In this document: positions 1 to 64,000 of the stretch, in pieces
Layout of the letters: every line of letters begins with the position of its first letter
Position numbering within the stretch: the stretch's first letter is position 1
Assembly (NCBI GenBank): GCA_050115495.1
Contig: JASFQK010000021.1
Coordinates: 1 to 64,000 of the forward strand
Direction of reading: 5' to 3'
Source: Phycisphaerae bacterium
Lineage (GTDB): Bacteria > Planctomycetota > Phycisphaerae > UBA1845 > Fen-1342
DNA: 64,000 nucleotides
Notes under the pieces: model-generated
The model's input: the letters and a program-made list of their open reading frames with translations, nothing else
What the model was told of the DNA's origin: nothing
Database searches by the model: none
Translations under genes and position numbers: made by a program

Positions 1-37
1 CGATTGCACCCTTGACAACCAAAGCGCCTTTCATGAA

Positions 38-152
38 TAGGGCGGGTTTCACCCGCTGATCGCTCGGCCGCCAGGACAACGCTTGCTCCACGTCAAACGA
101 CACTGAGTAACGAACCAAACGGCGGGCGAAGCGCGGGGCGGTAACCCGCCGG
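38..152. repeat. GTAG-type REP hairpins (degenerate doublet)
   Basis: tagggcgggtttcacccgc at 38-56 and ggcgggcgaagc at ~121-132 match the REP pair at 4227-4333. Confidence 0.55.
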
Positions 153-306
153 CGACTCAGCATTTGAGAGAATCGCAAGAGCATCTTGACGGTGCGCTCC
201 GGGCCGATCCCCAGCAACCGCCGGCGAGGAAGGGATCTGGGGGAAACTGCGGAGCTGGTGCCCCCGGCATCAACCACCGACGCACGGATTCTGCGGTAGA
301 ACCTCC

Positions 307-335
307 TTCTGATACCGACGCCCGAGCGGTATAAT
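307..335 (+). promoter_or_regulatory. Putative sigma70 promoter of the CotH gene
   Basis: TTCTGA-N17-TATAAT upstream of 548; RBS aaaggag before the start. Confidence 0.45.
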
Positions 336-547
336 GTCTCCATTGACTTCTGCGCCTCGTTTAGGTTCCACGCCGGCAGACTGCTGGCAGCGAGGCCGTG
401 CGCTGGTGGAGGGGTGGTGGTTCGGGCTGGCCATGTTGCGAATGAGGCGCGGCGTGCGGTGAATTGCGCTGACTTTCCGGCGTGTTTTGCTGTGCGCTGT
501 TGTGTCGTTGCGCGAGGCAAGTACCACGCCAGAAAGGAGCATGAATC

Positions 548-3500
548 ATGGGGACACGTCATTGGCGGATGAGTATTGCGGCGCTCGCGTTCGCGGGGCT
601 GCTTGCGGCGGTCGGCCCGGCCGGCGCCGACGAACTGGTCATCACCGAGTTTCTCGCGTCGAACGACAGTGCCTTCGCCGACGAGGACGGCGACTACTCC
701 GACTGGATCGAGATATACAACACGAGCGGGGCGTCCGTCAGCCTCGCCGGCTGGTATCTCACCGACGACGAGGGAGACCTCACCAAATGGCAGTTCCCGA
801 GCGTGACACTGCCGGGCGGCAACTATCTCATCGTCTTCGCCTCTGACAAGAACCGAACCGATCCGGCGGGCGAGCTGCACACGAGCTTCAAGCTCAGCGC
901 CGACGGCGAGTATCTCGGGCTGATCCGCCCCGACGGTGTGACCGCCGCCTCCGAGTTTGCACCGTCCTTTCCGGCGCAGTTCACCGACGTGTCGTACGGC
1001 GTGCATGAGGCCGCTGGCTACTGGTATCTCGACCCGCCGACGCCCGGCACCGCGAACACGGCAAGCACGGCCTATGCCGGCGTGTCGGCGCCCATCGACT
1101 GGTCGCAGCCGGGTGGCACCTTCACCGCGCCGCTGACGCTCGAGCTGAGCGGCCCGGCGGAGGGGACGATACACTACACGCTCGACGGGACACTCCCGAC
1201 GGAGGCGTCGCCCGTCTACACCGATCCCATCATGCTGAGCGCGACGACCTGGGTGCGTGCCAGGGCCTACGAGCCCGGCTTGCTCCCCGGACCGGTCGTC
1301 AGCCAGGTGTACCTCGCGCTGGCGGCGGACGTGGCTGACTTCACGTCGAACCTGCCGCTGATCGTTGTGGACACGTTCGGCTTCGACATCGACAGTGAGT
1401 GGGACCCGTCTCAACCGCGGCCGCTGCGCCCCGCGATGGCCGTCTTCATCGACACCGGCACGAGCGGCCGGGTGGCGATCGCCGACCTGCCTGATTACAG
1501 CGGCTACGCCGGCATCCACGTGCGCGGCCACAGCTCGGCGACCATCTTCGAGAAGAAGCAGTACAAGCTCGAGACGTGGGACGAGTACGCCGACGACCTC
1601 GACGCACCGGTGCTCGGCTTCCCCGCCGACTCCGACTGGGTGATGTATGCGCCGTATTCCGACAAAACCCTGATGCGCAACGTGCTGGCCTACAAGTGGA
1701 GCAACGACATCGGCCGCTACGCTGTCCGCACGCTCTGCGTTGAGGTGTTCATGAACACCGATGGCGACGAGGTGTCGGCCAGCGACTACGCCGGCGTGTA
1801 CGTGTTCATGGAGAGCATCAAGCGCGGTAACCAGCGCGTCAACGTCACCGAGCTCAACTCGGGCGACGATGCCGAGCCCGAGATCACCGGCGGCTACATC
1901 ATCAAGAAAGACCGGCTGGACCTGGGCGAAAACGGCTTCTGGACGATGCAGCTCGGCCAGCTTGCCTACGTCGAGCCGGCGGAAGACGAGATCACCCCGC
2001 AGCAGGCCGCCTGGCTCTCGAACTGGCTTGCCGAGTTCGAGACCGTGCTGATGTCGACGGACTTCGACGACCCGGTCAACGGCTACGCGAAGTACATTGA
2101 TGTTGACTCGTTCATCGATCACCACATCCTGGTGGAGATGCTCAAGAACATCGACGGCTACAAGCTCAGCACATTCATGTACAAGGACCGCAACGGCAAA
2201 CTGAACATGGGCCCTGTCTGGGACTACAACCTCAGCACGGGGAACGCTGACTACAGCGATTATGGCATCTATACGTACCACAAGGCGACCGGCTGGTATT
2301 ACGCGACCGGCATCGGTGAGGCGTACAACTGGTATGCGCGCTTGATGCAGGATCCGGAGTTCTGCAGGCGCTACGCCGATCGCTGGTTTGCCCTGCGCAA
2401 GGGTGTGTTCTCAACCGAGCACATTCTGGCCGATATCGACGGCTACGCGGCGTTGCTGGCCGAGGCCGCCGAACGCAACTTCGACCGCTGGCAGCTCTAT
2501 GTGAATCCTGCCACCGGCCAGGAAGGCGGCTCGGGCACGCACGTCTGGACCAGCATCCTCAACGCCTACGTCTGGCCCAACTGGTACTATGGCACCCCCA
2601 ACAATCCGCATACGTATGCCATGGAGGTCGAGTGGCTCAAGACCTGGCTGGCCGGCAACGGCACAGCGCCGGGTGAGTACTCCGACCGCCTGTGGTGGTT
2701 CGATCACAATCTCGTCAGCGGTCCGCCGCCGGTGTTCAACCAGGACGGCGGCCGCGTCAGCAGTGGCTTCGTGCTGACCATGGAGAACGCCGCCGGCACG
2801 GAGGGCACCATCTACTACACGCTCGATGGCAGCGACCCGCGCATGCCCGCCCAGCCGCCGACCGTGCTCCTCCCCGAGAGCGCGACGAAGCGCGCCCTGG
2901 TGCCGACCGCCGCCGTGAGCGGCTGGACCGACCCGGCCTTCGACGACAGCGCCTGGCCCAGCGGCTCGGGTGGTGTCGGTTTCGAGCGGTCGCCGGGCGA
3001 CCCGGTGAACTACACCGACCTGATCGACTTCGACGTCGAACCGACGATGTATGGCCAGAACACCACGTGTTACATACGTATTCCCTTCACCGTCGACGGC
3101 GGCGACCTCGGCGCGCTCACCAGCCTGTCGCTCAACGTGCGCTACGACGATGCGTTCGTCGCCTACTTGAATGGACAGGAGATCGCGCGAAGTGCGTACA
3201 TCCCGTCACCGCTCCAGTGGAACTCCGCCGCCACCGGCTACCACGAGGACTCACTGGCGGTGGCACTCGAATCGTTTGACATGTCGGCCGGCCTGGGCTA
3301 CCTGGTGGCGGGCGACAACCTGCTCGCCATTCACGGGCTGAACAGCTCGAGCACGAGTTCCGATTTCCTCGTCTCCGCTGAGCTCACCGGCACCACCGCG
3401 GCCGACGACATCTCCCCGACCGCCCTGAACTACGACATCACCGGCCCGATTACGCTTACCAGCAGCGCGGACGTACGGGCCCGCACGCTCGACGGCGGCA

Positions 3501-4168
3501 ACTGGAGCGCGGCCAACGAGGCGCAATTCACGGTCGGCCCGATCACCCTGTTCATCAACGAGTTCATGGCGGACAACGAGACCACCATCCAGGACCCGGA
3601 CGAGATCGGCGAATACCCCGACTGGGTCGAGCTCTATAACCCCGGCCCATTCGCCGTCGACCTCGGCGGCATGCACCTCACCGACGATCTGGACGAGCCG
3701 ACACAGTGGCCCATCCCGGCCGGCGTGAGCATCGGCGCGGGCGAGACTCTGATCTTCTGGGCGGACGGCGACACCGGGCAGGGCCCGCTGCACGCCAGCT
3801 TCAAGCTGAGCAAGAGCGGTGAGGAAATCGGACTGTTCGACACCGCCGAGTTTGCCTACGCCGCGATCGACACCGTCGCCTTCGGCTCGCAGACCACCGA
3901 CGTCTCTGAGGGCCGATTGGCCGACGGCGCCGGCTGCTGGGTCATCTGCGACGTGCCGACACCCGGCGCCTCGAACGGGCTGCTGTTCGACGGCGAGCCG
4001 GACGGCGACGTCGACCTGGACGACTTCGACACGCTGCCCATGTGCCTCGGTGGTCCGGACGTCGGCGTCGGCGGAGCGTGCATCCACCTCGACGGCGCCT
4101 GCGACAACGACGTCGACCTGCTCGACTTCGCCGGGCTCCAGGCGGCGTTCACCGGCGCCGGCGAGTAG
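548..4168 (+). CDS. Secreted CotH kinase-family protein with lamin-tail domains, chitobiase/beta-hexosaminidase C-terminal-like repeats and dockerin-like C-terminus
   Basis: Signal peptide; LTD motifs VITEFLASN..DWIEIYN and FINEFMADN..DWVELYN; IHYTLDG/IYYTLDGSDP repeats; CotH motifs RGHSS, DKTLMRN, GPVWDYNLS; DGDVDLDDF tail. Confidence 0.85.
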   Translation: MGTRHWRMSIAALAFAGLLAAVGPAGADELVITEFLASNDSAFADEDGDYSDWIEIYNTSGASVSLAGWYLTDDEGDLTKWQFPSVTLPGGNYLIVFASDKNRTDPAGELHTSFKLSADGEYLGLIRPDGVTAASEFAPSFPAQFTDVSYGVHEAAGYWYLDPPTPGTANTASTAYAGVSAPIDWSQPGGTFTAPLTLELSGPAEGTIHYTLDGTLPTEASPVYTDPIMLSATTWVRARAYEPGLLPGPVVSQVYLALAADVADFTSNLPLIVVDTFGFDIDSEWDPSQPRPLRPAMAVFIDTGTSGRVAIADLPDYSGYAGIHVRGHSSATIFEKKQYKLETWDEYADDLDAPVLGFPADSDWVMYAPYSDKTLMRNVLAYKWSNDIGRYAVRTLCVEVFMNTDGDEVSASDYAGVYVFMESIKRGNQRVNVTELNSGDDAEPEITGGYIIKKDRLDLGENGFWTMQLGQLAYVEPAEDEITPQQAAWLSNWLAEFETVLMSTDFDDPVNGYAKYIDVDSFIDHHILVEMLKNIDGYKLSTFMYKDRNGKLNMGPVWDYNLSTGNADYSDYGIYTYHKATGWYYATGIGEAYNWYARLMQDPEFCRRYADRWFALRKGVFSTEHILADIDGYAALLAEAAERNFDRWQLYVNPATGQEGGSGTHVWTSILNAYVWPNWYYGTPNNPHTYAMEVEWLKTWLAGNGTAPGEYSDRLWWFDHNLVSGPPPVFNQDGGRVSSGFVLTMENAAGTEGTIYYTLDGSDPRMPAQPPTVLLPESATKRALVPTAAVSGWTDPAFDDSAWPSGSGGVGFERSPGDPVNYTDLIDFDVEPTMYGQNTTCYIRIPFTVDGGDLGALTSLSLNVRYDDAFVAYLNGQEIARSAYIPSPLQWNSAATGYHEDSLAVALESFDMSAGLGYLVAGDNLLAIHGLNSSSTSSDFLVSAELTGTTAADDISPTALNYDITGPITLTSSADVRARTLDGGNWSAANEAQFTVGPITLFINEFMADNETTIQDPDEIGEYPDWVELYNPGPFAVDLGGMHLTDDLDEPTQWPIPAGVSIGAGETLIFWADGDTGQGPLHASFKLSKSGEEIGLFDTAEFAYAAIDTVAFGSQTTDVSEGRLADGAGCWVICDVPTPGASNGLLFDGEPDGDVDLDDFDTLPMCLGGPDVGVGGACIHLDGACDNDVDLLDFAGLQAAFTGAGE

Positions 4169-4226
4169 AACCCGGCCCACAATCCCTCTCCCCCTTGGGG
4201 GAGAGGGTGGAGCACGCAGAGCGGGC

Positions 4227-4333
4227 GTAGTGCGGGTTTCACCCGCCGCATCGTCGACGGCCAAGAGACGCCACCGACGAAGGACCAGCGTCAGTCGGCA
4301 ATCCGCGTGATCGGCGGGCGAAGCTCACCCTAC
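4227..4333. repeat. GTAG-type REP inverted doublet
   Basis: gtagtgcgggtttcacccgccg ... cggcgggcgaagctcaccctac. Confidence 0.7.
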
Positions 4334-4445
4334 AGCCTGCCGCTAATCGCTCCCACCCAGGGGACCGCTCACCTCAGCGGCGCTTGCCAAGGCCGCCTCG
4401 GCCCGCCATAGTGCCGCGGAGCCGCTGCGACCCCTGGAGCCCGAC

Positions 4446-5279
4446 ATGCACATCCGCATCGCCCACAGCCCCGACCCCGACGATGCCTTCATGTTCTACG
4501 GCCTGTCCTCCGGCGGCGTGGACCCCGGCCCCTACCGCTTCGCCCACTTCCTCGAGGACATCCAGTCGCTCAACGAGCGGGCCGTTCGCGGTGAATACGA
4601 AGTCACCGCCATCAGCATGCACGCCTACCCGTACGTGAAGGACCGCTACGCCCTGATGGCCTGCGGGAGCAGCATGGGCGATAAGTACGGGCCGATGATC
4701 GTGACCCGCGAGCCGCTCAGCATCGACGACCTGCGCGGGCGGACCATCGCCGTCCCGGGCAAGATGACGACCGCCTACCTCGTCCTGCAACTCATGCTCG
4801 GCCCGGACAACTTCACGCCGCAGGTCGTCATGTTCGACCAGATTCCCGCTGAGGTCGCCGCCGGCAACGTCGACGCCGGCGTGCTCATCCACGAGGGACA
4901 ACTGACCTACGGCCAGCTCGGGCTGCACAAGGTGGTCGATTTCGGCGTGTGGTGGCACGAGCGGACCGGCCTGCCGCTGCCCCTGGGCGGCAACGTCATT
5001 CGCCGGGACCTGGGCCCGGACACCTCGCGCGAGGTCGTCGGATTGATTCGCCAGAGCATCCAGTATGCCCTCGACCACCGCGAAGACGCCGTCCGCTACG
5101 CCCTGCAATTCGGACGCGGCCTGGACGTCGAACTCGCCGACCAGTTCGTCGGCATGTACGTGAACGCCTGGACGCTCGACTACGGCCCGCGCGGGCGTGA
5201 CGCCGTTCAGCGGCTGCTCTCCGAAGCCGCCGCCGCCGGCCTCGTCCCCGATCCCGGTGTGATCGAGTTCGTCGAATAG
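4446..5279 (+). CDS. mqnD: 1,4-dihydroxy-6-naphthoate synthase (MqnA/MqnD family, futalosine pathway)
   Basis: HSPDPDDAFMFY, DIQSLN, IHEGQLTY, LPLPLGG, FVGMYVN motifs. Confidence 0.85.
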   Translation: MHIRIAHSPDPDDAFMFYGLSSGGVDPGPYRFAHFLEDIQSLNERAVRGEYEVTAISMHAYPYVKDRYALMACGSSMGDKYGPMIVTREPLSIDDLRGRTIAVPGKMTTAYLVLQLMLGPDNFTPQVVMFDQIPAEVAAGNVDAGVLIHEGQLTYGQLGLHKVVDFGVWWHERTGLPLPLGGNVIRRDLGPDTSREVVGLIRQSIQYALDHREDAVRYALQFGRGLDVELADQFVGMYVNAWTLDYGPRGRDAVQRLLSEAAAAGLVPDPGVIEFVE

Positions 5280-5366
5280 CCGCAGCGCCGCCGTCGCCCG
5301 CTATAATGCCCTCCCGGCGTGCGGCCGCGCGGTCCGCACCCTCCCCCGACCGCAGGAGCAACCCGC

Positions 5367-6251
5367 ATGATTGGACTGATCGGCGGCACCGGCCTGGGCG
5401 AAGCCCTCTTCGGCGAAACCACCGGCACCGAGCACAATATCGACACGCCCTTCGGCCGGCCCAGCGGCCCCGTGCGCATCGTCAACTGGCACGGGCTCGA
5501 CGTCGCTCTGCTGGCCCGGCACGGCGACGGCCACCTGCTCAACCCGTCGCGCGTGCCCTACCGGGCGAATATCTACGCCCTGAAAACGCTCGGCGTGACG
5601 CACATCCTGGCCAGCGGGGCCGTCGGCTCGCTGCGCGAGGAGTTGCGGCCGCGACAACTCGTCATCGTCGACCAGCTCATCGACAAGACGAACGGCCGGC
5701 CCTCGACCTTCTTCGACGACGGCCTCGCCGTACATGTCGAGTTCGCCGAGCCCTTCTGCCCCGATCTGCGCAAGCTGCTGCTGTCGGTCAGCGACGCCTC
5801 GCCCGAGACGGTGCACCCGCAGGGCACGTACGTCTGCATGGAGGGACCGGCGTTCAGCACGCAGGCCGAGTCGCGCATGCACCGCACCTGGGGCGGCGAC
5901 CTGATCGGCATGACCGCCCTGCCCGAAGCCCGCCTCGCCCGCGAAGCGGAGATCTCGTACGCCCTCGTCGCCCTGGTCACCGACTACGACTGCTGGCGCC
6001 CGCACGAGCCCGGCATGGACAAGCAGAAGCTGCTCGAAGAAATCATCGGCCACCTCAACGCCGCCACGGCGAACGCGGTCGCCCTGTTGCGAGCCGCCGT
6101 CGCCGCCTTTGCCCACCAGCCGCTGGGCATTTCCGCGGCGCATCGGGCACTGGAGTTGGCGGTCTGGTCGGATCGTGCGAAGATACCGGCGAAGGTGGTC
6201 GAGAAATACGGCCCGCTGCTGGCGCGGACGTTCGCGGCCAAGGGTAAGTAG
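5367..6251 (+). CDS. mtnP: S-methyl-5'-thioadenosine phosphorylase
   Basis: IGLIGGTG, TPFG.PS, ARHG, YRANIYALK, EGPAFST.AES, GMT..PEA.LAREAEI, VTDYDCW; RBS aggag. Confidence 0.9.
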   Translation: MIGLIGGTGLGEALFGETTGTEHNIDTPFGRPSGPVRIVNWHGLDVALLARHGDGHLLNPSRVPYRANIYALKTLGVTHILASGAVGSLREELRPRQLVIVDQLIDKTNGRPSTFFDDGLAVHVEFAEPFCPDLRKLLLSVSDASPETVHPQGTYVCMEGPAFSTQAESRMHRTWGGDLIGMTALPEARLAREAEISYALVALVTDYDCWRPHEPGMDKQKLLEEIIGHLNAATANAVALLRAAVAAFAHQPLGISAAHRALELAVWSDRAKIPAKVVEKYGPLLARTFAAKGK

Positions 6252-6302
6252 GGAAAGAAGCCGGGGCCGTCGTGCCCCGCCGCGCGAGACGGAGCGCCAG
6301 GG

Positions 6303-8069
6303 ATGGGCAGGTACACTGCCGTGAGTCGTCGACCAGGGACAGGTCGTGAATGGATCATCGCCCCGCCGCACCCGGACCGCGAGCGTCTGGCAGGTGAGGC
6401 GGGCATCGCCCCCCTTCTCGCGCAAGTCCTGCTGAACCGTGGCGTGGAAACCGCCGGCGATGTTCGCAGATTTCTCACGCCCGATTTCAAAGAGCTGCTG
6501 CCGCCGAGCGAACTGCCCGGAGCGGTTGCGGCGGGGCAACGTCTGGCCCAGGCTGTGCGTGACCGCCAGCGCGTCGTCATCTACGGCGATTACGACGTAG
6601 ACGGCGTGACGGCCACGACCATCCTCTGGCACGCGTTGCGCTTGGCCGGCGGCGAAGCCTCATTCTACGTACCGAGCCGGCTCGAAGAGGGCTACGGCGT
6701 CAACGCCGAGGCGATTCAGAAGATCGCCGCCGACGGACCGGCGCTCGTCATCACCGTCGATTGCGGCATCACCGCCGTCGAAGAGGCCGAACTCGCCCGC
6801 AGCCTCGGCCTCGAGATGATCATCACCGACCACCACCAGCCGGGACCGGCGTTGCCGAAGGCGACGGCCATCGTCCATCCGACCGCGTGCGGCGCATCGC
6901 CGAACCCGGACCTGTCCGGCGCCGGCGTGGCGCTCAAGATCGCCTGGGCCCTGGCGGCGGAGCTGTCGCCGGGACACCGCGTCACGCCGGCGTTCCGCGA
7001 GTTTCTGCTCGAAGCGACCGCCCTGGCAGCGCTCGGGCTGGTGGCCGACATCGTGCCCATGGTAGGCGAGAATCGGCTGATCGCCTCGTTCGGTCTGAAG
7101 CAGCTCTGCCACACGACGAACGTCGGTCTGCGGGCCCTGCTCGAAGTGTCGGGCCTGACCGGCAAAAAGTCCTACGACGACTACGACGTGGGCTTTATGC
7201 TCGCCCCGCGGCTGAACGCCATCGGCCGGCTCGGCCACGCCCGGCTCGCCGTCGAGCTGTTCACGCGGGCCGGTGAGGAGCGGGCTCGCGAGATCGCCGC
7301 CACGCTCGACGCCCACAACCGCAAGCGGCAGGAGGTCGAGCGGGGCATCGTCAAGCAGGCCGAAGCCCTCGTCGAAGAGCGCGGCTTCCACCGCGACAGT
7401 TGCCACGGCATCGTCCTGGCCAGCGAGGAGTGGCATCCCGGCGTGATCGGCATCGTCGCCTCGCGCCTGGTTAACCGCTTCCACCGCCCCACCGTGCTCA
7501 TCGCCCTCGACAACGGCGTCGGGCAGGGCTCCGGCCGCAGCGTGCCGAACTTCCCGCTCCACGATGTGCTGGCCGCTTGCGGCGATCATCTGCTCAGCCA
7601 CGGCGGGCATGCGATGGCGGCGGGTGTACGGTTGCGTGCAGACCAGGTCGAGCCGTTCACGCAAGCGTTCCTCGCCCAGGCCGGCAGTCGGCTCACGCCG
7701 AAGGACCTGCGTCCGCGACTGCACCTGGATGATGAGGTGCGGCTTGACGAACTCACCACGGACGTGGTCGATCATCTGCTGCGGCTGGCACCGCACGGCC
7801 CGGGAAACACCGCCCCCTGCCTGGCGACCACGGACGTGGAACTGGTCGAACCGCCACGTGTAGTCGGCCGCGCCGGCAACCACGTGCAGTTGCGCATCCG
7901 CCAGGGCAACACGTACCGCAAGGCGATCGCCTTCGGCTTCGGCGCACAAGCCGACGACCTCGCCGAGCAGCGTGCTCTGCGTCTGGCCTTCGAACCGATC
8001 ATCAACGAATGGAACGGCCGCCGCTCAGTCGAACTCCGTGTAGTCGACTGGCAGCCCGCCGACGCATAA
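6303..8069 (+). CDS. recJ: Single-stranded DNA-specific exonuclease RecJ
   Basis: YGDYDVDG, TVDCGI, TDHH, APRLNAIGRL, HPGVIGIVASRL, GGHAMAAG; start may be GTG at 6321. Confidence 0.95.
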   Translation: MGRYTAVSRRPGTGREWIIAPPHPDRERLAGEAGIAPLLAQVLLNRGVETAGDVRRFLTPDFKELLPPSELPGAVAAGQRLAQAVRDRQRVVIYGDYDVDGVTATTILWHALRLAGGEASFYVPSRLEEGYGVNAEAIQKIAADGPALVITVDCGITAVEEAELARSLGLEMIITDHHQPGPALPKATAIVHPTACGASPNPDLSGAGVALKIAWALAAELSPGHRVTPAFREFLLEATALAALGLVADIVPMVGENRLIASFGLKQLCHTTNVGLRALLEVSGLTGKKSYDDYDVGFMLAPRLNAIGRLGHARLAVELFTRAGEERAREIAATLDAHNRKRQEVERGIVKQAEALVEERGFHRDSCHGIVLASEEWHPGVIGIVASRLVNRFHRPTVLIALDNGVGQGSGRSVPNFPLHDVLAACGDHLLSHGGHAMAAGVRLRADQVEPFTQAFLAQAGSRLTPKDLRPRLHLDDEVRLDELTTDVVDHLLRLAPHGPGNTAPCLATTDVELVEPPRVVGRAGNHVQLRIRQGNTYRKAIAFGFGAQADDLAEQRALRLAFEPIINEWNGRRSVELRVVDWQPADA

Positions 8070-8088
8070 CCCCCGCCCAATCGAACCG

Positions 8089-8225
8089 CACTGCTCAAGA
8101 GCACTGGTACACCGCAGGCTTATCGAGTGTGTGGCCCCGTTGAAACCCCGGCACGTCGAGCAACGCCGGACGCGCGACTCTTCCCCCTTTGCCCCTCTGT
8201 TCCTTTGCCCCTTCGCCCCTCTCCT
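8089..8225. repeat. GTGG-type REP hairpin plus degenerate 8-mer tandem repeat
   Basis: cactgctcaagagcactggtacac (8089-8112) and ttgcccct-like units at ~8180-8225 between convergent genes. Confidence 0.55.
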
Positions 8226-9088
8226 CAAAACGTAAAATCACGCTCAGTGAACTTGGGATTGAGCTCGACCTTAGTAAACACGTACCGCCCGAGCAGCTTC
8301 TTGCCTTCGCGGTCGGCGTACGTTTCGACCGCGACGGGCAGGAGCCACCCCTGGTCGAGGTGCAGGACGAGCTTGGCGTCGGGATAGGGGCCGTCTTCAC
8401 CGGTGTAGGGCAGGTAGCGCTCGATGACGAACGTCGGCCGGCCGTCGACGCGGGCCGTGCCGCTGTAGTTCAACTCGAGGTCGCCGTTTTTCTGCGCGAG
8501 GGTGGTATAGCGCTCCATCAGGGCGAACGTCGGGCCGAAGCCGCATTCGTCGATCGAGCGGCGGCTGGCCTTGCGGGCCCGCTCGCCGTGGATGGGCATG
8601 AAGATGTCGGTGACGAACAGACGCACGATCGCGCCGGCCGGCTCGATGCGGGCGAGACGATTGCCGTCGGCGTCGGTGTACTCCGGATCGGTTTTGAACA
8701 GCGCCCGCTTAACCTCGTTGGCGTTCTGCTGCCAGAGCATGTAGATGGCCAGCGGGTCACGCCGGACGCGCACCTCGACCTGCTCCACCTCGGTCAGCTC
8801 GTCGTCAATCCGCTCCTGCTTCACGAGCACGCAGCGGTAGCTCTTCACCTCGCGCTCGAAGCGCTCGCGGGCCCGCCGCACCAAGGCAACCGGATCGCGC
8901 TCGGCGAGCTCGGCCAACTGGTCGTTGCTGACCGCTTCGGTTGCCGCCGCCTCGCCGGCGTACGAAACCGGTACCGCCACCGGCCCGCGCGCCACCTTCG
9001 GCAGGCGCACGCCGAGCCAGAGCAGAGGCGGAGCCAGCACGATGATGATCGCGGTTACGTAAAGGACGCCGCGTCGGGTTGGTGTCAC
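8225..9088 (-). CDS. DUF1571 domain-containing protein
   Basis: N-terminal TM; Y.C.LVKQERI..EL...EQ.EV.VR..PL.IYM.W; SRRSI.E.GFG; Y.FT.VELNP.FTE.DF. Confidence 0.75.
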   Translation of the reverse strand: MTPTRRGVLYVTAIIIVLAPPLLWLGVRLPKVARGPVAVPVSYAGEAAATEAVSNDQLAELAERDPVALVRRARERFEREVKSYRCVLVKQERIDDELTEVEQVEVRVRRDPLAIYMLWQQNANEVKRALFKTDPEYTDADGNRLARIEPAGAIVRLFVTDIFMPIHGERARKASRRSIDECGFGPTFALMERYTTLAQKNGDLELNYSGTARVDGRPTFVIERYLPYTGEDGPYPDAKLVLHLDQGWLLPVAVETYADREGKKLLGRYVFTKVELNPKFTERDFTF

Positions 9089-9222
9089 AGATTACTCCAG
9101 GACGAGGGCGATCGAAAATCAAAGGTCCTTAATGAAGATCGTCACCGCGCCGGGACAATCTTCAGGGCCGTGTCGTCCCGCGCCCTTTCCGTACCCTCAC
9201 GACTCGTAGGAATTCTATGAGC

Positions 9223-10140
9223 TTATACGGGGTTCGGCAAGTCTTGATTGCACCCGCCGGGAGGCGTACCGGAGATTCCGACCGCGGCCGTCGCCTGCGA
9301 CCAGGACCGCAGCGCCGTCTCGAAATCGCCGACATCCTCCTCGAATTCCAGCGTATGGTCGGCTTGCGCAAACGTATGCACTTGCGGCGGATCCCGCGAA
9401 ATCCGCCGCAGCCACGCCTCGGTGGGCTCGTTGCGGATGATCGCGTCCCGTTCTGCGAGGAGCAGCGTCGTCGGCACCGCGAGCGTCGCTGTCGCCGTTC
9501 GGCGGAGCTCGCGATCCAGTTGGCGTGAGAAATACAGAAATCGTGCCGTAACCCGCTCGATTTTGGCCGGATCGTCGGCGATGAACTGCCGGCCGAGCGG
9601 ATTCGCCGTGAACAGAGCCGGATCGTTCAGCGGAATATCGAACAGTCCCCCACCGCCGCGCAGCAATGACAGACCCACGCGGCACTTCGCCCACGAGCCC
9701 AGGTCCACCGCGGGAAACAGCCCGGGGGCGATAAGCAGCAGGCCGGCGACGCGCTCCGGCTGGCGCAGCGCCCACGCGACCGCCGGCTTGCCGCCCCAAC
9801 TCACGCCCACCACGCCCAAACGCGTGACGCCCCATTCCCGCTGAGCCCACTCTGCCAAGTCGTCGATGTCGCTAAGCCACGTGTCGGCGGACGGCGTGTC
9901 GCCGCGAGCGGCTTCGTTCATCCCACTGCCGCGCCGATCCGGGAGCAGCACCGGGCAGCCCGTCTCGGCGAGCAGCGCCGCCGACCACGCATACCAGCCA
10001 CCGTGCGACTGAATGCCGTGCAGGTACAGGAAACCGACGTCTCCGCCGGGTGAGCGTGGCGGCCACATGCGACCGCGCAGCGCATAGCCGTCAGCCGTAG
10101 TCCACGCGTGTGTTTCGGGCGATACGGCGGGGATCCGCAT
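9223..10140 (-). CDS. Alpha/beta hydrolase (lysophospholipase-like)
   Basis: LHGIQSHGGW, DRRGSG, GVSWGG nucleophile elbow, D and H of the triad (HTLEFE). Confidence 0.85.
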   Translation of the reverse strand: MRIPAVSPETHAWTTADGYALRGRMWPPRSPGGDVGFLYLHGIQSHGGWYAWSAALLAETGCPVLLPDRRGSGMNEAARGDTPSADTWLSDIDDLAEWAQREWGVTRLGVVGVSWGGKPAVAWALRQPERVAGLLLIAPGLFPAVDLGSWAKCRVGLSLLRGGGGLFDIPLNDPALFTANPLGRQFIADDPAKIERVTARFLYFSRQLDRELRRTATATLAVPTTLLLAERDAIIRNEPTEAWLRRISRDPPQVHTFAQADHTLEFEEDVGDFETALRSWSQATAAVGISGTPPGGCNQDLPNPV

Positions 10141-10149
10141 CGGCCGCCC

Positions 10150-10614
10150 CTAGAGCTCATGCTGGGCGAGGATGCGGAACTTCTTGAGCGCAAGGACCTT
10201 GACCGCCTGGGGCAGGTTATCGACTTGAAGGGCGAGACAGGGCACCGAGGCCTTCGTGGCCCAGACGGTGTAGGCATAGTTGATGCTGAGCTCGCCCGCC
10301 AGCAGACCGGTGCAGAGCGTGGTGAGGCCGCGTTTGCCCGGGGGCAGCTCGACGACCAGTATCTCGCTCTGGGCCACCGCTAAGCCGGCGCCCACGCAAA
10401 TCTCATGCGCCGTGTCGGCGTCGTCCACCAGCAGCCGGAGAACGGCACAATCGACCTTGCCTTCGAGCGACAAGCCGAGGATGCGGATCGGCTCGGTCGC
10501 CAGCAACCGCAGCACGCGCAAAAGTTGCCCGACCTGGTTCTCCAGGAAGACGCTGAGTTGCTGGCAAGCGGCGTGCTCGGCCCCCTCCGCCGTCTGTAGA
10601 GGCTCAGTGCTCAT
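10150..10614 (-). CDS. ACT domain-containing protein
   Basis: QLSVFLENQVGQL, tandem ACT folds, SINYAY. Confidence 0.8.
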   Translation of the reverse strand: MSTEPLQTAEGAEHAACQQLSVFLENQVGQLLRVLRLLATEPIRILGLSLEGKVDCAVLRLLVDDADTAHEICVGAGLAVAQSEILVVELPPGKRGLTTLCTGLLAGELSINYAYTVWATKASVPCLALQVDNLPQAVKVLALKKFRILAQHEL

Positions 10615-10744
10615 CGAGTTCCCGGTAGTGCCCTGCGTGCGGTTCGACTGGACGGGTGCCGCGAACGTAGGTTAGCTTTGTCGGCGGCGGCTGTACAGTG
10701 AAAAATGCGCGTGCGAGCCGCAGACGTGGCGGAGGTTAAACGCC

Positions 10745-12883
10745 TTGGGCGACCTGATTGTAGCCCATCCCGGTGTACTCCTCGGCATCGGCGCCGTCCT
10801 GCTGCCCATCCTGATCCACCTGCTCCTGCGACCGCGACCCCGCCGAATGCGGTTTCCCGCCCTGGCCCTGCTCCACGCGGCGTTTGCCTCCGGTACGCGG
10901 GCCAACCGGGTACGCAATGTCCTGCTCATGGCCGTGCGCGCTGCGCTGCTGGCCCTGGCCGCCCTGCTGCTGGCCGGGCCGACGTGCACGCGCCCGGAAG
11001 CCGCCTTCGTCGGAACCGAGCCGCTCGCCTGCGCTATCGTCCTCGACGACTCGGCCAGCATGACCTACCGCCTCGACGCCGAGGCGACCATCCTGAGCCT
11101 CGCCCGGCGGGAAGCACTCGCCCTGACGCAGGAAGCACCATCCTGGCCGGCCGGGTCCGGCGTCAACGTCTACAGCGCCGGCGACGGGACCTCGACTGAG
11201 CCGCGTTTCGGCGATGCGGCGAACGCCGCCGAATCGCTCTGTGCGCTCGCCGCCGTTGCACCGCATGCCCGACCGCTGGGTGCGGCACTACTGGCAGCCG
11301 GCGCGGGCCTGCGTGAAGCCGGTCAGCCGCAGCGGCGTCTGGTCGTCTTCACGGACGGTGCCGCGCACGCCTGGCAAGACGTGACACCCGCGACGCTCGC
11401 CGGCATCGACCACCTCTCCGTCCGCGTCGTCGTCCCGGACGCCACCCGCCGCAGCAACCTCGCCATCCGCGGCGACGACGTCCCGCGACGCACGCAGCCG
11501 GCGGCGGCCCCGCTCGCCCTGACCGTCACGCTGGCGGCTGAGGGCGTGGACGGCCAATGCCGCCTCAGCATCGAGGAATCCGGCCAGTCGCTCGCCCGGC
11601 TGGGCCCCGTGACCGTGCCCGCCGACGGTGACGCCGCCGTCCCCGTCGAGTTGCCGCCCCGCCCCGCCGGCCCGCACACGTTCACGCTGCGGCTCGATCC
11701 GCCGGACCGGCTCGACTTCGACCAACAGCGCTGGCTCGCCGTCCAGACCGGCCCGCCGCCGATCGTCTGGCTCGTGGCGGCGAACGACGCGGGCGAACCT
11801 GAACCGATCACGCCGCTGCTCTTCGAAAACCTGCTGGCGCCGGCGGCGTTGCCGCGAGCGCAGCAGCTCGTCAGCCTGCGGAAGCTCGTGGCGGAGAGCG
11901 TGCCGGACGTGCATGGGGGCGACCGGTCGCCGGCGCTGATCATCGTCGTGTCCGGGGCGAACGCGAGTCCCGCCGCCGCCAACACACTGCTGGACCACGC
12001 CGAGCGTGGGGCGACGCTGCTGCTCGTGCCCGGCGACGATGCGGACGAATGCACCTGGCCGGAGCTGGAGCGATTGCTCACGCCGGCAACAGTCGAGGTC
12101 GAGGATCTGCCATCGCTCACGGCGTTGCAGTGGATGTCGCCCCCTGACGCGATTCCGGCGGAGCTGGAAGAACTGACCCGCTGTGCCGTCCGGCGGCGGG
12201 TGCGCCTGGACGCACTGGCGGACGAGGCTGAGGTCCTGGCCCGCTACGCCGACGGCGTGCCGGCCATCGTGCAGCGCCGACACGGCGCCGGTCGCCTGCT
12301 GCTGCTGACGACATCGCCGGCGCCGGCGTGGAGTGACCTGGGCATTCGTGCCGCCGGGCTGCTCACTTGGCTGCATGAGCTGGTCGACGAGGCCACCGGT
12401 CCGCCGACCGCCGTCGCCACGTTCACCCTCGGCCAGCAGACGCGACAGCCGCTCGGCGGCCTGCCGCCCGGCGGGCTCGTGCAGGTCGTCCGTGAAGCAG
12501 CCACGGAGGCGGCTCCCGTCTGGGTGCGGCTCAAGGAGGGCGTGCCCGAGACGCCCTGGCCGACGGACCGGGCCGGAGCGTACGCGGTCAGTGCCGCCGG
12601 TCAAAGCGGACCGTCGGCGCGGTACGTCGTGAACTGGCCGCCGGAGGAATCGCAACTGGCCCCGATCTCGTCGGCGGAACTGCGTCGCCGACTCGGGCTG
12701 GAAGACGTGGTGCTGGAGACGGCCGCGGAGCGCCACGCCACGCCGGCAACAACGCTGAGCGACCGTCTGTTGCCGGGGGGCGATCTGCGGCCGCTGCTCG
12801 GCGCCGCCCTGCTCGCGGTCTTCGCGGCGGAGATGGTGCTTTCCGCCCGCCGGGCCGGCCGGTCGAGCCGCACAACCGCCTGA
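10745..12883 (+). CDS. BatA (aerotolerance) N-terminal / vWA domain membrane protein
   Basis: PILIHLL.R.RPRR.RFPAL double-TM N-terminus; VLDDSASM MIDAS motif; VFTDG; C-terminal TM ending AAEMVL. Confidence 0.75.
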   Translation: MGDLIVAHPGVLLGIGAVLLPILIHLLLRPRPRRMRFPALALLHAAFASGTRANRVRNVLLMAVRAALLALAALLLAGPTCTRPEAAFVGTEPLACAIVLDDSASMTYRLDAEATILSLARREALALTQEAPSWPAGSGVNVYSAGDGTSTEPRFGDAANAAESLCALAAVAPHARPLGAALLAAGAGLREAGQPQRRLVVFTDGAAHAWQDVTPATLAGIDHLSVRVVVPDATRRSNLAIRGDDVPRRTQPAAAPLALTVTLAAEGVDGQCRLSIEESGQSLARLGPVTVPADGDAAVPVELPPRPAGPHTFTLRLDPPDRLDFDQQRWLAVQTGPPPIVWLVAANDAGEPEPITPLLFENLLAPAALPRAQQLVSLRKLVAESVPDVHGGDRSPALIIVVSGANASPAAANTLLDHAERGATLLLVPGDDADECTWPELERLLTPATVEVEDLPSLTALQWMSPPDAIPAELEELTRCAVRRRVRLDALADEAEVLARYADGVPAIVQRRHGAGRLLLLTTSPAPAWSDLGIRAAGLLTWLHELVDEATGPPTAVATFTLGQQTRQPLGGLPPGGLVQVVREAATEAAPVWVRLKEGVPETPWPTDRAGAYAVSAAGQSGPSARYVVNWPPEESQLAPISSAELRRRLGLEDVVLETAAERHATPATTLSDRLLPGGDLRPLLGAALLAVFAAEMVLSARRAGRSSRTTA

Positions 12884-12925
12884 GGCCGATTGTGAAGGGT
12901 GTCGGGAGCGGTCTCGGATGTGGGC

Positions 12926-12968
12926 AAAAAAAGAGCCCCGCGACGGCGTGACCCAATCGCGGGGCCCA
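12926..12968 (-). terminator. Rho-independent terminator (minus strand)
   Basis: minus strand gccccgcga-loop-tcgcggggc followed by tctttttt. Confidence 0.75.
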
Positions 12969-13193
12969 GAAGGGGGACACGACAGCTTCCACTGGTATTG
13001 TTGGATTGGTTTAGTGAAGAGTCACGCCCGTCTGACCGATCTAAAACAGCTCCCACCCTCTAACGACGTACGTCCTATAGACCGGGCTTGCATTCCGGCG
13101 CGCGTCATCTATTATCGCCGCATGCAGTCTGAAGCAGCGATAACCGCGCCAAGATTCTCAAGAAATCCGCGCAGTGACGCCTGGAGGCCGAGA

Positions 13194-13817
13194 ATGATGG
13201 CTCGCCTGATGACCGTGATATCGGTCGCGGCGCTTCTCTTTGCCGCCGGTTGCCAAGCCCCACCCACGGCTACCGGCCCTACCGAGATCAAGATCGACGT
13301 TCCCGACCGCGACGGGTTCCTCGATGCGGCGTTATCGCTGCTGCGGTACTACGACCTGCCGCCGGTGCTCGTCGAGCGGGAAAGCGGCCTGATCGTCACG
13401 CAACGCACGACCAGCGCCCAGTGGTTCGAGCCGTGGCGGGTCGACTCGCAGGGACCGTATCAGACCCTCGAATCAAGCCTGCACACGATCAGCCGCGTCG
13501 TGACGGTCCGCCTGACGCCGGCGGAGCCGCCGGCCGCCGACGAAGCGCTCGCCGAGGCGCCCGCCAGCCAGCCCACGACGGCGTACGTGCTGGACGTCCA
13601 GGTCGACAAGTCACGCTACAGCGCGCCGGAGCGGCAGATCACGACGTCGTCCGGGGCCCTGGCCATCTACCAGGAGAAGGTCCCCACGACGGAGGGTCTG
13701 CGCGGCGCGCGTTCAGCTCAGGCTCGTTGGGTCCCCCTCGGCCGCGACCCGCTGCTCGAAGCGTTCCTGCTGGCCAAGCTCATCGACGTTCGGCCGGATA
13801 TCGACGTGATCGAGTAG
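13194..13817 (+). CDS. Hypothetical lipoprotein (Planctomycete-type)
   Basis: RBS ggagg; lipobox FAAGC; LESSLHTISR and W.PLGRD..LE..LL motifs. Confidence 0.65.
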   Translation: MMARLMTVISVAALLFAAGCQAPPTATGPTEIKIDVPDRDGFLDAALSLLRYYDLPPVLVERESGLIVTQRTTSAQWFEPWRVDSQGPYQTLESSLHTISRVVTVRLTPAEPPAADEALAEAPASQPTTAYVLDVQVDKSRYSAPERQITTSSGALAIYQEKVPTTEGLRGARSAQARWVPLGRDPLLEAFLLAKLIDVRPDIDVIE

Positions 13818-13859
13818 CGCTGTAGCGTCTGGGCTTCGTACCGGACGTCGTCGGCGTTC

Positions 13860-14013
13860 GACGTCGGCCACAGGGGGCCGACGCTACGTCGCGGGGTGCG
13901 CGTTTCCTGGCATTTGACGTTGGCCATGGGGGGCCAACGCTACGAAGACGTCCGACACGGAGGTCGGACGCTACGGGCGGACATGCCGGTACCTGAGCTT
14001 CGGCATGCCACAC
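13860..14013. repeat. REP cluster (three GTAG-type hairpins, one GTGG-type)
   Basis: gacg-arm-loop-arm'-gctac x3 with differing but complementary arms; gacatgccgg..cggcatgccacac recurs at 29123-29158. Confidence 0.75.
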
Positions 14014-14041
14014 AACCATTCGGCGACCGCGCGGGGAGGCA

Positions 14042-15262
14042 CTACTTCCGGCCGGAGAATTCGTGGAGGACTCCGCGGCGCAGGTTGCGCTCGGCCTGCT
14101 CTCTGGCGCTGGGCGATCCGCCGCGGTCCTGGTGCGTGGGGAACAAGGAACCATAGGAAAACAAGGCGAAGTCGCCGCCCCAGGCGGCACAGCGCGAGAG
14201 CTGCTGCCGCATGGCCTGCGCGCTCTTGTGCTGGTAGATGCCGACGCCGGGAACGAGCCGTGCTCGCCCGACGAGCTGGCGGTACGCGCCGATGTCCCGC
14301 TCGAACGAGGCCACCTCCGCCGTGTAAGCCATCGGCACGATGGCGTCGACCAGGCCGGTGCGCAGCCAAGCGACGGCGTTCTGGAAGAACCGCTCGTATG
14401 CCGTCTTCGGACTGCGCACGACCGCCGCGGTCAGCGTGGCTCCGGGCCGGCGACGAGCGACGTCCGCCCGGATATCGCTGACCAACCGCGTGAGCTGATT
14501 CACCCGCCAGTCGCGCCACGCCCGGGCGTCATCATCGGGGTTGCGCCCCGTCTCGCGGCGGTACAGGGCCAGCGTCTGCGGGTCACGCGGGTACTTCTTC
14601 GCCGCATCGGGCGTGGTTTCCCAGGCGTAGCGCACGTAGTCGAGATGCACGCCGTCCACGTCGTAGCGTGAGACGATCTCGTCGATCACGCTGACGATGT
14701 GCCGGCGGACCTCGGGCAGGCACGGGTTGAGGATCAGGTAGAAATCGCCCGGCGGTTGGCGCTGGCCCTGGGCGTCGCGCAGGAACCAGTCCGGGTGGGC
14801 GTTCCAGAGTTGCCCGCGCGCCGGCGGCGGCTTCTTCCCGCGCCAGCCGGGCAGCACGTTGACCCAGGCCTCCAGCCGCATGTCGTGCTTGTGAGCCTCA
14901 CTGACCGCCAGGGCGAGCGGGTCGAAGCCGGGATCGCGAAAGTCGAATTCCGGAGCCCAGGGTTCAAGCTTCGACGGATACGCGACGGTGCCGGCGCCGC
15001 GCACCTGCCAGTACACGGTATTGCAGCCCAGTGCGGCGCAGTTGGCCATGATCGTGCGCACATCGTCGGGATAGCGGTAATGAAAGCGTGCGACCCAGAC
15101 GCCGCGAACGGGCGTGGCCAGCGGCATGGGTCGCGCGCGTCCGGGTCCGCCGGGCGCGACGCCCGTGCCGCCGCCGCCGTGGCAGCCGTACAGCGCGCCG
15201 CCGATGAGTGTTCCGACCAGTCCCAGAATGAGGAGTTTCAGGCAGCGGAGTTGCGTGTTCAT
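14042..15262 (-). CDS. Glycosyl hydrolase-like family 10 (YddW/YngK-type) lipoprotein
   Basis: RGVWV, QVRG.G...YPS..EPW, FDPL, YDVDGVHLDYVRY, PMAY; lipobox LYGC. Confidence 0.85.
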   Translation of the reverse strand: MNTQLRCLKLLILGLVGTLIGGALYGCHGGGGTGVAPGGPGRARPMPLATPVRGVWVARFHYRYPDDVRTIMANCAALGCNTVYWQVRGAGTVAYPSKLEPWAPEFDFRDPGFDPLALAVSEAHKHDMRLEAWVNVLPGWRGKKPPPARGQLWNAHPDWFLRDAQGQRQPPGDFYLILNPCLPEVRRHIVSVIDEIVSRYDVDGVHLDYVRYAWETTPDAAKKYPRDPQTLALYRRETGRNPDDDARAWRDWRVNQLTRLVSDIRADVARRRPGATLTAAVVRSPKTAYERFFQNAVAWLRTGLVDAIVPMAYTAEVASFERDIGAYRQLVGRARLVPGVGIYQHKSAQAMRQQLSRCAAWGGDFALFSYGSLFPTHQDRGGSPSAREQAERNLRRGVLHEFSGRK

Positions 15263-15325
15263 GGCGTCACCATTACGCGGCGGCGACGCGGCCGTCAATC
15301 GGCGAAGATGCGTGGGGAAGAGGAA

Positions 15326-15492
15326 GAGATCTGAGACTTGAGATTCGAGATTTCGGATTCGAGATCGGCCCGGCGCCTCCGGCTCAGGGCTCAAGGCTGA
15401 TAGCTGACGGCTGGTGGCTCTCCAAGGACGGCCGGCACGGAGACCGGCCGCTACGAAGACGTCGGCCACCGGGGGCCGACGCGACGCGCTAC
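15326..15492. repeat. 7-mer tandem repeats plus GTAG REP hairpins
   Basis: gagatt-like heptamers, ggctga-like heptamers, then cggccggcacggagaccggccgctac. Confidence 0.7.
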
Positions 15493-15497
15493 GGGCG

Positions 15498-16235
15498 TTA
15501 GTCGGATGGCTCGGTCTCGTGGGCGATGGCCAGGGCGTCGGTGAGTGCGACGCCGCCTTCGTACAGGGCACGGCCGATCACGACGCCCGCCAGACGCAAT
15601 GCCGCCAGCCGGCGGATGTCGTCCAGGTCGGTCACGCCGCCGGAGGCGATCACGGGCGAGGTGGCCTGCTCGGCGAGGGCGCTGATGGCGTCGACGTTCG
15701 GGCCGAGCAGCAAACCGTCGCGACCGATGTCGGTGTAGACGATGGCAGCCAGCGGCCAGTCGGCCACCCACTTGGCGACCTCGACGGCGGTGCGTTCGGT
15801 GTCGCAGGTCCAGCCGTGCGTCGCCAGCCGGCCCAAACGGGCGTCGAGCCCGAGCGCGATGCGATCGACGTAGACCGCCTGGTGCACGACGTTCTGGAAC
15901 CAGGCGGGATCCTCGAGCGCCCGCGTGCCGACGATGACGCGCCGGGCGCCGGCCTCGAGGGCGGCAGTGATGGTGTCCTCGTCGCGTACACCCCCGCCGA
16001 ACTCGACCTGCGCGCCGGTTTGCTCGACGATGCGCTGCACGACGTCGAGGTTGGCGACACGGCCGGTCCGGGCCCCGTCGAGGTCCACGACGTGCAGCCA
16101 GTCGGCGCCCGCCTCGCCGAAGCGGCGGGCGACTTCGACAGGCTCATCCTCGTAGCTGATGACGCGATCGTAGCGGCCCTGCACCAGGCGCACACAACGA
16201 CCTTCCAGGAGATCGATTGCCGGCAGGATATCCAT
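15498..16235 (-). CDS. hisA: Phosphoribosylformimino-5-aminoimidazole carboxamide ribotide isomerase
   Basis: PAIDL.EGRCVRL.QG, LHVVDLDGA, GGGVR, YTDIGRDG, IASGGV, GRALY. Confidence 0.95.
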   Translation of the reverse strand: MDILPAIDLLEGRCVRLVQGRYDRVISYEDEPVEVARRFGEAGADWLHVVDLDGARTGRVANLDVVQRIVEQTGAQVEFGGGVRDEDTITAALEAGARRVIVGTRALEDPAWFQNVVHQAVYVDRIALGLDARLGRLATHGWTCDTERTAVEVAKWVADWPLAAIVYTDIGRDGLLLGPNVDAISALAEQATSPVIASGGVTDLDDIRRLAALRLAGVVIGRALYEGGVALTDALAIAHETEPSD

Positions 16236-16301
16236 GACGGCACCTTCGTTCAGCCGCGACACCGACGAGCGACGCGGCCGCTACGCAACGCGGCGAGGGG
16301 A

Positions 16302-16985
16302 TCAGCCGCGATCACCCGGTGGCGTCGAGTCCTCGCGCAGCTCCACGGCCATGATGCGCACGCGGCGGTTCAGATGCTTCGTCTGTGCCGTGTTGGCGGC
16401 CTTCGGGTTGTACTCACCCTGACCGGCGGCCACCATCCGCGACGGGTCGAGGCCGGAACCCCGCAACTCGCGGAAGACGGTGCACGCTCGCTGTACGCTG
16501 AGCTCGAGGTTGTCCTTCCACTTCGAGTGCTTGATCGGATCGCTGTCGGTGTGCCCGACGATCCAGATCTGACGATCGGCGTAGTGGGCTCGGATGTCCG
16601 CGATAATCTGCTGGAGCGTCTGCTTTCCCGCAGACTTCAGGTCGGCCTTGCCCGAATCGAACAGAATGTTGTCGGCGATGTCCAGGTAGGCCAAGCCGGG
16701 CAGCTCGGTCCAACCTTCGCGCTGCCGGGCGCCTTCACCGCGAGCGATCTGGGCCTCCATGTCCGCGAGTTGCTGTTGCAAATCGAGAGCGCGGCCGCGG
16801 GCCTCGTCGCGCTCGCTGAGCGCGCGGGCCAGCCGGTTCATGAGATCCTGTTTCTCGCCCTGGAGCCGGGCGATCTCGATCTGTTGCGCCTCGATCTGCT
16901 GATCCTTGGGCCCCTGACCGCAACCGACGGCGAACAGCATCGCCAACCCGCAGCCCACCGCTGCCACGCTCCGCAACGCTCTCAT
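16302..16985 (-). CDS. OmpA/MotB-family lipoprotein with coiled coil
   Basis: lipobox AVGC; ILFDSGKADLK, GHTDSDPI, NLELS..RA, NRRV.I; RBS aaggag. Confidence 0.85.
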   Translation of the reverse strand: MRALRSVAAVGCGLAMLFAVGCGQGPKDQQIEAQQIEIARLQGEKQDLMNRLARALSERDEARGRALDLQQQLADMEAQIARGEGARQREGWTELPGLAYLDIADNILFDSGKADLKSAGKQTLQQIIADIRAHYADRQIWIVGHTDSDPIKHSKWKDNLELSVQRACTVFRELRGSGLDPSRMVAAGQGEYNPKAANTAQTKHLNRRVRIMAVELREDSTPPGDRG

Positions 16986-17243
16986 CGTGATCTCCTTTTC
17001 ACGCTCAGCCGGCCACCATGCCCAGACTTGACCGTTATTCAGTACGGCCGGGCCTTCCGCGCCTGCCACCCGGCCCGCACCGCAGCATAGAACCGCTGCG
17101 GTCCGGATGCAAGCGGGCGGACACCGTGGTTGACGGATTCTCTGGCGAGCACTAGCCTACTGATTGGAGTAGATCATGGTCGCGACGGCGCCGGCCCGGG
17201 TGGCCGACCGCCGGCCTCGGCCGGTTGCACCAGGGACCCCCGC

Positions 17244-18533
17244 ATGTCCATGCAACGCATCTGTGTCTGGCTCGTCGCGGCGGTCGCCCCGCTGGCGCTG
17301 GCGGAGGATTTCGTGGCCGCCGACGCCCTGGCCGGCGCCGGGCTCACCAAGGCGTGGCAACTGCACCTGCGTCTGGATCCCGGGCAGCAGCTCACCGAGC
17401 TCTACCTGGGGGACGACCAGCTCTACGCGGTGACCAACGACGGCTACGTGTTCGCCATCCACGCGGAGACCGGGGCCAACCGCTGGCTGCGGCAGGTGAC
17501 CTCCGGCGGCTACCACGTCGACCGGCCGTGCCACACCGGCAACCGCGTCATCTTCGCCGTGCCGACGACCGTCTTGCAGCTCGACCAGCTCACCGGAGAC
17601 GGAATCGAGGAATACACCCTCCCCTTCCCTGCCGGCACCGGGGCGATCACCGACGGAGCCATGCTGTACATCGGCGGCCTGGATCAGCGGGTCTACGCCT
17701 TCTCCCTGGCCAACCACCTGCAAGGCTGGAAGGCCGTCACCAGCGGCCCGATCACGTCCTCGCCGGCGTTGTTCGAGGGCAACCTCTACGTCGCCAGCTC
17801 CGACGGCACCGTCTATTCCTGCACCGCCGCCAGCAAGCAGTACCGCTGGCAGCGGCGGACGTACGGCTCAATCACGGCGGACCTGGCAGTCAACGAGGAC
17901 GGCGTCTTCATCCCCGGCCAGGACCGCTCGCTCTACCTGCTCGACCTGACCTTCGGCGAGATCCGCTGGCAGGCCCGTTTCCGCGGCTCCCTGCAAGAGG
18001 CCCCCGCCCTCACGTCCGAGACGGCGTACCAGTTCTGCGAGGACGACGGTCTGGTGGCGATCAATACCGCTGTCCTCGGCGTCGAGGAGCGCGTTCGCTG
18101 GACGCTGCCCCGCGGCCGCCGACTGCTGACCCTCGACGGGCCCCGGGCGCTCGTTCTCTCGCGGGACGAGACGCTGCTCGTCGTGGGGGACGATTCGGGC
18201 GAAGTGACCTACACCATCGCGGCCCCCGGCATGACGCTGGGCGTCTCCTGCCCCGGCGTGCCTGGTGCGTTCATGGCCAGCGCCGACGGACGGCTGTTCT
18301 GCGCTCGCCCGCGGGGCACGCCGCTCGTGACCCGCAACAGCGTCCGGGCGGCGATCACGCCTCCCGAGACCGGTACCGGCGAACAGACGACCGAGGCCGA
18401 GGGCGCGGTCGCCACTCCCGCCAAGGAAGAGCCGGACCGGTTGCGAACCTCGCGTGAAGGCAATCCCATCGGCGGAAAGTCGAAGGTCTCCCGGCGCTAC
18501 GAAGGTGGCGGTACGGGCGGGGAGCAGCCCTGA
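17244..18533 (+). CDS. PQQ-like beta-propeller protein (BamB-like)
   Basis: Signal peptide; repeated YA...TG...W blades. Confidence 0.75.
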   Translation: MSMQRICVWLVAAVAPLALAEDFVAADALAGAGLTKAWQLHLRLDPGQQLTELYLGDDQLYAVTNDGYVFAIHAETGANRWLRQVTSGGYHVDRPCHTGNRVIFAVPTTVLQLDQLTGDGIEEYTLPFPAGTGAITDGAMLYIGGLDQRVYAFSLANHLQGWKAVTSGPITSSPALFEGNLYVASSDGTVYSCTAASKQYRWQRRTYGSITADLAVNEDGVFIPGQDRSLYLLDLTFGEIRWQARFRGSLQEAPALTSETAYQFCEDDGLVAINTAVLGVEERVRWTLPRGRRLLTLDGPRALVLSRDETLLVVGDDSGEVTYTIAAPGMTLGVSCPGVPGAFMASADGRLFCARPRGTPLVTRNSVRAAITPPETGTGEQTTEAEGAVATPAKEEPDRLRTSREGNPIGGKSKVSRRYEGGGTGGEQP

Positions 18534-18651
18534 TCTCGTCTCCGGGACGCCGGACATCTGTCGTTAATCCTGGGTACGTAGCAGCCGGGTCGCCGATTGT
18601 GGTGGCCCGCTGGCGGTCGGCATTGGCCGGGCGCGATAACGGAGAGTGTGC

Positions 18652-20433
18652 ATGTCGGCTTGCAGGATCCGCCGGGCGCTGATCAGTGTGTACGACAAGA
18701 CGGGCGTGGTCGAGTTCGCCCGGGCGCTGCACGAAGAATTCGGGATCGAGCTGATCTCGACGGGCGGGACGGCGAAGACACTGACCGACGCGGGCCTGCC
18801 GGTCACGCTGGTCGAGCAGGTCACGGGCTTCCCCGAGATGATGGACGGGCGGGTCAAGACGCTGCATCCGAAGATCCACGCGGCGATTCTGGCCGACCGC
18901 GACAACCCCGAGCACATGCGGCAACTCGCCGAGCAGGGCATCGAGCCGATCGATATGGTCGTGGTCAGCCTGTACCCGTTTGAGCGGACCATCGCCGACC
19001 CGAACTGCACGTTCGCCCAGGCGATCGAGATGATCGACATCGGCGGCCCCTGCCTCCTGCGCGCCGCGGCGAAGAACCACAAGCACGTGCTGGTCCTGCA
19101 CGATCGGACGGACTGCGAGCACGTGCTGACGTGGCTGCGTGGCGACGGGCTGACGGACGAAGGCTGGCAGCACGTCCGACGAGACTTCGCCGCGTCGGCG
19201 TTTCGGCTGGTCTGTGCCTACAACGCGGCGATCGTTGACTATCTCGTGCAGCAAGGGGAGATGCCCGGGCGTTTCCACGCATTGCTGTTGAACACGTGGG
19301 ACCAGCCACGTTACGGCGAGAACCCGCATCAATCCGCCGAGGTCCTGCGTCCCGGCCCTGGCCTGAACGTACCCCCAGGCCCCCACCTCCTCGGCCTCGA
19401 CCGCACCGGCTCTCCCGCCGACACAGAGCTCTCGTTCAACAACTACGCCGACGCCAGCGCCGCCCTCGAACTCTGTGCCGAACTAACACGAGCAACCTCC
19501 CGCCAGCCATTGTCCCTAGCAAGTGGGAAACCGAGCGAGTCTCCAGCACCGCCTGTCGTCTGCTTCATCAAGCACACCAACGCCTGCGGGGCGGCGAGTG
19601 TGGCGGCGCGAAGTGATTCGGCCGGCGACGGGCACGCCGCGCGGGTCGAGGCTTATCGCCGGGCATACCTGGGCGATCCGAACGCCGCCATGGGAGGCAT
19701 ACTGGCGGTCAACTTCCCCGTCGACGCCGAGTTCGCCGAAATGGTGATGGAGACCTACGGGCGGCTGGGCAAGCCGCTGCGCGAGAGCGGCCACCCGAAC
19801 CCGCCCGGCGCGTTCTTCGTCGAAGTCTGGTGCGCGCCGGCGTTCGACAGAGAGGCCGTCCAGCTCATCCGTGGCAAGACGCCCGACAAGCCGAAGAAGG
19901 ACTGGGGCCGGCGTGTCCGGCTGCTGGCCGTCGGCGACATGAACGTCGAACCCGATGCGAGCGAGATGGACCTCAAACGCATCGCCGGCGGCGTGCTCAT
20001 GCAGACACGCGACCTGATCGGCCTCAACGAGGATCAGTGGCAGGTCGTCACCCGGCGTCAGCCCACCGCCGCCGAAATGGACGACCTCCGCCTCGCGTGG
20101 CTGGTCTGCAAGCACACGAAGAGCAACGCGATCACCATCTGCGGCGACGGCATGCTGCTGGGCAACGGCGCCGGGCAGATGAGCCGCGTAATGAGCTGCC
20201 GGATCGCGACGTGGCTGGCCCGCGAGAACGGCCACGGGGACCGTCTCGCCGGCTCCGCCGCCGCCTCGGACGCCTTCTTCCCCTTCCGCGACGGGCCGGA
20301 CATCCTCGCCGACGCCGGCGTGACCGCCCTGATCCAGCCCGGCGGCAGCAAACGCGACCAGGAAGTGATCGACGCCGCCAACGAGCGCAACCTGGCGATG
20401 GTCTTCACCGGCACGCGCCACTTCAAACACTAA
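18652..20433 (+). CDS. purH: Bifunctional AICAR transformylase / IMP cyclohydrolase
   Basis: RALISVYDKTG, STGGTA, GRVKTLHP, IDIGGP, RYGENPHQ, KHTNACG, ASDAFFPF, QPGGS, GTRHFKH. Confidence 0.95.
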   Translation: MSACRIRRALISVYDKTGVVEFARALHEEFGIELISTGGTAKTLTDAGLPVTLVEQVTGFPEMMDGRVKTLHPKIHAAILADRDNPEHMRQLAEQGIEPIDMVVVSLYPFERTIADPNCTFAQAIEMIDIGGPCLLRAAAKNHKHVLVLHDRTDCEHVLTWLRGDGLTDEGWQHVRRDFAASAFRLVCAYNAAIVDYLVQQGEMPGRFHALLLNTWDQPRYGENPHQSAEVLRPGPGLNVPPGPHLLGLDRTGSPADTELSFNNYADASAALELCAELTRATSRQPLSLASGKPSESPAPPVVCFIKHTNACGAASVAARSDSAGDGHAARVEAYRRAYLGDPNAAMGGILAVNFPVDAEFAEMVMETYGRLGKPLRESGHPNPPGAFFVEVWCAPAFDREAVQLIRGKTPDKPKKDWGRRVRLLAVGDMNVEPDASEMDLKRIAGGVLMQTRDLIGLNEDQWQVVTRRQPTAAEMDDLRLAWLVCKHTKSNAITICGDGMLLGNGAGQMSRVMSCRIATWLARENGHGDRLAGSAAASDAFFPFRDGPDILADAGVTALIQPGGSKRDQEVIDAANERNLAMVFTGTRHFKH

Positions 20434-20457
20434 GCCCCCCTGCCGCCCCGCCGCCGA

Positions 20458-20664
20458 TCAGTCCGCCGGCTCAGTCCCATTCGGCGGGAGCGATTCCGGC
20501 GGCAGATCGTCCGGCATGATCTCCCGCTCGATCGTGTACTCCTCCCGCAGCCACCGCCCCAGATCGACCAGCCGGCATCGCTGGCTACAGAACGGGTACG
20601 CAGCCGGCAGAGCCCCCTCGTACGTGCACTTCTTTCCGCAGATCGCGCAGAGATAATCCGCCAT
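20458..20664 (-). CDS. yacG: DNA gyrase inhibitor YacG
   Basis: CAICGK...PFCSQRCRLVDLGRWL.EEY.I zinc finger. Confidence 0.85.
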   Translation of the reverse strand: MADYLCAICGKKCTYEGALPAAYPFCSQRCRLVDLGRWLREEYTIEREIMPDDLPPESLPPNGTEPAD

Positions 20665-20778
20665 CGCCTCACCGCTCGCCGACAAACGCCCCGGTCGCAA
20701 CCGCCATTCTACAAACCGACCCCCGAGGTCGCGACCGACACCGAGGGCCATCCCCATCCCATCTGGATATACCGGCGG

Positions 20779-21672
20779 CTACAGGTACTCCTTCACGTAC
20801 TCCGTCAGTTTGCGGGTGGCCTCTTTCTCGATCTGGCGGACGCGCTCGCGGGTCAGGCCGACCGTCTCGCCGATCTCCTTGAGCGTCATGCGCTTGCCGT
20901 CGCGGTTGCTCAGCCCGTAACGCAGCTTGAGCACCAGCGCCTCGCGCTCTGTTATGCGCGAGAGCATCCGGCTGACGAAGTCGGCGTCAGACTCTGAGAA
21001 GACCGCCTCGAACGGCGGCGGCGTCCGCGGGTCGGGCAGCGACTCGGTCAGCGGCGTTTCGCCGTCGCCGCTGGCGTCCTGCGTCCGGCTGGCGCACGCC
21101 CGAATGGCCTGGGCGATGGCTCCGGCCTTGCGCGGCGTGATCTCCATATGCTCGGCGAGCTCGTTCATGGACGGCTGCCGCCCGAGCCGGGCCTCGAGCT
21201 CGCGCATGGCCAGCCGCATGTGGCCGATCTGCTCGATGAGGTAGCTCGGGATGTGGATCATCTGCGAGGCGTTCTGGACCGCCCGGCGGATGGCCTGATC
21301 GATCCAGTAGCCGGCGTAGGTGCTGAAGCGCGAGCCGACGGTCGGGTCAAAGCGATCAATCGCATTCATCAGGCCCACGTTGCCCTCGTTGACGAGGTCT
21401 TCCATGGGCAGACCGCGGTTGCGGAAGTGCTTGGCAACGCTGATGACCAGCCGCAGGTTGGCCTGGGCCAGCCGCTCGCGGGCCTGGGCGGCGAGTTGCA
21501 GCGCCCGCTCTCGGTCCTCGAGCGTCATCTCCCCACGGGCGCAGCGTTCGTCCGCCTCGGCCGCTTCGCGGATCTGGGTACCGAGCTCGCGCTCCTCCTC
21601 CGGGGTCAGCAGCGCGTACTTCTTGATCTGCTTGAGATACTCACCCAAGGCCGAGTCGAGTCTTGCGCCCAT
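20779..21672 (-). CDS. Sigma-70 family RNA polymerase sigma factor (RpoD/RpoS-like, lacking region 1.1)
   Basis: ANLRLVISVAK, DLVNEGN.GL, RFSTYA.YWI.QAI, TLKEIG..VGLTRERVRQIE. Confidence 0.9.
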   Translation of the reverse strand: MGARLDSALGEYLKQIKKYALLTPEEERELGTQIREAAEADERCARGEMTLEDRERALQLAAQARERLAQANLRLVISVAKHFRNRGLPMEDLVNEGNVGLMNAIDRFDPTVGSRFSTYAGYWIDQAIRRAVQNASQMIHIPSYLIEQIGHMRLAMRELEARLGRQPSMNELAEHMEITPRKAGAIAQAIRACASRTQDASGDGETPLTESLPDPRTPPPFEAVFSESDADFVSRMLSRITEREALVLKLRYGLSNRDGKRMTLKEIGETVGLTRERVRQIEKEATRKLTEYVKEYL

Positions 21673-21828
21673 CCGCTCTTCGCCGCCTCACCACGCCGAT
21701 ATCGAATCCGTCAGGGCGCGAAAACCGCGACCTGTACGTCGCACACACGGACAACTATCTGCGGGTTGCCCCGCGGGATTCAGTACCTTCGGATGATAGC
21801 GAACCGGGCGCGCCGCGGCCAGTAATTA

Positions 21829-22431
21829 TCAGTCGCGACTCGGTCCGAAAACATCATCGTCGAGTCCGATCCGACGCAGAAGGCGTGTCAAACGCTCAAT
21901 CGGCAAGCCAACCACGTTGAAGAAACTGCCCTCGATTCGCTCGACCAGTCGATCACCGACATCCTGGATCCCGTAGGCCCCGGCTTTGCCGGCCCAGTCG
22001 CCGCCGGCGACGTACGCCGCCAGTTCTGCCGGATCGTCGCGCATCCAGACGCGCGTAACTTCCGCAACGACAATCCGTTCTTTGCGTTCCAGGTGCACCA
22101 GGCTTAACCCGGTGATCACATCGCTCTCACGGCCGGCCTGCCACCGCAGCATCTCGCCGGCGTCGCCGGCGTCCTGCGGCTTGCCCAGCAGCCGGCCGCC
22201 GCAGGCGACCACCGTATCCGCTCCCAGGACCCAGTTATCCGGGCAGTTGTCGGCGACGGCGCGGGCTTTGAAATAGCTGAGGGCTGCGGCCCAGTGTTGC
22301 GGGCTGACGCCGGCTGGCTTGTTCTGCGGTTCGGCATGCGGGCACGGCCGCGTGTCGAATTCCGGCAAGATGCCGCGCAGCAGCTCCTGCCGCCGCGGGC
22401 TAGCCGACGCCAGAATCAACCGCTTCGCCAT
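21829..22431 (-). CDS. maf: Maf-family nucleoside triphosphate pyrophosphatase
   Basis: ILASASPRR.ELL, GADTVV, GKP, KAGAYGIQ, NVVGLP. Confidence 0.9.
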   Translation of the reverse strand: MAKRLILASASPRRQELLRGILPEFDTRPCPHAEPQNKPAGVSPQHWAAALSYFKARAVADNCPDNWVLGADTVVACGGRLLGKPQDAGDAGEMLRWQAGRESDVITGLSLVHLERKERIVVAEVTRVWMRDDPAELAAYVAGGDWAGKAGAYGIQDVGDRLVERIEGSFFNVVGLPIERLTRLLRRIGLDDDVFGPSRD

Positions 22432-22515
22432 CGCACACACCATCCGCCGCACCGGGATCGCAGTCTTGAATCGGCAGTCTCAACACTCCGCTCGACGGGC
22501 GCGATCCGCCGCCGC

Positions 22516-22637
22516 CGCCTCTCTGCCTCTTTGCCTCTTTGCCTTTCCTGCCTCGTTGCCTGGTTGCCTCGTTGCCTGGCTACCCCGAGGACAGTCGAAG
22601 GGGCCGCCTCTTTGCCTTCCTGCCTCGTTGCCTTCTT
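22516..22637. repeat. Degenerate 8-mer tandem repeat (ttgcctc-like) in divergent promoter region
   Basis: gcctctct gcctcttt gcctcttt ... gcctcgtt gcctggtt gcctcgtt in two blocks. Confidence 0.7.
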
Positions 22638-22680
22638 TCACACTTGACCACCGCCGCACCCGCCAATTAGAAAACCCCCG

Positions 22681-23580
22681 ATGGCACGCGTCAAAAGGTC
22701 CTCCGATCGGCGTCGGCACTGCTTCGGCGCGCACCTGTCCGTCGCCGGCGGGCTGCACCTCGCGATCGTCCGGGCCCGCGAGATCGGCTTCGACACCGTC
22801 CAGGTCTTCGTGAAGAACCAGCGGCAGTGGCAGGCCCCGCCGCTCGACCCCGACGAGCAGGCCCGCTGGCTCGATGCCCTCGCCGCCGGCGATTTCGGCC
22901 CGCCCATCGCCCACGCGTCGTACCTGGTCAACCTCGCGTCGCCGAACCGGACACTGCTCGCCCGCAGCCGGGCGGCGTTCGCCGACGAATTGCAGCGCTG
23001 CGACGCCCTGCGCATTCCGTGGCTCGTCGTGCACCCCGGGTCGGCGACGGGCTCCTCGCCGACGGCGGCCCTCGCTCGCGTCGCCCGCACGCTCAACCGT
23101 ATCTTCGACCGGCTACCGGGCCTGCACACCGGCGTACTGCTCGAAACCACCGCCGGCCAGGGTACGTCCCTCGGGCGCAGTTTCGCGGAATTGGGCGAGA
23201 TTCTGGCACATGTCGAACAGCCCGACCGCGTCGGCGTCTGCCTCGACACCTGCCACCTCTTCGCCGCCGGCTACGACCTGCGCGAACCGTCGGCCTATTC
23301 GGCGATGGTCGCCGAAGCCGACCGGGAAGTCGGGCTCGGGCGGGTGCGGTGCTGGCATTTGAATGACTGCAAGGGTGCGTGCGGCTCGCACCTCGACCGC
23401 CACGACCACATCGGCCGCGGCCAGATCGGCAACCGCGGCTTCACCAACCTGCTCACCGACCCCCGCTTCGCCGGCGTTCCCATGATCCTCGAAACGCCCA
23501 AAGGCGAAACCCCCGCCGGCCGCGACTTCGACGCGCTGAACCTGTCCCGCCTGCGGCGATTGGCGAAGCAAGCGAGGTGA
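22681..23580 (+). CDS. nfo: Endonuclease IV (AP endonuclease)
   Basis: GAHLSVAGG, HASYLVNLAS, VHPG, LETTAGQG, CLDTCH, HLND, DRHDHIG.G, ILETP. Confidence 0.95.
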   Translation: MARVKRSSDRRRHCFGAHLSVAGGLHLAIVRAREIGFDTVQVFVKNQRQWQAPPLDPDEQARWLDALAAGDFGPPIAHASYLVNLASPNRTLLARSRAAFADELQRCDALRIPWLVVHPGSATGSSPTAALARVARTLNRIFDRLPGLHTGVLLETTAGQGTSLGRSFAELGEILAHVEQPDRVGVCLDTCHLFAAGYDLREPSAYSAMVAEADREVGLGRVRCWHLNDCKGACGSHLDRHDHIGRGQIGNRGFTNLLTDPRFAGVPMILETPKGETPAGRDFDALNLSRLRRLAKQAR

Positions 23581-23592
23581 GAGAAACGCGCG

Positions 23593-23664
23593 TAGCGGCC
23601 GGTCTCCGTACCAAACGTGTAGCGCCGGCCCCCCGTGGCCGACGTCTTCGCGAAGCCGTCAGCC
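23593..23664 (+). repeat. Outer inverted repeat, left copy (72 bp, REP-based)
   Basis: Reverse complement of 29169-29240 with 2 mismatches. Confidence 0.9.
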
Positions 23665-23713
23665 ATCAGCCGTCAGCCGTCAGCAAGAAGCCATGAGCCG
23701 TGAGCCGTGAGCC
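23657..23713. repeat. 7-mer tandem repeats (cgtcagc / gtgagcc)
   Basis: cgtcagc catcagc cgtcagc cgtcagc ... atgagcc gtgagcc gtgagcc. Confidence 0.7.
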
Positions 23714-23751
23714 GGAGCAGTCGTTTCCCGGCCTACGGCGCCGCTCCGACT

Positions 23752-24040
23752 GCTGGTGTCTCTTCGCCGCGGAACCCGCCCCGTCTCTCGCGTCGCCGCG
23801 TTCGTTCGCCAGTGTGGCACCTGCCAATGGCTGGTGATTCCCACCGCCGTGAAGCAACCGTATGGTTTCGTCACCTGTTCCACTGCTCCACGGTTCACCT
23901 GCTCTCGCGCAGCGCAGCCCGCGCAGCGGGCGACGGACTCTAGCCCCGGGTGAGCGATCGGCCGCCCGCCGGCCGATCGCGCAACCCGGGGTCAACGCCC
24001 ACCCCCTGCCCCCCCAAGCCCCCGAAGGGGGCGGCGGAAA
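23752..24040 (+). repeat. Inner long inverted repeat, left copy (~290 bp)
   Basis: Colinear with the reverse complement of 26583-26867, including a perfect 38-nt block 23915-23952 / 26667-26704. Confidence 0.9.
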
Positions 24041-24310
24041 GAGCTGCCGTAGCGTCTCCCGGCGCGCAGCGCAACCCCTGGCGCAATCGCTCCCCCGACC
24101 TTGCCTCCGCGCAGCGCTTGCCAGATGTCACGATCGGCGTGACCCGCTATAATGCCAAGTTGTGTTCTGTGCCCGCTCATTTGCGTGGCTTGCTCAGTCC
24201 TCTATGCGGGGTGAACTCGCAGCGCATGCATGTGGGCGCTGCCCGTGCAGAACGAAGGTCACGGCGAGAGGTGACAGCACGAGACTCCTCCCCCACGGAG
24301 GCAGCGCACG

Positions 24311-24844
24311 ATGATCCCATGGCTCGCCACGTTCTTTGCCGGGGGTGCCGCGTACAACTCGGTGGTGCTCGTCATCAGCGTGCTTGGAGTTGCGCTCGGC
24401 GCCTGGGCGCTTTGTTTGGCCTACGGGCAATTGAAACGTGTCGAACTCGCGTCAACCGCGGCAAAGGATGCTGCCGAGGGTGCGCGAGCGCGCCTTCAGG
24501 CAGTAAGTAGCCTGGTCGATCTCAACGAACTCGCAGCCCATGCCCGCGAATTGAGCTTCGCGTTGCGCACGGGCGATATCCAGGCCGCCGCGTTTCGAGC
24601 GTTTGACTCGCGGTCGGCAGTGAGAAGGGCGCGCGTGCAGTGCGTACGATCGGACGGGAGCGGCGACAGACAATGGCAGGAGTTGGTCGGCAGGATCGTC
24701 AGCCTGCACGAGGCGCTACAGAAAAGCACCTGCTCCAAGAACGCTCCCCTTGACCACGGACGAGTGACCAAGCTGGCGAACAAACTGGCGGACACGCTGG
24801 GCGACTTCGTTGCCAAGGCAGCCCAGAAGCTCGGAGAGAACTGA
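24311..24844 (+). CDS. Hypothetical membrane-anchored helical protein
   Basis: RBS ggagg; N-terminal TM helix; TGATG overlap with next gene. Confidence 0.65.
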   Translation: MIPWLATFFAGGAAYNSVVLVISVLGVALGAWALCLAYGQLKRVELASTAAKDAAEGARARLQAVSSLVDLNELAAHARELSFALRTGDIQAAAFRAFDSRSAVRRARVQCVRSDGSGDRQWQELVGRIVSLHEALQKSTCSKNAPLDHGRVTKLANKLADTLGDFVAKAAQKLGEN

Positions 24845-25179
24845 TGGCGATAAGAGACGACCTGAAGGGTTTTGTCGAAATGGTTCGTCGCTCGACCGAC
24901 GAGGGCCGGATACCGTGGCAGGAGGGGGCCTCTGACGACGAATTCCTTGCTGGCATGAGTGGCGGCTCCCTTAGCATCATCCGATGGAGGAATCATGACG
25001 ACGATTCCGACATGTACCGCCTCTCGATCTTGAATGCGGAAGGCAAGTTGGCGGACACCGTCGTCTCCAGCGATTGGCTGGCGGGATACGCCACACTGAA
25101 GGCGATACTCGATGGCGCTCGCCGAACAGCCCGCAACGCAGACGATGTAATGCGCCAGATGATGGAAGACTTGAAGTAG
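24844..25179 (+). CDS. Hypothetical protein (111 aa)
   Basis: Translationally coupled; RBS ggag; globular composition. Confidence 0.7.
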   Translation: MAIRDDLKGFVEMVRRSTDEGRIPWQEGASDDEFLAGMSGGSLSIIRWRNHDDDSDMYRLSILNAEGKLADTVVSSDWLAGYATLKAILDGARRTARNADDVMRQMMEDLK

Positions 25180-25331
25180 GCCACGCTAGTTCCGCTTGCC
25201 AGCCGCGCGAGGCAGTACGTGCTGAGGCTGCCGTAGACCGACAAAGACGTGTGGCACGCGAATCGCCGTTCACGATCGACACTGCTTGCCGTGGCGATGA
25301 AACCGCAGCAGCTCACGGAGGAGAGACGACA

Positions 25332-26498
25332 ATGTCTGTGGCACAGAAACCCGCTGTATTCGTGAGCTCGACATGCTACGACCTCAAGCAAGTTCGCGAG
25401 AACCTGCGTGAGTTCATCGCGGGGGCCGGCTACGATCCGATGTTGTCGGAGCACGACTCGTTTCCCGTGGATCCCTCCACCGACGTGATCGAGAACTGCC
25501 GCAAGGCAGTTGGCGCACATGCCGACATCTTTGTGCTAATCGTGGGGAACCGACACGGATCGGTCGCAGAGTGCGGGCGCTCAATCACGAACATCGAGTA
25601 TCTCGCCGCACGCGCCAGGGGGCTCCCCATCTATGTATTCGTGCTGCGCTCCGTGCTTGACGCTTTCCGCACCTGGAAGAAGGCCCCTGAAAACCGGTTC
25701 CCCGACATCGAGTCGCCCGAAGTCTTTGAGTTCATTGACTCAGTCCAGTCGGCAGGCCACGCGTGGATTCGCCCGTTTGACACTGCTCAGGACATAACAG
25801 GGGCGTTGCGCCGCCAGTGGGCTCATCTGTTCTGCGAGTGCCTGCACCTCTGGACAAAATCCAACGACAGCCCGCTTGAGGGATTACCCACAGACATCAG
25901 CCTCGGAGCGTGGCGGCTGAGCATCGAGCGCCCACGTGCGTGGGAGATCCGGCTGCTCGATCGTGTGTTGCGCGATAAATTGACCGAAGCGCAGGAGGCG
26001 AAGTGGGACCTCCAGAATGGTCTCTCGCTCGGTCCCCGGCAACGTCAAGAACGAAAGCAGGTCATGGATTGGGTCATGACGCAGTTCGCGGAGCTCGTGG
26101 ACACGGTGCGCGCACTGGACAAGCTACTGAACACCACATGGCCAGAAGCGGCCGCGGCTGGCAATCCCCGGAAGATCATCTATGTCGCCAAGCGGGTGGG
26201 TGACATCTACCGGACGGCGATCGACTGGTCCCTGCAGTTCCGGAGAGTCCACGTCGATGATGACTTCCGCCGGCTGCTTGGCACCGCCTCCCGGGCGTCG
26301 TGCAGTTGCGTCGACGTGATCGAAGCTCTGAGCACGCAGATTTCTCATGCCGTGAAGCAAACTCTCGACACTCCAATCAAGGAGGGCGAGACTGTGAGTC
26401 CGACGATCAGGGTACGGCTGGATTTTCCGGCTGGCCTGATGGAGGAACTTGAAGAGGAAACAGTGCGCGTGGCCGCGCTGGGTTGCAACGAACCCTGA
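25332..26498 (+). CDS. DUF4062 domain-containing protein with unknown helical C-terminal domain
   Basis: VFVSSTCYDLKQVRE.L, C...V...ADIFVLIVG.RHGS, SITNIEY..A; RBS ggagg. Confidence 0.8.
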   Translation: MSVAQKPAVFVSSTCYDLKQVRENLREFIAGAGYDPMLSEHDSFPVDPSTDVIENCRKAVGAHADIFVLIVGNRHGSVAECGRSITNIEYLAARARGLPIYVFVLRSVLDAFRTWKKAPENRFPDIESPEVFEFIDSVQSAGHAWIRPFDTAQDITGALRRQWAHLFCECLHLWTKSNDSPLEGLPTDISLGAWRLSIERPRAWEIRLLDRVLRDKLTEAQEAKWDLQNGLSLGPRQRQERKQVMDWVMTQFAELVDTVRALDKLLNTTWPEAAAAGNPRKIIYVAKRVGDIYRTAIDWSLQFRRVHVDDDFRRLLGTASRASCSCVDVIEALSTQISHAVKQTLDTPIKEGETVSPTIRVRLDFPAGLMEELEEETVRVAALGCNEP

Positions 26499-26582
26499 AG
26501 GGGCCATCTGGGATCGGCTGGCAGAAGAGGAGATTCCCCGCGTTCGACGGCCGACACGGGGGGTCGGCTGCTACACGCTTCC

Positions 26583-26867
26583 TTCCTCCGCCCCCTTCGG
26601 GGGCTTGGGGGTGAGGGCGGGACGGGTCCCCGGGTTGCGCTGGCCCGCTCAGCGCGGGCGGCGCTGCACCCGGGGCTAGAGTCCGTCGCCCGCTGCGCGG
26701 GCTGTGCTGCGCGGGAGCAGGTGAACCGTGGAGCAGGTGAGCAGGTGACGCAACCGTGCGGCTGCTCCACGGCGGGTGGGACCACCAGCCATTGGCAGGT
26801 GCCACACCAGGGAACAAAGGCGGCGACGCGAGAGACGGGGCGGGTTCCGTGGCGAAGAGACACCAGC
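26583..26867 (-). repeat. Inner long inverted repeat, right copy
   Basis: Reverse complement of 23752-24040. Confidence 0.9.
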
Positions 26868-26900
26868 GATCGGGGCAGGGTCGCAGGCTGGAATCCACAG

Positions 26901-26968
26901 GTGGGGCGGGCCGTGCCCGCCGGGTGCGCTCGGATGAATCCGCGACTGGCGGGCGCGGCCCGCCCTAC
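26901..26968. repeat. REP inverted doublet
   Basis: gtggggcgggccgtgcccgcc ... ggcgggcgcggcccgccctac. Confidence 0.7.
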
Positions 26969-27687
26969 GTGTGTCCGTTCTCACGTTTGTGGCGTGTCGG
27001 TTTCTCGGCAGAGGTGGGCGCTGGGGCAGGTTGTCGCCGGGGCAGGAGGGTGGCGAGGAGGCGGGAGAGCCAGGAGCGTGGCGGCGGCTGGGGGTGGTTG
27101 GCGGGGTGTGGTGGCGGTTGGCGGCCGTTCTGCTTCCAGATCGTGTAACGCTGTGTGAAGTGCTGGCCGACGATGAAGACGATTCGCCGAGCCAGGCGGG
27201 TCCAGGCGTCGTCGGTTACGCCGTAGTGGCTGCCCCTGGCGCTGGCCATGCTGTAGACGTATTGCAGGAGATCGTTTTCGTCGATGTCGATGAAGCCGGC
27301 GTCCATCAAGCAGCGACGGTGCGTGCGAAACGTGTTGCCGCTCTGGATGCGTTCGCGGAGGCTAAGACTGGTGCTATCGATCACGTCGCGGCGGATGGTG
27401 CAGGCGATGCTGACGATGAGAGCTTCGAGGGCGGAACGGGCCTCGTTGATGGCGGCGTGTCCGTAGCCGTCGGCGGCGGTGGCGTCGGATTGGTGGAGGT
27501 GGTAGGCCATCGTTCGCAGGTCGAGTTCGGGGTGTGGTTGGAGGTCGTGGAGCAACGCCGTCAGGGCGAAGGTGCCCGTTTCGGTCGGCGTAGGACCGGG
27601 CGTTTCCGGCGTGGCACCGCCGGCGGGCACGGCCCGCCCTGCAGTGGCTTCGGCGAACGCGTCAGGTTCCATGTAACCCTCGTTCAC
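26965..27687 (-). CDS. Hypothetical protein, HEPN/Abi-C-like helical domain
   Basis: GTG start overlapping upstream TGA (GTGA) with RBS gaggt; AAINEARSALEAL...Y.MAS.RGSH pattern reminiscent of HEPN-fold proteins. Confidence 0.55.
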   Translation of the reverse strand: MNEGYMEPDAFAEATAGRAVPAGGATPETPGPTPTETGTFALTALLHDLQPHPELDLRTMAYHLHQSDATAADGYGHAAINEARSALEALIVSIACTIRRDVIDSTSLSLRERIQSGNTFRTHRRCLMDAGFIDIDENDLLQYVYSMASARGSHYGVTDDAWTRLARRIVFIVGQHFTQRYTIWKQNGRQPPPHPANHPQPPPRSWLSRLLATLLPRRQPAPAPTSAEKPTRHKRENGHT

Positions 27688-28052
27688 CTCGGTGACCTCT
27701 TCCGAGTTGTGGACCGAGTGCCGGCACTCGGTTTGGGCTTGCCGGCCGGCTTCTCTTTGCGCGCCGTCGCCGCGCGCCGCCGCCGGCGGTGACACTGCTT
27801 GACGCGCTCCATGGCCGGGGCGTTGAGCAGGAGGCCGAGGCATTCGGCGATGATGCTGAAGAGCGTGTCGCGGTTGGCCTCTTGCAGCGTGCGTTCGAGG
27901 TGGGCAGGCAATTCGTGGTAACGCAGCCCCTCGTCTCCGATGACCTCTGTAAGGGCAATCAGGGCGCCGATGAAGCGTTTGTCGCTGAGCGGCAGGGCCT
28001 TCCACATCGCCCGAAACGCCTCTTCGTCCAGCTTCGGCGTCTTGGCCATCAC
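27684..28052 (-). CDS. Hypothetical protein (122 aa, basic C-terminal tail)
   Basis: RBS aaggag; helical; coupled to downstream gene. Confidence 0.65.
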   Translation of the reverse strand: MMAKTPKLDEEAFRAMWKALPLSDKRFIGALIALTEVIGDEGLRYHELPAHLERTLQEANRDTLFSIIAECLGLLLNAPAMERVKQCHRRRRRAATARKEKPAGKPKPSAGTRSTTRKRSPR

Positions 28053-28137
28053 GCGTTCTCCTTCCTACTGTCGGACGCCAATGTGCAGGGATGGCGACGC
28101 CGTTGGAGACGGCGGAACGTCGAAAGCTGATGGCACC

Positions 28138-28330
28138 AAAAGGAAACGGGCGCCACCCGATGCGCTAAAGGTCGCGTATGGGCCGTCAAGCCAACCGCGC
28201 GACCCCGCGCACCGGGCAGCGCCCGCATGATAAGCGCGGACACTGACGCGGGCGAGGCTGCTTGGCTGAGTTGGCACACGTAGCGCCCGTACCACGGGCG
28301 TGCAGACACGTGTGTTGACGGCCCATACAC
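28138..28330 (-). ncRNA. Structured leader RNA resembling phage C4/CI antisense-attenuator elements
   Basis: 19-bp stem closed by G-U pairs only on the minus strand, bulge, 7-bp stem, U-rich tail; apical sequence is complementary over 14 nt to 28315-28328. Confidence 0.55.
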
Positions 28331-28464
28331 CAAGGCGTATTTTGCCAGCGGCGGATCACTCTTCTTGCCGCTGCTTGGCTGTGTGGATCGGCGGCCGGTC
28401 GAGAGCCGGCTCCGGATCATCGCTCTTTGGATAGTGTCGCACATGGATGGGCGAAAGTCAATGG

Positions 28465-28487
28465 AAAGTGATTATATAAGTCACTTT
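28465..28487. promoter_or_regulatory. Palindromic operator between divergent genes
   Basis: aaagtga-N9-tcacttt, AT-rich, 20 bp upstream of the HTH gene. Confidence 0.6.
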
Positions 28488-28507
28488 TTGTTTCTTCAGG
28501 ATCACTA

Positions 28508-28786
28508 ATGATTATCCTCAAACTCCGAGAGGCCATGGAGAGATACCGGCGAAGGACAGGCAAGCGCATGACGTATGAGCGCTTGGCAGAGCTTACAGGC
28601 ATCGCAAGAGGGACGTTACATCAGATGGGCAGGCGCCTGGATTATCATCCGACGCTCACCAACGTGGAGAAGTTGTGCGCTGCCCTGGAGAGCCCGCTCG
28701 ATGGAATGATCGAGATCGTTCCGGACCCGCCGAAGCCCAAGCCGAAGCGCCAGGCGAAGAGCCCCAAAGCCGCGAAGCGGCGATAG
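28508..28786 (+). CDS. Cro/CI-type XRE helix-turn-helix regulator
   Basis: MTYERLAELTGIARGTLHQM...PTLTNVEKLCAAL. Confidence 0.85.
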   Translation: MIILKLREAMERYRRRTGKRMTYERLAELTGIARGTLHQMGRRLDYHPTLTNVEKLCAALESPLDGMIEIVPDPPKPKPKRQAKSPKAAKRR

Positions 28787-29168
28787 TCAATAGCCCGGCG
28801 GCGTAAGCCCCGGGTACCCGTCCATAACCACTCCAATTCAGAGCCGCAGCGGGGCGACAGACTTCCCTATCGCCCCGCTGGGGCTCAATGAGGGGTACGT
28901 GGGTCTCGGTCCAAGGGCTCACACCCTTGGCTACTGACTGCCGCCGCGTTGCGGCGAGGAGCGCGGAGGCTGCGACGCGGCGATAGTCTTGCAGGCCGAG
29001 CCGTGCCCGCCGGCGGGTGGGTGCCGGGGGAATTGGCGGGAACGACCCGCCCCACGCGTCTCGCCAAGACGTCCGGCATCCCGGCGCGCCGGGCGACGGC
29101 GCCGGTCCCGTGGCGAACGAAAGACATGCCGGCGCCTTAGAGCTTCGGCATGCCACACGCCAGCTCAA
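28787..29168. repeat. BIME-like cluster of REP hairpins
   Basis: tagcccggcggcgtaagccccggg; cagcggggcga/tcgccccgctg; ccaagggctcacacccttgg; gccgtgcccgcc/ggcgggaacgacccgccccac; gacatgccgg..cggcatgccacac. Confidence 0.7.
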
Positions 29169-29240
29169 GGCTGACGGCTTCGCGAAGACGTCGGCCACGG
29201 GGGGCCGGCGCTACACGTCCGGTACGGAGACCGGCCGCTA
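29169..29240 (-). repeat. Outer inverted repeat, right copy (72 bp)
   Basis: Reverse complement of 23593-23664 with 2 mismatches. Confidence 0.9.
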
Positions 29241-29258
29241 TCGCCCAAGCATCCAAAT

Positions 29259-29300
29259 CACACTCATAGTGTGTAGACAGTATTACCACTAATGAGTGTG
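29259..29300. promoter_or_regulatory. C-box-like operator
   Basis: cacactcat...atgagtgtg inverted repeat containing ACTCATAGTG-TGTA-GAC, 8 bp upstream of the HTH start. Confidence 0.6.
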
Positions 29301-29308
29301 CTGTCAAG

Positions 29309-29524
29309 GTGAAATCGCGATTGGATATCAAAGTCGAAGTTGGCGCGCGTGTGCGTGAGCTGCGCGAGGCCCGAGGGTGGTCCCAGGAAGAACTTGGCCA
29401 ACGCAGCGACCTTCACCGGAATTACATTGGCGGTCTTGAGCGCGGCGAGCGCAACGTTGGCATAGAGACGATCGCCAAGCTAGCTCGTGCTCTTCACGTT
29501 CGCCCTCGCGAGCTCCTACCGTAG
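29309..29524 (+). CDS. XRE HTH protein resembling restriction-modification controller (C) proteins
   Basis: G.RVRELR...GWSQEELG..S.LHRNYIGGLERGERNV....I.KLARAL. Confidence 0.8.
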   Translation: MKSRLDIKVEVGARVRELREARGWSQEELGQRSDLHRNYIGGLERGERNVGIETIAKLARALHVRPRELLP

Positions 29525-29619
29525 CGACGTCAGCCAGGAAACTCTGCATCCCCCCCCACCATTACCCCGCATCGAAGAAGTGTGTTCGCCCGGAAGCTTC
29601 GCCGGCACCGCCCGCCCAA

Positions 29620-29679
29620 GACGGCCGGCACGGAGACCGGCCGCTACGAAGGACGTCCGACACGGAGGTCGGACGCTAC
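29620..29679. repeat. Two GTAG REP hairpins
   Basis: cggccggcacggagaccggccgctac and gacgtccgacacggaggtcggacgctac, identical to copies at ~15429 and ~13947. Confidence 0.8.
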
Positions 29680-30833
29680 TGCGCGGCGTTCGACTGGGCA
29701 ATCTCGGCGTTGCGGCGCCACATGGCGGGGCGGGCGCGGCGGGTGGCGGAGTCGCGGGTGAGGCGTCGCCAGGAGCCGGCGCGGAGTTGGGTGAGGTCCG
29801 CTAGCGCCAGGCGGGCGGGGACAAGATCCGCCAGAAGGTGCGCATTCGTGCCAGCCGGCGCGCGACGGTTGTAGGGGCAGACGTTCTGGCACGCGTCACA
29901 GCCGAAGACCCACGTGCCCATTCGCCGGGCGAGGTCGGGGTCGATCGCGTCGCGGTGCTCGATCGTGAGGTAGCTGATGCACCGGCGGGCGTCCAGCGTG
30001 GTCGGAGCACGGGTCGACGTGCCGTCGCGTCGCCGCCAGGTCGGAAGACACTGCTCAAGAGCAGTGCCACACTCAGACGTACCCCCCGGACTGCAATGCT
30101 CGGAAGCAGCAGCACCCTCGGCGGTCGCTGGCGGCGGCAGCAACGCCGCCGTCGGGCACGCGTTCACGCATCGGCGGCAGTGGCCACAGCCGTTGGGGAG
30201 GGGCTTGTCGGGGGCGAGGTCGAGGGTGGTGAGGAGTTCGCCAAGGAGGAGGTGCGAGCCGAGCGTCGGGTGCACGAGGCAGGTGTTGCGCCCGATCCAG
30301 CCGAGTCCGGCCCGGGCGGCGAGCTCGCGTTCGAGGATCGGGGCGGCGTCGACGCAGGGTCGCCACTCGAACGCCTCGCCGAGACGATCGCGTAGCAGTC
30401 CCGCCAGCGCCTCGAGCATTCGTCCGATAACCACATGATAGTCCCGCCCGCGGGCGTACATGGCGATGTCGCCGGCCGGAACGCCGGGATTTGAGATTTG
30501 AGATCTCAGATTTGAGATTCCGCCAAGCGTGGGCGTGTCGCCGGGCTGAGGCGGATGGGCCGACGTGAGACCTGACACCCCGTCATTCGGCAGGCGGTGG
30601 CAGCTCAGGGCGACGCAGATGATCGACCGGGCCCCGGGGAGCAGCCGGGACGGCTCCCGGCGCATCGGGACGTGCCGGGCCAGGTAGGCCATCGTGCCGC
30701 CATAGCCGGCGGCGAGCCATTGCCTATAATACTCCGCGGTTTGCGAGGGACTGACATCTGTAACGCCCACCAGGTCGAATCCGGCGTCGTGACCCGCCTG
30801 TTTCACGACCTGGGCTCTGGTGACGGGCGTCAT
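29676..30833 (-). CDS. queG: tRNA epoxyqueuosine(34) reductase, with two in-frame insertions
   Basis: G.M.YL, YARGRDYH, VD.APILER.LA..AGLGWIGRN, CG.C..C...CPT, DARRCISYLTIEH, FGCD.CQ.VCPYN. Confidence 0.9.
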   Translation of the reverse strand: MTPVTRAQVVKQAGHDAGFDLVGVTDVSPSQTAEYYRQWLAAGYGGTMAYLARHVPMRREPSRLLPGARSIICVALSCHRLPNDGVSGLTSAHPPQPGDTPTLGGISNLRSQISNPGVPAGDIAMYARGRDYHVVIGRMLEALAGLLRDRLGEAFEWRPCVDAAPILERELAARAGLGWIGRNTCLVHPTLGSHLLLGELLTTLDLAPDKPLPNGCGHCRRCVNACPTAALLPPPATAEGAAASEHCSPGGTSECGTALEQCLPTWRRRDGTSTRAPTTLDARRCISYLTIEHRDAIDPDLARRMGTWVFGCDACQNVCPYNRRAPAGTNAHLLADLVPARLALADLTQLRAGSWRRLTRDSATRRARPAMWRRNAEIAQSNAAQ

Positions 30834-30907
30834 GTTGGTCGATGATACTGGGGTCACGAACGCTGGGCCAACCGATGCCAGAAGCGGAAGGCAGCCGGAG
30901 CAGTTTC

Positions 30908-31309
30908 ATGTTTAATTACGACTGGTTTCATGGGGATGGTCTCCGCCGGCAGATTGACGAAGCGAAGAATCGCTGCACGGCGAGGAAGTTCCCGGAGGCC
31001 ACGCCGGGCAACGGCTCGCCCGAGTGCAGCCAGTATTGGGAGTCATTAGAGACCCGCATTATCGTGTATCTCAAGGACGGGCTGAGCTACGAGATGCGCG
31101 AGATGGCGGATATCGGGACCAGCAGCGCCCTGGCGTTCGAGTGCGTGCCGGTGGACGAGAACTACCAGGTGGGGGCGTACGTGATCGTCGTCCCGTTCGA
31201 AGACGTGGCCCGGGTCGAGGTCTTCGCGGTCCATCCGGACGAGAAGCCGCAAGACAACATCCGCATCCCGGGATTCAACAAGGCGTCAGCGGACGGCGGA
31301 CGGCCCTAA
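30908..31309 (+). CDS. Hypothetical protein
   Basis: GC3-biased open frame, globular composition. Confidence 0.6.
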   Translation: MFNYDWFHGDGLRRQIDEAKNRCTARKFPEATPGNGSPECSQYWESLETRIIVYLKDGLSYEMREMADIGTSSALAFECVPVDENYQVGAYVIVVPFEDVARVEVFAVHPDEKPQDNIRIPGFNKASADGGRP

Positions 31310-31372
31310 ATAGGGGTCCAGGTTCGCAATCCGGTGCCATCAGGTGTGGGGGACGGATATCGATTTGCGTTC

Positions 31373-31469
31373 GACGGCCGACATGGAGGTCGGCCGCTAC
31401 GCATTTGTCGCCCGTCGCGAGAACGGGCGTGTGTCGCCATCGACGTCGGCCACGGGGGGCCGGCGCTAC
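31373..31469. repeat. Two GTAG REP hairpins
   Basis: gacggccgacatggaggtcggccgctac; gacgtcggccacggggggccggcgctac. Confidence 0.7.
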
Positions 31470-31608
31470 AGAAGGCGGGGTAATCCGGGACAGTTAATCG
31501 GTTTTTCGCTTACGTGGCGGGCGAGTTTCTGTCTATCATACGGCCTCGCCGCCAGACGTGGCGAGGCACCGGGACACTCGGCGGCTTCATGTACCGGATC
31601 ACATACTC

Positions 31609-32412
31609 ATGCTGATGAAGAACCAACCATTGATCATGCTGCTCGTGTTGGCGGCGGCGGTGACGGCGCTCTGCGGTTGCGGGCCGACGTTCGGGCCCCA
31701 GGCGGAATACGGCATCACGTTCTACTGCCCGGGGGCGGGCAACATCGACTTCGGCGATCAGGGCATCCGCCAGGGGCTCCGCCGAGCCGGCTACCGCGGG
31801 CAGGTCGCGTCGGTGATGTGGACGGTGTCGTTCAACCCGGCGATCGACCAGCGGCTGGGCAACGCCCGGCTGGGCGGCACGCGGCTGGCCCGCTACATCG
31901 AGGATTACATCGAACGCTTCCCCGATCGCGAAGTGAACGTGGTCGGGCTGTCGGCGGGGACCGGCGTCGCGGTGTGGGCGATGGAGGATCTGAAGGAGGG
32001 GTACAAGGTCAACAACGTCATCCTGCTAAGCTCGAGCCTGTACTACCGGTACGACGTGAGCAAGGCGCTGCGGCGCGTGAAGGGTCAGATCTACAACTTC
32101 TACTCGAGCGAAGACCCGATTCTCGCCGGCCCGATGAAGATCTTCGGGACGGTGGACGGGAAGTTCGGCGAGGACGGGGCGGGCGCGGTCGGGCTGCACC
32201 CCCCTACCGGCGAAGAGCGCATCGTGAACATCGCGTGGTGCCCCGAGTTCCGGCAGTACGGGTACTACGGCGGACACACCGACGTGACCAGCCCGGACTT
32301 CGTGTACGCCCGAATCGCGCAGTACATCACGGAAGCCGTGTCGAACGCACGGCCGTATGTAAACTCCGCCATTGCGCAGGCGACAGGGCATCCGGCCGCA
32401 CCTCGGGATTGA
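31609..32412 (+). CDS. Alpha/beta hydrolase-fold lipoprotein
   Basis: lipobox LCGC; GLSAGT nucleophile motif; YYGGH. Confidence 0.7.
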   Translation: MLMKNQPLIMLLVLAAAVTALCGCGPTFGPQAEYGITFYCPGAGNIDFGDQGIRQGLRRAGYRGQVASVMWTVSFNPAIDQRLGNARLGGTRLARYIEDYIERFPDREVNVVGLSAGTGVAVWAMEDLKEGYKVNNVILLSSSLYYRYDVSKALRRVKGQIYNFYSSEDPILAGPMKIFGTVDGKFGEDGAGAVGLHPPTGEERIVNIAWCPEFRQYGYYGGHTDVTSPDFVYARIAQYITEAVSNARPYVNSAIAQATGHPAAPRD

Positions 32413-33208
32413 CGCCGGCGCGGCCGAAGACGACCGCCGGCTCGGGCACGTCCCAGTGACGGGCGGCGGCCTTGAGCATCTTCCGGCGGTGAACGAAGCT
32501 CTCCCTGACGAAACGGACGAAATCGGGCACGTCCTCGACGCCGGTGTCGGCGCGAGGCCGCGGGCGAAGGCATAGCGCAACCGATTCGACCGCCGGCCGT
32601 GGCCAGAACGCCGTCGGCGGGATGATGGCGACGGGCTCGACGGCGGCGAGCGTCTCGGTGATGACGGAGACGGGGCCGTAAGCGTCGGTGCCGGCGGCGG
32701 CGGCGAGGCGGTCGGCGACCTCCTTCTGAATCGTGCAGACGAGCAGGTCGAACGGCAGCGGCGTGTAGAGCAGCTCCATCAGCAGCGGGGTGGCGATCTG
32801 ATAGGGCAGGTTGGCGACGAGCCGGCAGCGGGTGGCACCGTGCCGGGCCAGCGTCTGCTCGAGCACGTTCAGGACGAGGGGGTTGATCTCGTGCTTGCCG
32901 GCGAGGGCATCACCCTGGATGAGGCTGAAGGCGGGGTGGCCGCCGAGACGGTCGCGCAGGATGCCCTGGAGACCGTGGTCGATCTCGACGCCAACGACGT
33001 GCGTGCCGGCGTCGAGCAGCATTTCCGTGAGTGAGCCGGTACCGCAGCCGACTTCGAGGACGACGTCGCCGGGTTGAAGGCCGGCGGCGTCGACCAGCTT
33101 GCGCATCAGGTTGAGGTCGATGAGGAAGTTCTGTCCGAAGCGGTGGAGCGGGCTGAGCCCGGCACCGCCGAGGAGGGCGCGAATGTCGCTGAGCGTCTGA
33201 CCGGCCAT
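32327..33208 (-). CDS. rsmA: 16S rRNA adenine dimethyltransferase
   Basis: FGQNFLID, VLEVGCGTG, VEID, VANLPYQI, QKEVADR, FWPRP.VES. Confidence 0.93.
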   Translation of the reverse strand: MAGQTLSDIRALLGGAGLSPLHRFGQNFLIDLNLMRKLVDAAGLQPGDVVLEVGCGTGSLTEMLLDAGTHVVGVEIDHGLQGILRDRLGGHPAFSLIQGDALAGKHEINPLVLNVLEQTLARHGATRCRLVANLPYQIATPLLMELLYTPLPFDLLVCTIQKEVADRLAAAAGTDAYGPVSVITETLAAVEPVAIIPPTAFWPRPAVESVALCLRPRPRADTGVEDVPDFVRFVRESFVHRRKMLKAAARHWDVPEPAVVFGRAGVNPEVRPDALSPAQWRSLHTAVRSTRLP

Positions 33209-33377
33209 GTGAAGGGATGGTCGGGGAAAGCCGGCCGGGGGGCAAGATGAGGGGCGGGAAGGCGACCGAACCGGTCGTCAATTGTTGGGTGCTTGTTCTC
33301 TGCGTCTGCCTGGCAGATGATGCGTCCCTGGCTCGGCGGCGGGTGGGCCGCGGCGGGCCTGAGATCGCCGGGAGCAT

Positions 33378-34763
33378 ATGATGCGCAGTGGTTTGTTGCT
33401 GGTTGTACTGAGTGTGGGGCTGCTGCTCGGCGCGGCGGGGTGCACGTCGGCGAGCCGGCTGGACCTGGCGGAACGGACCGGGGGCAACGCCGCGTTGTTC
33501 GGGCAGTTTCGGGCATACGACGGGCGGACGGGCAAGCCGCTGTCGTTCGCTGATGTCGTGCGACGGTGCGCGCGGGCGGACGTCGTGCTGTTCGGCGAGG
33601 AGCACGGCGCGGCCGTGTGCAATCAGCTCGAGGCGCAGCTTCTCGGGGCCCTGCTGGCCGAGAAACGACCGGTAACGCTGGCGATGGAGTTCTTCGAGGC
33701 GGATACGCAAGCCGACCTCGATGCGTATCTGCGCGGACGGCTGGACGAAGAGGCGTTTCGCGAGCAGGCGCGGCAAGGGCGGGCGTACACGCTGAGTCAC
33801 CGACCGCTGATCGAGCTGTGTCGCGTGTCACGGTCGCCGGTGGTGGCGGCGAATGCGCCGCGGCGGCTGGTGAGCGCGTACCGCAAGTCGGGCGACACAT
33901 ACGACGTGTTCCGAGCGGGGCTCGAGCCGGCGGAGAAACGTTGGCTGCCGGTCGAGTGTGAGTACGTTCACGGAACGTACGAAGAGCGGTTCATGGGAGT
34001 GATGTCCGGACACGTCGGCGGCGGCATGCGGCGAACGGCGACGACGCAGCCAGCCGCGACATCGCAACCAACGTCGGCGCCGGCGGGGATGATGGGTGGG
34101 ATGGCGGAAGAGGCGGCCGATGAAACGGCGGGCGGAACCCGCCCTACCGAAGAGGCGGCGACCCAACCGGCGGGAGAATCGCAACCGTCATCGGCGCCGG
34201 TTGACGTAACGAGCGAAACGGCGGGCGAAGCCCGGCCTACGGCCGCGTCACAGTCGACGACGCAGCCCAGCATGCAGCCGGCCACGCAACCCAGTACGCA
34301 ACCGGCCGAGTCGCCGGCGTCGCAGCCTGTTGGCGGACCGCCGCCGGGGATGAATCCGCGAGCGTTCTACCAGGCGCAGCTGCTGTGGGATCAGGCGATG
34401 GCTGAGGCGATCGCGGACGTGCGGGAGCAGGAGCCGGCGCGGCGGGTGATGCTGGTGGTCGGCGGGTTCCACGTGGCGAGTGAAGGTGGAACAGCGGTGA
34501 AGCTACACGGTCTGCGGCCGCGTGACCGCGTGTGCACCGTGGTTTATCAGGGGACCAGCGACGGCGCACTGGCATTCGACGAAACCGATCGGGACGCGGG
34601 CGATATCATCATCTACGGCATGGAGCCGCCGCCCAAAGAGGAGCTGGCCAGGATGCCGAAGTCGATGCCGACGACGACGCAACCCACAACGCAACCGGCG
34701 ACGACTGCCCCGGCATCCATGCCGTCGAGCGCTTCGCCGACTACTGACAAACGGGGCCTATAA
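33378..34763 (+). CDS. ChaN-family lipoprotein with a long TQP-rich insertion
   Basis: lipobox AAGC; DVVLFGEEH, LAMEFFE, AANAPR, AQLLWDQAMA, VGGFHV. Confidence 0.8.
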   Translation: MMRSGLLLVVLSVGLLLGAAGCTSASRLDLAERTGGNAALFGQFRAYDGRTGKPLSFADVVRRCARADVVLFGEEHGAAVCNQLEAQLLGALLAEKRPVTLAMEFFEADTQADLDAYLRGRLDEEAFREQARQGRAYTLSHRPLIELCRVSRSPVVAANAPRRLVSAYRKSGDTYDVFRAGLEPAEKRWLPVECEYVHGTYEERFMGVMSGHVGGGMRRTATTQPAATSQPTSAPAGMMGGMAEEAADETAGGTRPTEEAATQPAGESQPSSAPVDVTSETAGEARPTAASQSTTQPSMQPATQPSTQPAESPASQPVGGPPPGMNPRAFYQAQLLWDQAMAEAIADVREQEPARRVMLVVGGFHVASEGGTAVKLHGLRPRDRVCTVVYQGTSDGALAFDETDRDAGDIIIYGMEPPPKEELARMPKSMPTTTQPTTQPATTAPASMPSSASPTTDKRGL

Positions 34764-35007
34764 TGGTGATGGTGGCGCGGCGACGGGTACGCCGAACGTA
34801 CGGCGCGGGCCGCGGGCAGGAATCGGACATCGTTAGTCGATCACAGAGCGGGCACATGCTGCTGGCACGCGAGTTGCAGCCGTACCGCACGGGCTGTGAG
34901 CCATGCGCAGCGAACCCGGACGATCCGGGACGCACCGTACTCCCCCGCCGATCGCGGCCGGCGAATCCCCCGCCGGCTGTCGAAATTCGCACAGGAGACT
35001 GGGTACT

Positions 35008-37170
35008 ATGACCCGAACCGCCATCGGGGCCGAACCGACCTCGGCCACTCCAATCGACCTGGAACCGCTATTCGCCCCGCAGTCGATCGCCATCGTCGGC
35101 GCCTCGCGCAAAGCCGGCGGCGTCGGTTACGCGCTGGTCCACAACATGATCCACGCGGGATACACCGGCGTGCTGTACCCCATTAACCCGAAAACACGCG
35201 CCATCCTCGGCAACCCGTGTGTGAAGAGCGTGTCGGCTATCGACGGCAAGGTCGACCTGGTCGTGCTGGCCATTCCCCCGCAGATGATTCCGGACGCGAT
35301 CCTGGAGTCGGCGGAGCACGGCACGCGGCACTTCGTGGTCATCTCGGCCGGCTTCAAGGAGGTCGGCGGTGAGGGCGTCGAACGCGAGCGTCGGCTGCGC
35401 GAGATCGCCATCGAGCGCAACCTGACCATCGTCGGCCCGAACTGCCTGGGCGTGATCAACACCGACCCGGCAGTGGGCATGAACGCCACGTTCGGCCGGA
35501 CGCAGCCGCGGGTGGGAGCGCTGGGGCTGATCTCGCAGAGCGGTGCGTTGTGCACGGCCCTGCTGGACTACGCCGCCGGCATCGACATGGGCTTCTCGCG
35601 GTTCGTGAGCTTCGGCAACAAGGTGGCGGTCGACGAGTGCGACCTGCTGCGTTCGCTGGCGGCGGACCCGCGCACGAAGGTCATCCTGATGTACGTCGAG
35701 GAGCTGGGCAGTGGGCGGGCCTTTGTGGATACGTGCTACGAAATCACGCACGGTCCGCACGCGAAGCCGATCCTGGCGATCAAGACGGGGCGCACGACCG
35801 AGGGGGCAGCAGCAGCAGCCTCGCACACCGGTTCACTGGCCGGTTCGGACGAGGTGTACGACGCCATCCTGCAACAGGCGGGCGTGATTCGTGTGGAATC
35901 GGTGAAGGAGCTGTTCGACTACGCGGCGGCGTTTTCGGATCCGGCCCTGCCGCACGGGCGACGGGTGGCGATCGTCACCAACGCCGGCGGCCCCGGCATC
36001 ATGGCCACCGACGCCTGCATCCGTAGTGGGATGAAGCTGGCCAAGTTCCAGGATTACACGCAGAAGTCGTTGCGGTACCAGTTGCCGCCGACGGCGAGCA
36101 TCAAGAACCCGGTGGACGTGATCGGGGATGCGAAGCACGATCGCTACCGGCTGGCGTTCGACGCGGTGTGCGCGGACGAGGGCGTGGACCAGACGGTCGT
36201 GATCGTCACGCCGCAGACTATGACGGACGTGACGGAAATCGCGAACGAGATCTGCGAGGTGCGAACGTTCAGCAACAAGCCGGTGGCGGCGTGCCTGATG
36301 GGGCTGGTGGACGTGTCGGCCGGCGTGCAGTTGCTCCAGAAGCGCGGCGTGCCGACGTACGTCTTCCCGGAAGACGCCATGCGGTCGCTGGAGGCCAAGT
36401 GCCGGTTCGCCGAGGGCGTTCGCGCTCCGACGCGTAACTACCGCACGTTTGAGGTGAACGCGCCGGCGGTGACGAAAGTCTTCGACGACGAGTTGGCCGC
36501 CGGCCGGACCCAACTCATCGAGCTGAAGGCCCTGGACGTCTTCAAGCAGTACGGCTTCCCGGTGGTGCCCTACCATCTGGCGGAGAGTGCCAAGGCGGCG
36601 GCCGCCGCGGCTACCGAGATCGGCCTGCCCGTCGTGCTGAAGATCGTCGGGCCGAAGATCCTGCACAAGACGGACGTCGGTGGCGTGCGGCTGAACCTGA
36701 AGACGGAAGACGCCGTGCGGACGGCGTACGACGAGATGATCGCCGCGGTCCGCGACAAGATGGGGGCGGAGGTGGAGATCTGGGGCGTGCTGGTGCAGAA
36801 GATGCTGCCGCGGGGCAAGGAGATCATCCTGGGCATGACCCGCGATCCGAAGTTCGGGCCGCTGCTCATGTTCGGCCTAGGCGGCATCTACACCGAGGCC
36901 CTGCGCGACGTGTCGTTCCGGCTCGCACCGCTACGGGAGAACGTGGCAGCGGAGATGGTCCGGGACATCCGCTCCTTCCGGCTGCTGGAAGGCGTCCGCG
37001 GGGAGAAGCCGTCGGACGTCGGCGCGGTGGCCGACTGTCTGCTGCGGCTGTCGCAACTGGTCACGGATCACCCGCGCATTAAGGAACTGGACATCAACCC
37101 GCTGATCGTCTACGGAAAGGGAGACGGGGCAACCGTCGCGGACGCACGGATCATCCTCTCGGAGAAATAA
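35008..37170 (+). CDS. Acetate/acyl-CoA ligase (ADP-forming), alpha-beta fusion
   Basis: P.SIAIVGAS, GPNCLG, SQSGA, ASHTGSLAG (catalytic His), TNAGGPG, HKTDVGGV, FGLGG, ELDINP; RBS aggag. Confidence 0.9.
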   Translation: MTRTAIGAEPTSATPIDLEPLFAPQSIAIVGASRKAGGVGYALVHNMIHAGYTGVLYPINPKTRAILGNPCVKSVSAIDGKVDLVVLAIPPQMIPDAILESAEHGTRHFVVISAGFKEVGGEGVERERRLREIAIERNLTIVGPNCLGVINTDPAVGMNATFGRTQPRVGALGLISQSGALCTALLDYAAGIDMGFSRFVSFGNKVAVDECDLLRSLAADPRTKVILMYVEELGSGRAFVDTCYEITHGPHAKPILAIKTGRTTEGAAAAASHTGSLAGSDEVYDAILQQAGVIRVESVKELFDYAAAFSDPALPHGRRVAIVTNAGGPGIMATDACIRSGMKLAKFQDYTQKSLRYQLPPTASIKNPVDVIGDAKHDRYRLAFDAVCADEGVDQTVVIVTPQTMTDVTEIANEICEVRTFSNKPVAACLMGLVDVSAGVQLLQKRGVPTYVFPEDAMRSLEAKCRFAEGVRAPTRNYRTFEVNAPAVTKVFDDELAAGRTQLIELKALDVFKQYGFPVVPYHLAESAKAAAAAATEIGLPVVLKIVGPKILHKTDVGGVRLNLKTEDAVRTAYDEMIAAVRDKMGAEVEIWGVLVQKMLPRGKEIILGMTRDPKFGPLLMFGLGGIYTEALRDVSFRLAPLRENVAAEMVRDIRSFRLLEGVRGEKPSDVGAVADCLLRLSQLVTDHPRIKELDINPLIVYGKGDGATVADARIILSEK

Positions 37171-37228
37171 CAGGGCCGAACCGCCGGTGCCCGCCGATCG
37201 CCGCGGGCCGAGCTTGGAGATTGAATCC

Positions 37229-39112
37229 ATGGCAACGGATTGGACGCAACGTTACGCCGACAAGACCATCAGCGCCGAGGAGACCGTCGCGAAGATTCGT
37301 CCGGGCGACCGGGTATTCATCGGCTCCGCGTGCGGTGAGCCGCAGGCGCTGGTGCGGGCGCTGTCGAAGCTGAGCGACCGGCTGACCGACACCGAGCTGC
37401 TGCACGTGCTGACGCTGGGCGTGGCGCCGTACACGGATCCGCGGTACGCGGGGAACGTGCGGGCCAACGCGTTCTTCATCGGCAACAGCGTGCGGGACGC
37501 CGTGAACGATACGCGGGCCGACTACACGCCTGTGTTCCTGTCGCAGGTACCGGCGCTGTTCAAGTCGCGGCGGCTGAGCATCGACGTGGCCCTGGTGACG
37601 ATCAGCCCGCCGGACGAGCACGGCAACGCCAGCCTGGGCGTGTCGGTGGACATCACGCGGGCGGCGGTGGACGCGGCGAAGCTGGTGATCGCCCAGGTGA
37701 ACAAGCACATGCCGCGAACGCTGGGCGACGCGTTCGTGAACGTGAGCCAGATCGACTGGCTGGTGCAGCACGACGAGCCGCTGCTGGAATGGCCGGGCGG
37801 CGGCGAGCCGGACGAGACGACGCGGTTGCTGGCGGCGAACCTGGCCCGGCTGGTGCCGGATGGAGCGACGCTGCAACTGGGCATCGGCCGCATTCCGGAC
37901 GCGGTGCTGGGTCTGCTGACGAACAAGCACGACCTCGGCATTCACACGGAGATGTTCTCCGACGGCGTGCTGAAGCTGACCGAGGCCGGCGTGATCACGG
38001 GCAAGCACAAGACCCTGCACCGCGGGAAGATCGTGGGCAGCTTCGCGGCGGGCTCGCACCGGCTGTTCCAGTTCCTGGACAACAACCCGCAGATCGAGAT
38101 GCGGCCGTCGGAGTACACCAACAGCCCGTTCATCATCGCCCAGCACGACAACATGGTGGCGATTAACTCGGCGCTCGAGGTGGATCTGACCGGACAGATC
38201 GTGGCCGACTCGCTGGGGCAGACGCTGTATAGCGGCCTCGGCGGGCACGCCGACTTCATGCGCGGGGCGGCCCTGGCCAAGAACGGCAAGCCGATCATCG
38301 CGGTGCCGAGCACGGCGGAGACGCCGGACGGTGTACGTTCGCGTATCGTGGCGACGCTTCAGCCGGGGGCGGGCGTGATCACGACGCGGGGCGACGTGCA
38401 CTACGTGGTGACCGAATACGGCAGCGCCTACCTGCACGGCAAGACGATGCGGGAGCGGGCCATGTCACTGATCAGCATCGCCCATCCGGACTTCCGGGCG
38501 GAGTTGCTGCACGCCGCGAAGCGCCGGCGGATCGTGTACCCGAACCAGATCATGCCGCCGCCGCGGGCGCCCTATCCGGCGCAGTACGAGGCGACGTTCA
38601 ACATGCGGGACGGCGGGCAGGCGTTCGTGCGGCCGATCCGGCCGGACGATGAGCCGCTGATGCGGGAGATGTTCTACGAGTTCAGCGAGCAGACGGTGTA
38701 CCTGCGGTACCACGCCTCGCTGAAGTCGATGCCGCACAACAAGCTGCAAGTCTTCTGCAACGTGGACTACGAGAGCGAGATGGCCCTGATCGCCCTGGTC
38801 GGGCCGCCGGGCAACGAAGAGGTCGTGGGCGTGGGGCGCTACATGACGGACGCGGCCACGCAATCGGCGGAGGTGGCGTTCACCGTAACGGACAGCTACC
38901 AGAAGCAGGGGCTGGGCACGTACCTGTTCGAGCGGCTGGTCGAGATCGCCCAGGCGCGGGGCATCCGGTTCTTCCATGCGTACGTGCTGGTGGAGAACGC
39001 GGGCATGCTGAAGATCTTCCACCGGTCCGGGCTGAACATCGAGACATCCAAGGAAGGCGACGTGGTGCGCGTCGAAATGACGCTGCCGGAGCGGCCGCCG
39101 GAGAACCGCTAA
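37229..39112 (+). CDS. Acetyl-CoA hydrolase/transferase fused to C-terminal GNAT acetyltransferase
   Basis: GEPQ.L, ADYTP.FLS, LQLGIG, HTEMFSDG, VDLTGQ, RGDVHYVV; GNAT AEVAF.V...YQKQGLG. Confidence 0.88.
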   Translation: MATDWTQRYADKTISAEETVAKIRPGDRVFIGSACGEPQALVRALSKLSDRLTDTELLHVLTLGVAPYTDPRYAGNVRANAFFIGNSVRDAVNDTRADYTPVFLSQVPALFKSRRLSIDVALVTISPPDEHGNASLGVSVDITRAAVDAAKLVIAQVNKHMPRTLGDAFVNVSQIDWLVQHDEPLLEWPGGGEPDETTRLLAANLARLVPDGATLQLGIGRIPDAVLGLLTNKHDLGIHTEMFSDGVLKLTEAGVITGKHKTLHRGKIVGSFAAGSHRLFQFLDNNPQIEMRPSEYTNSPFIIAQHDNMVAINSALEVDLTGQIVADSLGQTLYSGLGGHADFMRGAALAKNGKPIIAVPSTAETPDGVRSRIVATLQPGAGVITTRGDVHYVVTEYGSAYLHGKTMRERAMSLISIAHPDFRAELLHAAKRRRIVYPNQIMPPPRAPYPAQYEATFNMRDGGQAFVRPIRPDDEPLMREMFYEFSEQTVYLRYHASLKSMPHNKLQVFCNVDYESEMALIALVGPPGNEEVVGVGRYMTDAATQSAEVAFTVTDSYQKQGLGTYLFERLVEIAQARGIRFFHAYVLVENAGMLKIFHRSGLNIETSKEGDVVRVEMTLPERPPENR

Positions 39113-39195
39113 GCAACAGTTCCCGTTGCAGCGCAGGGAGAACGTGGCCGGAGGGCCGTGGCGTACCACATCATGGGGCCACTCAGGAGCAGTGC

Positions 39196-41088
39196 ATGAG
39201 GAATCCGGATCTGGCCGGTTGGGAGAAGCGTTACCCCGAAAAGATCAGGTCCGCCGCGGAGGCGGTGTCCCTGGTCCGGCCCGGGCAGCGTGTGTACGTC
39301 GGGTCGAACGCGGGCGAGCCGCAGACGCTGGTCGAGGCGCTGTCGGCGCGTGAAGACCTGCTGGATACGGAGATCGTGCACATCCTGACGCTGGGCGTGG
39401 CCACCTACGCCGAGCCGCGGCTGGGCAAGCGCTTCCGGCACAACGCCTACTTCATCGGCCCGAACGTGCGGGATGCGGTGCAGGCGGGGCGGGCGGACTA
39501 TACGCCGATCTTCCTGTCCGAGATTCCGGCGCTGTTCAAAGAAGGCCGGGCCCCGGTCGACGTGGCCCTGATCTCGGTCAGCCCGCCGGACACGCACGGT
39601 TTCTGCTCGTACGGCGTGTCGTGCGATATCGGGCCGGCGGCGGTGGAGACGGCCAAGCTGGTTATCGCCGAGGTGAACGAGCAGATGCCGCGCGTGCTGG
39701 GCGACTGCTTCATCTCGATGCGCGACATCGACGTGGCCGTGCCCAGCGACCGGCCGATCCTCGAAGCGCCGCAGGGCCAGCTCGACGACACGTCCCGGCG
39801 GATCGGGCGGCACATCGCCAACCTGATCGAGGACGGCTCGACGCTGCAACTGGGCATCGGGGCCATTCCGGACGCCGTGCTTCATTACCTGAAGGACTTT
39901 CGCGACCTCGGCATCCACACGGAGATGTTCTCCGACGGCATCATCCCGCTGATCGAACATGGGGTGATCACCGGAAGCGCCAAGACGCTGCACCGCGGCA
40001 AGATCGTGATGAGCTTCTGCATGGGCACGCAGAAGCTCTACGACTTCATCCACAACAACCCGTCGGTCGAGTGCCACCCGACGGAGTATACCAACGATCC
40101 GTTCATCATCGCCAAGAACGATAAGATGGTGTCGATCAACTCGGCGATCGAGGTGGATCTGACGGGGCAGGTCTGCTCGGACTCACTGGGGCCGATGTTC
40201 TACAGCGGCATCGGCGGGCAGGTGGACTTCGTCCGCGGGGCGGCCCGCTCGAAGGGCGGCAAGCCGATCATCGCCCTGCCCTCGACGACGGCCGACGGTC
40301 TGATCTCACGCATCGTACCCTACCTGAAGCCGGGCGCCGGCGTGGTCACCTCGCGCGGCGACGTGCACTACGTTGTCAGCGAGCACGGCGTGGCCTACCT
40401 GCACGGCAAGAGCATCCGCGAGCGCGCCCTGGCGCTGATGCAGATCGCCGAACCGAAGTTCCGGCCGTGGCTGCTGTCGGAGGCCAAGCAGCGGCACCTG
40501 GTCGGGCCGGACGTAATCGAGGTTTCCCTGGAAAGCCTGCTGTACCCGGAGGAGTGGGAGGGCTGGGTGCGGCTGAACGACGGCACGCGGGCGTTCATGC
40601 GGCCGATGCGATTCACAGACGTGGCCGTGCTGCGTTCGCTGTTCTACGAACTGGCCAATGTGGACATCAGCCACTACCCCTTCCTGACCAAGCTGAAAGA
40701 GATGCCGGCTGAGGAACGGGAAGAGGTCCTGACCATCGACTACGACACGGACATGTGCCTCGTCGTGCTGACCGGGGCCGCCGGCGGCGAGAAGGTCATC
40801 GGCGTCGCCCACTTCCGGCGGGATTCGCACACCAACCTGGCGTACGCGGCGTTCGTGGTGCGTAACGAATACCAGAACAAGGGTATCGGGCGGGCCATGC
40901 TGGAGAAGCTGGTGGAGGTGGCGCGAGCCCGCGGCATTGCCGGCTTCACGGCGGACGTTTCCGAGTCGGATGAGAGCGTGCTGCGGCTGTTCCACAACTG
41001 CGGCTACCATGTCGAGGGAGACGCCCGGGACGGGTACACGCGGCTCACCGCCCTGTTCGAGAAGAAAGTGGACCGGCCGAAGCCCTGA
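39196..41088 (+). CDS. Second acetyl-CoA hydrolase/transferase-GNAT fusion (paralog)
   Basis: Same motifs (HTEMFSDG, SGIGGQVDF); GNAT YQNKGIG; RBS aggag. Confidence 0.88.
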   Translation: MRNPDLAGWEKRYPEKIRSAAEAVSLVRPGQRVYVGSNAGEPQTLVEALSAREDLLDTEIVHILTLGVATYAEPRLGKRFRHNAYFIGPNVRDAVQAGRADYTPIFLSEIPALFKEGRAPVDVALISVSPPDTHGFCSYGVSCDIGPAAVETAKLVIAEVNEQMPRVLGDCFISMRDIDVAVPSDRPILEAPQGQLDDTSRRIGRHIANLIEDGSTLQLGIGAIPDAVLHYLKDFRDLGIHTEMFSDGIIPLIEHGVITGSAKTLHRGKIVMSFCMGTQKLYDFIHNNPSVECHPTEYTNDPFIIAKNDKMVSINSAIEVDLTGQVCSDSLGPMFYSGIGGQVDFVRGAARSKGGKPIIALPSTTADGLISRIVPYLKPGAGVVTSRGDVHYVVSEHGVAYLHGKSIRERALALMQIAEPKFRPWLLSEAKQRHLVGPDVIEVSLESLLYPEEWEGWVRLNDGTRAFMRPMRFTDVAVLRSLFYELANVDISHYPFLTKLKEMPAEEREEVLTIDYDTDMCLVVLTGAAGGEKVIGVAHFRRDSHTNLAYAAFVVRNEYQNKGIGRAMLEKLVEVARARGIAGFTADVSESDESVLRLFHNCGYHVEGDARDGYTRLTALFEKKVDRPKP

Positions 41089-41218
41089 AGGCGGCCGGTC
41101 GGCGGCTGGATTCAAGTCGGCCGACGTGTACAATGGGCCCCCGGCTCCAGTCGTGGCCCGCGACGCCGGTGGCGCGAACCGCGGCGCGGCCCGACACCCC
41201 TCGCCGAGGCTCGACACG

Positions 41219-42451
41219 ATGCCGGTTCTGCTGAGCACCGACGAACTGCAAGCAGGCATGTGCCTCTATGAACCGCTGGTCAAAGGCGGGCGAACGCTGC
41301 TTGCCTCCGGCAAGGAGCTGACCGCGGGGGATATCTCCGCCCTGCAAGAGCATCATCCGGACGCGCAGGTGCGTGTGCGCGACCCGCTGCTCGACGAGCG
41401 GGTCGAGTTCGAGGACGACTCGCGCGAGCGCGAAGTGGCGGAGACGGTCCGGCGGGACATCGGCGAGTACATGCGGGGCGTGGTCGAGGGGTACTCGGAG
41501 AAGAACGGTCTGCGGCACGTCGATTTCGCCAAAGCGTCCGACGTGGTGCGGGACGTCGTGGAGTTCATGTCGCGACGGTCGTCGACGGTGGCCCTGCCGC
41601 CGACCGAACCGGACGGCGGACCGTATCTGCCCCGCCACGTGGGCAACACGTTTTACCTGGCCATGCGGCTGGCCGGCCTGGTACCCGACTACATGATCGA
41701 GGAGCGGCTGCGGCAGACGGAGTTGAAGGGCATCTCGCGGCAGCGGCTGCTGGACCTGTCACCGCTGGGGCTCGGCGCATTGTTCATCGACGTGGGAATG
41801 CTGCCGGTGTGCCGACTATACGACGCGCAGCGTTCCTTGACGCAGGAAGAGCAGGCGCAAGTCCGTGAGCATCCGAACGTCGGGGCGGACCTGCTTCCGG
41901 ACTCGTTCCCGGCACACGCCCGGGTCGTCGTGCGGTCGCACCATGAGAACCAGTTGGGCACCGGGTACCCGAAGCGGCTGCCGCCGGAACGTGTGCACGT
42001 CTTCGCCCGTATCGCGCGGGTGGCGGATGGCTTCGACACGGCGACGTCGGTCGGCACGTACCGGCAGGCACGCACACCGACCCGCGCCCTGTGGGAGATG
42101 ACCTGCGGGCCGTACGCCGACTACTACGACCCCGTGCTGACCGAAGCGTTCGCGACGCTCCTGCAACCCTTCCCGATCGGAGCGAAGCTGCGCCTGTCGG
42201 ACGGGCGCTACGCGGTCGTGGTGCGTTTCAACCCCAGCGACCCCGTGCTGCCGGAGGTGGTCATCGCCTACGACCGGCAGAACCGCCGGCTGCCGGCAGA
42301 GCAGATCGAGGGGCCCCTGTCGCTGGCGGACGAGCCGTCGCTACGCCTCGTCTCCTGTGGCGATGAAGACCTGTCGTACCTGTACTTCGAGGAAGTGGCC
42401 CCGGCGCGCGTGCTGCCCTTCCATACGCTGTTCGACGCGAAGTACCCGTAA
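41219..42451 (+). CDS. HD-GYP domain protein (degenerate HD)
   Basis: HPNVG, HHEN..GTGYP, ARI..VADGFD, FPIG.K.RLSDG. Confidence 0.8.
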   Translation: MPVLLSTDELQAGMCLYEPLVKGGRTLLASGKELTAGDISALQEHHPDAQVRVRDPLLDERVEFEDDSREREVAETVRRDIGEYMRGVVEGYSEKNGLRHVDFAKASDVVRDVVEFMSRRSSTVALPPTEPDGGPYLPRHVGNTFYLAMRLAGLVPDYMIEERLRQTELKGISRQRLLDLSPLGLGALFIDVGMLPVCRLYDAQRSLTQEEQAQVREHPNVGADLLPDSFPAHARVVVRSHHENQLGTGYPKRLPPERVHVFARIARVADGFDTATSVGTYRQARTPTRALWEMTCGPYADYYDPVLTEAFATLLQPFPIGAKLRLSDGRYAVVVRFNPSDPVLPEVVIAYDRQNRRLPAEQIEGPLSLADEPSLRLVSCGDEDLSYLYFEEVAPARVLPFHTLFDAKYP

Positions 42452-42490
42452 GCGCACCCATCCGTAGCTCGTGGGGGACGTGGCGTCGGT

Positions 42491-43063
42491 ATGCCAGACG
42501 AGCCCTCCACCCCCCTGCCCCACACCGCCAGCGACCACGAGTTGATGCGCCGCGTCGGCGAGGGCGATCGCGATGCGCTCGGCCTGCTCGTGGAGCGTCA
42601 CCAGGCGAAAGTCGTGGCGCTGGCGTATCGGTTCCTCGGACGCTGGGACGCCGCCGAGGACGTTGCCCAGGACGTGTTTGTGCGCGTCTGGCGGGCGGCG
42701 GCACAGTTCCGGCCCGAAGCGCGCTTCACGACGTGGCTCTACCGGCTCGCGGTGAACCTGTGCTGGGACCGTCGGCGGCAGGCGGCCCGGGAGCTGCGCC
42801 TGCTAACCGCAGCCCCCCCGCCGGAGACGGGCAACGCGTCGTCCGTGAACATGGAGAGCCGGGAGCGAGTAGCCCGGGTGCGGCGGGCGGTCGGCGAACT
42901 GCCCGATCGGCAGCGGCTGGCGGTGATCCTGCACCGCTACGAGGGGCTGTCACACAGGGAAATCGCGGAGGCGACGGGCTGGAGCCAGGGCGCCGTGGAA
43001 TCGTGCCTGGTGCGGGCGTACGAGAAGCTGCGACAGTCGTTGTCGGACATGGGGCCGGGCTGA
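42491..43063 (+). CDS. ECF sigma factor
   Basis: AEDVAQDVF, FTTWLYRLAVN, LPDRQR, EIAE. Confidence 0.9.
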   Translation: MPDEPSTPLPHTASDHELMRRVGEGDRDALGLLVERHQAKVVALAYRFLGRWDAAEDVAQDVFVRVWRAAAQFRPEARFTTWLYRLAVNLCWDRRRQAARELRLLTAAPPPETGNASSVNMESRERVARVRRAVGELPDRQRLAVILHRYEGLSHREIAEATGWSQGAVESCLVRAYEKLRQSLSDMGPG

Positions 43064-43108
43064 TGATGGGCGTCGAGGATATCGGACTATCCCGCCGCCA
43101 GACTTCCC

Positions 43109-43138
43109 CGCAGGGAGCGGTCGGCGGCGAACGTTCAA
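43109..43138 (+). promoter_or_regulatory. Putative ECF promoter, copy 1
   Basis: CGCAGG-N17-CGTTCAA, shared with 44871-44899. Confidence 0.55.
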
Positions 43139-43157
43139 ACCGTGTGGAGACTTGGTC

Positions 43158-43643
43158 ATGGAACACGTGCGGCAAACAGAGCTGATCCAGTTGGCGGCGA
43201 ACGAACTCGCCGACCCTCGCCGCGCGGAAGTGGAGCACCATCTCGCGGCGTGCCCGGCCTGTCGGGCCCTGTATGCGCAGCAGCAGGCCCTCTGGGGCGC
43301 GCTGGGCGACTGGCGGCCGGATGAGACGCCGCTCGACCTGCGTGCCGGTGTCGAGCGGAGATTGGCGGATTCTGGCGCCAACTCACGCCCCCTGTGGCTC
43401 ACGCTCGGCCGGGCGTCGCGGGTGGCGGCCGCGGTGGTCATCGGTGTCGGGGTTGGGTACGGCGCGGCGCGGACTTGGTCGCCGCAGCAACCGACCCCGG
43501 TACCGGTCACGCCGGCAGCCAGCGAACAGGCCGCTGTCGAGGCACTCGGCATCGACTATCTGGCGCCGCCGTCGCCGGCGGGGCTGTATGCCGCCCTGCC
43601 GGATGCGTCGGACGATGGGGAATCTGAGGAGGGGCAGTCATGA
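43158..43643 (+). CDS. Anti-sigma factor, zf-HC2 (ZAS) with TM helix
   Basis: HLAACPAC motif; TM; follows the ECF sigma. Confidence 0.85.
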   Translation: MEHVRQTELIQLAANELADPRRAEVEHHLAACPACRALYAQQQALWGALGDWRPDETPLDLRAGVERRLADSGANSRPLWLTLGRASRVAAAVVIGVGVGYGAARTWSPQQPTPVPVTPAASEQAAVEALGIDYLAPPSPAGLYAALPDASDDGESEEGQS

Positions 43644-44242
43644 TCATGCGACGCTATGGCGGCCTGTCGCTGATTGCCCTCGCCTGTGCGGCGGGGAGCT
43701 ACCTGGCGACGTATGCCGTACAGCAGGAAGAGCGTGGTGGGCCGACGTCGAGCCCGGCGACGGCCACGGCTCAGAGCGTGTCACGCTGGCTCGAGCTCAG
43801 CCCGCCGCAAGTGGACGCGGTACGGGAGATCGAGGCGACCTTCGCCGCGGACCGGCAGCCGCTCGAAGCGAAGCTGGACACGGAGCGGGAGCGGCTGGCG
43901 ACGCTGCTGGAGAACCCGGCGACGACGGACGCGGAAATCCTGCAACAGGTTGAGAACGTGATCGCGGCGCACGATGCGTTGGAGCGGCGTGTGGCCGCCC
44001 ATCTTGTGGCGATGCGGCCGCACCTGACGGCCGAACAGCAGAAACGCCTGTTCAACCGCTTCGCCAGCAGCGTGCGCGAGAGCGGCGGCGGGCGGTGGCG
44101 GCATGGCCAACCCGGCGGCGCCGGCGACGGACGCCGCGGCGGCGGCCCGCCGCCGGGGCGCGGACCCGGGTCCGGGCGCGGGCGGGGTGGCGAGGGCCGC
44201 GGCCGCCACGGCGAACAGACGACGACGGCACCCGCGCCGTAG
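43640..44242 (+). CDS. Periplasmic heavy-metal sensor / Spy-CpxP-like protein
   Basis: L.LSP.Q and LTAEQQ motifs; Gly-rich tail. Confidence 0.75.
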   Translation: MIMRRYGGLSLIALACAAGSYLATYAVQQEERGGPTSSPATATAQSVSRWLELSPPQVDAVREIEATFAADRQPLEAKLDTERERLATLLENPATTDAEILQQVENVIAAHDALERRVAAHLVAMRPHLTAEQQKRLFNRFASSVRESGGGRWRHGQPGGAGDGRRGGGPPPGRGPGSGRGRGGEGRGRHGEQTTTAPAP

Positions 44243-44259
44243 ACATGAGGAGTACAGCC

Positions 44260-44670
44260 ATGAAACGAGTTGTCTTGCTGGGGATCGTGTTGTTGGCAGG
44301 TGTAAGCGTCGCCATGGCCCAGGGCCGCGGCGGGCGCACTGGGCAGCGCGGCGGCCGGAGTGCTGCGCAGGGAGTGCGGGCGGCGACGACGGTGGTGACC
44401 CCGAGTGTCGCCCCGACTGTTGCCCAACGGCCGATGCGGCAGCGTGTGCGCGATATCAACAATTGTCAGGCCACCGACGGACAGCCGCTGCGCGAGCGGC
44501 TGCATGATCCGGCGAGCTGTCTGCGGCTCAATGCCGGCGGCGGCCAACGCGGAATGGGCCTGCGCCTGGGGCTGGGTCTCGGTTGCCGGGGCGGTGGATT
44601 GCGCTACGGTTGTTGCCCGTGCGGCCGTTGCGGGGGCGGACGACATCACGGCTGGCGCGGGCGGCGGTAG
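44260..44670 (+). CDS. Secreted Gly/Arg/Cys-rich hypothetical protein
   Basis: RBS gaggag; signal peptide MKRVVLLGIVLLAG. Confidence 0.55.
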   Translation: MKRVVLLGIVLLAGVSVAMAQGRGGRTGQRGGRSAAQGVRAATTVVTPSVAPTVAQRPMRQRVRDINNCQATDGQPLRERLHDPASCLRLNAGGGQRGMGLRLGLGLGCRGGGLRYGCCPCGRCGGGRHHGWRGRR

Positions 44671-44774
44671 CGGCCGCCTCATGCCTGCATCTGCGACCTG
44701 ATCGGGCCATACGTCGGCGATCTCCCGGAAACGAATGAGCGACGGGCAGAGCCCGCCCTACAATTCACTCCGCG

Positions 44775-44814
44775 CACACCACATGTGTACAGTCCGTAAT
44801 ACACATGTGGTGTG
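44775..44814. promoter_or_regulatory. Perfect 15-bp inverted repeat (operator or hairpin)
   Basis: cacaccacatgtgta-N10-tacacatgtggtgtg. Confidence 0.55.
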
Positions 44815-44870
44815 TCGTTGTGGCTACATCGGCCCGTGGGGCCACGTCGGAAAAACTCCTCAAACCAGCC

Positions 44871-44899
44871 CGCAGGCAATGCCGTTCGGCGGCGTTCAA
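44871..44899 (+). promoter_or_regulatory. Putative ECF promoter, copy 2
   Basis: CGCAGG-N16-CGTTCAA upstream of the DUF2202 gene. Confidence 0.55.
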
Positions 44900-45008
44900 T
44901 GATCGGATGCGGAGAGGCGTTCTCCCATCACGGAGAGTGCTGGCTGGGTGCATCTGCCGACGTGGCAGGAAGTCAGTACGGAGCGCAACGGACCGAAGGA
45001 GACGAGAC

Positions 45009-45890
45009 ATGAGACACGCAGGATGGACGACCGCAGTCACGATGTTGCTGGCGGCGAGCGTGGCGTGGGCGGGTGGCGGTGGCGCCGGTGGCGGCGGCGG
45101 CTGCACACGCATCGAAGGCGTCATCACCGCCATCGACGCCGACACGCTGCAACTCGTCGTCGCCGATGTCACCGTGCAGGTCACGGAGCAGACGGTGATC
45201 AGGAAGAGCGGTCAGGCGATCACGCTGTCCGACCTGGCCCTGGGTGAGACCGTCGCGGCCTGCGGGATCGTGGAGGAGGACGTGCTGTTGGCCAACCGCG
45301 TGACGGTTCGGCCGTGCGCGGTCGTCCTGACGGCCACCGTGGCCGGCGGCCAACTGACGCCGAATGGCGGGAAACAGCTTCGCCTGGTGCCGCTGTCCGC
45401 AGAGGAGGAGGCCGGCCTGTTGCTGATGCGGGAAGAGGAAAAGCTAGCCCGCGACGTGTACCTGACGCTCGGTGAGCTTTGGCAACTGCCGATCTTCACC
45501 AACATCGCCGCCAGCGAGCAGACGCACATGGACGCGGTCCTCGCGCTGCTGACGCGCTACGGCCTGACGGACCCGGTGGCCGGGATGGACGTCGGAGAAT
45601 TCGCGACGCCGGAGTTCCAGGCGTTGTTCGCCGAGTTGGTCGCACTCGGCAGCGAATCGCTGATCGGCGCGCTCACCGTCGGGGCGACGATCGAGGAGAT
45701 CGACATTGTCGACCTGCTGGAGCAGCTCGAGATCGTGACGCACCGGGACCTGGGCCGGGTGTACCAGAACCTGGAGCGAGGCTCGGAGAACCACCTGCGG
45801 GCGTTCGTCGGGCAACTGGCGGCCCAGGACGTGGTCTATGAGCCGCAGTACCTCGACCCGGAGTTGTACGAGCAAATCATCGGCGGCTGA
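45009..45890 (+). CDS. Secreted DUF5666 + DUF2202 (ferritin-like) protein
   Basis: MREEEKLARDVY, NIA.SEQ.HMD, IEE.DI.DL, NL.RGS.NHLRAF; RBS aaggag. Confidence 0.85.
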   Translation: MRHAGWTTAVTMLLAASVAWAGGGGAGGGGGCTRIEGVITAIDADTLQLVVADVTVQVTEQTVIRKSGQAITLSDLALGETVAACGIVEEDVLLANRVTVRPCAVVLTATVAGGQLTPNGGKQLRLVPLSAEEEAGLLLMREEEKLARDVYLTLGELWQLPIFTNIAASEQTHMDAVLALLTRYGLTDPVAGMDVGEFATPEFQALFAELVALGSESLIGALTVGATIEEIDIVDLLEQLEIVTHRDLGRVYQNLERGSENHLRAFVGQLAAQDVVYEPQYLDPELYEQIIGG

Positions 45891-46218
45891 CCCCCACACC
45901 TGATCGAACATAACCGGGCCGGTTTGCCTGTGCCGCAGGGCGCGGGCGAGCCGGCCCGGGCCTTTGAGGGGCGGACGTCGAGCCCGTGAGAGCTGAGCCG
46001 CACGTTCGGCGGACGGACCTGAGGGAAACGGACCGTGCAAATGAGGACCGAGCCGGTCGGAAACCCGGTCAGTCTCCGGCCGGCCCGTATGTCCCTGTTC
46101 GACGCCAGTGTTCAAGCGGCCCGACGTCTAACGGATAGGCAGGTTTGTATGCTCCCGGCCGGCTGGCAGGCGGCAGTAGCCGCCTGCCAGCCAACCGGTT
46201 GGCGTCGCCGTCGGTGCC

Positions 46219-48414
46219 TTACAGCAGACCGATGAACGGCGAGATGTCGAAGTTGTTGACCGTGCCGTCTTCGTTGGCGTCGGCACAGAAGTAGTGGCCG
46301 CCCGGGTAGGCCGTCTCGAATGTTGCCTGGTCGTGACCAACGGCGTAGACGAACGGGCCGATGTCGAAGTTGTTCGTCGTACCGTCGCCGTTCACGTCAC
46401 CGAGCTCGGTCGGGCACGGCTCTTCGCCACCCGGCATCAGGCAGAAGTACCCGTTGTAACCCGGACGAATCGTCCAGAACGGGTAGGCCGCATCCCAGGA
46501 GTAGCCGGCCACCAGGTCCGCACCGATAACGGCGCTGTTGTCGGCCCAGTACCACTGACGGTTCGGGGAGATCCAGGCCATGTCGCAGATGCAGGCGATC
46601 CAGTACTTGGTGCCCGCGTTCAGCGTGATCGGCGTGGTCAGGTCGACGTGGTAGTAGAAGCTCTGGCCGCCGATGTTCACGGACGTCACAGCCGCATCCG
46701 GGTAGATGAAGCTGTAGAGTGCCGTCACACGCGGGTCCGACAGGCCGTTGCCGGTCGGCTTCGTGCCGGTACCGTCGTCGGCCCAGAAGTGGACCTCCCA
46801 GCCAGTGACCGGCTGGTGATCCGCGTTATTGAAGAAGCCGGACCAGTCGACGGCGCCGACGGTGACGGTGCCGCCAATCGCGGTGAGCGTGAAGTCGTCT
46901 GCGCTGATGGCCAGGTACGAGCCCATGAAGTCCTGCGAGGCCACGCCCTCTGAGAAGGACTCGAGATCAGGCTGGTTCTGGTAGATCGCGTCGGTGCACG
47001 GCGGCAGCGGGGCATCCTCGCAGGTGATCACACCCATGTAGGACCACTCGCCATCCGGGCCAGGGCCGGTGCCGCAAGGCATGCCATCGGTGACCCAGGG
47101 CGCGACGCGCAGGTAGTAGGTACCGGGGTTGCAGATCTTCGAAACGGAGTGCACAGCGCAGACGACGTCGGTCGTGACGTACGGACCGATGTAGCCGGTG
47201 AAGTCGGCGCAGTCCGCGGAGCCTTCCGGATCAAAGACGCAGAAGCCCATGAACAGCGGGAACTCGGCTTCGACGTCGAAGGTTACGCTCGTACGCTCGG
47301 TGACGACGATCTTCCACCAGTCTTCGTCACGGGCACCACCATCGGCCCAGCAGGTACCGCAGATGGTCGTGTTGCACGCCGTGTTCTCGAACGCCTCCGG
47401 CGTCGCGCCGCAGCCGTTGTTGGCGGACTGGTTGCAGGGCTCATTCTCGTTCTGGCCCGTGCAGACCACGACGCAGTCCGGACACTCGTCGCAGGTCACG
47501 CCAGCGCCCAGCCAGACGCTCGGGGACACGCAGTCATCCGGACCGGTGATCGTGCAGGTGTAGTCCTCATGGCAGCAGGCGCCGGCCTGGCCGCAAGGCG
47601 GGTCGAGGTCAGCGCACAGCGTGTAGGCGGCCCAACGGGTACCGCCGAGCTCGATGCAGGAGACCTCGTCCCAGTCGTCGACGCACTGCGGCGGATTCGT
47701 GGTGTCGAAGCAGCAGGCGCCGAGCGGCTCTTCGTTGGTGTACAGGTCGAGATCGAAGCCGCCGTAGTGGCTGCCGGGGCCCCACCACACGTTGCAGTTG
47801 TAGTACTCCGGGGGATCCGCCGGCTCGCCGAAGGTCGTCTCGGTGAAGCCGAGCTCGGCCTCGTTCGCCATGTGCACACCGGACGTATCGGTGTTGGTGA
47901 CGTACCGGACCCAGAAGCTCTCGGGGACGACGACGCTCGTGGTGGTCTCCACGTCGAGCCAGCCAACGGGCGTGTTGTTGGACCAGGTGTAGGTCCAGAG
48001 CATGTTGGCGCCGGCGGTCAGCGGGCAGATATCCCAGAACTCAACGGTGATATCGTAGACCTCGCCGGCGTCAGCGTCGCCGTAGGTGGTCACCGACACG
48101 CAGTTGACGGTGACTCCGCCGGGCTTGATGACCTGGATGTCGTCGGAGACATCGAGCCCGGTCCCGGCTGTGCCGTGGATGTACCAACCATCGGCATCGT
48201 CATTCAGATACACCGCGTAACCACCGCAGGCGCGCGAAACGGCCGTGCCGCCGTTCGCCGTGATAGCCTGGGAATCGACACCCGCGTTCAACTTGAGGAT
48301 GTTCTTTCCCAGGGCAGCAGTGGATGACGCGACGGTGGGTGGGTCGGCGAGGACGGCCGCCACACACAACGTGACCAGCAGTACTGCAGCAAGGCTCTTC
48401 CATTCGCGATACAC
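46219..48414 (-). CDS. Secreted Cys-rich protein with dockerin-like C-terminus
   Basis: GTG start with RBS ggaggt; signal peptide; GACC repeats; ADDF beta-sandwich; GDVNGDG..NNFDI x2. Confidence 0.75.
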   Translation of the reverse strand: MYREWKSLAAVLLVTLCVAAVLADPPTVASSTAALGKNILKLNAGVDSQAITANGGTAVSRACGGYAVYLNDDADGWYIHGTAGTGLDVSDDIQVIKPGGVTVNCVSVTTYGDADAGEVYDITVEFWDICPLTAGANMLWTYTWSNNTPVGWLDVETTTSVVVPESFWVRYVTNTDTSGVHMANEAELGFTETTFGEPADPPEYYNCNVWWGPGSHYGGFDLDLYTNEEPLGACCFDTTNPPQCVDDWDEVSCIELGGTRWAAYTLCADLDPPCGQAGACCHEDYTCTITGPDDCVSPSVWLGAGVTCDECPDCVVVCTGQNENEPCNQSANNGCGATPEAFENTACNTTICGTCWADGGARDEDWWKIVVTERTSVTFDVEAEFPLFMGFCVFDPEGSADCADFTGYIGPYVTTDVVCAVHSVSKICNPGTYYLRVAPWVTDGMPCGTGPGPDGEWSYMGVITCEDAPLPPCTDAIYQNQPDLESFSEGVASQDFMGSYLAISADDFTLTAIGGTVTVGAVDWSGFFNNADHQPVTGWEVHFWADDGTGTKPTGNGLSDPRVTALYSFIYPDAAVTSVNIGGQSFYYHVDLTTPITLNAGTKYWIACICDMAWISPNRQWYWADNSAVIGADLVAGYSWDAAYPFWTIRPGYNGYFCLMPGGEEPCPTELGDVNGDGTTNNFDIGPFVYAVGHDQATFETAYPGGHYFCADANEDGTVNNFDISPFIGLL

Positions 48415-48674
48415 AGTGCTACCTCCCTTCTCATGGGGTGCCAGAATGCACGATTCTGGCGTAAAACGCTGAGCCGCAGACACCTGCGACTTCTCTCCCT
48501 AACCTTTCAATCGTGCGGGACCGTGTGGGAGAAGCGCGCACTTCAGAACGCCTCGGCGCATCACCGAGAGCGAGGGATTGGCGCTGTCTCAAACCTTCAA
48601 GCGGACGTGATTCCGCGCGTCACACGGTCGCGCCGAGTCGTTACAACATGCTCGCCTACCTAGGCGAGGATTTC

Positions 48675-48704
48675 AGTATAGCAGACTGCTGCCAGCGTTG
48701 TCTA
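48675..48704 (-). promoter_or_regulatory. Putative sigma70 promoter
   Basis: TAGACA-N18-TATACT on the minus strand, ~260 bp upstream of 48414. Confidence 0.5.
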
Positions 48705-49241
48705 GTGAACTCGCGCTACATTTCTTCAGGCCGCACCACGTACGCCTTCCGCTGTAGTGCCTGACGAGACAAGCGAATTGGAGACCGGCCAAGTGTAGCC
48801 TGTTTAGCCGACACTCCTTCTTCGCCGCGACCGCCAGCCCACAAGGTGTCCGCGCACAGCGCACGGACCGGGAGCGGTTGCGCCGTGCGGTTCGAGCGCG
48901 GGCCCGGGGCGTCTCGCGAAGCTTATGCCTTACGAGTGGTCACCGTTGGCAAGACAAGCGTTTCGCAGCGGCTGATGCGATGTAACCTATTCAGCCCACA
49001 GCAATACCCTACTCCTGCCCGGGGCCTTCTTCTCACGCAGTCCGCGTCCATGTTGAACGTCCCGACGGCGGCGTGGGCACTTCACCAACACCGCCCCGGC
49101 CGCTGCAGTCAAACTGAACCAACGGGGCTGGCCCGCCGGCCACGCGCGTACGCCCCGGAGTCCCGTCCCCCCCCCGCCGACGAGCCCGCCTGGGTCGTTT
49201 CGCGGCCTGCAAACCGGAGGGCAGAAGTCGCAAATGTTCGG

Positions 49242-49276
49242 ATTTCATGTTCTGTTCATGTTTATTTCGTTAACGT
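49242..49276 (+). promoter_or_regulatory. OmpR/PhoB-type direct-repeat box plus -10, copy 1
   Basis: aTTTCATgttctgTTCAT-N11-TAACGT. Confidence 0.55.
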
Positions 49277-49672
49277 ACGGTTAGCACGAGCGTCGTGGAT
49301 GGAACGATCGGCGTGACCCAGCCCGGCGAAGGAGGAGCGTGAGACAGGCGGTCACGCCGGGACGGGCGCGCGACCAAGGCGCTGGATGGGCGCGACGACA
49401 CGGGGCCGCCTCGCCTGGCGGCCCCCTTCGGCGCGATGTGACTTACCGTGCGCCACGCGCAGAGCTTGCGGCTGTCGTCCCCGGAGAGGGATGCACAGCC
49501 CGGGCTATGCGCGCGCTCAGCCGGCTGCTGGAGACGGGGCCTGGGGACGCCAACCGCCGGGCGGCGACGTCGGCCGACGTGGCCGTTGCGGGTGCAAGGT
49601 TCGTGAGGCCGCCGGACGCGCCGGGACCTGCCCGAGCGACGTTCGCGACGGACAGACATAAGGAGATGGAGC

Positions 49673-52435
49673 ATGCGACGAGCGCTGGCCCTGGGTTTGT
49701 TGGTTTGTTCTGCCCAGCTTGCCGTGGGCGAGATGGTCATCTCGGAGTGGATGTATGGCGGCGCCGACGGTGAATTCGTGGAGTTCACAAACACCGGGCC
49801 GTACACCGTGGATATGACCGGCTGGAGCTTCGACGACGACAGCGCCATCCCGGGCACGGTGGACCTGAGCGCCTTCGGCGTGGTTGAGCCGGGCGAGTCG
49901 GTCATTCTGACCGAGGCGACGGCGGTGGACTTCGCCGTAGCGTGGGGTCTGAGCGGCGTTGCCATCATCGGCGACCTGTCGGCGAACCTCAGCCGCAACG
50001 ATCAGATCAACCTGTATGACGCCGGCGACGGCCTCGTCGACCAGTTGAGCTACGGCGACGAGACGTACCCTGGGACGCCTCGGGCGCAGAACGCGAGCTG
50101 CAACATCCCCGATTCCGACTACGGTTACACAATCGCCCAGACGAGCTGGGTGCTGGCGACGGTCGGAGACGCGTACGGCTCGTGGCTGTCCGCGGGCGGG
50201 GACGTGGCCAGCCCCGGGCGCATCGTCGGCTACGCGCCGAGCGATTTCGACTGGGACGGCGACGTGGACGAGGCCGATTTCGACGCCCTGAGCTGCTGCC
50301 TGGCAGGGCCGGACGTGTCGTACGACCCGCCGCCGGTGGAGTGCGGCCTGGTGCCCGACGCCGAGGGGTTCTTCACCGCTGACTACGACAAGGACAGCGA
50401 CGTGGACTTGGTCGATTTCTCGGTGTTCCAGGGGTGCTTCAGCGGGGCGGACAACCCGGCGGACATCACCTGCGGCGTCCTGGAAGAGCCGCACGAAGAC
50501 ACGTACATCACGCTGAACGGTGACTGGATCGCGGTAGACGGCAGCGGGGTCACGGTGGACGGGACCGAGGCGACGATCACGGTGCCGGGCACGTATCACG
50601 TCGTCGGCACGCTGGACGATGGGCGGATCGTCGTGAATGCGGCGGGCGGCCTGGTGCAGATGCTCCTGGAGGGCGTGGACATCACGAACTCCGAGAACGC
50701 GCCGGTCTTCGTAATGAGTGCCGGCAGCGTCGAGGTCGTCCTGGCTAACCAGACGGTCAACTACCTGACGGACGCGACCACCTACGTCTATCCGGACCCG
50801 GAAGACCCCGAGCCGGATGCCGCCCTGTTCAGCAAGGCCCCCATGACGATCTCGGGCACGGGCACGCTCGTCGTGCAGGGCAATTACCAGGACGGGATCG
50901 CCGGCAAGGACGAGTTGATCATCACCGGCGGCACGCTGGACGTGACAGCGGTGGATGACGGCATCCGCGGCCGGGACTACCTGCGGATCACCGGCGGCGA
51001 TTTCACGATCGAGTGCGACGGCGACGGTCTGAAGGCCACCAACGACGAGGACCCGCTGCTGGGCTACATCACGCTCGAAGACGGGACGTATGACATCACG
51101 TCCGGCGGCGACGGCATCGCGGCCGAGACGCACGCCAACATCAGCGGCGGCGGCTACACGCTGCTGTGTGGCGGCGGCCACACGGTGACCCTCCCCACCG
51201 ACGTTTCCGCCAAGGGCGTCAAGGGGTTGGCCGGCGTCGATATCAGCGGCGGCACGTTCGACATGGACTGCGCCGATGACGGCGTTCACTCCAACGACAC
51301 CGTGACGATCAGCGAAGCCTCGCTGACGATCGCGACCAACGACAACCTCACGGCCGGCTACGGGGACGGCGTGCACGCCGACAACCTGACCCACATCATC
51401 AGCGGGTCGGTGATCATCACCTCATGCTACGAAGGCATCGAGGGCGGGAACATCACCATCGACGACGGCATCATCAACGTCACGTCGTCGAACGACGCCA
51501 TCGACGCAGTGAGCAACATCGTCATCAACGGTGGGCAGTTCACGATTCTCTCCGGCGGCGGGCACCTGGTCACCATTCCGTCGAGCCGCTCGGCGAAGGC
51601 GATCAAGGGACTGGTCAGCGTGACCATCGGCGGCGGCACGTTCGACATCGACGCGGCCGACGACGGTCTCCACTCCGATAACGCCGTGACCGTCAGCGGC
51701 GGCGACCTGACCATTGCGACGAACAGCAGCACGTCCGCCAGCTACGGCGACGGCGTCCATGCCGAGTACTCCTTTCACATGACGGGCGGCAGCATCAACG
51801 TCACGACCGCCTTTGAGGGGCTCGAAAGCCGGGTCATCACGATCGACGACGGTGCCATCCGGGTGAACACGAGCGATGACGGCATCAACGCCGCCGGTGC
51901 CTCCGGGCTGAACAACTACATTCACATCAACGGCGGGTACATCGCGGTTTACGCGCAGGGTGACGGCATCGACGCCAACGGCCACATCACGATGAGCGGC
52001 GGCACGGTGATCGTGCATGGGCCGACGGGCAACTTCAACGGCGCGATCGATTACGACGGCACCTTCAATATCAGCGGTGGATTCCTGATCGCCGCCGGCA
52101 GCGCGGGAATGGCGCAGGCGCCGAGCACGTCGTCGACGCAGCGTTCCATCAAGATCACGTACGGATCCAACAAGGCCGCCGGCACGCTGGCGCACTTGCA
52201 GCTCACGAACAGCCCGTACACGAGCATCTTCACATTCGCGCCATCCAAGATCTACCGGTCGGTCGTGTTCTCGTCGCCGGCTCTGACGCAAGGCACGTCG
52301 TACGGGCTGTACACCGGCGGCAGTTGCACGGGCATGGCGATCGACGGCCTGTACACGGACGGCACGTACTCGGGTGGCACGAGGACGAACACGATCACGA
52401 CGTACAACATCGTGACGAACGTGTACGCACCCTGA
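49673..52435 (+). CDS. Secreted lamin-tail + dockerin-like + DUF4353 (Cthe_2159-type carbohydrate-binding beta-helix) protein
   Basis: VISEWMY..EFVEFTN; DFDWDGDVD..DF; repeated DDGI/DGVH/EGIE; GDGIDANG, GAIDYDG. Confidence 0.8.
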   Translation: MRRALALGLLVCSAQLAVGEMVISEWMYGGADGEFVEFTNTGPYTVDMTGWSFDDDSAIPGTVDLSAFGVVEPGESVILTEATAVDFAVAWGLSGVAIIGDLSANLSRNDQINLYDAGDGLVDQLSYGDETYPGTPRAQNASCNIPDSDYGYTIAQTSWVLATVGDAYGSWLSAGGDVASPGRIVGYAPSDFDWDGDVDEADFDALSCCLAGPDVSYDPPPVECGLVPDAEGFFTADYDKDSDVDLVDFSVFQGCFSGADNPADITCGVLEEPHEDTYITLNGDWIAVDGSGVTVDGTEATITVPGTYHVVGTLDDGRIVVNAAGGLVQMLLEGVDITNSENAPVFVMSAGSVEVVLANQTVNYLTDATTYVYPDPEDPEPDAALFSKAPMTISGTGTLVVQGNYQDGIAGKDELIITGGTLDVTAVDDGIRGRDYLRITGGDFTIECDGDGLKATNDEDPLLGYITLEDGTYDITSGGDGIAAETHANISGGGYTLLCGGGHTVTLPTDVSAKGVKGLAGVDISGGTFDMDCADDGVHSNDTVTISEASLTIATNDNLTAGYGDGVHADNLTHIISGSVIITSCYEGIEGGNITIDDGIINVTSSNDAIDAVSNIVINGGQFTILSGGGHLVTIPSSRSAKAIKGLVSVTIGGGTFDIDAADDGLHSDNAVTVSGGDLTIATNSSTSASYGDGVHAEYSFHMTGGSINVTTAFEGLESRVITIDDGAIRVNTSDDGINAAGASGLNNYIHINGGYIAVYAQGDGIDANGHITMSGGTVIVHGPTGNFNGAIDYDGTFNISGGFLIAAGSAGMAQAPSTSSTQRSIKITYGSNKAAGTLAHLQLTNSPYTSIFTFAPSKIYRSVVFSSPALTQGTSYGLYTGGSCTGMAIDGLYTDGTYSGGTRTNTITTYNIVTNVYAP

Positions 52436-52514
52436 CGGGTCGTTGGGTACACTGGGTGCCTGGTGTCCCGCGCCGGCCGGCGCGGGACGCCGGGTGTGTA
52501 CGCGGACGAACGAT

Positions 52515-53189
52515 ATGCGCGTGCTCATCGTCGAGGATCAGCAGCGGCTGCGGCACTGGCTGAAGAAGGGCCTGAGCGAAGCCGATTTCGTCGTAGACGC
52601 CACGGGCGACGGCCAGGAAGGGCTGTGGTACGCGCGGGGCAATACGTACGACGCCATCGTCCTGGACCTGATGCTGCCCGGGGTGGACGGGCTGAGCATT
52701 CTGCGGCAACTGCGGGCGGCGGGCCGTGACGACCCGGTGCTCATTCTCACCGCTCGGGACACGGTGCCGGACCGCGTCCAGGGGCTGGATCTGGGGGCCG
52801 ACGATTACCTGGTCAAGCCGTTCGCCTTTGAGGAACTGCTGGCGCGCGTGCGGGCCCTGGTCCGCCGGCGGTACGGCAATCGCAGCTCCCTCCTCGAGAT
52901 CGGCGATTTGCGCATCGATACGGCCAAGCGGCAGGTGTGCCGCGACGGAGAAGAGGTCGAGCTGCGAGCGATGGAGTACAAGATCCTGGAATACCTGGCG
53001 CGGCGGGCTGGCGAGACCGTCTCCCGCGCCGAGATCTGGGAGCAGCTCTACGACTTCGGCGCGCAGACGATGAGCAACGTCGTGGACGTGCACATCAGCA
53101 GCCTGCGGCGGAAGATCGATCGGCCGGGAGAGACGAGCCGCATCCAGACGCGTCGCGGCCTCGGCTACATGCTGGGAGCGGGGCCATGA
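52515..53189 (+). CDS. OmpR-family response regulator
   Basis: MRVLIVED, LDLMLPG.DG, GADDYLVKPF, NVVDVHI..LRRKID, TRRG.GY. Confidence 0.95.
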   Translation: MRVLIVEDQQRLRHWLKKGLSEADFVVDATGDGQEGLWYARGNTYDAIVLDLMLPGVDGLSILRQLRAAGRDDPVLILTARDTVPDRVQGLDLGADDYLVKPFAFEELLARVRALVRRRYGNRSSLLEIGDLRIDTAKRQVCRDGEEVELRAMEYKILEYLARRAGETVSRAEIWEQLYDFGAQTMSNVVDVHISSLRRKIDRPGETSRIQTRRGLGYMLGAGP

Positions 53190-54763
53190 CGCCGTCGCTG
53201 CGCTCGCGGCTGGTCCTGGGCATGTTCGTGGGGATCGCGGCGCTGCTGATCATCGCGGGGACAACGATCTACACGGTGCAGCAGCGGCAGCTCTATCGCG
53301 CGTTCGACGACACGCTGCTGAACAGTGCCAATGCCCTGACGCTGCTGATCCACCGCGGTCCGTTCGGCAACTGGTTCGACACGAACCGGCTGGAACGCCT
53401 GCCGGCCGGGCAGATTCGCCAGGGGGCAGTATTCCAGATCTGGAGCGATCAGCCGATCGACATGCTGCCTGCGGGGTGGAACAGAGACGCCGGCGAGGAT
53501 GAGGAGGAGCCCTCCGGGCCGCCGGACTGGCCGCTCGGGCCACCGCCGGACGAACCGTTTGGCGAACCCTTCGGGGAGCCGCCGGACGAGTGGCGGTGGC
53601 GGATGCCGGGCGAGTTGGTGATTCGTTCGGAGTCGCTGGACGGGGCGGACCTGCCGCAGCTCGCCGGGGCGGGGGATAAACCCCGTTTCGAGCGGATCAC
53701 GCTGCCGGACGGCTCGCCAGGTCGGGCCGTCGGGTTGCACGTGCAGATGGCCGGGCGTGGTCCGGGGCCGCGTCGTCCCCCACCGATCAAGCTGACCACT
53801 GTTGTTGCGGCCAGCACCGTGGAGATCGACAAGCAACTGAGCTTCCTGTTGGCGTTGCTGATCGTGACGGCGGCGGGGACGATGGCTGTGGCGGGCGGCG
53901 TGGCCTGGCTGGTGGTGAGTCGCGGGTTGCGCCCGCTGGACGCCGTGGCGAAGCAGATCGCCAATCTGGACGAAACGGGCCTCAAGGAACACATCGCCGA
54001 TCGCGGCGTGCCGCGGGAGATCGAGCCGGTCGTCCAGCAGCTCAACGCGCTGCTCGGGCGGCTCGACGGCGCCTTCGAGCGTGAACGGGCCCTCACGGCC
54101 GACGTGGCTCACGAGCTGCGCACGCCGGTGGCGGAGATCCGAGCGATCACCGACGTGGCGTTGAGCCGCCTGCGGGATCCGCAGGATTACCGCCAGGCGT
54201 TGGGGGACATCGCCGACACGATCAAGACGCTGCAAGGGCTGATCGAGAAGCTACTGACGCTCGCGCGGCTCGAGACGGGGCAGTTGAAGCCGGAGCTGAC
54301 ATCCATCCCGCTGAAGCCCGTGGTCGAGCAGCACTGGATGCTGGTCCAGCCAACGGCGGAGTCGCGCAAAGTCACGCTTGAGGACCGCTGCCCGCCGGAC
54401 GTGCTGGTGGCGGCGGACCCGAAGCTGCTGGAGATGGTCCTGGCGAACGCGCTGACCAACGCCGCGGAGTACGCCCGCGGCGACAGCCGGGTCATCGTGG
54501 AGGCCGCGTGCGTTGGGCAGCACCGGACGCTGATCGTGGGCAATGCGGGTTGTCCGCTGAGTGAAGAGGAAGTGGCCCGAGCCTTCGAGCGGTTCTGGCG
54601 AGCCGACACGGCCCGCAGCCGGAGCGGCCTCAACTGCGGACTCGGGCTGACACTCGTACGACGGGCGATGGAAGCGATGGGCGGAACGGCGGAGGCCACC
54701 GTGAACGCCGACCAGTGGTTCACACTGACGCTCATGTTTCCGCCGGCGGAGGCGGCGGCCTGA
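53186..54763 (+). CDS. Sensor histidine kinase (HAMP-HisKA-HATPase)
   Basis: Two TMs; AHELRTP, NA..NA..Y, FERFWRAD, GLGL; ATGA overlap. Confidence 0.93.
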   Translation: MTPSLRSRLVLGMFVGIAALLIIAGTTIYTVQQRQLYRAFDDTLLNSANALTLLIHRGPFGNWFDTNRLERLPAGQIRQGAVFQIWSDQPIDMLPAGWNRDAGEDEEEPSGPPDWPLGPPPDEPFGEPFGEPPDEWRWRMPGELVIRSESLDGADLPQLAGAGDKPRFERITLPDGSPGRAVGLHVQMAGRGPGPRRPPPIKLTTVVAASTVEIDKQLSFLLALLIVTAAGTMAVAGGVAWLVVSRGLRPLDAVAKQIANLDETGLKEHIADRGVPREIEPVVQQLNALLGRLDGAFERERALTADVAHELRTPVAEIRAITDVALSRLRDPQDYRQALGDIADTIKTLQGLIEKLLTLARLETGQLKPELTSIPLKPVVEQHWMLVQPTAESRKVTLEDRCPPDVLVAADPKLLEMVLANALTNAAEYARGDSRVIVEAACVGQHRTLIVGNAGCPLSEEEVARAFERFWRADTARSRSGLNCGLGLTLVRRAMEAMGGTAEATVNADQWFTLTLMFPPAEAAA

Positions 54764-54830
54764 CGGAGAACATCGGAGATGGAATGGGTTATCGGTCGTA
54801 ACGCGAATTGCGGCGGACCGAGCCGCAACC

Positions 54831-54865
54831 ATTTCATCCTCTATTCACACTCGGTTTGGTAGGAT
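54831..54865 (+). promoter_or_regulatory. OmpR/PhoB-type direct-repeat box plus -10, copy 2
   Basis: aTTTCATcctctaTTCAC-N11-TAGGAT. Confidence 0.55.
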
Positions 54866-54983
54866 GGTGCGTGTCGCGGCGTATCCGCGGCCGTGGAGTA
54901 CCAGGACATGCGCCCGCACGGGCGGGAGGCGAGGGTGTCCCCGTCGTGAAAACCGGTTTGGGCGCAGGGAAGGAGACAGTGTC

Positions 54984-55610
54984 ATGAAATGCGCATGGGT
55001 GGTTGCTCTGGCCGTGTGTCTGGCGCAGTTCGCGTCGGGCGACGTGGTCATCTCGGAGTGGATGTACAGCGGCTCAGACGGGGAGTACGTCGAGTTCACC
55101 AACGTCGGCACCGAGCCGGTGGACATGACGAACTGGAGCTACAGCGACAGCGACGCGCAACCCGGCGACGTGTCATTCCTCGACGTCTTCGGCATCGTCC
55201 AGCCGGGCGAATCCGTGATCCTGACCGAGATGGGGGCGGAAGATTTCCGCATCGCCTGGTGGCTCGACAGCACCGTCAAGATCTTCGGCCCGAACGACAA
55301 CAGCAACCTGGGCCGCAACGACACGATCAATCTCTACGACGCGGCGGGCATTCTGGTCGACACGCTGGCGTACGGCGACGAGGACTATCCCGACACGCCG
55401 CGGACGAAGGACGCCAGCTGCAACATCCCGGCATCCGACTACGGTTACACAGTGGCTCAGACGACCTGGACGCTGGCTGCGGTCGGCGATTCGTTCGGCT
55501 CGTGGACGTCCGTCGGTGGCGACATCGGTACGCCCGGCTGCATTCCGGAGCCGGCCACGGCGGCGCTGCTGCTGATCGGCGGCCTGATGGTTGGCTGCCG
55601 TCGGCGGTAG
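54984..55610 (+). CDS. Lamin-tail domain protein with PEP-CTERM sorting signal
   Basis: VISEWMY..EYVEFTN; C-terminus IPEPATAALLLIGGLMVGCRRR; RBS aaggag. Confidence 0.85.
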   Translation: MKCAWVVALAVCLAQFASGDVVISEWMYSGSDGEYVEFTNVGTEPVDMTNWSYSDSDAQPGDVSFLDVFGIVQPGESVILTEMGAEDFRIAWWLDSTVKIFGPNDNSNLGRNDTINLYDAAGILVDTLAYGDEDYPDTPRTKDASCNIPASDYGYTVAQTTWTLAAVGDSFGSWTSVGGDIGTPGCIPEPATAALLLIGGLMVGCRRR

Positions 55611-55918
55611 GCCCCCGAGTCTCCTCCCCGGGTCCATCGCGGATCGCCGCGCGGGCCCGCTCATACCGGCGGCACGGGTGCCGATTCACCGATCATCGCC
55701 GGAGGATGCGGAGCGAGCGGGCGGACACGATGGTGCACCCACGTAGCGGCCTGCTTCCGAGGAACAGGCCGGACCGCTACGAACGTTGTCGGCGCGGGGG
55801 GGGCGCCCCCCCGCGCCGGCAGACTCCACAGGAGATTCGTTGCGACCGTTTCGTCGGGGGCGGGCGGTCTGCGCCGACGACTTCTCGGCTGACCGGAGGG
55901 CGCTAAGCAGCCCAGCGG

Positions 55919-56686
55919 CTAGGACAGCTTGTGGCCCTGAACATCACGCCGCTTGACGCCGACGATCGCCACGTAATGGAGCGGGTGATGGTCCGTCGCC
56001 AGACGGTGCTGATAGCGTTCGCGGCGGCGCAACTCCAGCGTGCCGTCGTCCAGCATGGCCCGGACCAGCCGGGAGAAGCCGGAGTGATCTCCATTCGAGA
56101 GGAAGTCTTCCTTGATGTTGAAGGCGATCCAACCGCCGACGTCGATCAGGTTGTACGCGGAGATGAATGCCTCGGTCGGGATGTCGCCGAAACCAAGGGC
56201 CGCTACGCAGGTCAACGCGTTGAAGCGGCAACCGGCCAGCTCGCGGCGGTTTCCCTCGTTCAGGGTGGCCATGTCGAGAACATAGTAGTTGTCGTAGGAC
56301 CCGGGCCGGTCGCGCTCCGCGGCCTCGGCGGCTTTCTCGATGATGTCCACGCCCACGATGAACTTGGCGCCCAGATCGGTCAGCTCGTCGGCGACGATGC
56401 CGTTACCAGCGCCGAGGTCCAGGACGCGCAGGTCGTCGGCGGACATGGGCGCATCGGCCAGCTCGGCCTCCAGCAGGCGACGGACGACGCGGGGGGAATC
56501 GCAACCCAGGATGTCGTAGATAACCTTCTCGTAGAGCCCGGGAACCGAGTAGAGCTCGTCATAATCGTGAAAGCGAATCTGACGCCACTCGCCGTTGACG
56601 CGGACAACACACCATTCCGCGTCCTGCGTCAGAGACAGACCCGGCTCCGGCAGAGCCACAATCAGACCGTTGTTATCCGAACTCAC
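55919..56686 (-). CDS. Class I SAM-dependent methyltransferase
   Basis: RVLDLGAGNG, VGVDI, CVAALGFGDIP. Confidence 0.8.
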   Translation of the reverse strand: MSSDNNGLIVALPEPGLSLTQDAEWCVVRVNGEWRQIRFHDYDELYSVPGLYEKVIYDILGCDSPRVVRRLLEAELADAPMSADDLRVLDLGAGNGIVADELTDLGAKFIVGVDIIEKAAEAAERDRPGSYDNYYVLDMATLNEGNRRELAGCRFNALTCVAALGFGDIPTEAFISAYNLIDVGGWIAFNIKEDFLSNGDHSGFSRLVRAMLDDGTLELRRRERYQHRLATDHHPLHYVAIVGVKRRDVQGHKLS

Positions 56687-56757
56687 CGAGCGTCCTCTCT
56701 TCCTACCCCCCTGCTGAGCAGCCCTCATGGACTGCGTGCCGCACTGTCGTCCGCCCC

Positions 56758-57285
56758 CTATGTCGTTTCGCCTGAGGCCGCTTCCACCGGCTCCGCGCCG
56801 GAACGAGAATCCAGCGGGCCGGCGATCAGAATTGGCGAGGCCTCGAGCGTCTGAACGTCCATCATTTCCGCGATGCGCTGGAGCGAGGCGAGCGTCTGGA
56901 ACCGTTCCCAGTCCTTCAACTTGGCGAGCTCCTCACGAAACCGATCCTGCAACAGCGAGGGGGCGTTCTTCAGCACGTCCCGCCCCGCCGTCGTGACCTT
57001 CACGTTCACGCTGCGGCCGTCCTGAGCGTGGCGGAAACGTTCGATGTAACCCACGCGTTCGAGCCGCTGCACGATGCCCGTGAGGGTCGGCTGCCCGACA
57101 TGGATCGCCCGAGCCAGTTCGCCGACGGAGCACTCGCCCAACCGCTCCGCGGCCCGCAGTGTGGCGAGTTGGGGCCAGGTCAACCCGACCTCGTGCACGA
57201 GATGGTGGGAATGCAGGTCGACGCCCCGCATGATTCGGCGAAGGGCGACGACGATCTCGTCCTCGACGGTCAATGAACGATCCAT
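56758..57285 (-). CDS. MarR-family regulator (EctR-like)
   Basis: LRRIMR.VDLHS, GLT.PQL, T.TGI..RLE, DGRSV, LQRIA.MM...L.ASPIL. Confidence 0.85.
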   Translation of the reverse strand: MDRSLTVEDEIVVALRRIMRGVDLHSHHLVHEVGLTWPQLATLRAAERLGECSVGELARAIHVGQPTLTGIVQRLERVGYIERFRHAQDGRSVNVKVTTAGRDVLKNAPSLLQDRFREELAKLKDWERFQTLASLQRIAEMMDVQTLEASPILIAGPLDSRSGAEPVEAASGETT

Positions 57286-57588
57286 ACTCTGCTCGGCGCT
57301 CCAGTTAGATTGAACGCTAAGCATATCATGTTCCACGCAGGGCCGCAACGCTTCCGCCGGCCCAGGAAGGATCATATAAGCATTTTGTTTGCAGCAAGTT
57401 AACATCGCCAGCCGGAATATGCGGACGCTCAGCGCCTTCAGGCTATCGCTTGTATGCGAAATATATTCGTGTCGGGGCGCGGAGTGAACGCCCGCGCCGA
57501 CGCGGACGGTTGCCCAGGGGCGTCCCATCCGCCGGCGTCATGCATGGCAGCCGCAGGAGCACCTCTCCCGTATGCGGCTGGGCGGGGT

Positions 57589-57846
57589 CTAAGTCAACGT
57601 GAGCGCCGGCCTTCCGCCAGCGCTCTGCAGATCCATCGTCTTTCCGCTGAGGAATTCGGCGGTCATCGCGTCGAACACGAGCACCGTGTTCTCATTGTGC
57701 GTGACGACCTCGTCCTCAGGCTTCTGCTCGTCCCATTTGAACTCGAGACGCCCCTCCTGCCTGCCGAGGCGGAGCGTCTTGCCTTCCGGAGCGCCTTGAG
57801 CCATCTCATGAAGACGAGCGGCAGCAGCATCGGTGACAGCAAACAC
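57589..57846 (-). CDS. Small HesB/IscA-like fold protein lacking Cys
   Basis: GTG start with RBS ggagga; VTD.AA..L, LRL, D.V, VLV.D, L.G.T.D pattern. Confidence 0.55.
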   Translation of the reverse strand: MFAVTDAAAARLHEMAQGAPEGKTLRLGRQEGRLEFKWDEQKPEDEVVTHNENTVLVFDAMTAEFLSGKTMDLQSAGGRPALTLT

Positions 57847-58176
57847 GCCATCCTCCTTTCGATTTGGAACAGGGGACCTCCCGACCTGCACAACGCCGAG
57901 ACGCCACCCCGAGAGCACGTAACACCCACTCTCCAGCATGGTACCGCTCAATTGCTTCGTGTCAAATCGTTCGCACACGTCGGTACCGCTCCCGCTGGCA
58001 ACTCTAAGTCATTTAGCCCACGAAGTATATGGATATCAGTTTTGTCACCGCCGTATGCGGTTGACGCATGAACGCTTTCACTGCAATATAATTTGCCGTC
58101 GGGCGCGGGGGACCGCCGCCGTGAGGGATGTCTCTGGTTAGCAGTGTGAGAACGTGGGGGCGAAGGCAGGAGAGTC

Positions 58177-58455
58177 GTGGACAACGGACGGGAACAACTC
58201 GAGGAACTGGGCGCGCGGCTCGACGCCCTGTCCCGCGATGCGAAGAGGCTGAAGGGTGAGTCTTCCCGGGGGCTGGAGCAGTCGCTCCGCTCGCTCCGCG
58301 AACAATGGTCCACCCTCCGGGAGGAGCTGGACGCGATCGAGGTGCTGGGCGGCGAGCCCGGCAGCAACATGATCGTCGCCCTGCAGCAATCGCTGACCAA
58401 CCTGGCCGGCGCCTGTGCAGAGGCGGAGAAGCGGCTCGGGAGCCAGGGCAACTGA
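58177..58455 (+). CDS. Hypothetical coiled-coil protein
   Basis: RBS aggag; heptad pattern; TTGACG and AT-rich -10 region at 58061-58092. Confidence 0.6.
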   Translation: MDNGREQLEELGARLDALSRDAKRLKGESSRGLEQSLRSLREQWSTLREELDAIEVLGGEPGSNMIVALQQSLTNLAGACAEAEKRLGSQGN

Positions 58456-58531
58456 TCGAACGGCGACACTCCAGCACACCCGCTCGCGGGGGGATGTCAC
58501 CGAGCACTCCAAGCGGTCGACCAGAGAGCCG

Positions 58532-59038
58532 TCACTCCGACGGGCTCTTGGCCAGGCCGCTCACTGCTCGCTTGACGGCGCGGAGCAGGTCTTCGCCCCG
58601 AAGGTCCTTGTCGATCACCACGCCGTCGGGGCCGATCAGGAACGTCGCCGGGATGGCACCTACGCCGTAGAGGTTGGCTATCGGACTGTCGGGCCCCTTC
58701 TCGGCCCAGATCTGCGTCCAGGGCAGCTCCTGTTTGGCGACGTAGTCGCGGGCGGTCTGGGCGGTACGATCGAAGCTGATGCCGACCACGACGAGGCCGT
58801 CTTTCGCGTACTCCTCGTAGGCTTTCTTCACATTGAGCAACTCGGCGACACAGGGGCCGCACCAGGTCGCCCAGAAGTCCAGCAGCACGACCTTGCCCCG
58901 CAGGGCCGACAGCTTGAACGGCTGGCCGTCGAGCGTGGTGACCTCGAAGTCCGGCGCCGGCTTGCCACGGTAGACGCCCTGCACTTTGACCTTCTCGATA
59001 TTCCAGGTGAGCTTGCTCTGCCCGACCGGCAGAGTCAT
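58532..59038 (-). CDS. TlpA-family thioredoxin-like domain (possibly the C-terminal part of a UGA read-through protein)
   Basis: GKPAPDF, GKVVLLDFWATWCGPC, VGISFD, IPATFLI.PDG. Confidence 0.85.
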   Translation of the reverse strand: MTLPVGQSKLTWNIEKVKVQGVYRGKPAPDFEVTTLDGQPFKLSALRGKVVLLDFWATWCGPCVAELLNVKKAYEEYAKDGLVVVGISFDRTAQTARDYVAKQELPWTQIWAEKGPDSPIANLYGVGAIPATFLIGPDGVVIDKDLRGEDLLRAVKRAVSGLAKSPSE

Positions 59039-59074
59039 CTCCTTTGACCAGGAGACGTCGCGGGGCGTCGGGCC

Positions 59075-60103
59075 TCACCCATACCCGGTGCGGGAGACGT
59101 GGCGGAGCAGTTCGACCTCGTGCACGCCGGCGGCGAGGCCCTTCACCTCGTAGCGGCCCTCGACGTCGGTGATCGCCCCAATGATGATGCCGGTCTCGTC
59201 CTGGGCCTTCACCATGACGTTCACGCCGGCGAGCGGCTTGCCGTCGAGGTCAGTCACGCGGCCGTCAATCTGTGCCCCGGACGAGCTTTCCAGCACGGCG
59301 GTCACGGTCGCGCCGGGAGCGAGTTCGACGATGCGGGCGAAGAGCGTCGCCTGGTATGGGATGTTCGAGCCGTACGCGTAACGGGTCACGCGGTAGCGCA
59401 GGCCCGGCGGAAACGGACCGAGGTGCCACGGTTCCTTGCTCCTCTTGTCGTCGTCCGACCGGTACGGCGGATAGATGTAGACGCGTGGCTCCACCTCTTC
59501 GTCGGCGGTGGACGCGGTCTCGGCCGATGAATCGCCGGCGGGCTGGGTCGTCGCGAGCCGAGGCAGCGGCGCAAGGTCGACGTCGACTGAGAAGGTGAGG
59601 GACTTGTCGGCGGGTTCGGGCAGTGGCCCGACGATGATGTCCGCCGGCGTGTCCATCTCGATCTTCAGGAAGCCCTCCGGGCAGTCCGCGGGCACCACGT
59701 CGGTACGGAGGACGAGGCCGGACTGGCGGTTGCCGGCGGCGAGGAACCAGGGCTCGCCGGGAGCGGCGAAGTTGCGAAGCGTGAAGCGGCCTTCGTCGTC
59801 GGTGAGGGCGTCGCAGAACATCCGCCCGTTGCGGACGGCGAAGACCTTCGGATCGCGCTGCTCCTCGCCGGAGCCGTCGAGGCTACCCTCGGGACCCACG
59901 CGGAGATAGCCCTTCTCGCGGTGAGCCATGAGGACCGGGATTCCCGCGAGCGGCTTGCCGTCGGCCTTGGAGACGACGATGCCCATCAACGTGTTGATGG
60001 CCGGTCTTCGCGGGGAATCCGCCACCGCCGACAGAAGCCACGTAACGGTCAGCACGAGGGCCAGCGCTGCCGGCCGAGCCTGGCGTGAGTACTTGCTGCA
60101 CAC
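59075..60103 (-). CDS. Secreted carboxypeptidase-regulatory-like (Ig) domain protein; ends in a TGA in frame with the TlpA domain
   Basis: Signal peptide; G.V...DGKPLAG..V x2, TD.EGRF/Y; RBS ggag. Confidence 0.75.
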   Translation of the reverse strand: MCSKYSRQARPAALALVLTVTWLLSAVADSPRRPAINTLMGIVVSKADGKPLAGIPVLMAHREKGYLRVGPEGSLDGSGEEQRDPKVFAVRNGRMFCDALTDDEGRFTLRNFAAPGEPWFLAAGNRQSGLVLRTDVVPADCPEGFLKIEMDTPADIIVGPLPEPADKSLTFSVDVDLAPLPRLATTQPAGDSSAETASTADEEVEPRVYIYPPYRSDDDKRSKEPWHLGPFPPGLRYRVTRYAYGSNIPYQATLFARIVELAPGATVTAVLESSSGAQIDGRVTDLDGKPLAGVNVMVKAQDETGIIIGAITDVEGRYEVKGLAAGVHEVELLRHVSRTGYG

Positions 60104-60134
60104 GGCGATTGCTCCACGAAACTTGACCTGATCC

Positions 60135-62135
60135 TCAATCCGTGTCCGTCGGCGACGAGCCGGCGGGCAGCGCGTAACGTTCGACCTTGCGGGCGAGCTC
60201 GGCGATCAACCAGAGCTCCTGGCCGTCGTGAACCACGAAGCATTGCCAGCACTCGCGGCAGGGAGCGATGGCATCCAGGTCGTACCACTTGGGCGGGTCG
60301 GCGGCGGTGTCCAGGAGAAGGTTGTGAGGAGCTGCGAGACTGTGCGTTACGGCGAGAACATAACGCCCGCTGTAGACGATCCGGCGCCAGTCGAGCCACT
60401 CCTCGCCCGTGCTGGGCACCTTGATAGTCTTCAGCGGTTCGCCCGCCGAGTTGTAGAGGCTGATGACGCCGCGCTCCGCTCCCCGGCGCGAACCCATGTT
60501 GAACGAACCGGTAGCCAGAGCCAGCGAACCGTCCGGCGCCACGGCCGAGGCCTCGATCCAGTCGAGCCAGGTGTCATCCGGCTTTCGCCGGAGGCAGGTC
60601 AGAACCGTGTTGTCCTCGTCGACGAGATAGGCCTCTCTTTCGGCGATAACCCAGAAGCGTTGACTGTGGGGCTGGTAGCAGACGCGGCTATTGGAATACC
60701 CCATGTCTTCCTGTATGGCCGGCAGCGTGCGGAAGCCGACGCGCTCGCCGCTGGGCGAGAACTCCAGCCTACCAACAAAGACGGACCCGTCGCCAGCCAC
60801 GTTGACGTTGCCGTGGAAACTCCACCAGCCCTTGAAGTCGTCCGGGTCGGGATGGAGCTGACGGACACATTGGCCGCTGGAATCGAAGATGTGCGTCCTG
60901 CCCCCCTGCGACTCGGCGATGTAGATCATGCCTTGCTGGTCGACGGCCACGTCGCCGATCGCGCCCAGCCGGGGCACACCAGGGGTCTCGCCCAGGATGA
61001 GGGCGACGAAATCGGACCGCCAACTGAACCGGAGTCTGATCGTTCCGAGGTGGCGCAGCGTCAGGGAATCCAGCTTGTCGGTCTGCTCCTCGGGCAAGGC
61101 ACACGTGGTCGGGTTGTACGTAGCGCGACCGTGCTCCGTAACCTGCCAGCCGTCCGCGACATTTCCCTCAATCTCGAAGGTGACGCGCTGATTCTCCTTC
61201 ACGAACCAAAGGTCGAAGCAGCGGGGTTCATCCGTGCGCAGGATGGCGCCATTCTTGTTGATCTCGCCCTCGATCTGGCTCAGCCGCGCAAGCTCGAGGC
61301 GGTCCGTCCGCTCGTCCAGTCGTTTGCGGTACTCGCTGTACTCCGGGTAATCGCCGGGACGGTCCAGCTCCCAGACCGGCTCTCCCACCGGGTCGATCAG
61401 GTTGTAGCAGCCGCCGGTGGCGCGGACTTGCTGGGCGGGAATATTCCACTTCGTGTATTCCCAATTGACGAGGATCAACGGTGTGCCGGCGACCGGCTTG
61501 GCGCTACGAATGAACCAGAGCTCGAAATCGCCTTCGGTCGGATGCGCGAAGGTGAACTCGTCCAGCAGCTTACCGTCGGAGAGCTGATAGGTGCACCAGG
61601 TCTCGCTCTGCAGAAACCAGCCTCCTTCCTCCAACCGGACGATGAAGCGGTCGTTTTCGGGATCGAGCATGAAGCCGTTGACGTTCCGGTCGACGGTGGA
61701 TGCATCGCTGGGCTGTCCCCGCCGGGGCAGGACGTCGTTCATCCGCAGTTCGCCCCGGGCATCGAGGATGACCAGATGCGCCTTGCCGTCCTCGCGCGCT
61801 TTCCGGTCCACCGGGCGGTTCTCGTAGCCAAGCGAGTAGGCGTAGCCGGCGACGATTCCGTCGTCGCCGACCGCGCAGTCCCAGAGCGTGAACGGCAGCG
61901 TCTTGGCCCAGACCTCCGCCCCGTCGTGCGTCATGCGGTAACGACCCTCCCCCTGGCCATACATCGTGCTCGGGTCCACGCGTAGCGCATAGGCACCCAA
62001 CGCCGACTTGTACGTCTTCGGGTTCAGCGTAACGCGTGAGATCCGCCCGGCGGCGGCAGGTGGCGCGAGCCACGCGGCCACGGCCATGACCGTCAGCATC
62101 ATCAGCCAGGCTCGGTTCAAGCACCTGTTGCCCAC
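60135..62135 (-). CDS. Secreted NHL/beta-propeller protein
   Basis: GTG start with RBS ggag; signal peptide; VAVDQQG.IYIA, AVAPDGSLA. Confidence 0.75.
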   Translation of the reverse strand: MGNRCLNRAWLMMLTVMAVAAWLAPPAAAGRISRVTLNPKTYKSALGAYALRVDPSTMYGQGEGRYRMTHDGAEVWAKTLPFTLWDCAVGDDGIVAGYAYSLGYENRPVDRKAREDGKAHLVILDARGELRMNDVLPRRGQPSDASTVDRNVNGFMLDPENDRFIVRLEEGGWFLQSETWCTYQLSDGKLLDEFTFAHPTEGDFELWFIRSAKPVAGTPLILVNWEYTKWNIPAQQVRATGGCYNLIDPVGEPVWELDRPGDYPEYSEYRKRLDERTDRLELARLSQIEGEINKNGAILRTDEPRCFDLWFVKENQRVTFEIEGNVADGWQVTEHGRATYNPTTCALPEEQTDKLDSLTLRHLGTIRLRFSWRSDFVALILGETPGVPRLGAIGDVAVDQQGMIYIAESQGGRTHIFDSSGQCVRQLHPDPDDFKGWWSFHGNVNVAGDGSVFVGRLEFSPSGERVGFRTLPAIQEDMGYSNSRVCYQPHSQRFWVIAEREAYLVDEDNTVLTCLRRKPDDTWLDWIEASAVAPDGSLALATGSFNMGSRRGAERGVISLYNSAGEPLKTIKVPSTGEEWLDWRRIVYSGRYVLAVTHSLAAPHNLLLDTAADPPKWYDLDAIAPCRECWQCFVVHDGQELWLIAELARKVERYALPAGSSPTDTD

Positions 62136-62166
62136 GGCGATTGCTCCACGAAGCGCGACCTGTTCC

Positions 62167-64000
62167 TCAATCCGTGCCCCGCGACGACGAGCCGGCGGGT
62201 AGCGCAAAGCGTTCGATCTTGCGGGCCGTCTCGGCGAACAACCAGAGCTCCTGCCCGTCACGCACCACGAAGCAATGCCATTGCTCGCTGTACGGGGCGA
62301 AGGCACCGACGTCGTACCATTTCGGCGGGTCGACGGCGGTATCCAGGAGCAGGCAGCGCGAGTCCCCGAAGCCGGACGGGGCGACCAGGACGTACCGCCC
62401 GGTGTGAGCGAGTCCGTGGCAGCCGAACCGCCGCTCACCGATGTTGGGCAGCGCAACGGTCTTCACCGGCTCGCCCGACGGGCTGTACAGGTTGATGGTG
62501 CGCTGGTCGAGCTCCCAATGCGGGCGGATGCCGAAAGGACCCGCCGCCACGGCCAGTGAACCGTCCGGCGCCACCGCCGCGGCTTCGACCCGGTCGAGCC
62601 AGTTGTTGTCCGGCTTTCGCCGGAGGCACGTCACAACCTCGTTGTCCTCGCCGATGAGATAGACCTCTTCCCAACAAATCGCCCAGCAGCGTGAGCCGTG
62701 CGGCTGGTGCACGAAGCGGCCGTCGTAGTACTCCGGCTCTTCGGTCCCCTCGGGCGGCTTGTGGAAGCCAACACGCTCGCCGGCGGGCGAGAACTCCAGC
62801 CTGCTGATGAAGACGCGACCGTCGCCGATGACGTCGATGTCGAGGCCCGCGCCGTTCTCGAAATCGTCCGGGTTGGGGCTGAGCAGCCGGACGGGCCGGC
62901 CCTCGGCGTCGAACACGTGCGTGATGCCATGGCGCGCGTCGGCGATGTAGATCGTGCCCTGCTGATCGATGGCCACACCGCCGACGTCGCGAAGCTGGCG
63001 TGCGTCGGGCGCCTCGCCCAGGATGCGGGTGACGACGCCGCCCGGCCCAAGCTGGAGGAAGGAATGCCGGTCGCAAACCCACAGCACGCCGTGGCGATCC
63101 ACGCAGGCGGCCGTACCGTCCGGATCGCTGGCCGGCTGGGCGGACCAGCCGTCGACGTGGCGGGGATCGAACTTGTCACGCACGGTCCAGTCGGCGTTGA
63201 TACGCCACACACGCGGCGACGACATTTCGAGTACGACGACCAATCCGTCATCGGCGTCCGCAGTGATGAACTCCACAAAGGGGTACTCCTCGCCGAAGAG
63301 CGCCGCGCAGTCACGTGTCTCCAACACGCGCCCGTCGAGCGATACCACGCTGACCGTGGCCCCGCCGTAGCCGAGCTGGGCGATGATGCGGCCCTGGGTC
63401 GTGACGGTCACGCCGAGGACGACGTCCCCCGGGGCCACACGCCAGCGTTCCTTGCCGGCCGCGTCGAAAGCGGCCAGCTCCTCGCGCTCTTCCTCGCCAC
63501 ACCCGGGGAAGATCGCCGCCACAAAGCCGCCATCATGCGTCGAGGCGACCCATCGGGCGCCCTGCCCGGTGAACGGCAGAATCTCCTCCTGCTGGCCGGT
63601 CGCAACGTTCAGCCACCAGGCCCGCGTCCTGCTGTCGATCGATTTGCCACCCTCGTCCTTTCGCCATGTGCAGGCCACCAGCAGCCAGCGGTCGCCGGTG
63701 ATCCACGTGGCCGTCGGGACGTTGTAGTCGTCGCCGAACAGCGCGCTGAGGCCCGCGGTGCGAACGACCGTGCCGGCGGAGTCGATCAGGACGAACGTGG
63801 TGGAGTGGTCCGTCTCTTGGCGGAGGAAGCCGATCCGCCCGCCTTCGTCGATGTCGAAGTGCTCGATGTCGCGGATTTCGGGGGCGGGCTGTGCGTCGGA
63901 CTGGAGCTCGATCGTCCCCAGGTGCCGCAGCGTCAGGGCGTCCAGCTTGTCGATCTGCTCTTCGGGCGAGGGACGCGAGGTCGGGCTGTACGCCGCGCGC
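62167..64000 (-). CDS. NHL/beta-propeller protein, paralog of 60135-62135 (5'-partial)
   Basis: Frame appears open to the window end; EEQIDKLDALTLRHLGTI and C-terminus ERFALPAGSS match the paralog. Confidence 0.75.
   Translation of the reverse strand, partial: RAAYSPTSRPSPEEQIDKLDALTLRHLGTIELQSDAQPAPEIRDIEHFDIDEGGRIGFLRQETDHSTTFVLIDSAGTVVRTAGLSALFGDDYNVPTATWITGDRWLLVACTWRKDEGGKSIDSRTRAWWLNVATGQQEEILPFTGQGARWVASTHDGGFVAAIFPGCGEEEREELAAFDAAGKERWRVAPGDVVLGVTVTTQGRIIAQLGYGGATVSVVSLDGRVLETRDCAALFGEEYPFVEFITADADDGLVVVLEMSSPRVWRINADWTVRDKFDPRHVDGWSAQPASDPDGTAACVDRHGVLWVCDRHSFLQLGPGGVVTRILGEAPDARQLRDVGGVAIDQQGTIYIADARHGITHVFDAEGRPVRLLSPNPDDFENGAGLDIDVIGDGRVFISRLEFSPAGERVGFHKPPEGTEEPEYYDGRFVHQPHGSRCWAICWEEVYLIGEDNEVVTCLRRKPDNNWLDRVEAAAVAPDGSLAVAAGPFGIRPHWELDQRTINLYSPSGEPVKTVALPNIGERRFGCHGLAHTGRYVLVAPSGFGDSRCLLLDTAVDPPKWYDVGAFAPYSEQWHCFVVRDGQELWLFAETARKIERFALPAGSSSRGTD

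Follow-up and report, generated by a model that had tools for sequence, protein, structure and literature searches.

Accessory DNA among REP mosaics between nfo and queG in a Phycisphaerae bacterium, including a repeated module with a predicted copy-specific leader RNA

The window analyzed here, 64,000 nt in length, is positions 1-64,000 of contig JASFQK010000021.1 from a Phycisphaerae bacterium (assembly GCA_050115495.1, 5.97 Mb). Within it, accessory genes and nested inverted repeats separate nfo from queG; the gene order maf-nfo is conserved in many relatives. The core flanks and the repeats are arranged as follows.

22681-23580, plus strand: nfo, endonuclease IV family, left core flank (Pfam AP_endonuc_2, E 3e-52)
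23593-23664, plus strand: outer left arm, two GTAG-type REPs and an 18-nt tail that leads into tandem repeats of a 7-mer
23752-23860, plus strand: inner left arm, part A, a ~60-nt non-palindromic spacer and a GTGG REP
23909-24042, plus strand: inner left arm, part B, left half of a ~320-bp palindromic unit family
26580-26867, minus strand: inner right arm, the mirror of part B plus part A
28768-28956, unstranded: two inverted Acido-Lenti-1 matches inside a REP-like palindrome (Rfam, 43.2 and 38.2 bits; gathering threshold 37)
29169-29240, minus strand: outer right arm
29309-29524, plus strand: XRE/C-protein-like HTH gene, 71 aa, beyond the outer pair
29610-29680, minus strand: GTAG REP cluster at the 3' end of queG
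29676-30857, minus strand: queG, right core flank (Pfam QueG_DUF1730, Fer4_16)

An earlier note on this DNA had described an island bounded by the outer pair and free of transposases and integrases, and had proposed comparing the nfo-queG interval across relatives. An empty site is indeed present in G005, where the nfo stop lies less than 160 bp from the queG match with no repeats; G005 is a distant relative, and insertion breakpoints stay approximate in this comparison. In a second relative (G001), the site holds an unrelated 6.6 kb without a long inverted repeat. No transposase or integrase was detected by Pfam among the 15 ORFs in and around the interval. The outer pair exists, but the 71-aa HTH gene and the REP cluster at 29610-29680 lie outside it, so it does not enclose all of the accessory DNA. 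This HTH protein has a 76%-identical homolog that serves as the module regulator (see below) in another genome, G426.

We give very little credence to the nesting being a mis-assembly across repeats. Module or arm parts are found at 19 of the 170 contig ends, and no read-derived contig covers the whole interval single-handedly, both of which would fit such an error; however, the inner arms differ by ~15%, unitigs match the unique parts of the interval with 0 differences and at even depth (21.3, 20.1, 13.9, 17.8, and 18.2, the cassette at 20.1 comparing with 21.3 and 18.2 for the flanks), and the flanks agree with the gene order of G005.

Both inverted pairs were recovered as previously described. 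The outer arms are identical at 70/72 positions (97.2%), and the pair lengthens to 78 nt at 95% identity; the inner pair (23752-24040/26583-26867) is 85.6% identical over 292 columns and lengthens to 23728-24042/26580-26891 at 84%. Perfect runs of 50 and 38 bp occur between arms. Both pairs are reciprocal best matches within the 5.97-Mb assembly, and the 47-nt unit formed by the second REP and tail of the outer arm is found nowhere but in these two arms, with up to 2 mismatches allowed. The view of the arms as REP mosaics also held: the outer arms give 194 and 244 BLAST hits (self counted), one REP unit has 131 copies within 2 mismatches, and the genome contains 375 REP clusters, its GTAG/GTGG-tagged REPs being short, palindromic, extragenic, and high in copy number, as in REP/BIME mosaics. 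The GTAG label needs a correction, since the outer arms carry such REPs but the terminal REP of the right one starts with ATAG. The non-REP spacer reported as common to the inner arms is non-palindromic, with 92.9% identity over 85 nt in arm A.

The closest known repeats are the REP/BIME/REPIN systems with their Y1 (HUH) proteins, REPtrons, and TIRtrons. As portrayed in excerpts from PMC3733652, PMC3116915, PMC8266576, and PMC6006769, these share with our genome GTAG/GTGG-tagged hairpins in mosaic clusters, Y1 genes between inverted copies, dispersed gene-less palindromic units, and near-identical arrays locally. Unlike in the REPtrons and TIRtrons of these excerpts, here 2.5 and 5.5 kb separate the arms, with passenger genes in between; no Y1 gene lies inside the nfo-queG interval, which therefore does not qualify as either. 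The suggested search for a RAYT gene returned six Y1_Tnp genes, none of which could be identified as dedicated to the outer GTAG family. One, on contig C14, is flanked by the part-B palindrome family (the inner half of the inner arms) and has the Y---Q--HH signature of subclass 1.2, unlike the Y---NP of class 2 TnpA-REP, according to section 18 of PMC6006769; another, on C11, lies within a 98-bp inverted pair.

The inner arms bracket a cassette of three genes.

24311-24844, plus strand: orphan gene, 177 aa, hydrophobic N-terminus
24844-25179, plus strand: gene of 111 aa
25332-26498, plus strand: DUF4062-domain protein, 388 aa (Pfam E 3e-19)

The GC content of the cassette is 0.607, versus 0.70 for nfo and queG. 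The orphan matches only itself among 412 candidates, and neither it nor the 111-aa product has a family match in Pfam, PADLOC, NCBIfam, or PHROG. The DUF4062 protein has 255 homologs, and the 80 loci examined, spread over many phyla, depict a sporadic cross-phylum family; none of 41 members matched a PADLOC model. All 3 DUF4062 genes of this genome are within 2.6 kb of a copy of the leader described below. The two small genes are absent from the 80 loci, 77 of which have no bracketing inverted repeat. In two unrelated taxa, DUF4062 homologs are bracketed by long arms unrelated to ours (186 nt at 90%; 90 nt at 98%). A further correction concerns positions 26965-28786, which are a module repeated genome-wide rather than unique cargo.

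It was proposed that the arms are ends of a cargo element. In its specific form, the inner (perhaps also the outer) arms would be ends of a non-autonomous REPtron- or TIRtron-like unit in which passengers replace the Y1 gene, with one of the six Y1 proteins acting in trans to mobilize it; we regard this as possible but doubtful. The empty G005 site and the C11 and C14 Y1 genes are in its favor, and the cassette sits at the symmetry center of the very palindrome family that flanks the C14 gene. A genome-wide search for the arms, also suggested earlier, gave divided results: the partners at this locus are each other's best matches, and a second inward-facing arm-A pair surrounds an NB-ARC-TPR gene on contig C3 (2 such pairs among 14 full copies, with a rough chance expectation of ~0.03 pairs), but 10 of the 14 copies have no partner on their own contig, 6 of these 10 facing a contig end. 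Of the 13 arm-A copies whose downstream DNA could be measured, 11 face DNA of lower GC content, and the two strongly bracketed DUF4062 loci among the 80 also suit a cargo element. On the other hand, the cassette has no second copy (the genome has no paralog, and 300 genomes of the class gave no full-length match), the C3 arms are not mutually closest relatives in an alignment inspected by eye, and no empty C3 site was seen among 4 relatives. A scan of 200 further genomes from the order, with 4 candidates scored in each, did not turn up full-length arm A. The excerpt from PMC8266576 has TnpA-REP acting on single-stranded REP and not on its inverse, and calls the mechanism of dissemination unresolved; the consulted parts of the literature, this paper included, yielded no report of cargo mobilization.

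Local best-match pairing extends across the genome and occurs in both orientations. The best match lies within 20 kb for 31 of 327 REP clusters, versus 2.5 expected (19 direct, 12 inverted), and equally good pairs bracket core genes that have not moved. On C7, a 185-bp pair encloses core genes (xerD-like and dsbD) that relatives carry in collinear order and without inversion; G005 shows this collinearity for both flanks, G007 and G004 for the left flank. An inverted pair on C14 surrounds ribH-nusB-ftsY. Enrichment of low-GC genes inside inverted pairs is not significant (7/43, p=0.19). As the C7 control indicates, paired REP arms by themselves are no evidence of mobility. Rather than being transposon ends, the nested inverted repeats most likely belong to common repeat families and were copied locally. 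GTAG REPs are in sense with the nearer convergent gene at a ratio of 102:30 (genes called within this analysis), and part-B palindromes occur unsplit at 5 places. We infer that REPs follow the sense of the gene they trail, in which case a convergent junction would yield inward-facing arrays; either local copying or incoming DNA that breaks a palindromic array in two could then make the two ends mutual best matches. Nicking by Y1 proteins at REPs may open an entry point, and the arms need not accompany the cargo. We note separately that the 97% identity of the outer arms and the brackets at C3, L153, and L215 would suit arms acting as element ends, contrary to the explanation we prefer.

It is also conceivable, though quite improbable, that the enclosed segments invert at these arms, frequently or in a programmed way, giving phase variation of defense genes. 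The perfect 50- and 38-bp runs would serve such an exchange, and the cassette unitig ends within perfect runs, so that these contigs do not fix the cassette's orientation. However, the Pfam scan revealed no recombinase nearby, the C7 pair is un-inverted relative to relatives, and no strand-change joint is present among the joints listed (15 of 51). Furthermore, a promoter-like site (24125-24153) sits within the inner pair and would not be switched by inversion.

Between the inner and outer right arms lies the repeated module, in which an HTH gene diverges from a structured leader; behind the leader come a small helical gene and the gene for a predicted HEPN-fold protein.

26965-27672, minus strand: predicted HEPN/Abi_C-fold protein, 235 aa, multicopy
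27684-28052, minus strand: helical protein, 121/122 aa, first gene behind the leader
28138-28145, minus strand: U-rich tract after the leader hairpin, terminator-like
28146-28226, minus strand: main hairpin, stems of 20 and 7 bp, whose G.U pairs hold for the minus strand
28177-28189, minus strand: variable loop 13-mer, 3' half of the copy-specific helix
28259-28266, minus strand: stem P1, 3' strand
28315-28327, minus strand: upstream 13-mer, complementary to the loop
28329-28335, minus strand: stem P1, 5' strand
28465-28487, unstranded: AT-rich palindrome with 7-bp arms upstream of the HTH gene, a putative operator
28508-28786, plus strand: Cro/C1-type HTH gene (HTH92), 92 aa, divergent from the leader (Pfam HTH_26)

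The 92-aa HTH gene has 10 paralog matches, the 121/122-aa protein forms a diverged family across module copies, and the 235-aa protein has 101 homologs. Regulator type varies among copies (HTH_26, HTH_3, and types without a Pfam match), while the leader is retained. Four complete copies elsewhere have no matching long arms around them. Near the leader copies, many of which are cut by contig ends, 63 ORFs contained no phage, integrase, or replication gene, and the leader motif has no exact match (0) in viral contigs. The way in which the module spreads is not accounted for by our preferred explanation.

In the structure model of the 235-aa protein (pLDDT 82.7), residues 34-183 form a predicted helical bundle for which HEPN domains dominate the top-ranked folds, with Z scores (9.3, rmsd 3.2, 127 aligned; 9.2, rmsd 4.7, 120 aligned) below the threshold of 13 advised for helical bundles; Foldseek E values were at least 0.2, and the atlas score for Abi_C was 0.89. 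The catalytic motif of HEPN RNases is R-x4-6-H. Here, H149 is almost invariant, but position 146 (Arg in the window protein, Lys in the consensus) is only 3 residues before it, and the expected position of the motif Arg is taken by Ala143 and Ser144, a conserved Ala-Ser before G-S-H, which makes RNase activity uncertain. The predicted bundle may relate the protein to HEPN/Abi_C proteins (HepS, 9oik; AF0298, 2hsb; Pfam PF14355), from which it differs in this Ala-Ser and in the lack of a Pfam match, which extends to 69 family members.

This genome has 15 copies of the leader, which also occurs in four further genomes from the order. Rfam contains no match to it, and the c4 model gave none even at E<=10. 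In the predicted fold, the hairpin loop pairs with a site ~140 nt upstream. An alignment of 31 sequences has 96.3% of cells paired over 49 pairs, 24 of which changed on both sides; 0/500 shuffles scored as high, and slid controls reached 35-43%. Covariation supports three helices on one strand, with compensatory changes in 11 of the 13 pairs of the long-range helix, and the 15 copies carry 15 distinct 13-mers. The G.U:A.C ratio on the minus strand is 156:2 in the hairpin, 21:7 in the long-range helix, and 28:13 in P1. When 10 held-out copies were aligned by a model built without the long-range helix, 8 had a 9- to 14-bp cognate helix and 2 had none; cognate pairing averaged 10.2, versus 6.0 for non-cognate pairing, a difference reached in 1 of 200000 permutations. 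In the training set, cognate pairing averages 11.9/13 versus 10.3/13 for non-cognate pairing, with some non-cognate combinations scoring equally high, so insulation between copies is incomplete. The long-range helix replaces the hairpin in the nested minimum free energy fold of the window leader. A contig from an RNA run covers the leader with 20 differences and therefore stems from another copy.

An alternative that we consider unlikely places the complementarity at the level of DNA: the two 13-mers would be duplicated operators, or -35 boxes belonging to divergent promoters, recognized by the regulator of each copy, and the terminator next to them would be an ordinary one. Every copy does have its own regulator, and the conserved core is a -35-like hexamer: on the plus strand of the window, the upstream 13-mer begins the -35-like hexamer of a promoter match (28315-28343) for the divergent gene. 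However, only 1 of the 15 copies has a full -35/-10 match there, the core hexamer itself changes with compensation, and G.U exceeds A.C by 21:7 on one strand. The same leader also stands beside regulators of differing type, and the operator-like palindrome at 28465-28487 is separate. A point against an RNA-level reading is that a search for a sigma-70 promoter of the minus-strand leader gave none.

An RNA-level reading likens the leader to antisense-controlled attenuators, which are known from plasmids pT181 and pIP501. As in these, long-range antiterminator pairing would compete with a terminator and the loop sequence would set specificity, but there is no rep gene here, and the complement is on the same strand rather than in a counter-transcript. 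The leader likely works like the CI immunity RNA of phage P4. According to excerpts on the P4 immunity region (seqA/CI RNA/seqC) and the IsrK locus (PMC4825925) and on the P1/P7 c4 antisense RNA (Rfam RF01695; PMC2864571, Table 1), these too have an untranslated leader and a hairpin RNA complementary to an upstream site on the same transcript, preceding a terminator and small, possibly toxic genes. Unlike the P4 and c4 loci so described, ours has no Rfam c4 match and no phage genes among the 63 nearby ORFs, and 15 differently coded copies share one chromosome. A second covarying downstream target, comparable to seqC, was not evident in alignments reaching 15 columns past the hairpin.

In this mechanism, the minus-strand transcript would fold P1 and a 27-bp hairpin, the U-tract lying ~90 nt ahead of the first gene. 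On the nascent transcript, the upstream 13-mer could capture the hairpin loop in cis, allowing read-through. The terminated RNA, whose loop is identical, would act in trans by blocking the upstream site of its own copy only and would enforce termination, as P4 CI RNA does. Modeled in this way, the leader likely keeps the predicted HEPN-fold gene off, and the two downstream genes would have a short period of expression upon arrival in a new cell or after a drop in the RNA pool.

We lean toward a model in which the nfo-queG interval holds stacked accessory units between REP mosaics that were probably copied locally, one unit being a module with a predicted copy-specific RNA attenuator. A bolder and rather speculative version would have transposase-free Phycisphaerae modules, with a P4-CI-like leader bearing a hypervariable 13-nt address and 15 copies in one cell each independently silencing its own HEPN-fold gene, ride with or nucleate REP-bounded defense islets (DUF4062, NB-ARC-TPR, AbiTii, DarT), which Y1 proteins of the host would integrate into palindromic REP arrays.

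The leader, an uncatalogued RNA with a predicted structure, likely exerts P4-CI-like control. The close association of these modules with polar REP arms and defense-like genes provides a testable handle on whether REP/Y1 systems capture or move foreign genes. If our reading is true, the leader family would offer a compact programmable switch, and a natural set of 15 RNA attenuators that look orthogonal, all within a single genome, would show the way in which diversifying antisense specificity lets copies coexist.

The interval between the core genes nfo and queG had been described as an island bounded by two nested inverted-repeat pairs, possibly a non-autonomous cargo element or a set of invertible segments. 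Its features are as follows.

23593-23664 and 29169-29240: outer inverted pair
23752-24040 and 26583-26867: inner inverted pair; each arm comprises part A (spacer plus GTGG REP) and part B (half of a ~320-bp palindrome)
24311-26498: cassette of three genes, including that of a DUF4062 protein
26965-28786: module with an HTH gene, a divergent leader, a helical gene and a 235-aa gene
28146-28226, minus strand: leader hairpin, with its loop 13-mer at 28177-28189
28315-28327, minus strand: upstream 13-mer of the leader

The arms were compared genome-wide across the 5.97-Mb host assembly (85 contigs), of which the window is C21:1-64000; the names of homologs place it in Planctomycetota/Phycisphaerae. 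Both pairs were borne out: the outer arms are identical at 70 of 72 positions and the inner arms at 85.6% over 292 columns, and in each pair the partners are reciprocal best matches. The outer arms are made up of GTAG-REP doublets with 194 and 244 matches genome-wide, the closest non-partner being 94% identical over 54 nt; across a shared stretch of 193 nt, identity is 90.2% between the inner arms, compared with 86.5% to a copy on contig C19. Thus, each arm narrowly remains closest to its partner, and the unpaired, equally similar copies that the earlier note had named as evidence against its proposal were not found. The outer pair does not, however, enclose all of the accessory DNA, since an HTH gene (29309-29524) and a further REP cluster lie beyond its right arm. 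Inspection revealed no target-site duplication at the outer or inner pair; to our knowledge, none is expected of Y1 elements. Contigs across the interval showed even depth, and there was no strand change among the 15 of 51 contig joints listed. Neither the small-share runs X2 to X4 nor the sparse RNA-run coverage of the cassette (depth 2 to 3) was taken as evidence of expression or habitat. Tandem repeats of an 8-mer (22506-22634) and a 7-mer (23654-23709) occupy intergenic gaps, and the relative G001 has an 8-mer array at the 3' end of nfo (L033:8028-8134).

Several observations favor the earlier note's proposal of a mobilized cargo element. Among the 30 relatives searched, nfo and queG lie within 10 kb of each other in 2. 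The proposed empty site exists in one, G005, where the junction is empty and free of repeats (the gap being measured to the end of the tblastn match); in G001, the two genes stand 6.6 kb apart, with unrelated genes and no long inverted repeat in between. A genome-wide search for Y1_Tnp genes gave six matches, four of which carry Y---Q--HH, given as the subclass 1.2 signature in the available text of PMC6006769. The palindrome family of part B also flanks the Y1 gene on contig C14; five unsplit copies of the ~320-bp palindrome exist in the genome, and the cassette sits at the palindrome's center of symmetry. Part A has 14 full copies; they include two inward pairs, one in the window and one on C3 around an NB-ARC-TPR gene, and six copies that face a contig end within 3.7 kb. 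None of eight contig-end overlaps connected a part-A copy to a partner. No empty site for the C3 pair was found in four relatives, nor any second occurrence of the cassette in the genome, the class genomes, or the DUF4062 loci searched.

According to the portions of the cited papers available, TnpA-REP cleaves single-stranded REP but not its inverse, the mechanism of REP spread is still unresolved (both PMC8266576), and Y1 genes between long inverted repeats (PMC3733652), near-identical local arrays, and REPIN excision (both PMC3116915) are already known; our literature searches returned no description of REP-bracketed cargo. At C26:38142 and C52:25895 there are two almost identical Y1 genes, subclass-1.2-like and accompanied by a repeat family of their own; their presence at different loci suggests that a Y1 gene moved recently. 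At 28768-28956, a REP-like palindrome holds two Rfam matches to Acido-Lenti-1 in inverted orientation, which suggests that this family may be a DNA repeat associated with Y1 and not an sRNA.

Loci of the DUF4062 family were collected with an alignment as the query, which gave 80 (a single protein gave none), 63 of them with at least 1.5 kb on both flanks. Inverted repeats bracket 3 of the 80, a count that comes without a base rate for the genomes concerned. In two of the three, from deltaproteobacterial and Rhodoferax genomes (L153:131-3717 and L215:1-1539), long unrelated arms surround low-GC DUF4062 cassettes.

Paired arms also recur elsewhere in the host genome. For 31 of the 327 REP clusters with a neighbor within 20 kb (375 clusters in all), that neighbor is the best match, versus 2.5 expected; these are counts of clusters, among them those of the window itself and one or more coding false clusters, and 19 are direct and 12 inverted. 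As judged with a purpose-made gene caller, GTAG REPs at convergent genes mostly run in the sense direction of the nearer gene (102 to 30), so inward-facing arrays are to be expected at nfo-queG. Of the inverted intergenic pairs, 11 are reciprocal and no more than 10 kb apart; together they hold 43 genes, 7 of them low in GC (p = 0.19). Inverted matches on C17, C4:148498, C48, and C55 were not taken as REP pairs, those on C17, C4, and C55 looking coding or non-REP. Other inverted pairs surround ribH-nusB-ftsY, or xerD-like and dsbD genes. The last of these blocks, on C7, is un-inverted in relatives and collinear with its two flanks in G005 and its left flank in G007 and G004, which indicates that paired arms arise around genes that stayed put. 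We consider it probable that the window's arms are REP mosaics that were copied locally, at a hot spot between convergent genes; the repeats themselves are further members of already known REP-type repeats. One small contig, with six genes, ends on both sides in a perfect inverted pair of 126 bp (C77:1-5128), possibly a transposon or an assembly feature. At C7:62045-62499 and C36:222-789, a near-identical ~250-bp segment follows the predicted HEPN-fold gene, flanked by GTAG doublets that face outward (66 nt at 95%; 74 nt at 90%).

The module at 26965-28786 recurs across the genome with a common layout: divergent from a small DNA-binding gene run a conserved noncoding leader, a helical gene of 110 to 230 aa belonging to one diverged family, and the 235-aa gene. 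The host carries 15 leader copies. Model matches number 10 in G426 and 12 in G398, the latter after 2 opposite-strand echoes were removed, and G407 and G412 have a single match each; substantial BLASTN matches occur in 4 of 200 other genomes of the order. The leader is also present in four metagenome contigs and in no viral contig, and a covariance-model search with strict filters found it in none of 149 other genomes sampled across the phylum. Four complete copies elsewhere lack matching long arms as a bracket. No integrase or transposase was found among 63 ORFs near modules, one G412 protein with HTH_28/32 domains being left unassigned. Neighbors include DUF4062-TPR (twice), NB-ARC-TPR, and AbiTii genes and, in G426, DarT and NB-ARC; in the host, a leader is found no more than 2.6 kb from all three DUF4062 genes and from one of three NB-ARC genes, while DNA within 3 kb of a leader makes up 1.2% of the assembly. 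Searches of the cargo and module genes against PADLOC, NCBIfam, and PHROG brought up no informative family apart from HTH and DUF4062-type matches; the atlas gave no match above 0.82 for the C7 first gene, and no operator palindrome common to the module copies was found upstream of their regulators.

In a genome of another family, one module (L072, G426:C21) shares its upstream 13-mer with the copy in the window and has an 82%-identical HTH, a hint of horizontal spread. Contig C51 carries HTH-leader-HTH-leader in tandem, with differing 13-mers (C51:119-2800, L038). An inverted operator-like repeat (29259-29300) and a minus-strand sigma-70 match (29307-29279) lie upstream of the C-protein-like HTH71 gene, whose homologs (76% and 72%) occur at module loci G426:C74 and L094; HTH71 may be a remnant of a second module.

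Counting itself, the 235-aa protein has 101 homologs; it falls in no Pfam family. Its predicted model (pLDDT 82.7) placed HEPN domains at the top ranks in both Foldseek (E of 0.2 or more) and VIA-align (Z of 9.3 and 9.2), and the atlas gave Abi_C at 0.89. The methods agree with one another, though below confident thresholds. The catalytic motif R-x4-6-H of HEPN RNases is not clearly present.

On the minus strand, the leader is predicted to fold into a 9-bp P1 and a 20+7-bp hairpin with a U-rich tract behind it; the P1 and hairpin loops are joined by a long-range helix of 13 bp. In an alignment of 31 sequences (42 rows minus 11 opposite-strand hairpin echoes), 96.3% of cells are paired and two-sided changes occur at 24 of the 49 pairs; the shuffles all fell short of this, and slid controls gave 35 to 43%. 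The excess of paired cells is partly built in, because the structure was drawn from the same sequences. Compensatory pairs make up 11 of the 13 in the long-range helix. On the minus strand, G.U is commoner than A.C in all three helices (hairpin, 156:2; long-range helix, 21:7; P1, 28:13). The 13-mer differs in each of the 15 host copies; noncognate 13-mers still pair at 10.3 of 13 positions on average, compared with 11.9 for cognates. When 10 held-out copies were aligned by means of a model lacking the long-range helix, 8 formed an own-loop helix of 9 to 14 bp, and the cognate mean of 10.2 versus 6.0 was reached in 1 of 200,000 permutations. In the nested MFE fold, the long-range helix forms and the hairpin does not, which suggests that the two could be alternative states. 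We are highly confident in reading the leader as a structured single-stranded element.

Rfam has no match for the leader, and no description of it was found in our literature searches, although the supplementary motif sets of PMC2864571 and bioRxiv 10.64898/2026.10.21.760802 could include it. Phage P4 CI brings about termination by pairing with two targets, seqA on the upstream side and seqC on the downstream side, according to the available text of PMC4825925. The leader resembles the upstream, seqA-pairing half of this system but differs in lacking a match to the Rfam model and a phage context. That it acts as a CI-like, copy-specific attenuator is plausible, at slightly under even chances. 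As far as our searches reach, the leader and its module would represent antisense attenuation of a new form.

Follow-up and report, generated by a model that had tools for sequence, protein, structure and literature searches.

Organization of the cassette and its insertion site

The window analyzed here is a single stretch of DNA of 64,000 nt from a genome that we label G000. At 28138..28381 on its minus strand lies a leader with a long hairpin, which is the focal copy of the element described below. The leader is part of a cassette in which a divergent HTH gene is followed by a promoter-like site, a target domain arranged as P1-T1-P2-T2-P1′, an anti-terminator arm, a long stem with a coded loop, a U tail, gene A and gene B. 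The features, in window coordinates, are:

28508..28786, plus strand: Cro/C1-type HTH gene, divergent, likely the cassette repressor
28433..28461, minus strand: predicted sigma70-type promoter (−35 at 28461-28456, −10 at 28438-28433)
28370..28381, minus strand: upstream copy of a 12-nt repeat, focal copy only
28329..28336, minus strand: P1 5′ strand, closing the target domain (partner 28267-28260; covariation)
28315..28328, minus strand: T1, a target half (partner, the 3′ half of the loop)
28275..28314, minus strand: P2, a hairpin between the target halves, variable in length and sequence
28269..28276, minus strand: T2, a target half (partner, the 5′ half of the loop)
28260..28267, minus strand: P1 3′ strand, overlapping the second copy of the 12-nt repeat
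28236..28257, minus strand: anti-terminator 5′ arm (partner 28226-28201; excludes the long stem)
28198..28226, minus strand: near-invariant switch strand shared by two folds, serving as 5′ arm in the terminator-like stem or as 3′ arm in the anti-terminator
28177..28197, minus strand: variable apical loop of 21 nt (the code), its 5′ half reading T2 and its 3′ half T1
28146..28176, minus strand: 3′ arm of the terminator-like stem, 99.5% of alignment cells paired
28138..28145, minus strand: U-rich tail, imperfect; T-rich in most homologues
27684..28049, minus strand: gene A, 121 aa
26965..27672, minus strand: gene B, 235 aa, HEPN-like (predicted)
27617..27643, strand not applicable: REP-like palindrome within the cassette; the motif has 182 matches in the genome
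23581..29675: island of about 6 kb between nfo and queG, holding the cassette and a DUF4062 gene

The promoter agrees with the consensus at 8 of 12 positions in the focal copy, where the −10 box is weak, and at 10 or more of 12 in 27 of 39 homologues. A promoter-like site on the plus strand (28315-28343, 9 of 12 positions), looked at in the focal copy only, coincides with T1; the loop on the same strand as the target itself supplies the complement of that target.

In the relative G005, nfo and queG are separated by 176 bp with no island between them, an adjacency seen in one of five relatives, so that the 6-kb stretch at the focal locus is an insertion. In G001 (C13:12228-18966) the two genes are also convergent and lie 6.7 kb apart, with no match to the RNA, possibly reflecting a different insert at the same site. 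The DUF4062 protein of the island is encoded at 25212-26498 on the plus strand, convergent on gene B, and the C43 and C73 copies of the element likewise have DUF4062-TPR genes beside them. Abundant intergenic repeat families, with as many as ~90 matches by blastn across the genome, occur at both ends of the island (23550-23700, 29100-29250, 29600-29670 and 31350-31480), and the island contains an inverted duplication of 319 nt that is 84% identical (26580-26891 and 23728-24042). Just past the HTH gene there are two matches to Acido-Lenti-1 (RF01687), at 28768-28814 on the minus strand and 28911-28956 on the plus strand; a short motif taken from these two matches occurs six times in the genome, five of them within 1.5 kb of three cassettes. 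A second HTH gene, of XRE type, lies at 29309-29524 on the plus strand with a promoter-like site on the opposite strand (29307-29279), and second HTH genes of similar kind adjoin several other cassette copies. No tRNA or tmRNA was found in the 64-kb window.

Structure of the hairpin

An earlier note on this DNA had described a 19-bp stem with three G-U pairs, a 7-bp upper stem, a 21-nt loop and a U tail, and all of these parts were recovered. The arms at 28147-28165 and 28207-28225 are 84% Watson-Crick paired, the remaining three pairs being G-U on the minus strand, and an extra G-U pair (28226/28146) extends the long stem to 20 bp. The upper stem has 7 bp, or 9 bp if two G-U pairs are counted, and the U tail (28145-28138) is imperfect. 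The hairpin folds with −64.8 kcal/mol on the minus strand (z −7.0, reached by none of 200 shuffles) and −52.5 kcal/mol on the plus strand.

The perfect 14-nt complementarity that the note reported between the apical region and an upstream site is likewise present (28176-28189 with 28315-28328). Dinucleotide shuffling of the 296-nt leader produced an exact inverted repeat of at least 14 nt in 81 of 2000 cases, which is marginal alone; what establishes the complementarity as real is the covariation of loop and target across copies. The 12-nt direct repeat is present as well, at 28257 and 28370 (9 of 2000 shuffles), but a role for it at the level of the family was rejected, because the upstream copy occurs in only one of 38 homologues, the focal one; in one computed fold it is an alternative partner for the 5′ strand of P1. 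The note had proposed a search for covariation among homologous leaders, and in that search loop-target complementarity proved to be kept by compensatory change. Absent from the note were T2, the P1 and P2 stems that present T1 and T2, the anti-terminator and 14 further copies in the genome.

A covarying loop-target code

The alignment consisted of 39 distinct copies, 15 from G000 and 24 from outside it, after one duplicate had been dropped. P1 encloses a large internal loop made up of the strands T1 and T2 on either side of the variable hairpin P2, and the 3′ part of the leader is made up of a near-invariant arm, a near-invariant long stem, a variable loop of 21-24 nt and a U-rich tail. Across the 39 copies, both sides have changed in 11 of 13 pairs between T1 and the loop, with 93.6% of alignment cells paired, and in 9 of 9 pairs between T2 and the loop, where pairing is only 65% because of register shifts. 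Both sides have also changed in 8 of 9 pairs of P1. None of 500 shuffles reached the covariation values of T1/loop, T2/loop or P1. The junction of the loop carries YUNR in 32 of 39 copies, which we take to be a U-turn-like motif.

Pairing is specific to the copy. Cognate T1 duplexes have −21.2 kcal/mol versus −12.6 for non-cognate ones, and cognate T2 duplexes −12.2 versus −5.9 kcal/mol, differences reached in none of 100,000 permutations in either case. The own target ranks best for 28 of 39 loops overall and for 12 of 15 within G000. The focal copy is predicted to show some cross-talk with copy C10. In held-out copies from G185 and G186 the corresponding energies were −21.0 versus −13.3 and −12.2 versus −5.8 kcal/mol; this set has 15 rows, including one spurious reverse-strand match, and was left after 20 of 35 raw matches lacking the anchor, mostly reverse-strand self-matches of the stem, had been dropped. 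A downstream target was sought within 400 nt on the 3′ side in the 35 of 39 copies in which this could be done, and there was no cognate preference (−23.2 versus −23.5 kcal/mol, own site best in 1 of 35). The target domain of the focal copy folds no better than shuffles (z −0.08).

The 39 copies carry at least 35 distinct loop codes. Where identical codes occur in different genomes, they accompany similar HTH proteins (identity 0.84 versus 0.60). In the nine shared-code pairs, which represent four lineages only, the HTH proteins are 78-95% and the gene A products 14-50% identical, and P2 has drifted by 8-16 edits in eight of them. The focal copy has a counterpart at another site in G185, with a loop 2 edits apart and an HTH protein 82% identical. 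The same code, to within 2 edits, was found in 0 of 178 pairs within genomes and in 13 of 1200 pairs between genomes, which is not significant (P=0.16), and at 4 edits the exclusion of shared codes within genomes is a trend only (P=0.06); in these counts each metagenome contig was taken as its own genome, one copy was unparsed and two loops were mis-parsed. Loop and target are mismatched in 3 of the 15 G000 copies. The loops of the mismatched copies L008 (G000 C42), L015 (G000 C32) and L047 are within 2 edits of the codes of L134, L040 and L005 but stand behind a different target, so that these copies are either recombinants across the invariant linker or assembly chimeras. That the structure and the code of this RNA switch family are real is, in our assessment, nearly certain.

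Competing terminator and anti-terminator folds

The anti-terminator arm (28257-28236) pairs with the 5′ strand of the stem over about 21 bp, and 95-98% of alignment cells are paired. Both sides have changed in only 2 of 21 pairs because the region hardly varies. The anti-terminator fold was better than that of shuffles in all five copies tested (z −2.9 in the focal copy, −3.9 to −4.6 in four others), and it and the long stem are mutually exclusive. Stand-alone anti-terminators, better paired and lacking the 3′ arm of the terminator, occur at L056:267-339, L063:679-751 and L064:1494-1566 and 1696; these hairpins are found shortly before gene A, inside units flanked by inverted REP-like palindromes.

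In the computed cis fold, the T2/loop and T1/loop helices nest outside the anti-terminator and extend it. Equilibrium, pseudoknot-free folds with the target free put the energy of the read-through (ON) state minus that of the terminated (OFF) state at a mean of +0.9 kcal/mol, close to balance, with ON winning in 14 of 39 copies. With T1 and T2 blocked, the mean rose to +6.0 kcal/mol and OFF won in 38 of 39, again in pseudoknot-free folds and with no block of an unrelated stretch for comparison. In the focal copy the difference went from −2.3 to +5.7 kcal/mol and the computed probability of the terminator from 0.06 to 1.00. When the growing transcript is folded, the anti-terminator dominates until the last ~10 nt of the stem and yields earlier if the target is blocked.

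Gene A starts 78-460 nt past the stem, so that occlusion of its ribosome site is not available as a mechanism. An ATG lies in the anti-terminator loop in 31 of 39 copies, but the frames that it opens range from 10 to more than 260 codons and none is conserved as a leader peptide. Leader-peptide attenuation or translational coupling was accordingly rejected as a feature of the family, an overlap with the start of gene A being found in the focal copy only. There, a 59-codon frame from this ATG (28049-28228, minus strand) ends overlapping the start of gene A, probably by chance. The distance to gene A and the unconserved frame together argue for control of transcription rather than of translation, and transcription attenuation by the leader is likely. 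The proposal of the earlier note that an RNA switch resides in the leader of a two-gene operon is supported.

Genes A and B

Gene A encodes a helical protein, a short form of a family of 110-200 aa. It matched no family or fold, and its model is of low confidence (pTM 0.39, best Z 4.3). The gene B family has 101 close homologues and 245 clusters; gene B matched no Pfam, PADLOC or NCBIfam family, and 30 distant homologues are likewise without a Pfam family. The model of gene B is a helical bundle (pLDDT 82), with its best structure matches to 2hsb (Z 9.8, rmsd 4.6, 118 residues aligned) and to Gifsy-1 HepS (9oik, Z 9.6), although for a helical bundle Z below 13 is not decisive. In Foldseek, four of the top six rows were titled HEPN/HepT, all at E≥0.13, and a comparison with viral folds gave nothing at E≤0.001. 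Among named Atlas clusters, Abi_C comes nearest at 0.89, which is no more than a lead.

The catalytic motif of HEPN RNases is R-x4-6-H. Gene B has Y-x3-S-x4-H in place of R-x4-H, with S144 in 80 of 82 sequences, H149 in 81 of 82 and K or R at 146; the invariant R79 sits outside the S-x4-H motif. A canonical catalytic motif was rejected on account of the serine at the expected position of the arginine. The earlier note described the operon as HEPN-like; gene B is so in its best, though not decisive, structure matches and lacks the canonical arginine, and we regard gene B as a HEPN-like effector candidate of an uncatalogued family.

Distribution and mobility

The genome G000 holds 15 copies of the element, of which the other 14 are 79-91% identical to the focal copy over the core. 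They share an arrangement in which a small, divergent regulator gene is followed by a sigma70-like site, the leader and then genes A and B; several of the copies run into a contig end, and copy C51b has no payload. At G000:C51:116-2802 two cassettes stand in tandem, the first with a degenerate switch and without payload, the second with two copies of gene A and no gene B called. Outside loci were gathered with gene B as bait (21 from genomes and 30 from metagenomes), and the full RNA lies upstream of gene B in 25 of these 51. The names attached to gene B loci are mostly Phycisphaerae. Full-length RNA matches outside G000 were found in G185 (about 10), G186 (about 11) and G187 (about 3). A search with the RNA model returned none of 150 class-level and none of 150 phylum-level genomes (overlapping samples, stricter filters), a DNA search of 40 relatives gave a single match of 27 nt and nothing else, and viral contigs and phage and plasmid records gave no match.

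In its patchy and multi-copy occurrence, the cassette behaves like a mobile element. No integrase was found next to the G000 copies examined. REP-like palindromes, some of which belong to the cassette as fixed components, occur at a distance of at most 2.5 kb from 13 of the 15 copies versus 8.8% of random sites, and the genome has six Y1_Tnp matches. Mu-like genes adjoin 3 of the 25 outside loci (L059, L042 and L044), and an integrase lies 9 kb from one other, L155. In L059 (4322-7647) a cassette consisting of HTH gene, leader, two copies of gene A and gene B is followed after about 110 nt by a Mu-like transposase (E 1.5e-61) and a transposition ATPase (E 4.6e-36) on the same strand, and this cassette may be the early or immunity region of a transposable prophage. 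In L042, gene B is followed by an ATPase fragment, and in L044 there is a Mu-like head gene 3.2 kb further on. Homologues of the L059 transposase comprise one distant protein in G000, on a contig without a cassette, and a short, weak match in G187; none was found with this query in G185 or G186. L044 and L046 share an identical leader and HTH start but have different gene A types (a 182-aa and a 120-aa form), so that the payload is swapped downstream of the terminator.

Among 34 hand-picked neighbors, 10 matched models of defense effectors, with no background rate for comparison; the matches are to DarT, DarG, type IIG restriction, SIR2, ThsB, PD-T7-1, PDC-M19A, PDC-S60 (twice) and type IV restriction.

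Proposed mechanism and alternative explanations

Our preferred reading, of moderate confidence, is that the leader is a self-silencing transcription attenuator that acts in trans through a code-specific loop RNA. During synthesis the anti-terminator would form first, as in the computed folds, and pairing of loop and target in cis would extend it and make read-through competitive. If loop RNA from an earlier transcript blocked the target, termination would follow, as the folds with T1 and T2 occupied predict. Terminated transcripts, or the hairpin cut from them, might then build up and pair with leaders that carry the same code and are still being transcribed. Entry of a cassette into a naive cell would give a burst of expression of genes A and B, followed by stable, code-specific shut-off and immunity to cassettes of the same code, as in P4. 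Weighing against self-silencing are the imperfect U tail, the weak −10 box of the focal copy and its target domain that folds no better than shuffles, the mismatched G000 copies, the scant covariation of the anti-terminator, and the computed win of ON in only 14 of 39 copies with the target free.

The strongest alternative, which we nonetheless consider doubtful, is an attenuator working in cis only, in which loop and target pair within one molecule and the private codes reflect compensatory drift of an ordinary helix; its trigger could be the kinetics of folding, a protein (gene A or HTH) or stress. All of the covariation is equally expected from a cis helix, the computed ON fold holds the loop-target helices in cis, and the exclusion of shared codes within genomes is not significant. 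Several observations argue against it: (i) P1, conserved and covarying, keeps the target open within an internal loop, and a terminal loop of 21 nt with YUNR serves as the key, a design that is typical of intermolecular recognition. (ii) In 8 of the 9 pairs that share a code, the adjacent cis stem P2 has diverged by 8-16 edits while the code has stayed frozen. (iii) There is neither a conserved leader peptide nor an invariant ligand-like loop.

The hairpin could instead be an RNA antitoxin, similar to those of type III toxin-antitoxin systems, or a substrate of a double-strand RNase, with pairing setting the stability of the RNA and not its termination. A near-invariant 20-bp stem with fixed G-U pairs could well be a site of protein binding or cleavage, gene B is HEPN-like and the U tail is imperfect. 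The invariance of the stem, however, is already accounted for by one strand that pairs in two folds, and the association is loose in both directions, with gene B loci lacking the RNA and an RNA copy lacking gene B (C51). Type III systems have tandem repeats of the RNA, which are not present here, and we find this explanation improbable. Slightly more remote still is a signal at the level of DNA, in which a REP-associated Y1 transposase would recognize or mobilize single strands and the code pairs would guide insertion or excision; it would suit the patchy, multi-copy occurrence with no integrase beside the G000 copies examined, the REP-like palindromes near 13 of 15 copies, the six Y1_Tnp matches and the empty site in G005, but the conserved G-U pairs, strand asymmetry, promoter-like site, U tail and competing anti-terminator point to RNA, and the structure occupies the interior of the cassette, away from its ends.

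Building on self-silencing in trans, a broader and tentative reading, whose parts we think unlikely to hold all together, is that the cassette would be an autonomous RNA-coded immunity unit, defined by HTH type and 21-nt code, that either came from transposable prophages or was passed on to them. The terminated leader would be its own repressor and would gate an uncatalogued HEPN-like effector, one chromosome would operate at least a dozen orthogonal, bistable attenuators that need no protein, and the payload would fire once the RNA pool was lost through transfer to a new cell or phage-driven RNA decay. If this were true, the unit would represent an RNA antitoxin acting through transcription attenuation from its own transcript.

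Should the prediction of self-silencing be true, planctomycetes would hold a second, structurally independent solution to RNA immunity of the P4/C4 style, one that uses the loop of the terminator itself as antisense key. At least 35 loop codes on a near-invariant scaffold make the rules of specificity, cross-talk and action in cis versus trans directly testable in vitro. The natural codes would also be a ready set of orthogonal attenuators, which the available part of PMC3753616 names as a bottleneck of synthetic biology. In addition, the findings point to an uncatalogued HEPN-like family, and to an integrase-free cassette that reaches 10-15 sites beside defense genes by an unexplained route.

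Comparison with known RNA systems

No description of this planctomycete leader RNA was found in the literature searched. The available text of bioRxiv 10.64898/2026.10.21.760802 has no passage on planctomycetes, HEPN or attenuators; its supplements, which were outside the search, may list the motif.

Gene B resembles HEPN and Abi_C proteins in that it is predicted to be a helical bundle with its best matches among HEPN proteins, and differs from them in having no Pfam, PADLOC or NCBIfam match and S in place of R.

In the pT181 and pIP501 attenuators, binding of an antisense RNA to the nascent leader prevents the anti-terminator, and an intrinsic terminator forms; the antisense RNA comes from the opposite strand and is fully complementary. 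The release of a terminator by antisense blocking of an anti-terminator is what we predict here. The computed folds contain the same conserved parts, a mutually exclusive anti-terminator and terminator with a U tail, although the tail is imperfect and the anti-terminator covaries little. In contrast to those systems, the antisense sequence lies on the same strand, and the complementarity amounts to about 21 nt split over two strands of an internal loop. Engineered orthogonal attenuators of the pT181 type exist, as stated in the available part of PMC3753616.

The earlier note had likened the element to P4 CI and the C4 RNAs, and our results bear out the logic of that comparison but not membership. 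The families considered were P1/P7 C4 (RF01695), c4-2 (RF02944) and the c4-a1b1 target, as they are covered in the accessible parts of PMC5320573, PMC2864571 and PMC5737381. The Rfam models of C4, c4-2 and CI gave no match at gathering score in the window and were not among the six matches at E≤10 in 27900-28600; genome-wide searches with RF01695 and RF02944 were blank, and their positive controls were equally silent. The hairpin is an unbranched rod with one 21-nt loop and not a three-stem cloverleaf with two antisense loops. Membership of C4, c4-2 or CI was therefore rejected for want of a model match, of the fold and of a downstream target. Common to both is an antisense element and its target on one transcript, with specificity set by covarying two-part sequences. 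RNAs of the C4 type are further marked by RNase P processing to a species of ~77-80 nt that acts in trans, and by a place in the immunity region of a prophage or satellite.

According to the parts of PMC5320573 at hand, C4 RNA folds into three stem-loops, carries a′ and b′ in different loops, is processed by RNase P and partially occludes a ribosome-binding site, and group 1 sRNAs of A. baumannii, which are C4 RNAs, occur in many copies in one chromosome. As far as these descriptions go, the leader RNA shares with C4 a two-part key whose variable letters set specificity and the possibility of multi-copy chromosomes. It differs in that both halves are read by a single contiguous loop of an unbranched rod, and in the distance of 78-460 nt to the next start codon.

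P4 CI RNA, in the excerpts of PMC4825925 and PMC3632133 that were available, derives from the leader that it silences and pairs with seqA upstream and seqC downstream, leading to termination. On that account, the two systems are alike in having an antisense element and its target in one leader, with premature termination upstream of the silenced genes, and in having a structured RNA as upstream target. CI has targets upstream and downstream and is a processed RNA of the C4 type, whereas here both halves of the target are upstream and the terminator-like stem itself provides the key, in its loop. Moreover, a separate anti-terminator arm competes here for the 5′ strand of the stem, and there is no match by sequence or model. 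The leader RNA probably works like P4 CI or P1 C4 without belonging to either, and the family is an uncatalogued RNA switch of the CI/C4 kind with a different fold.
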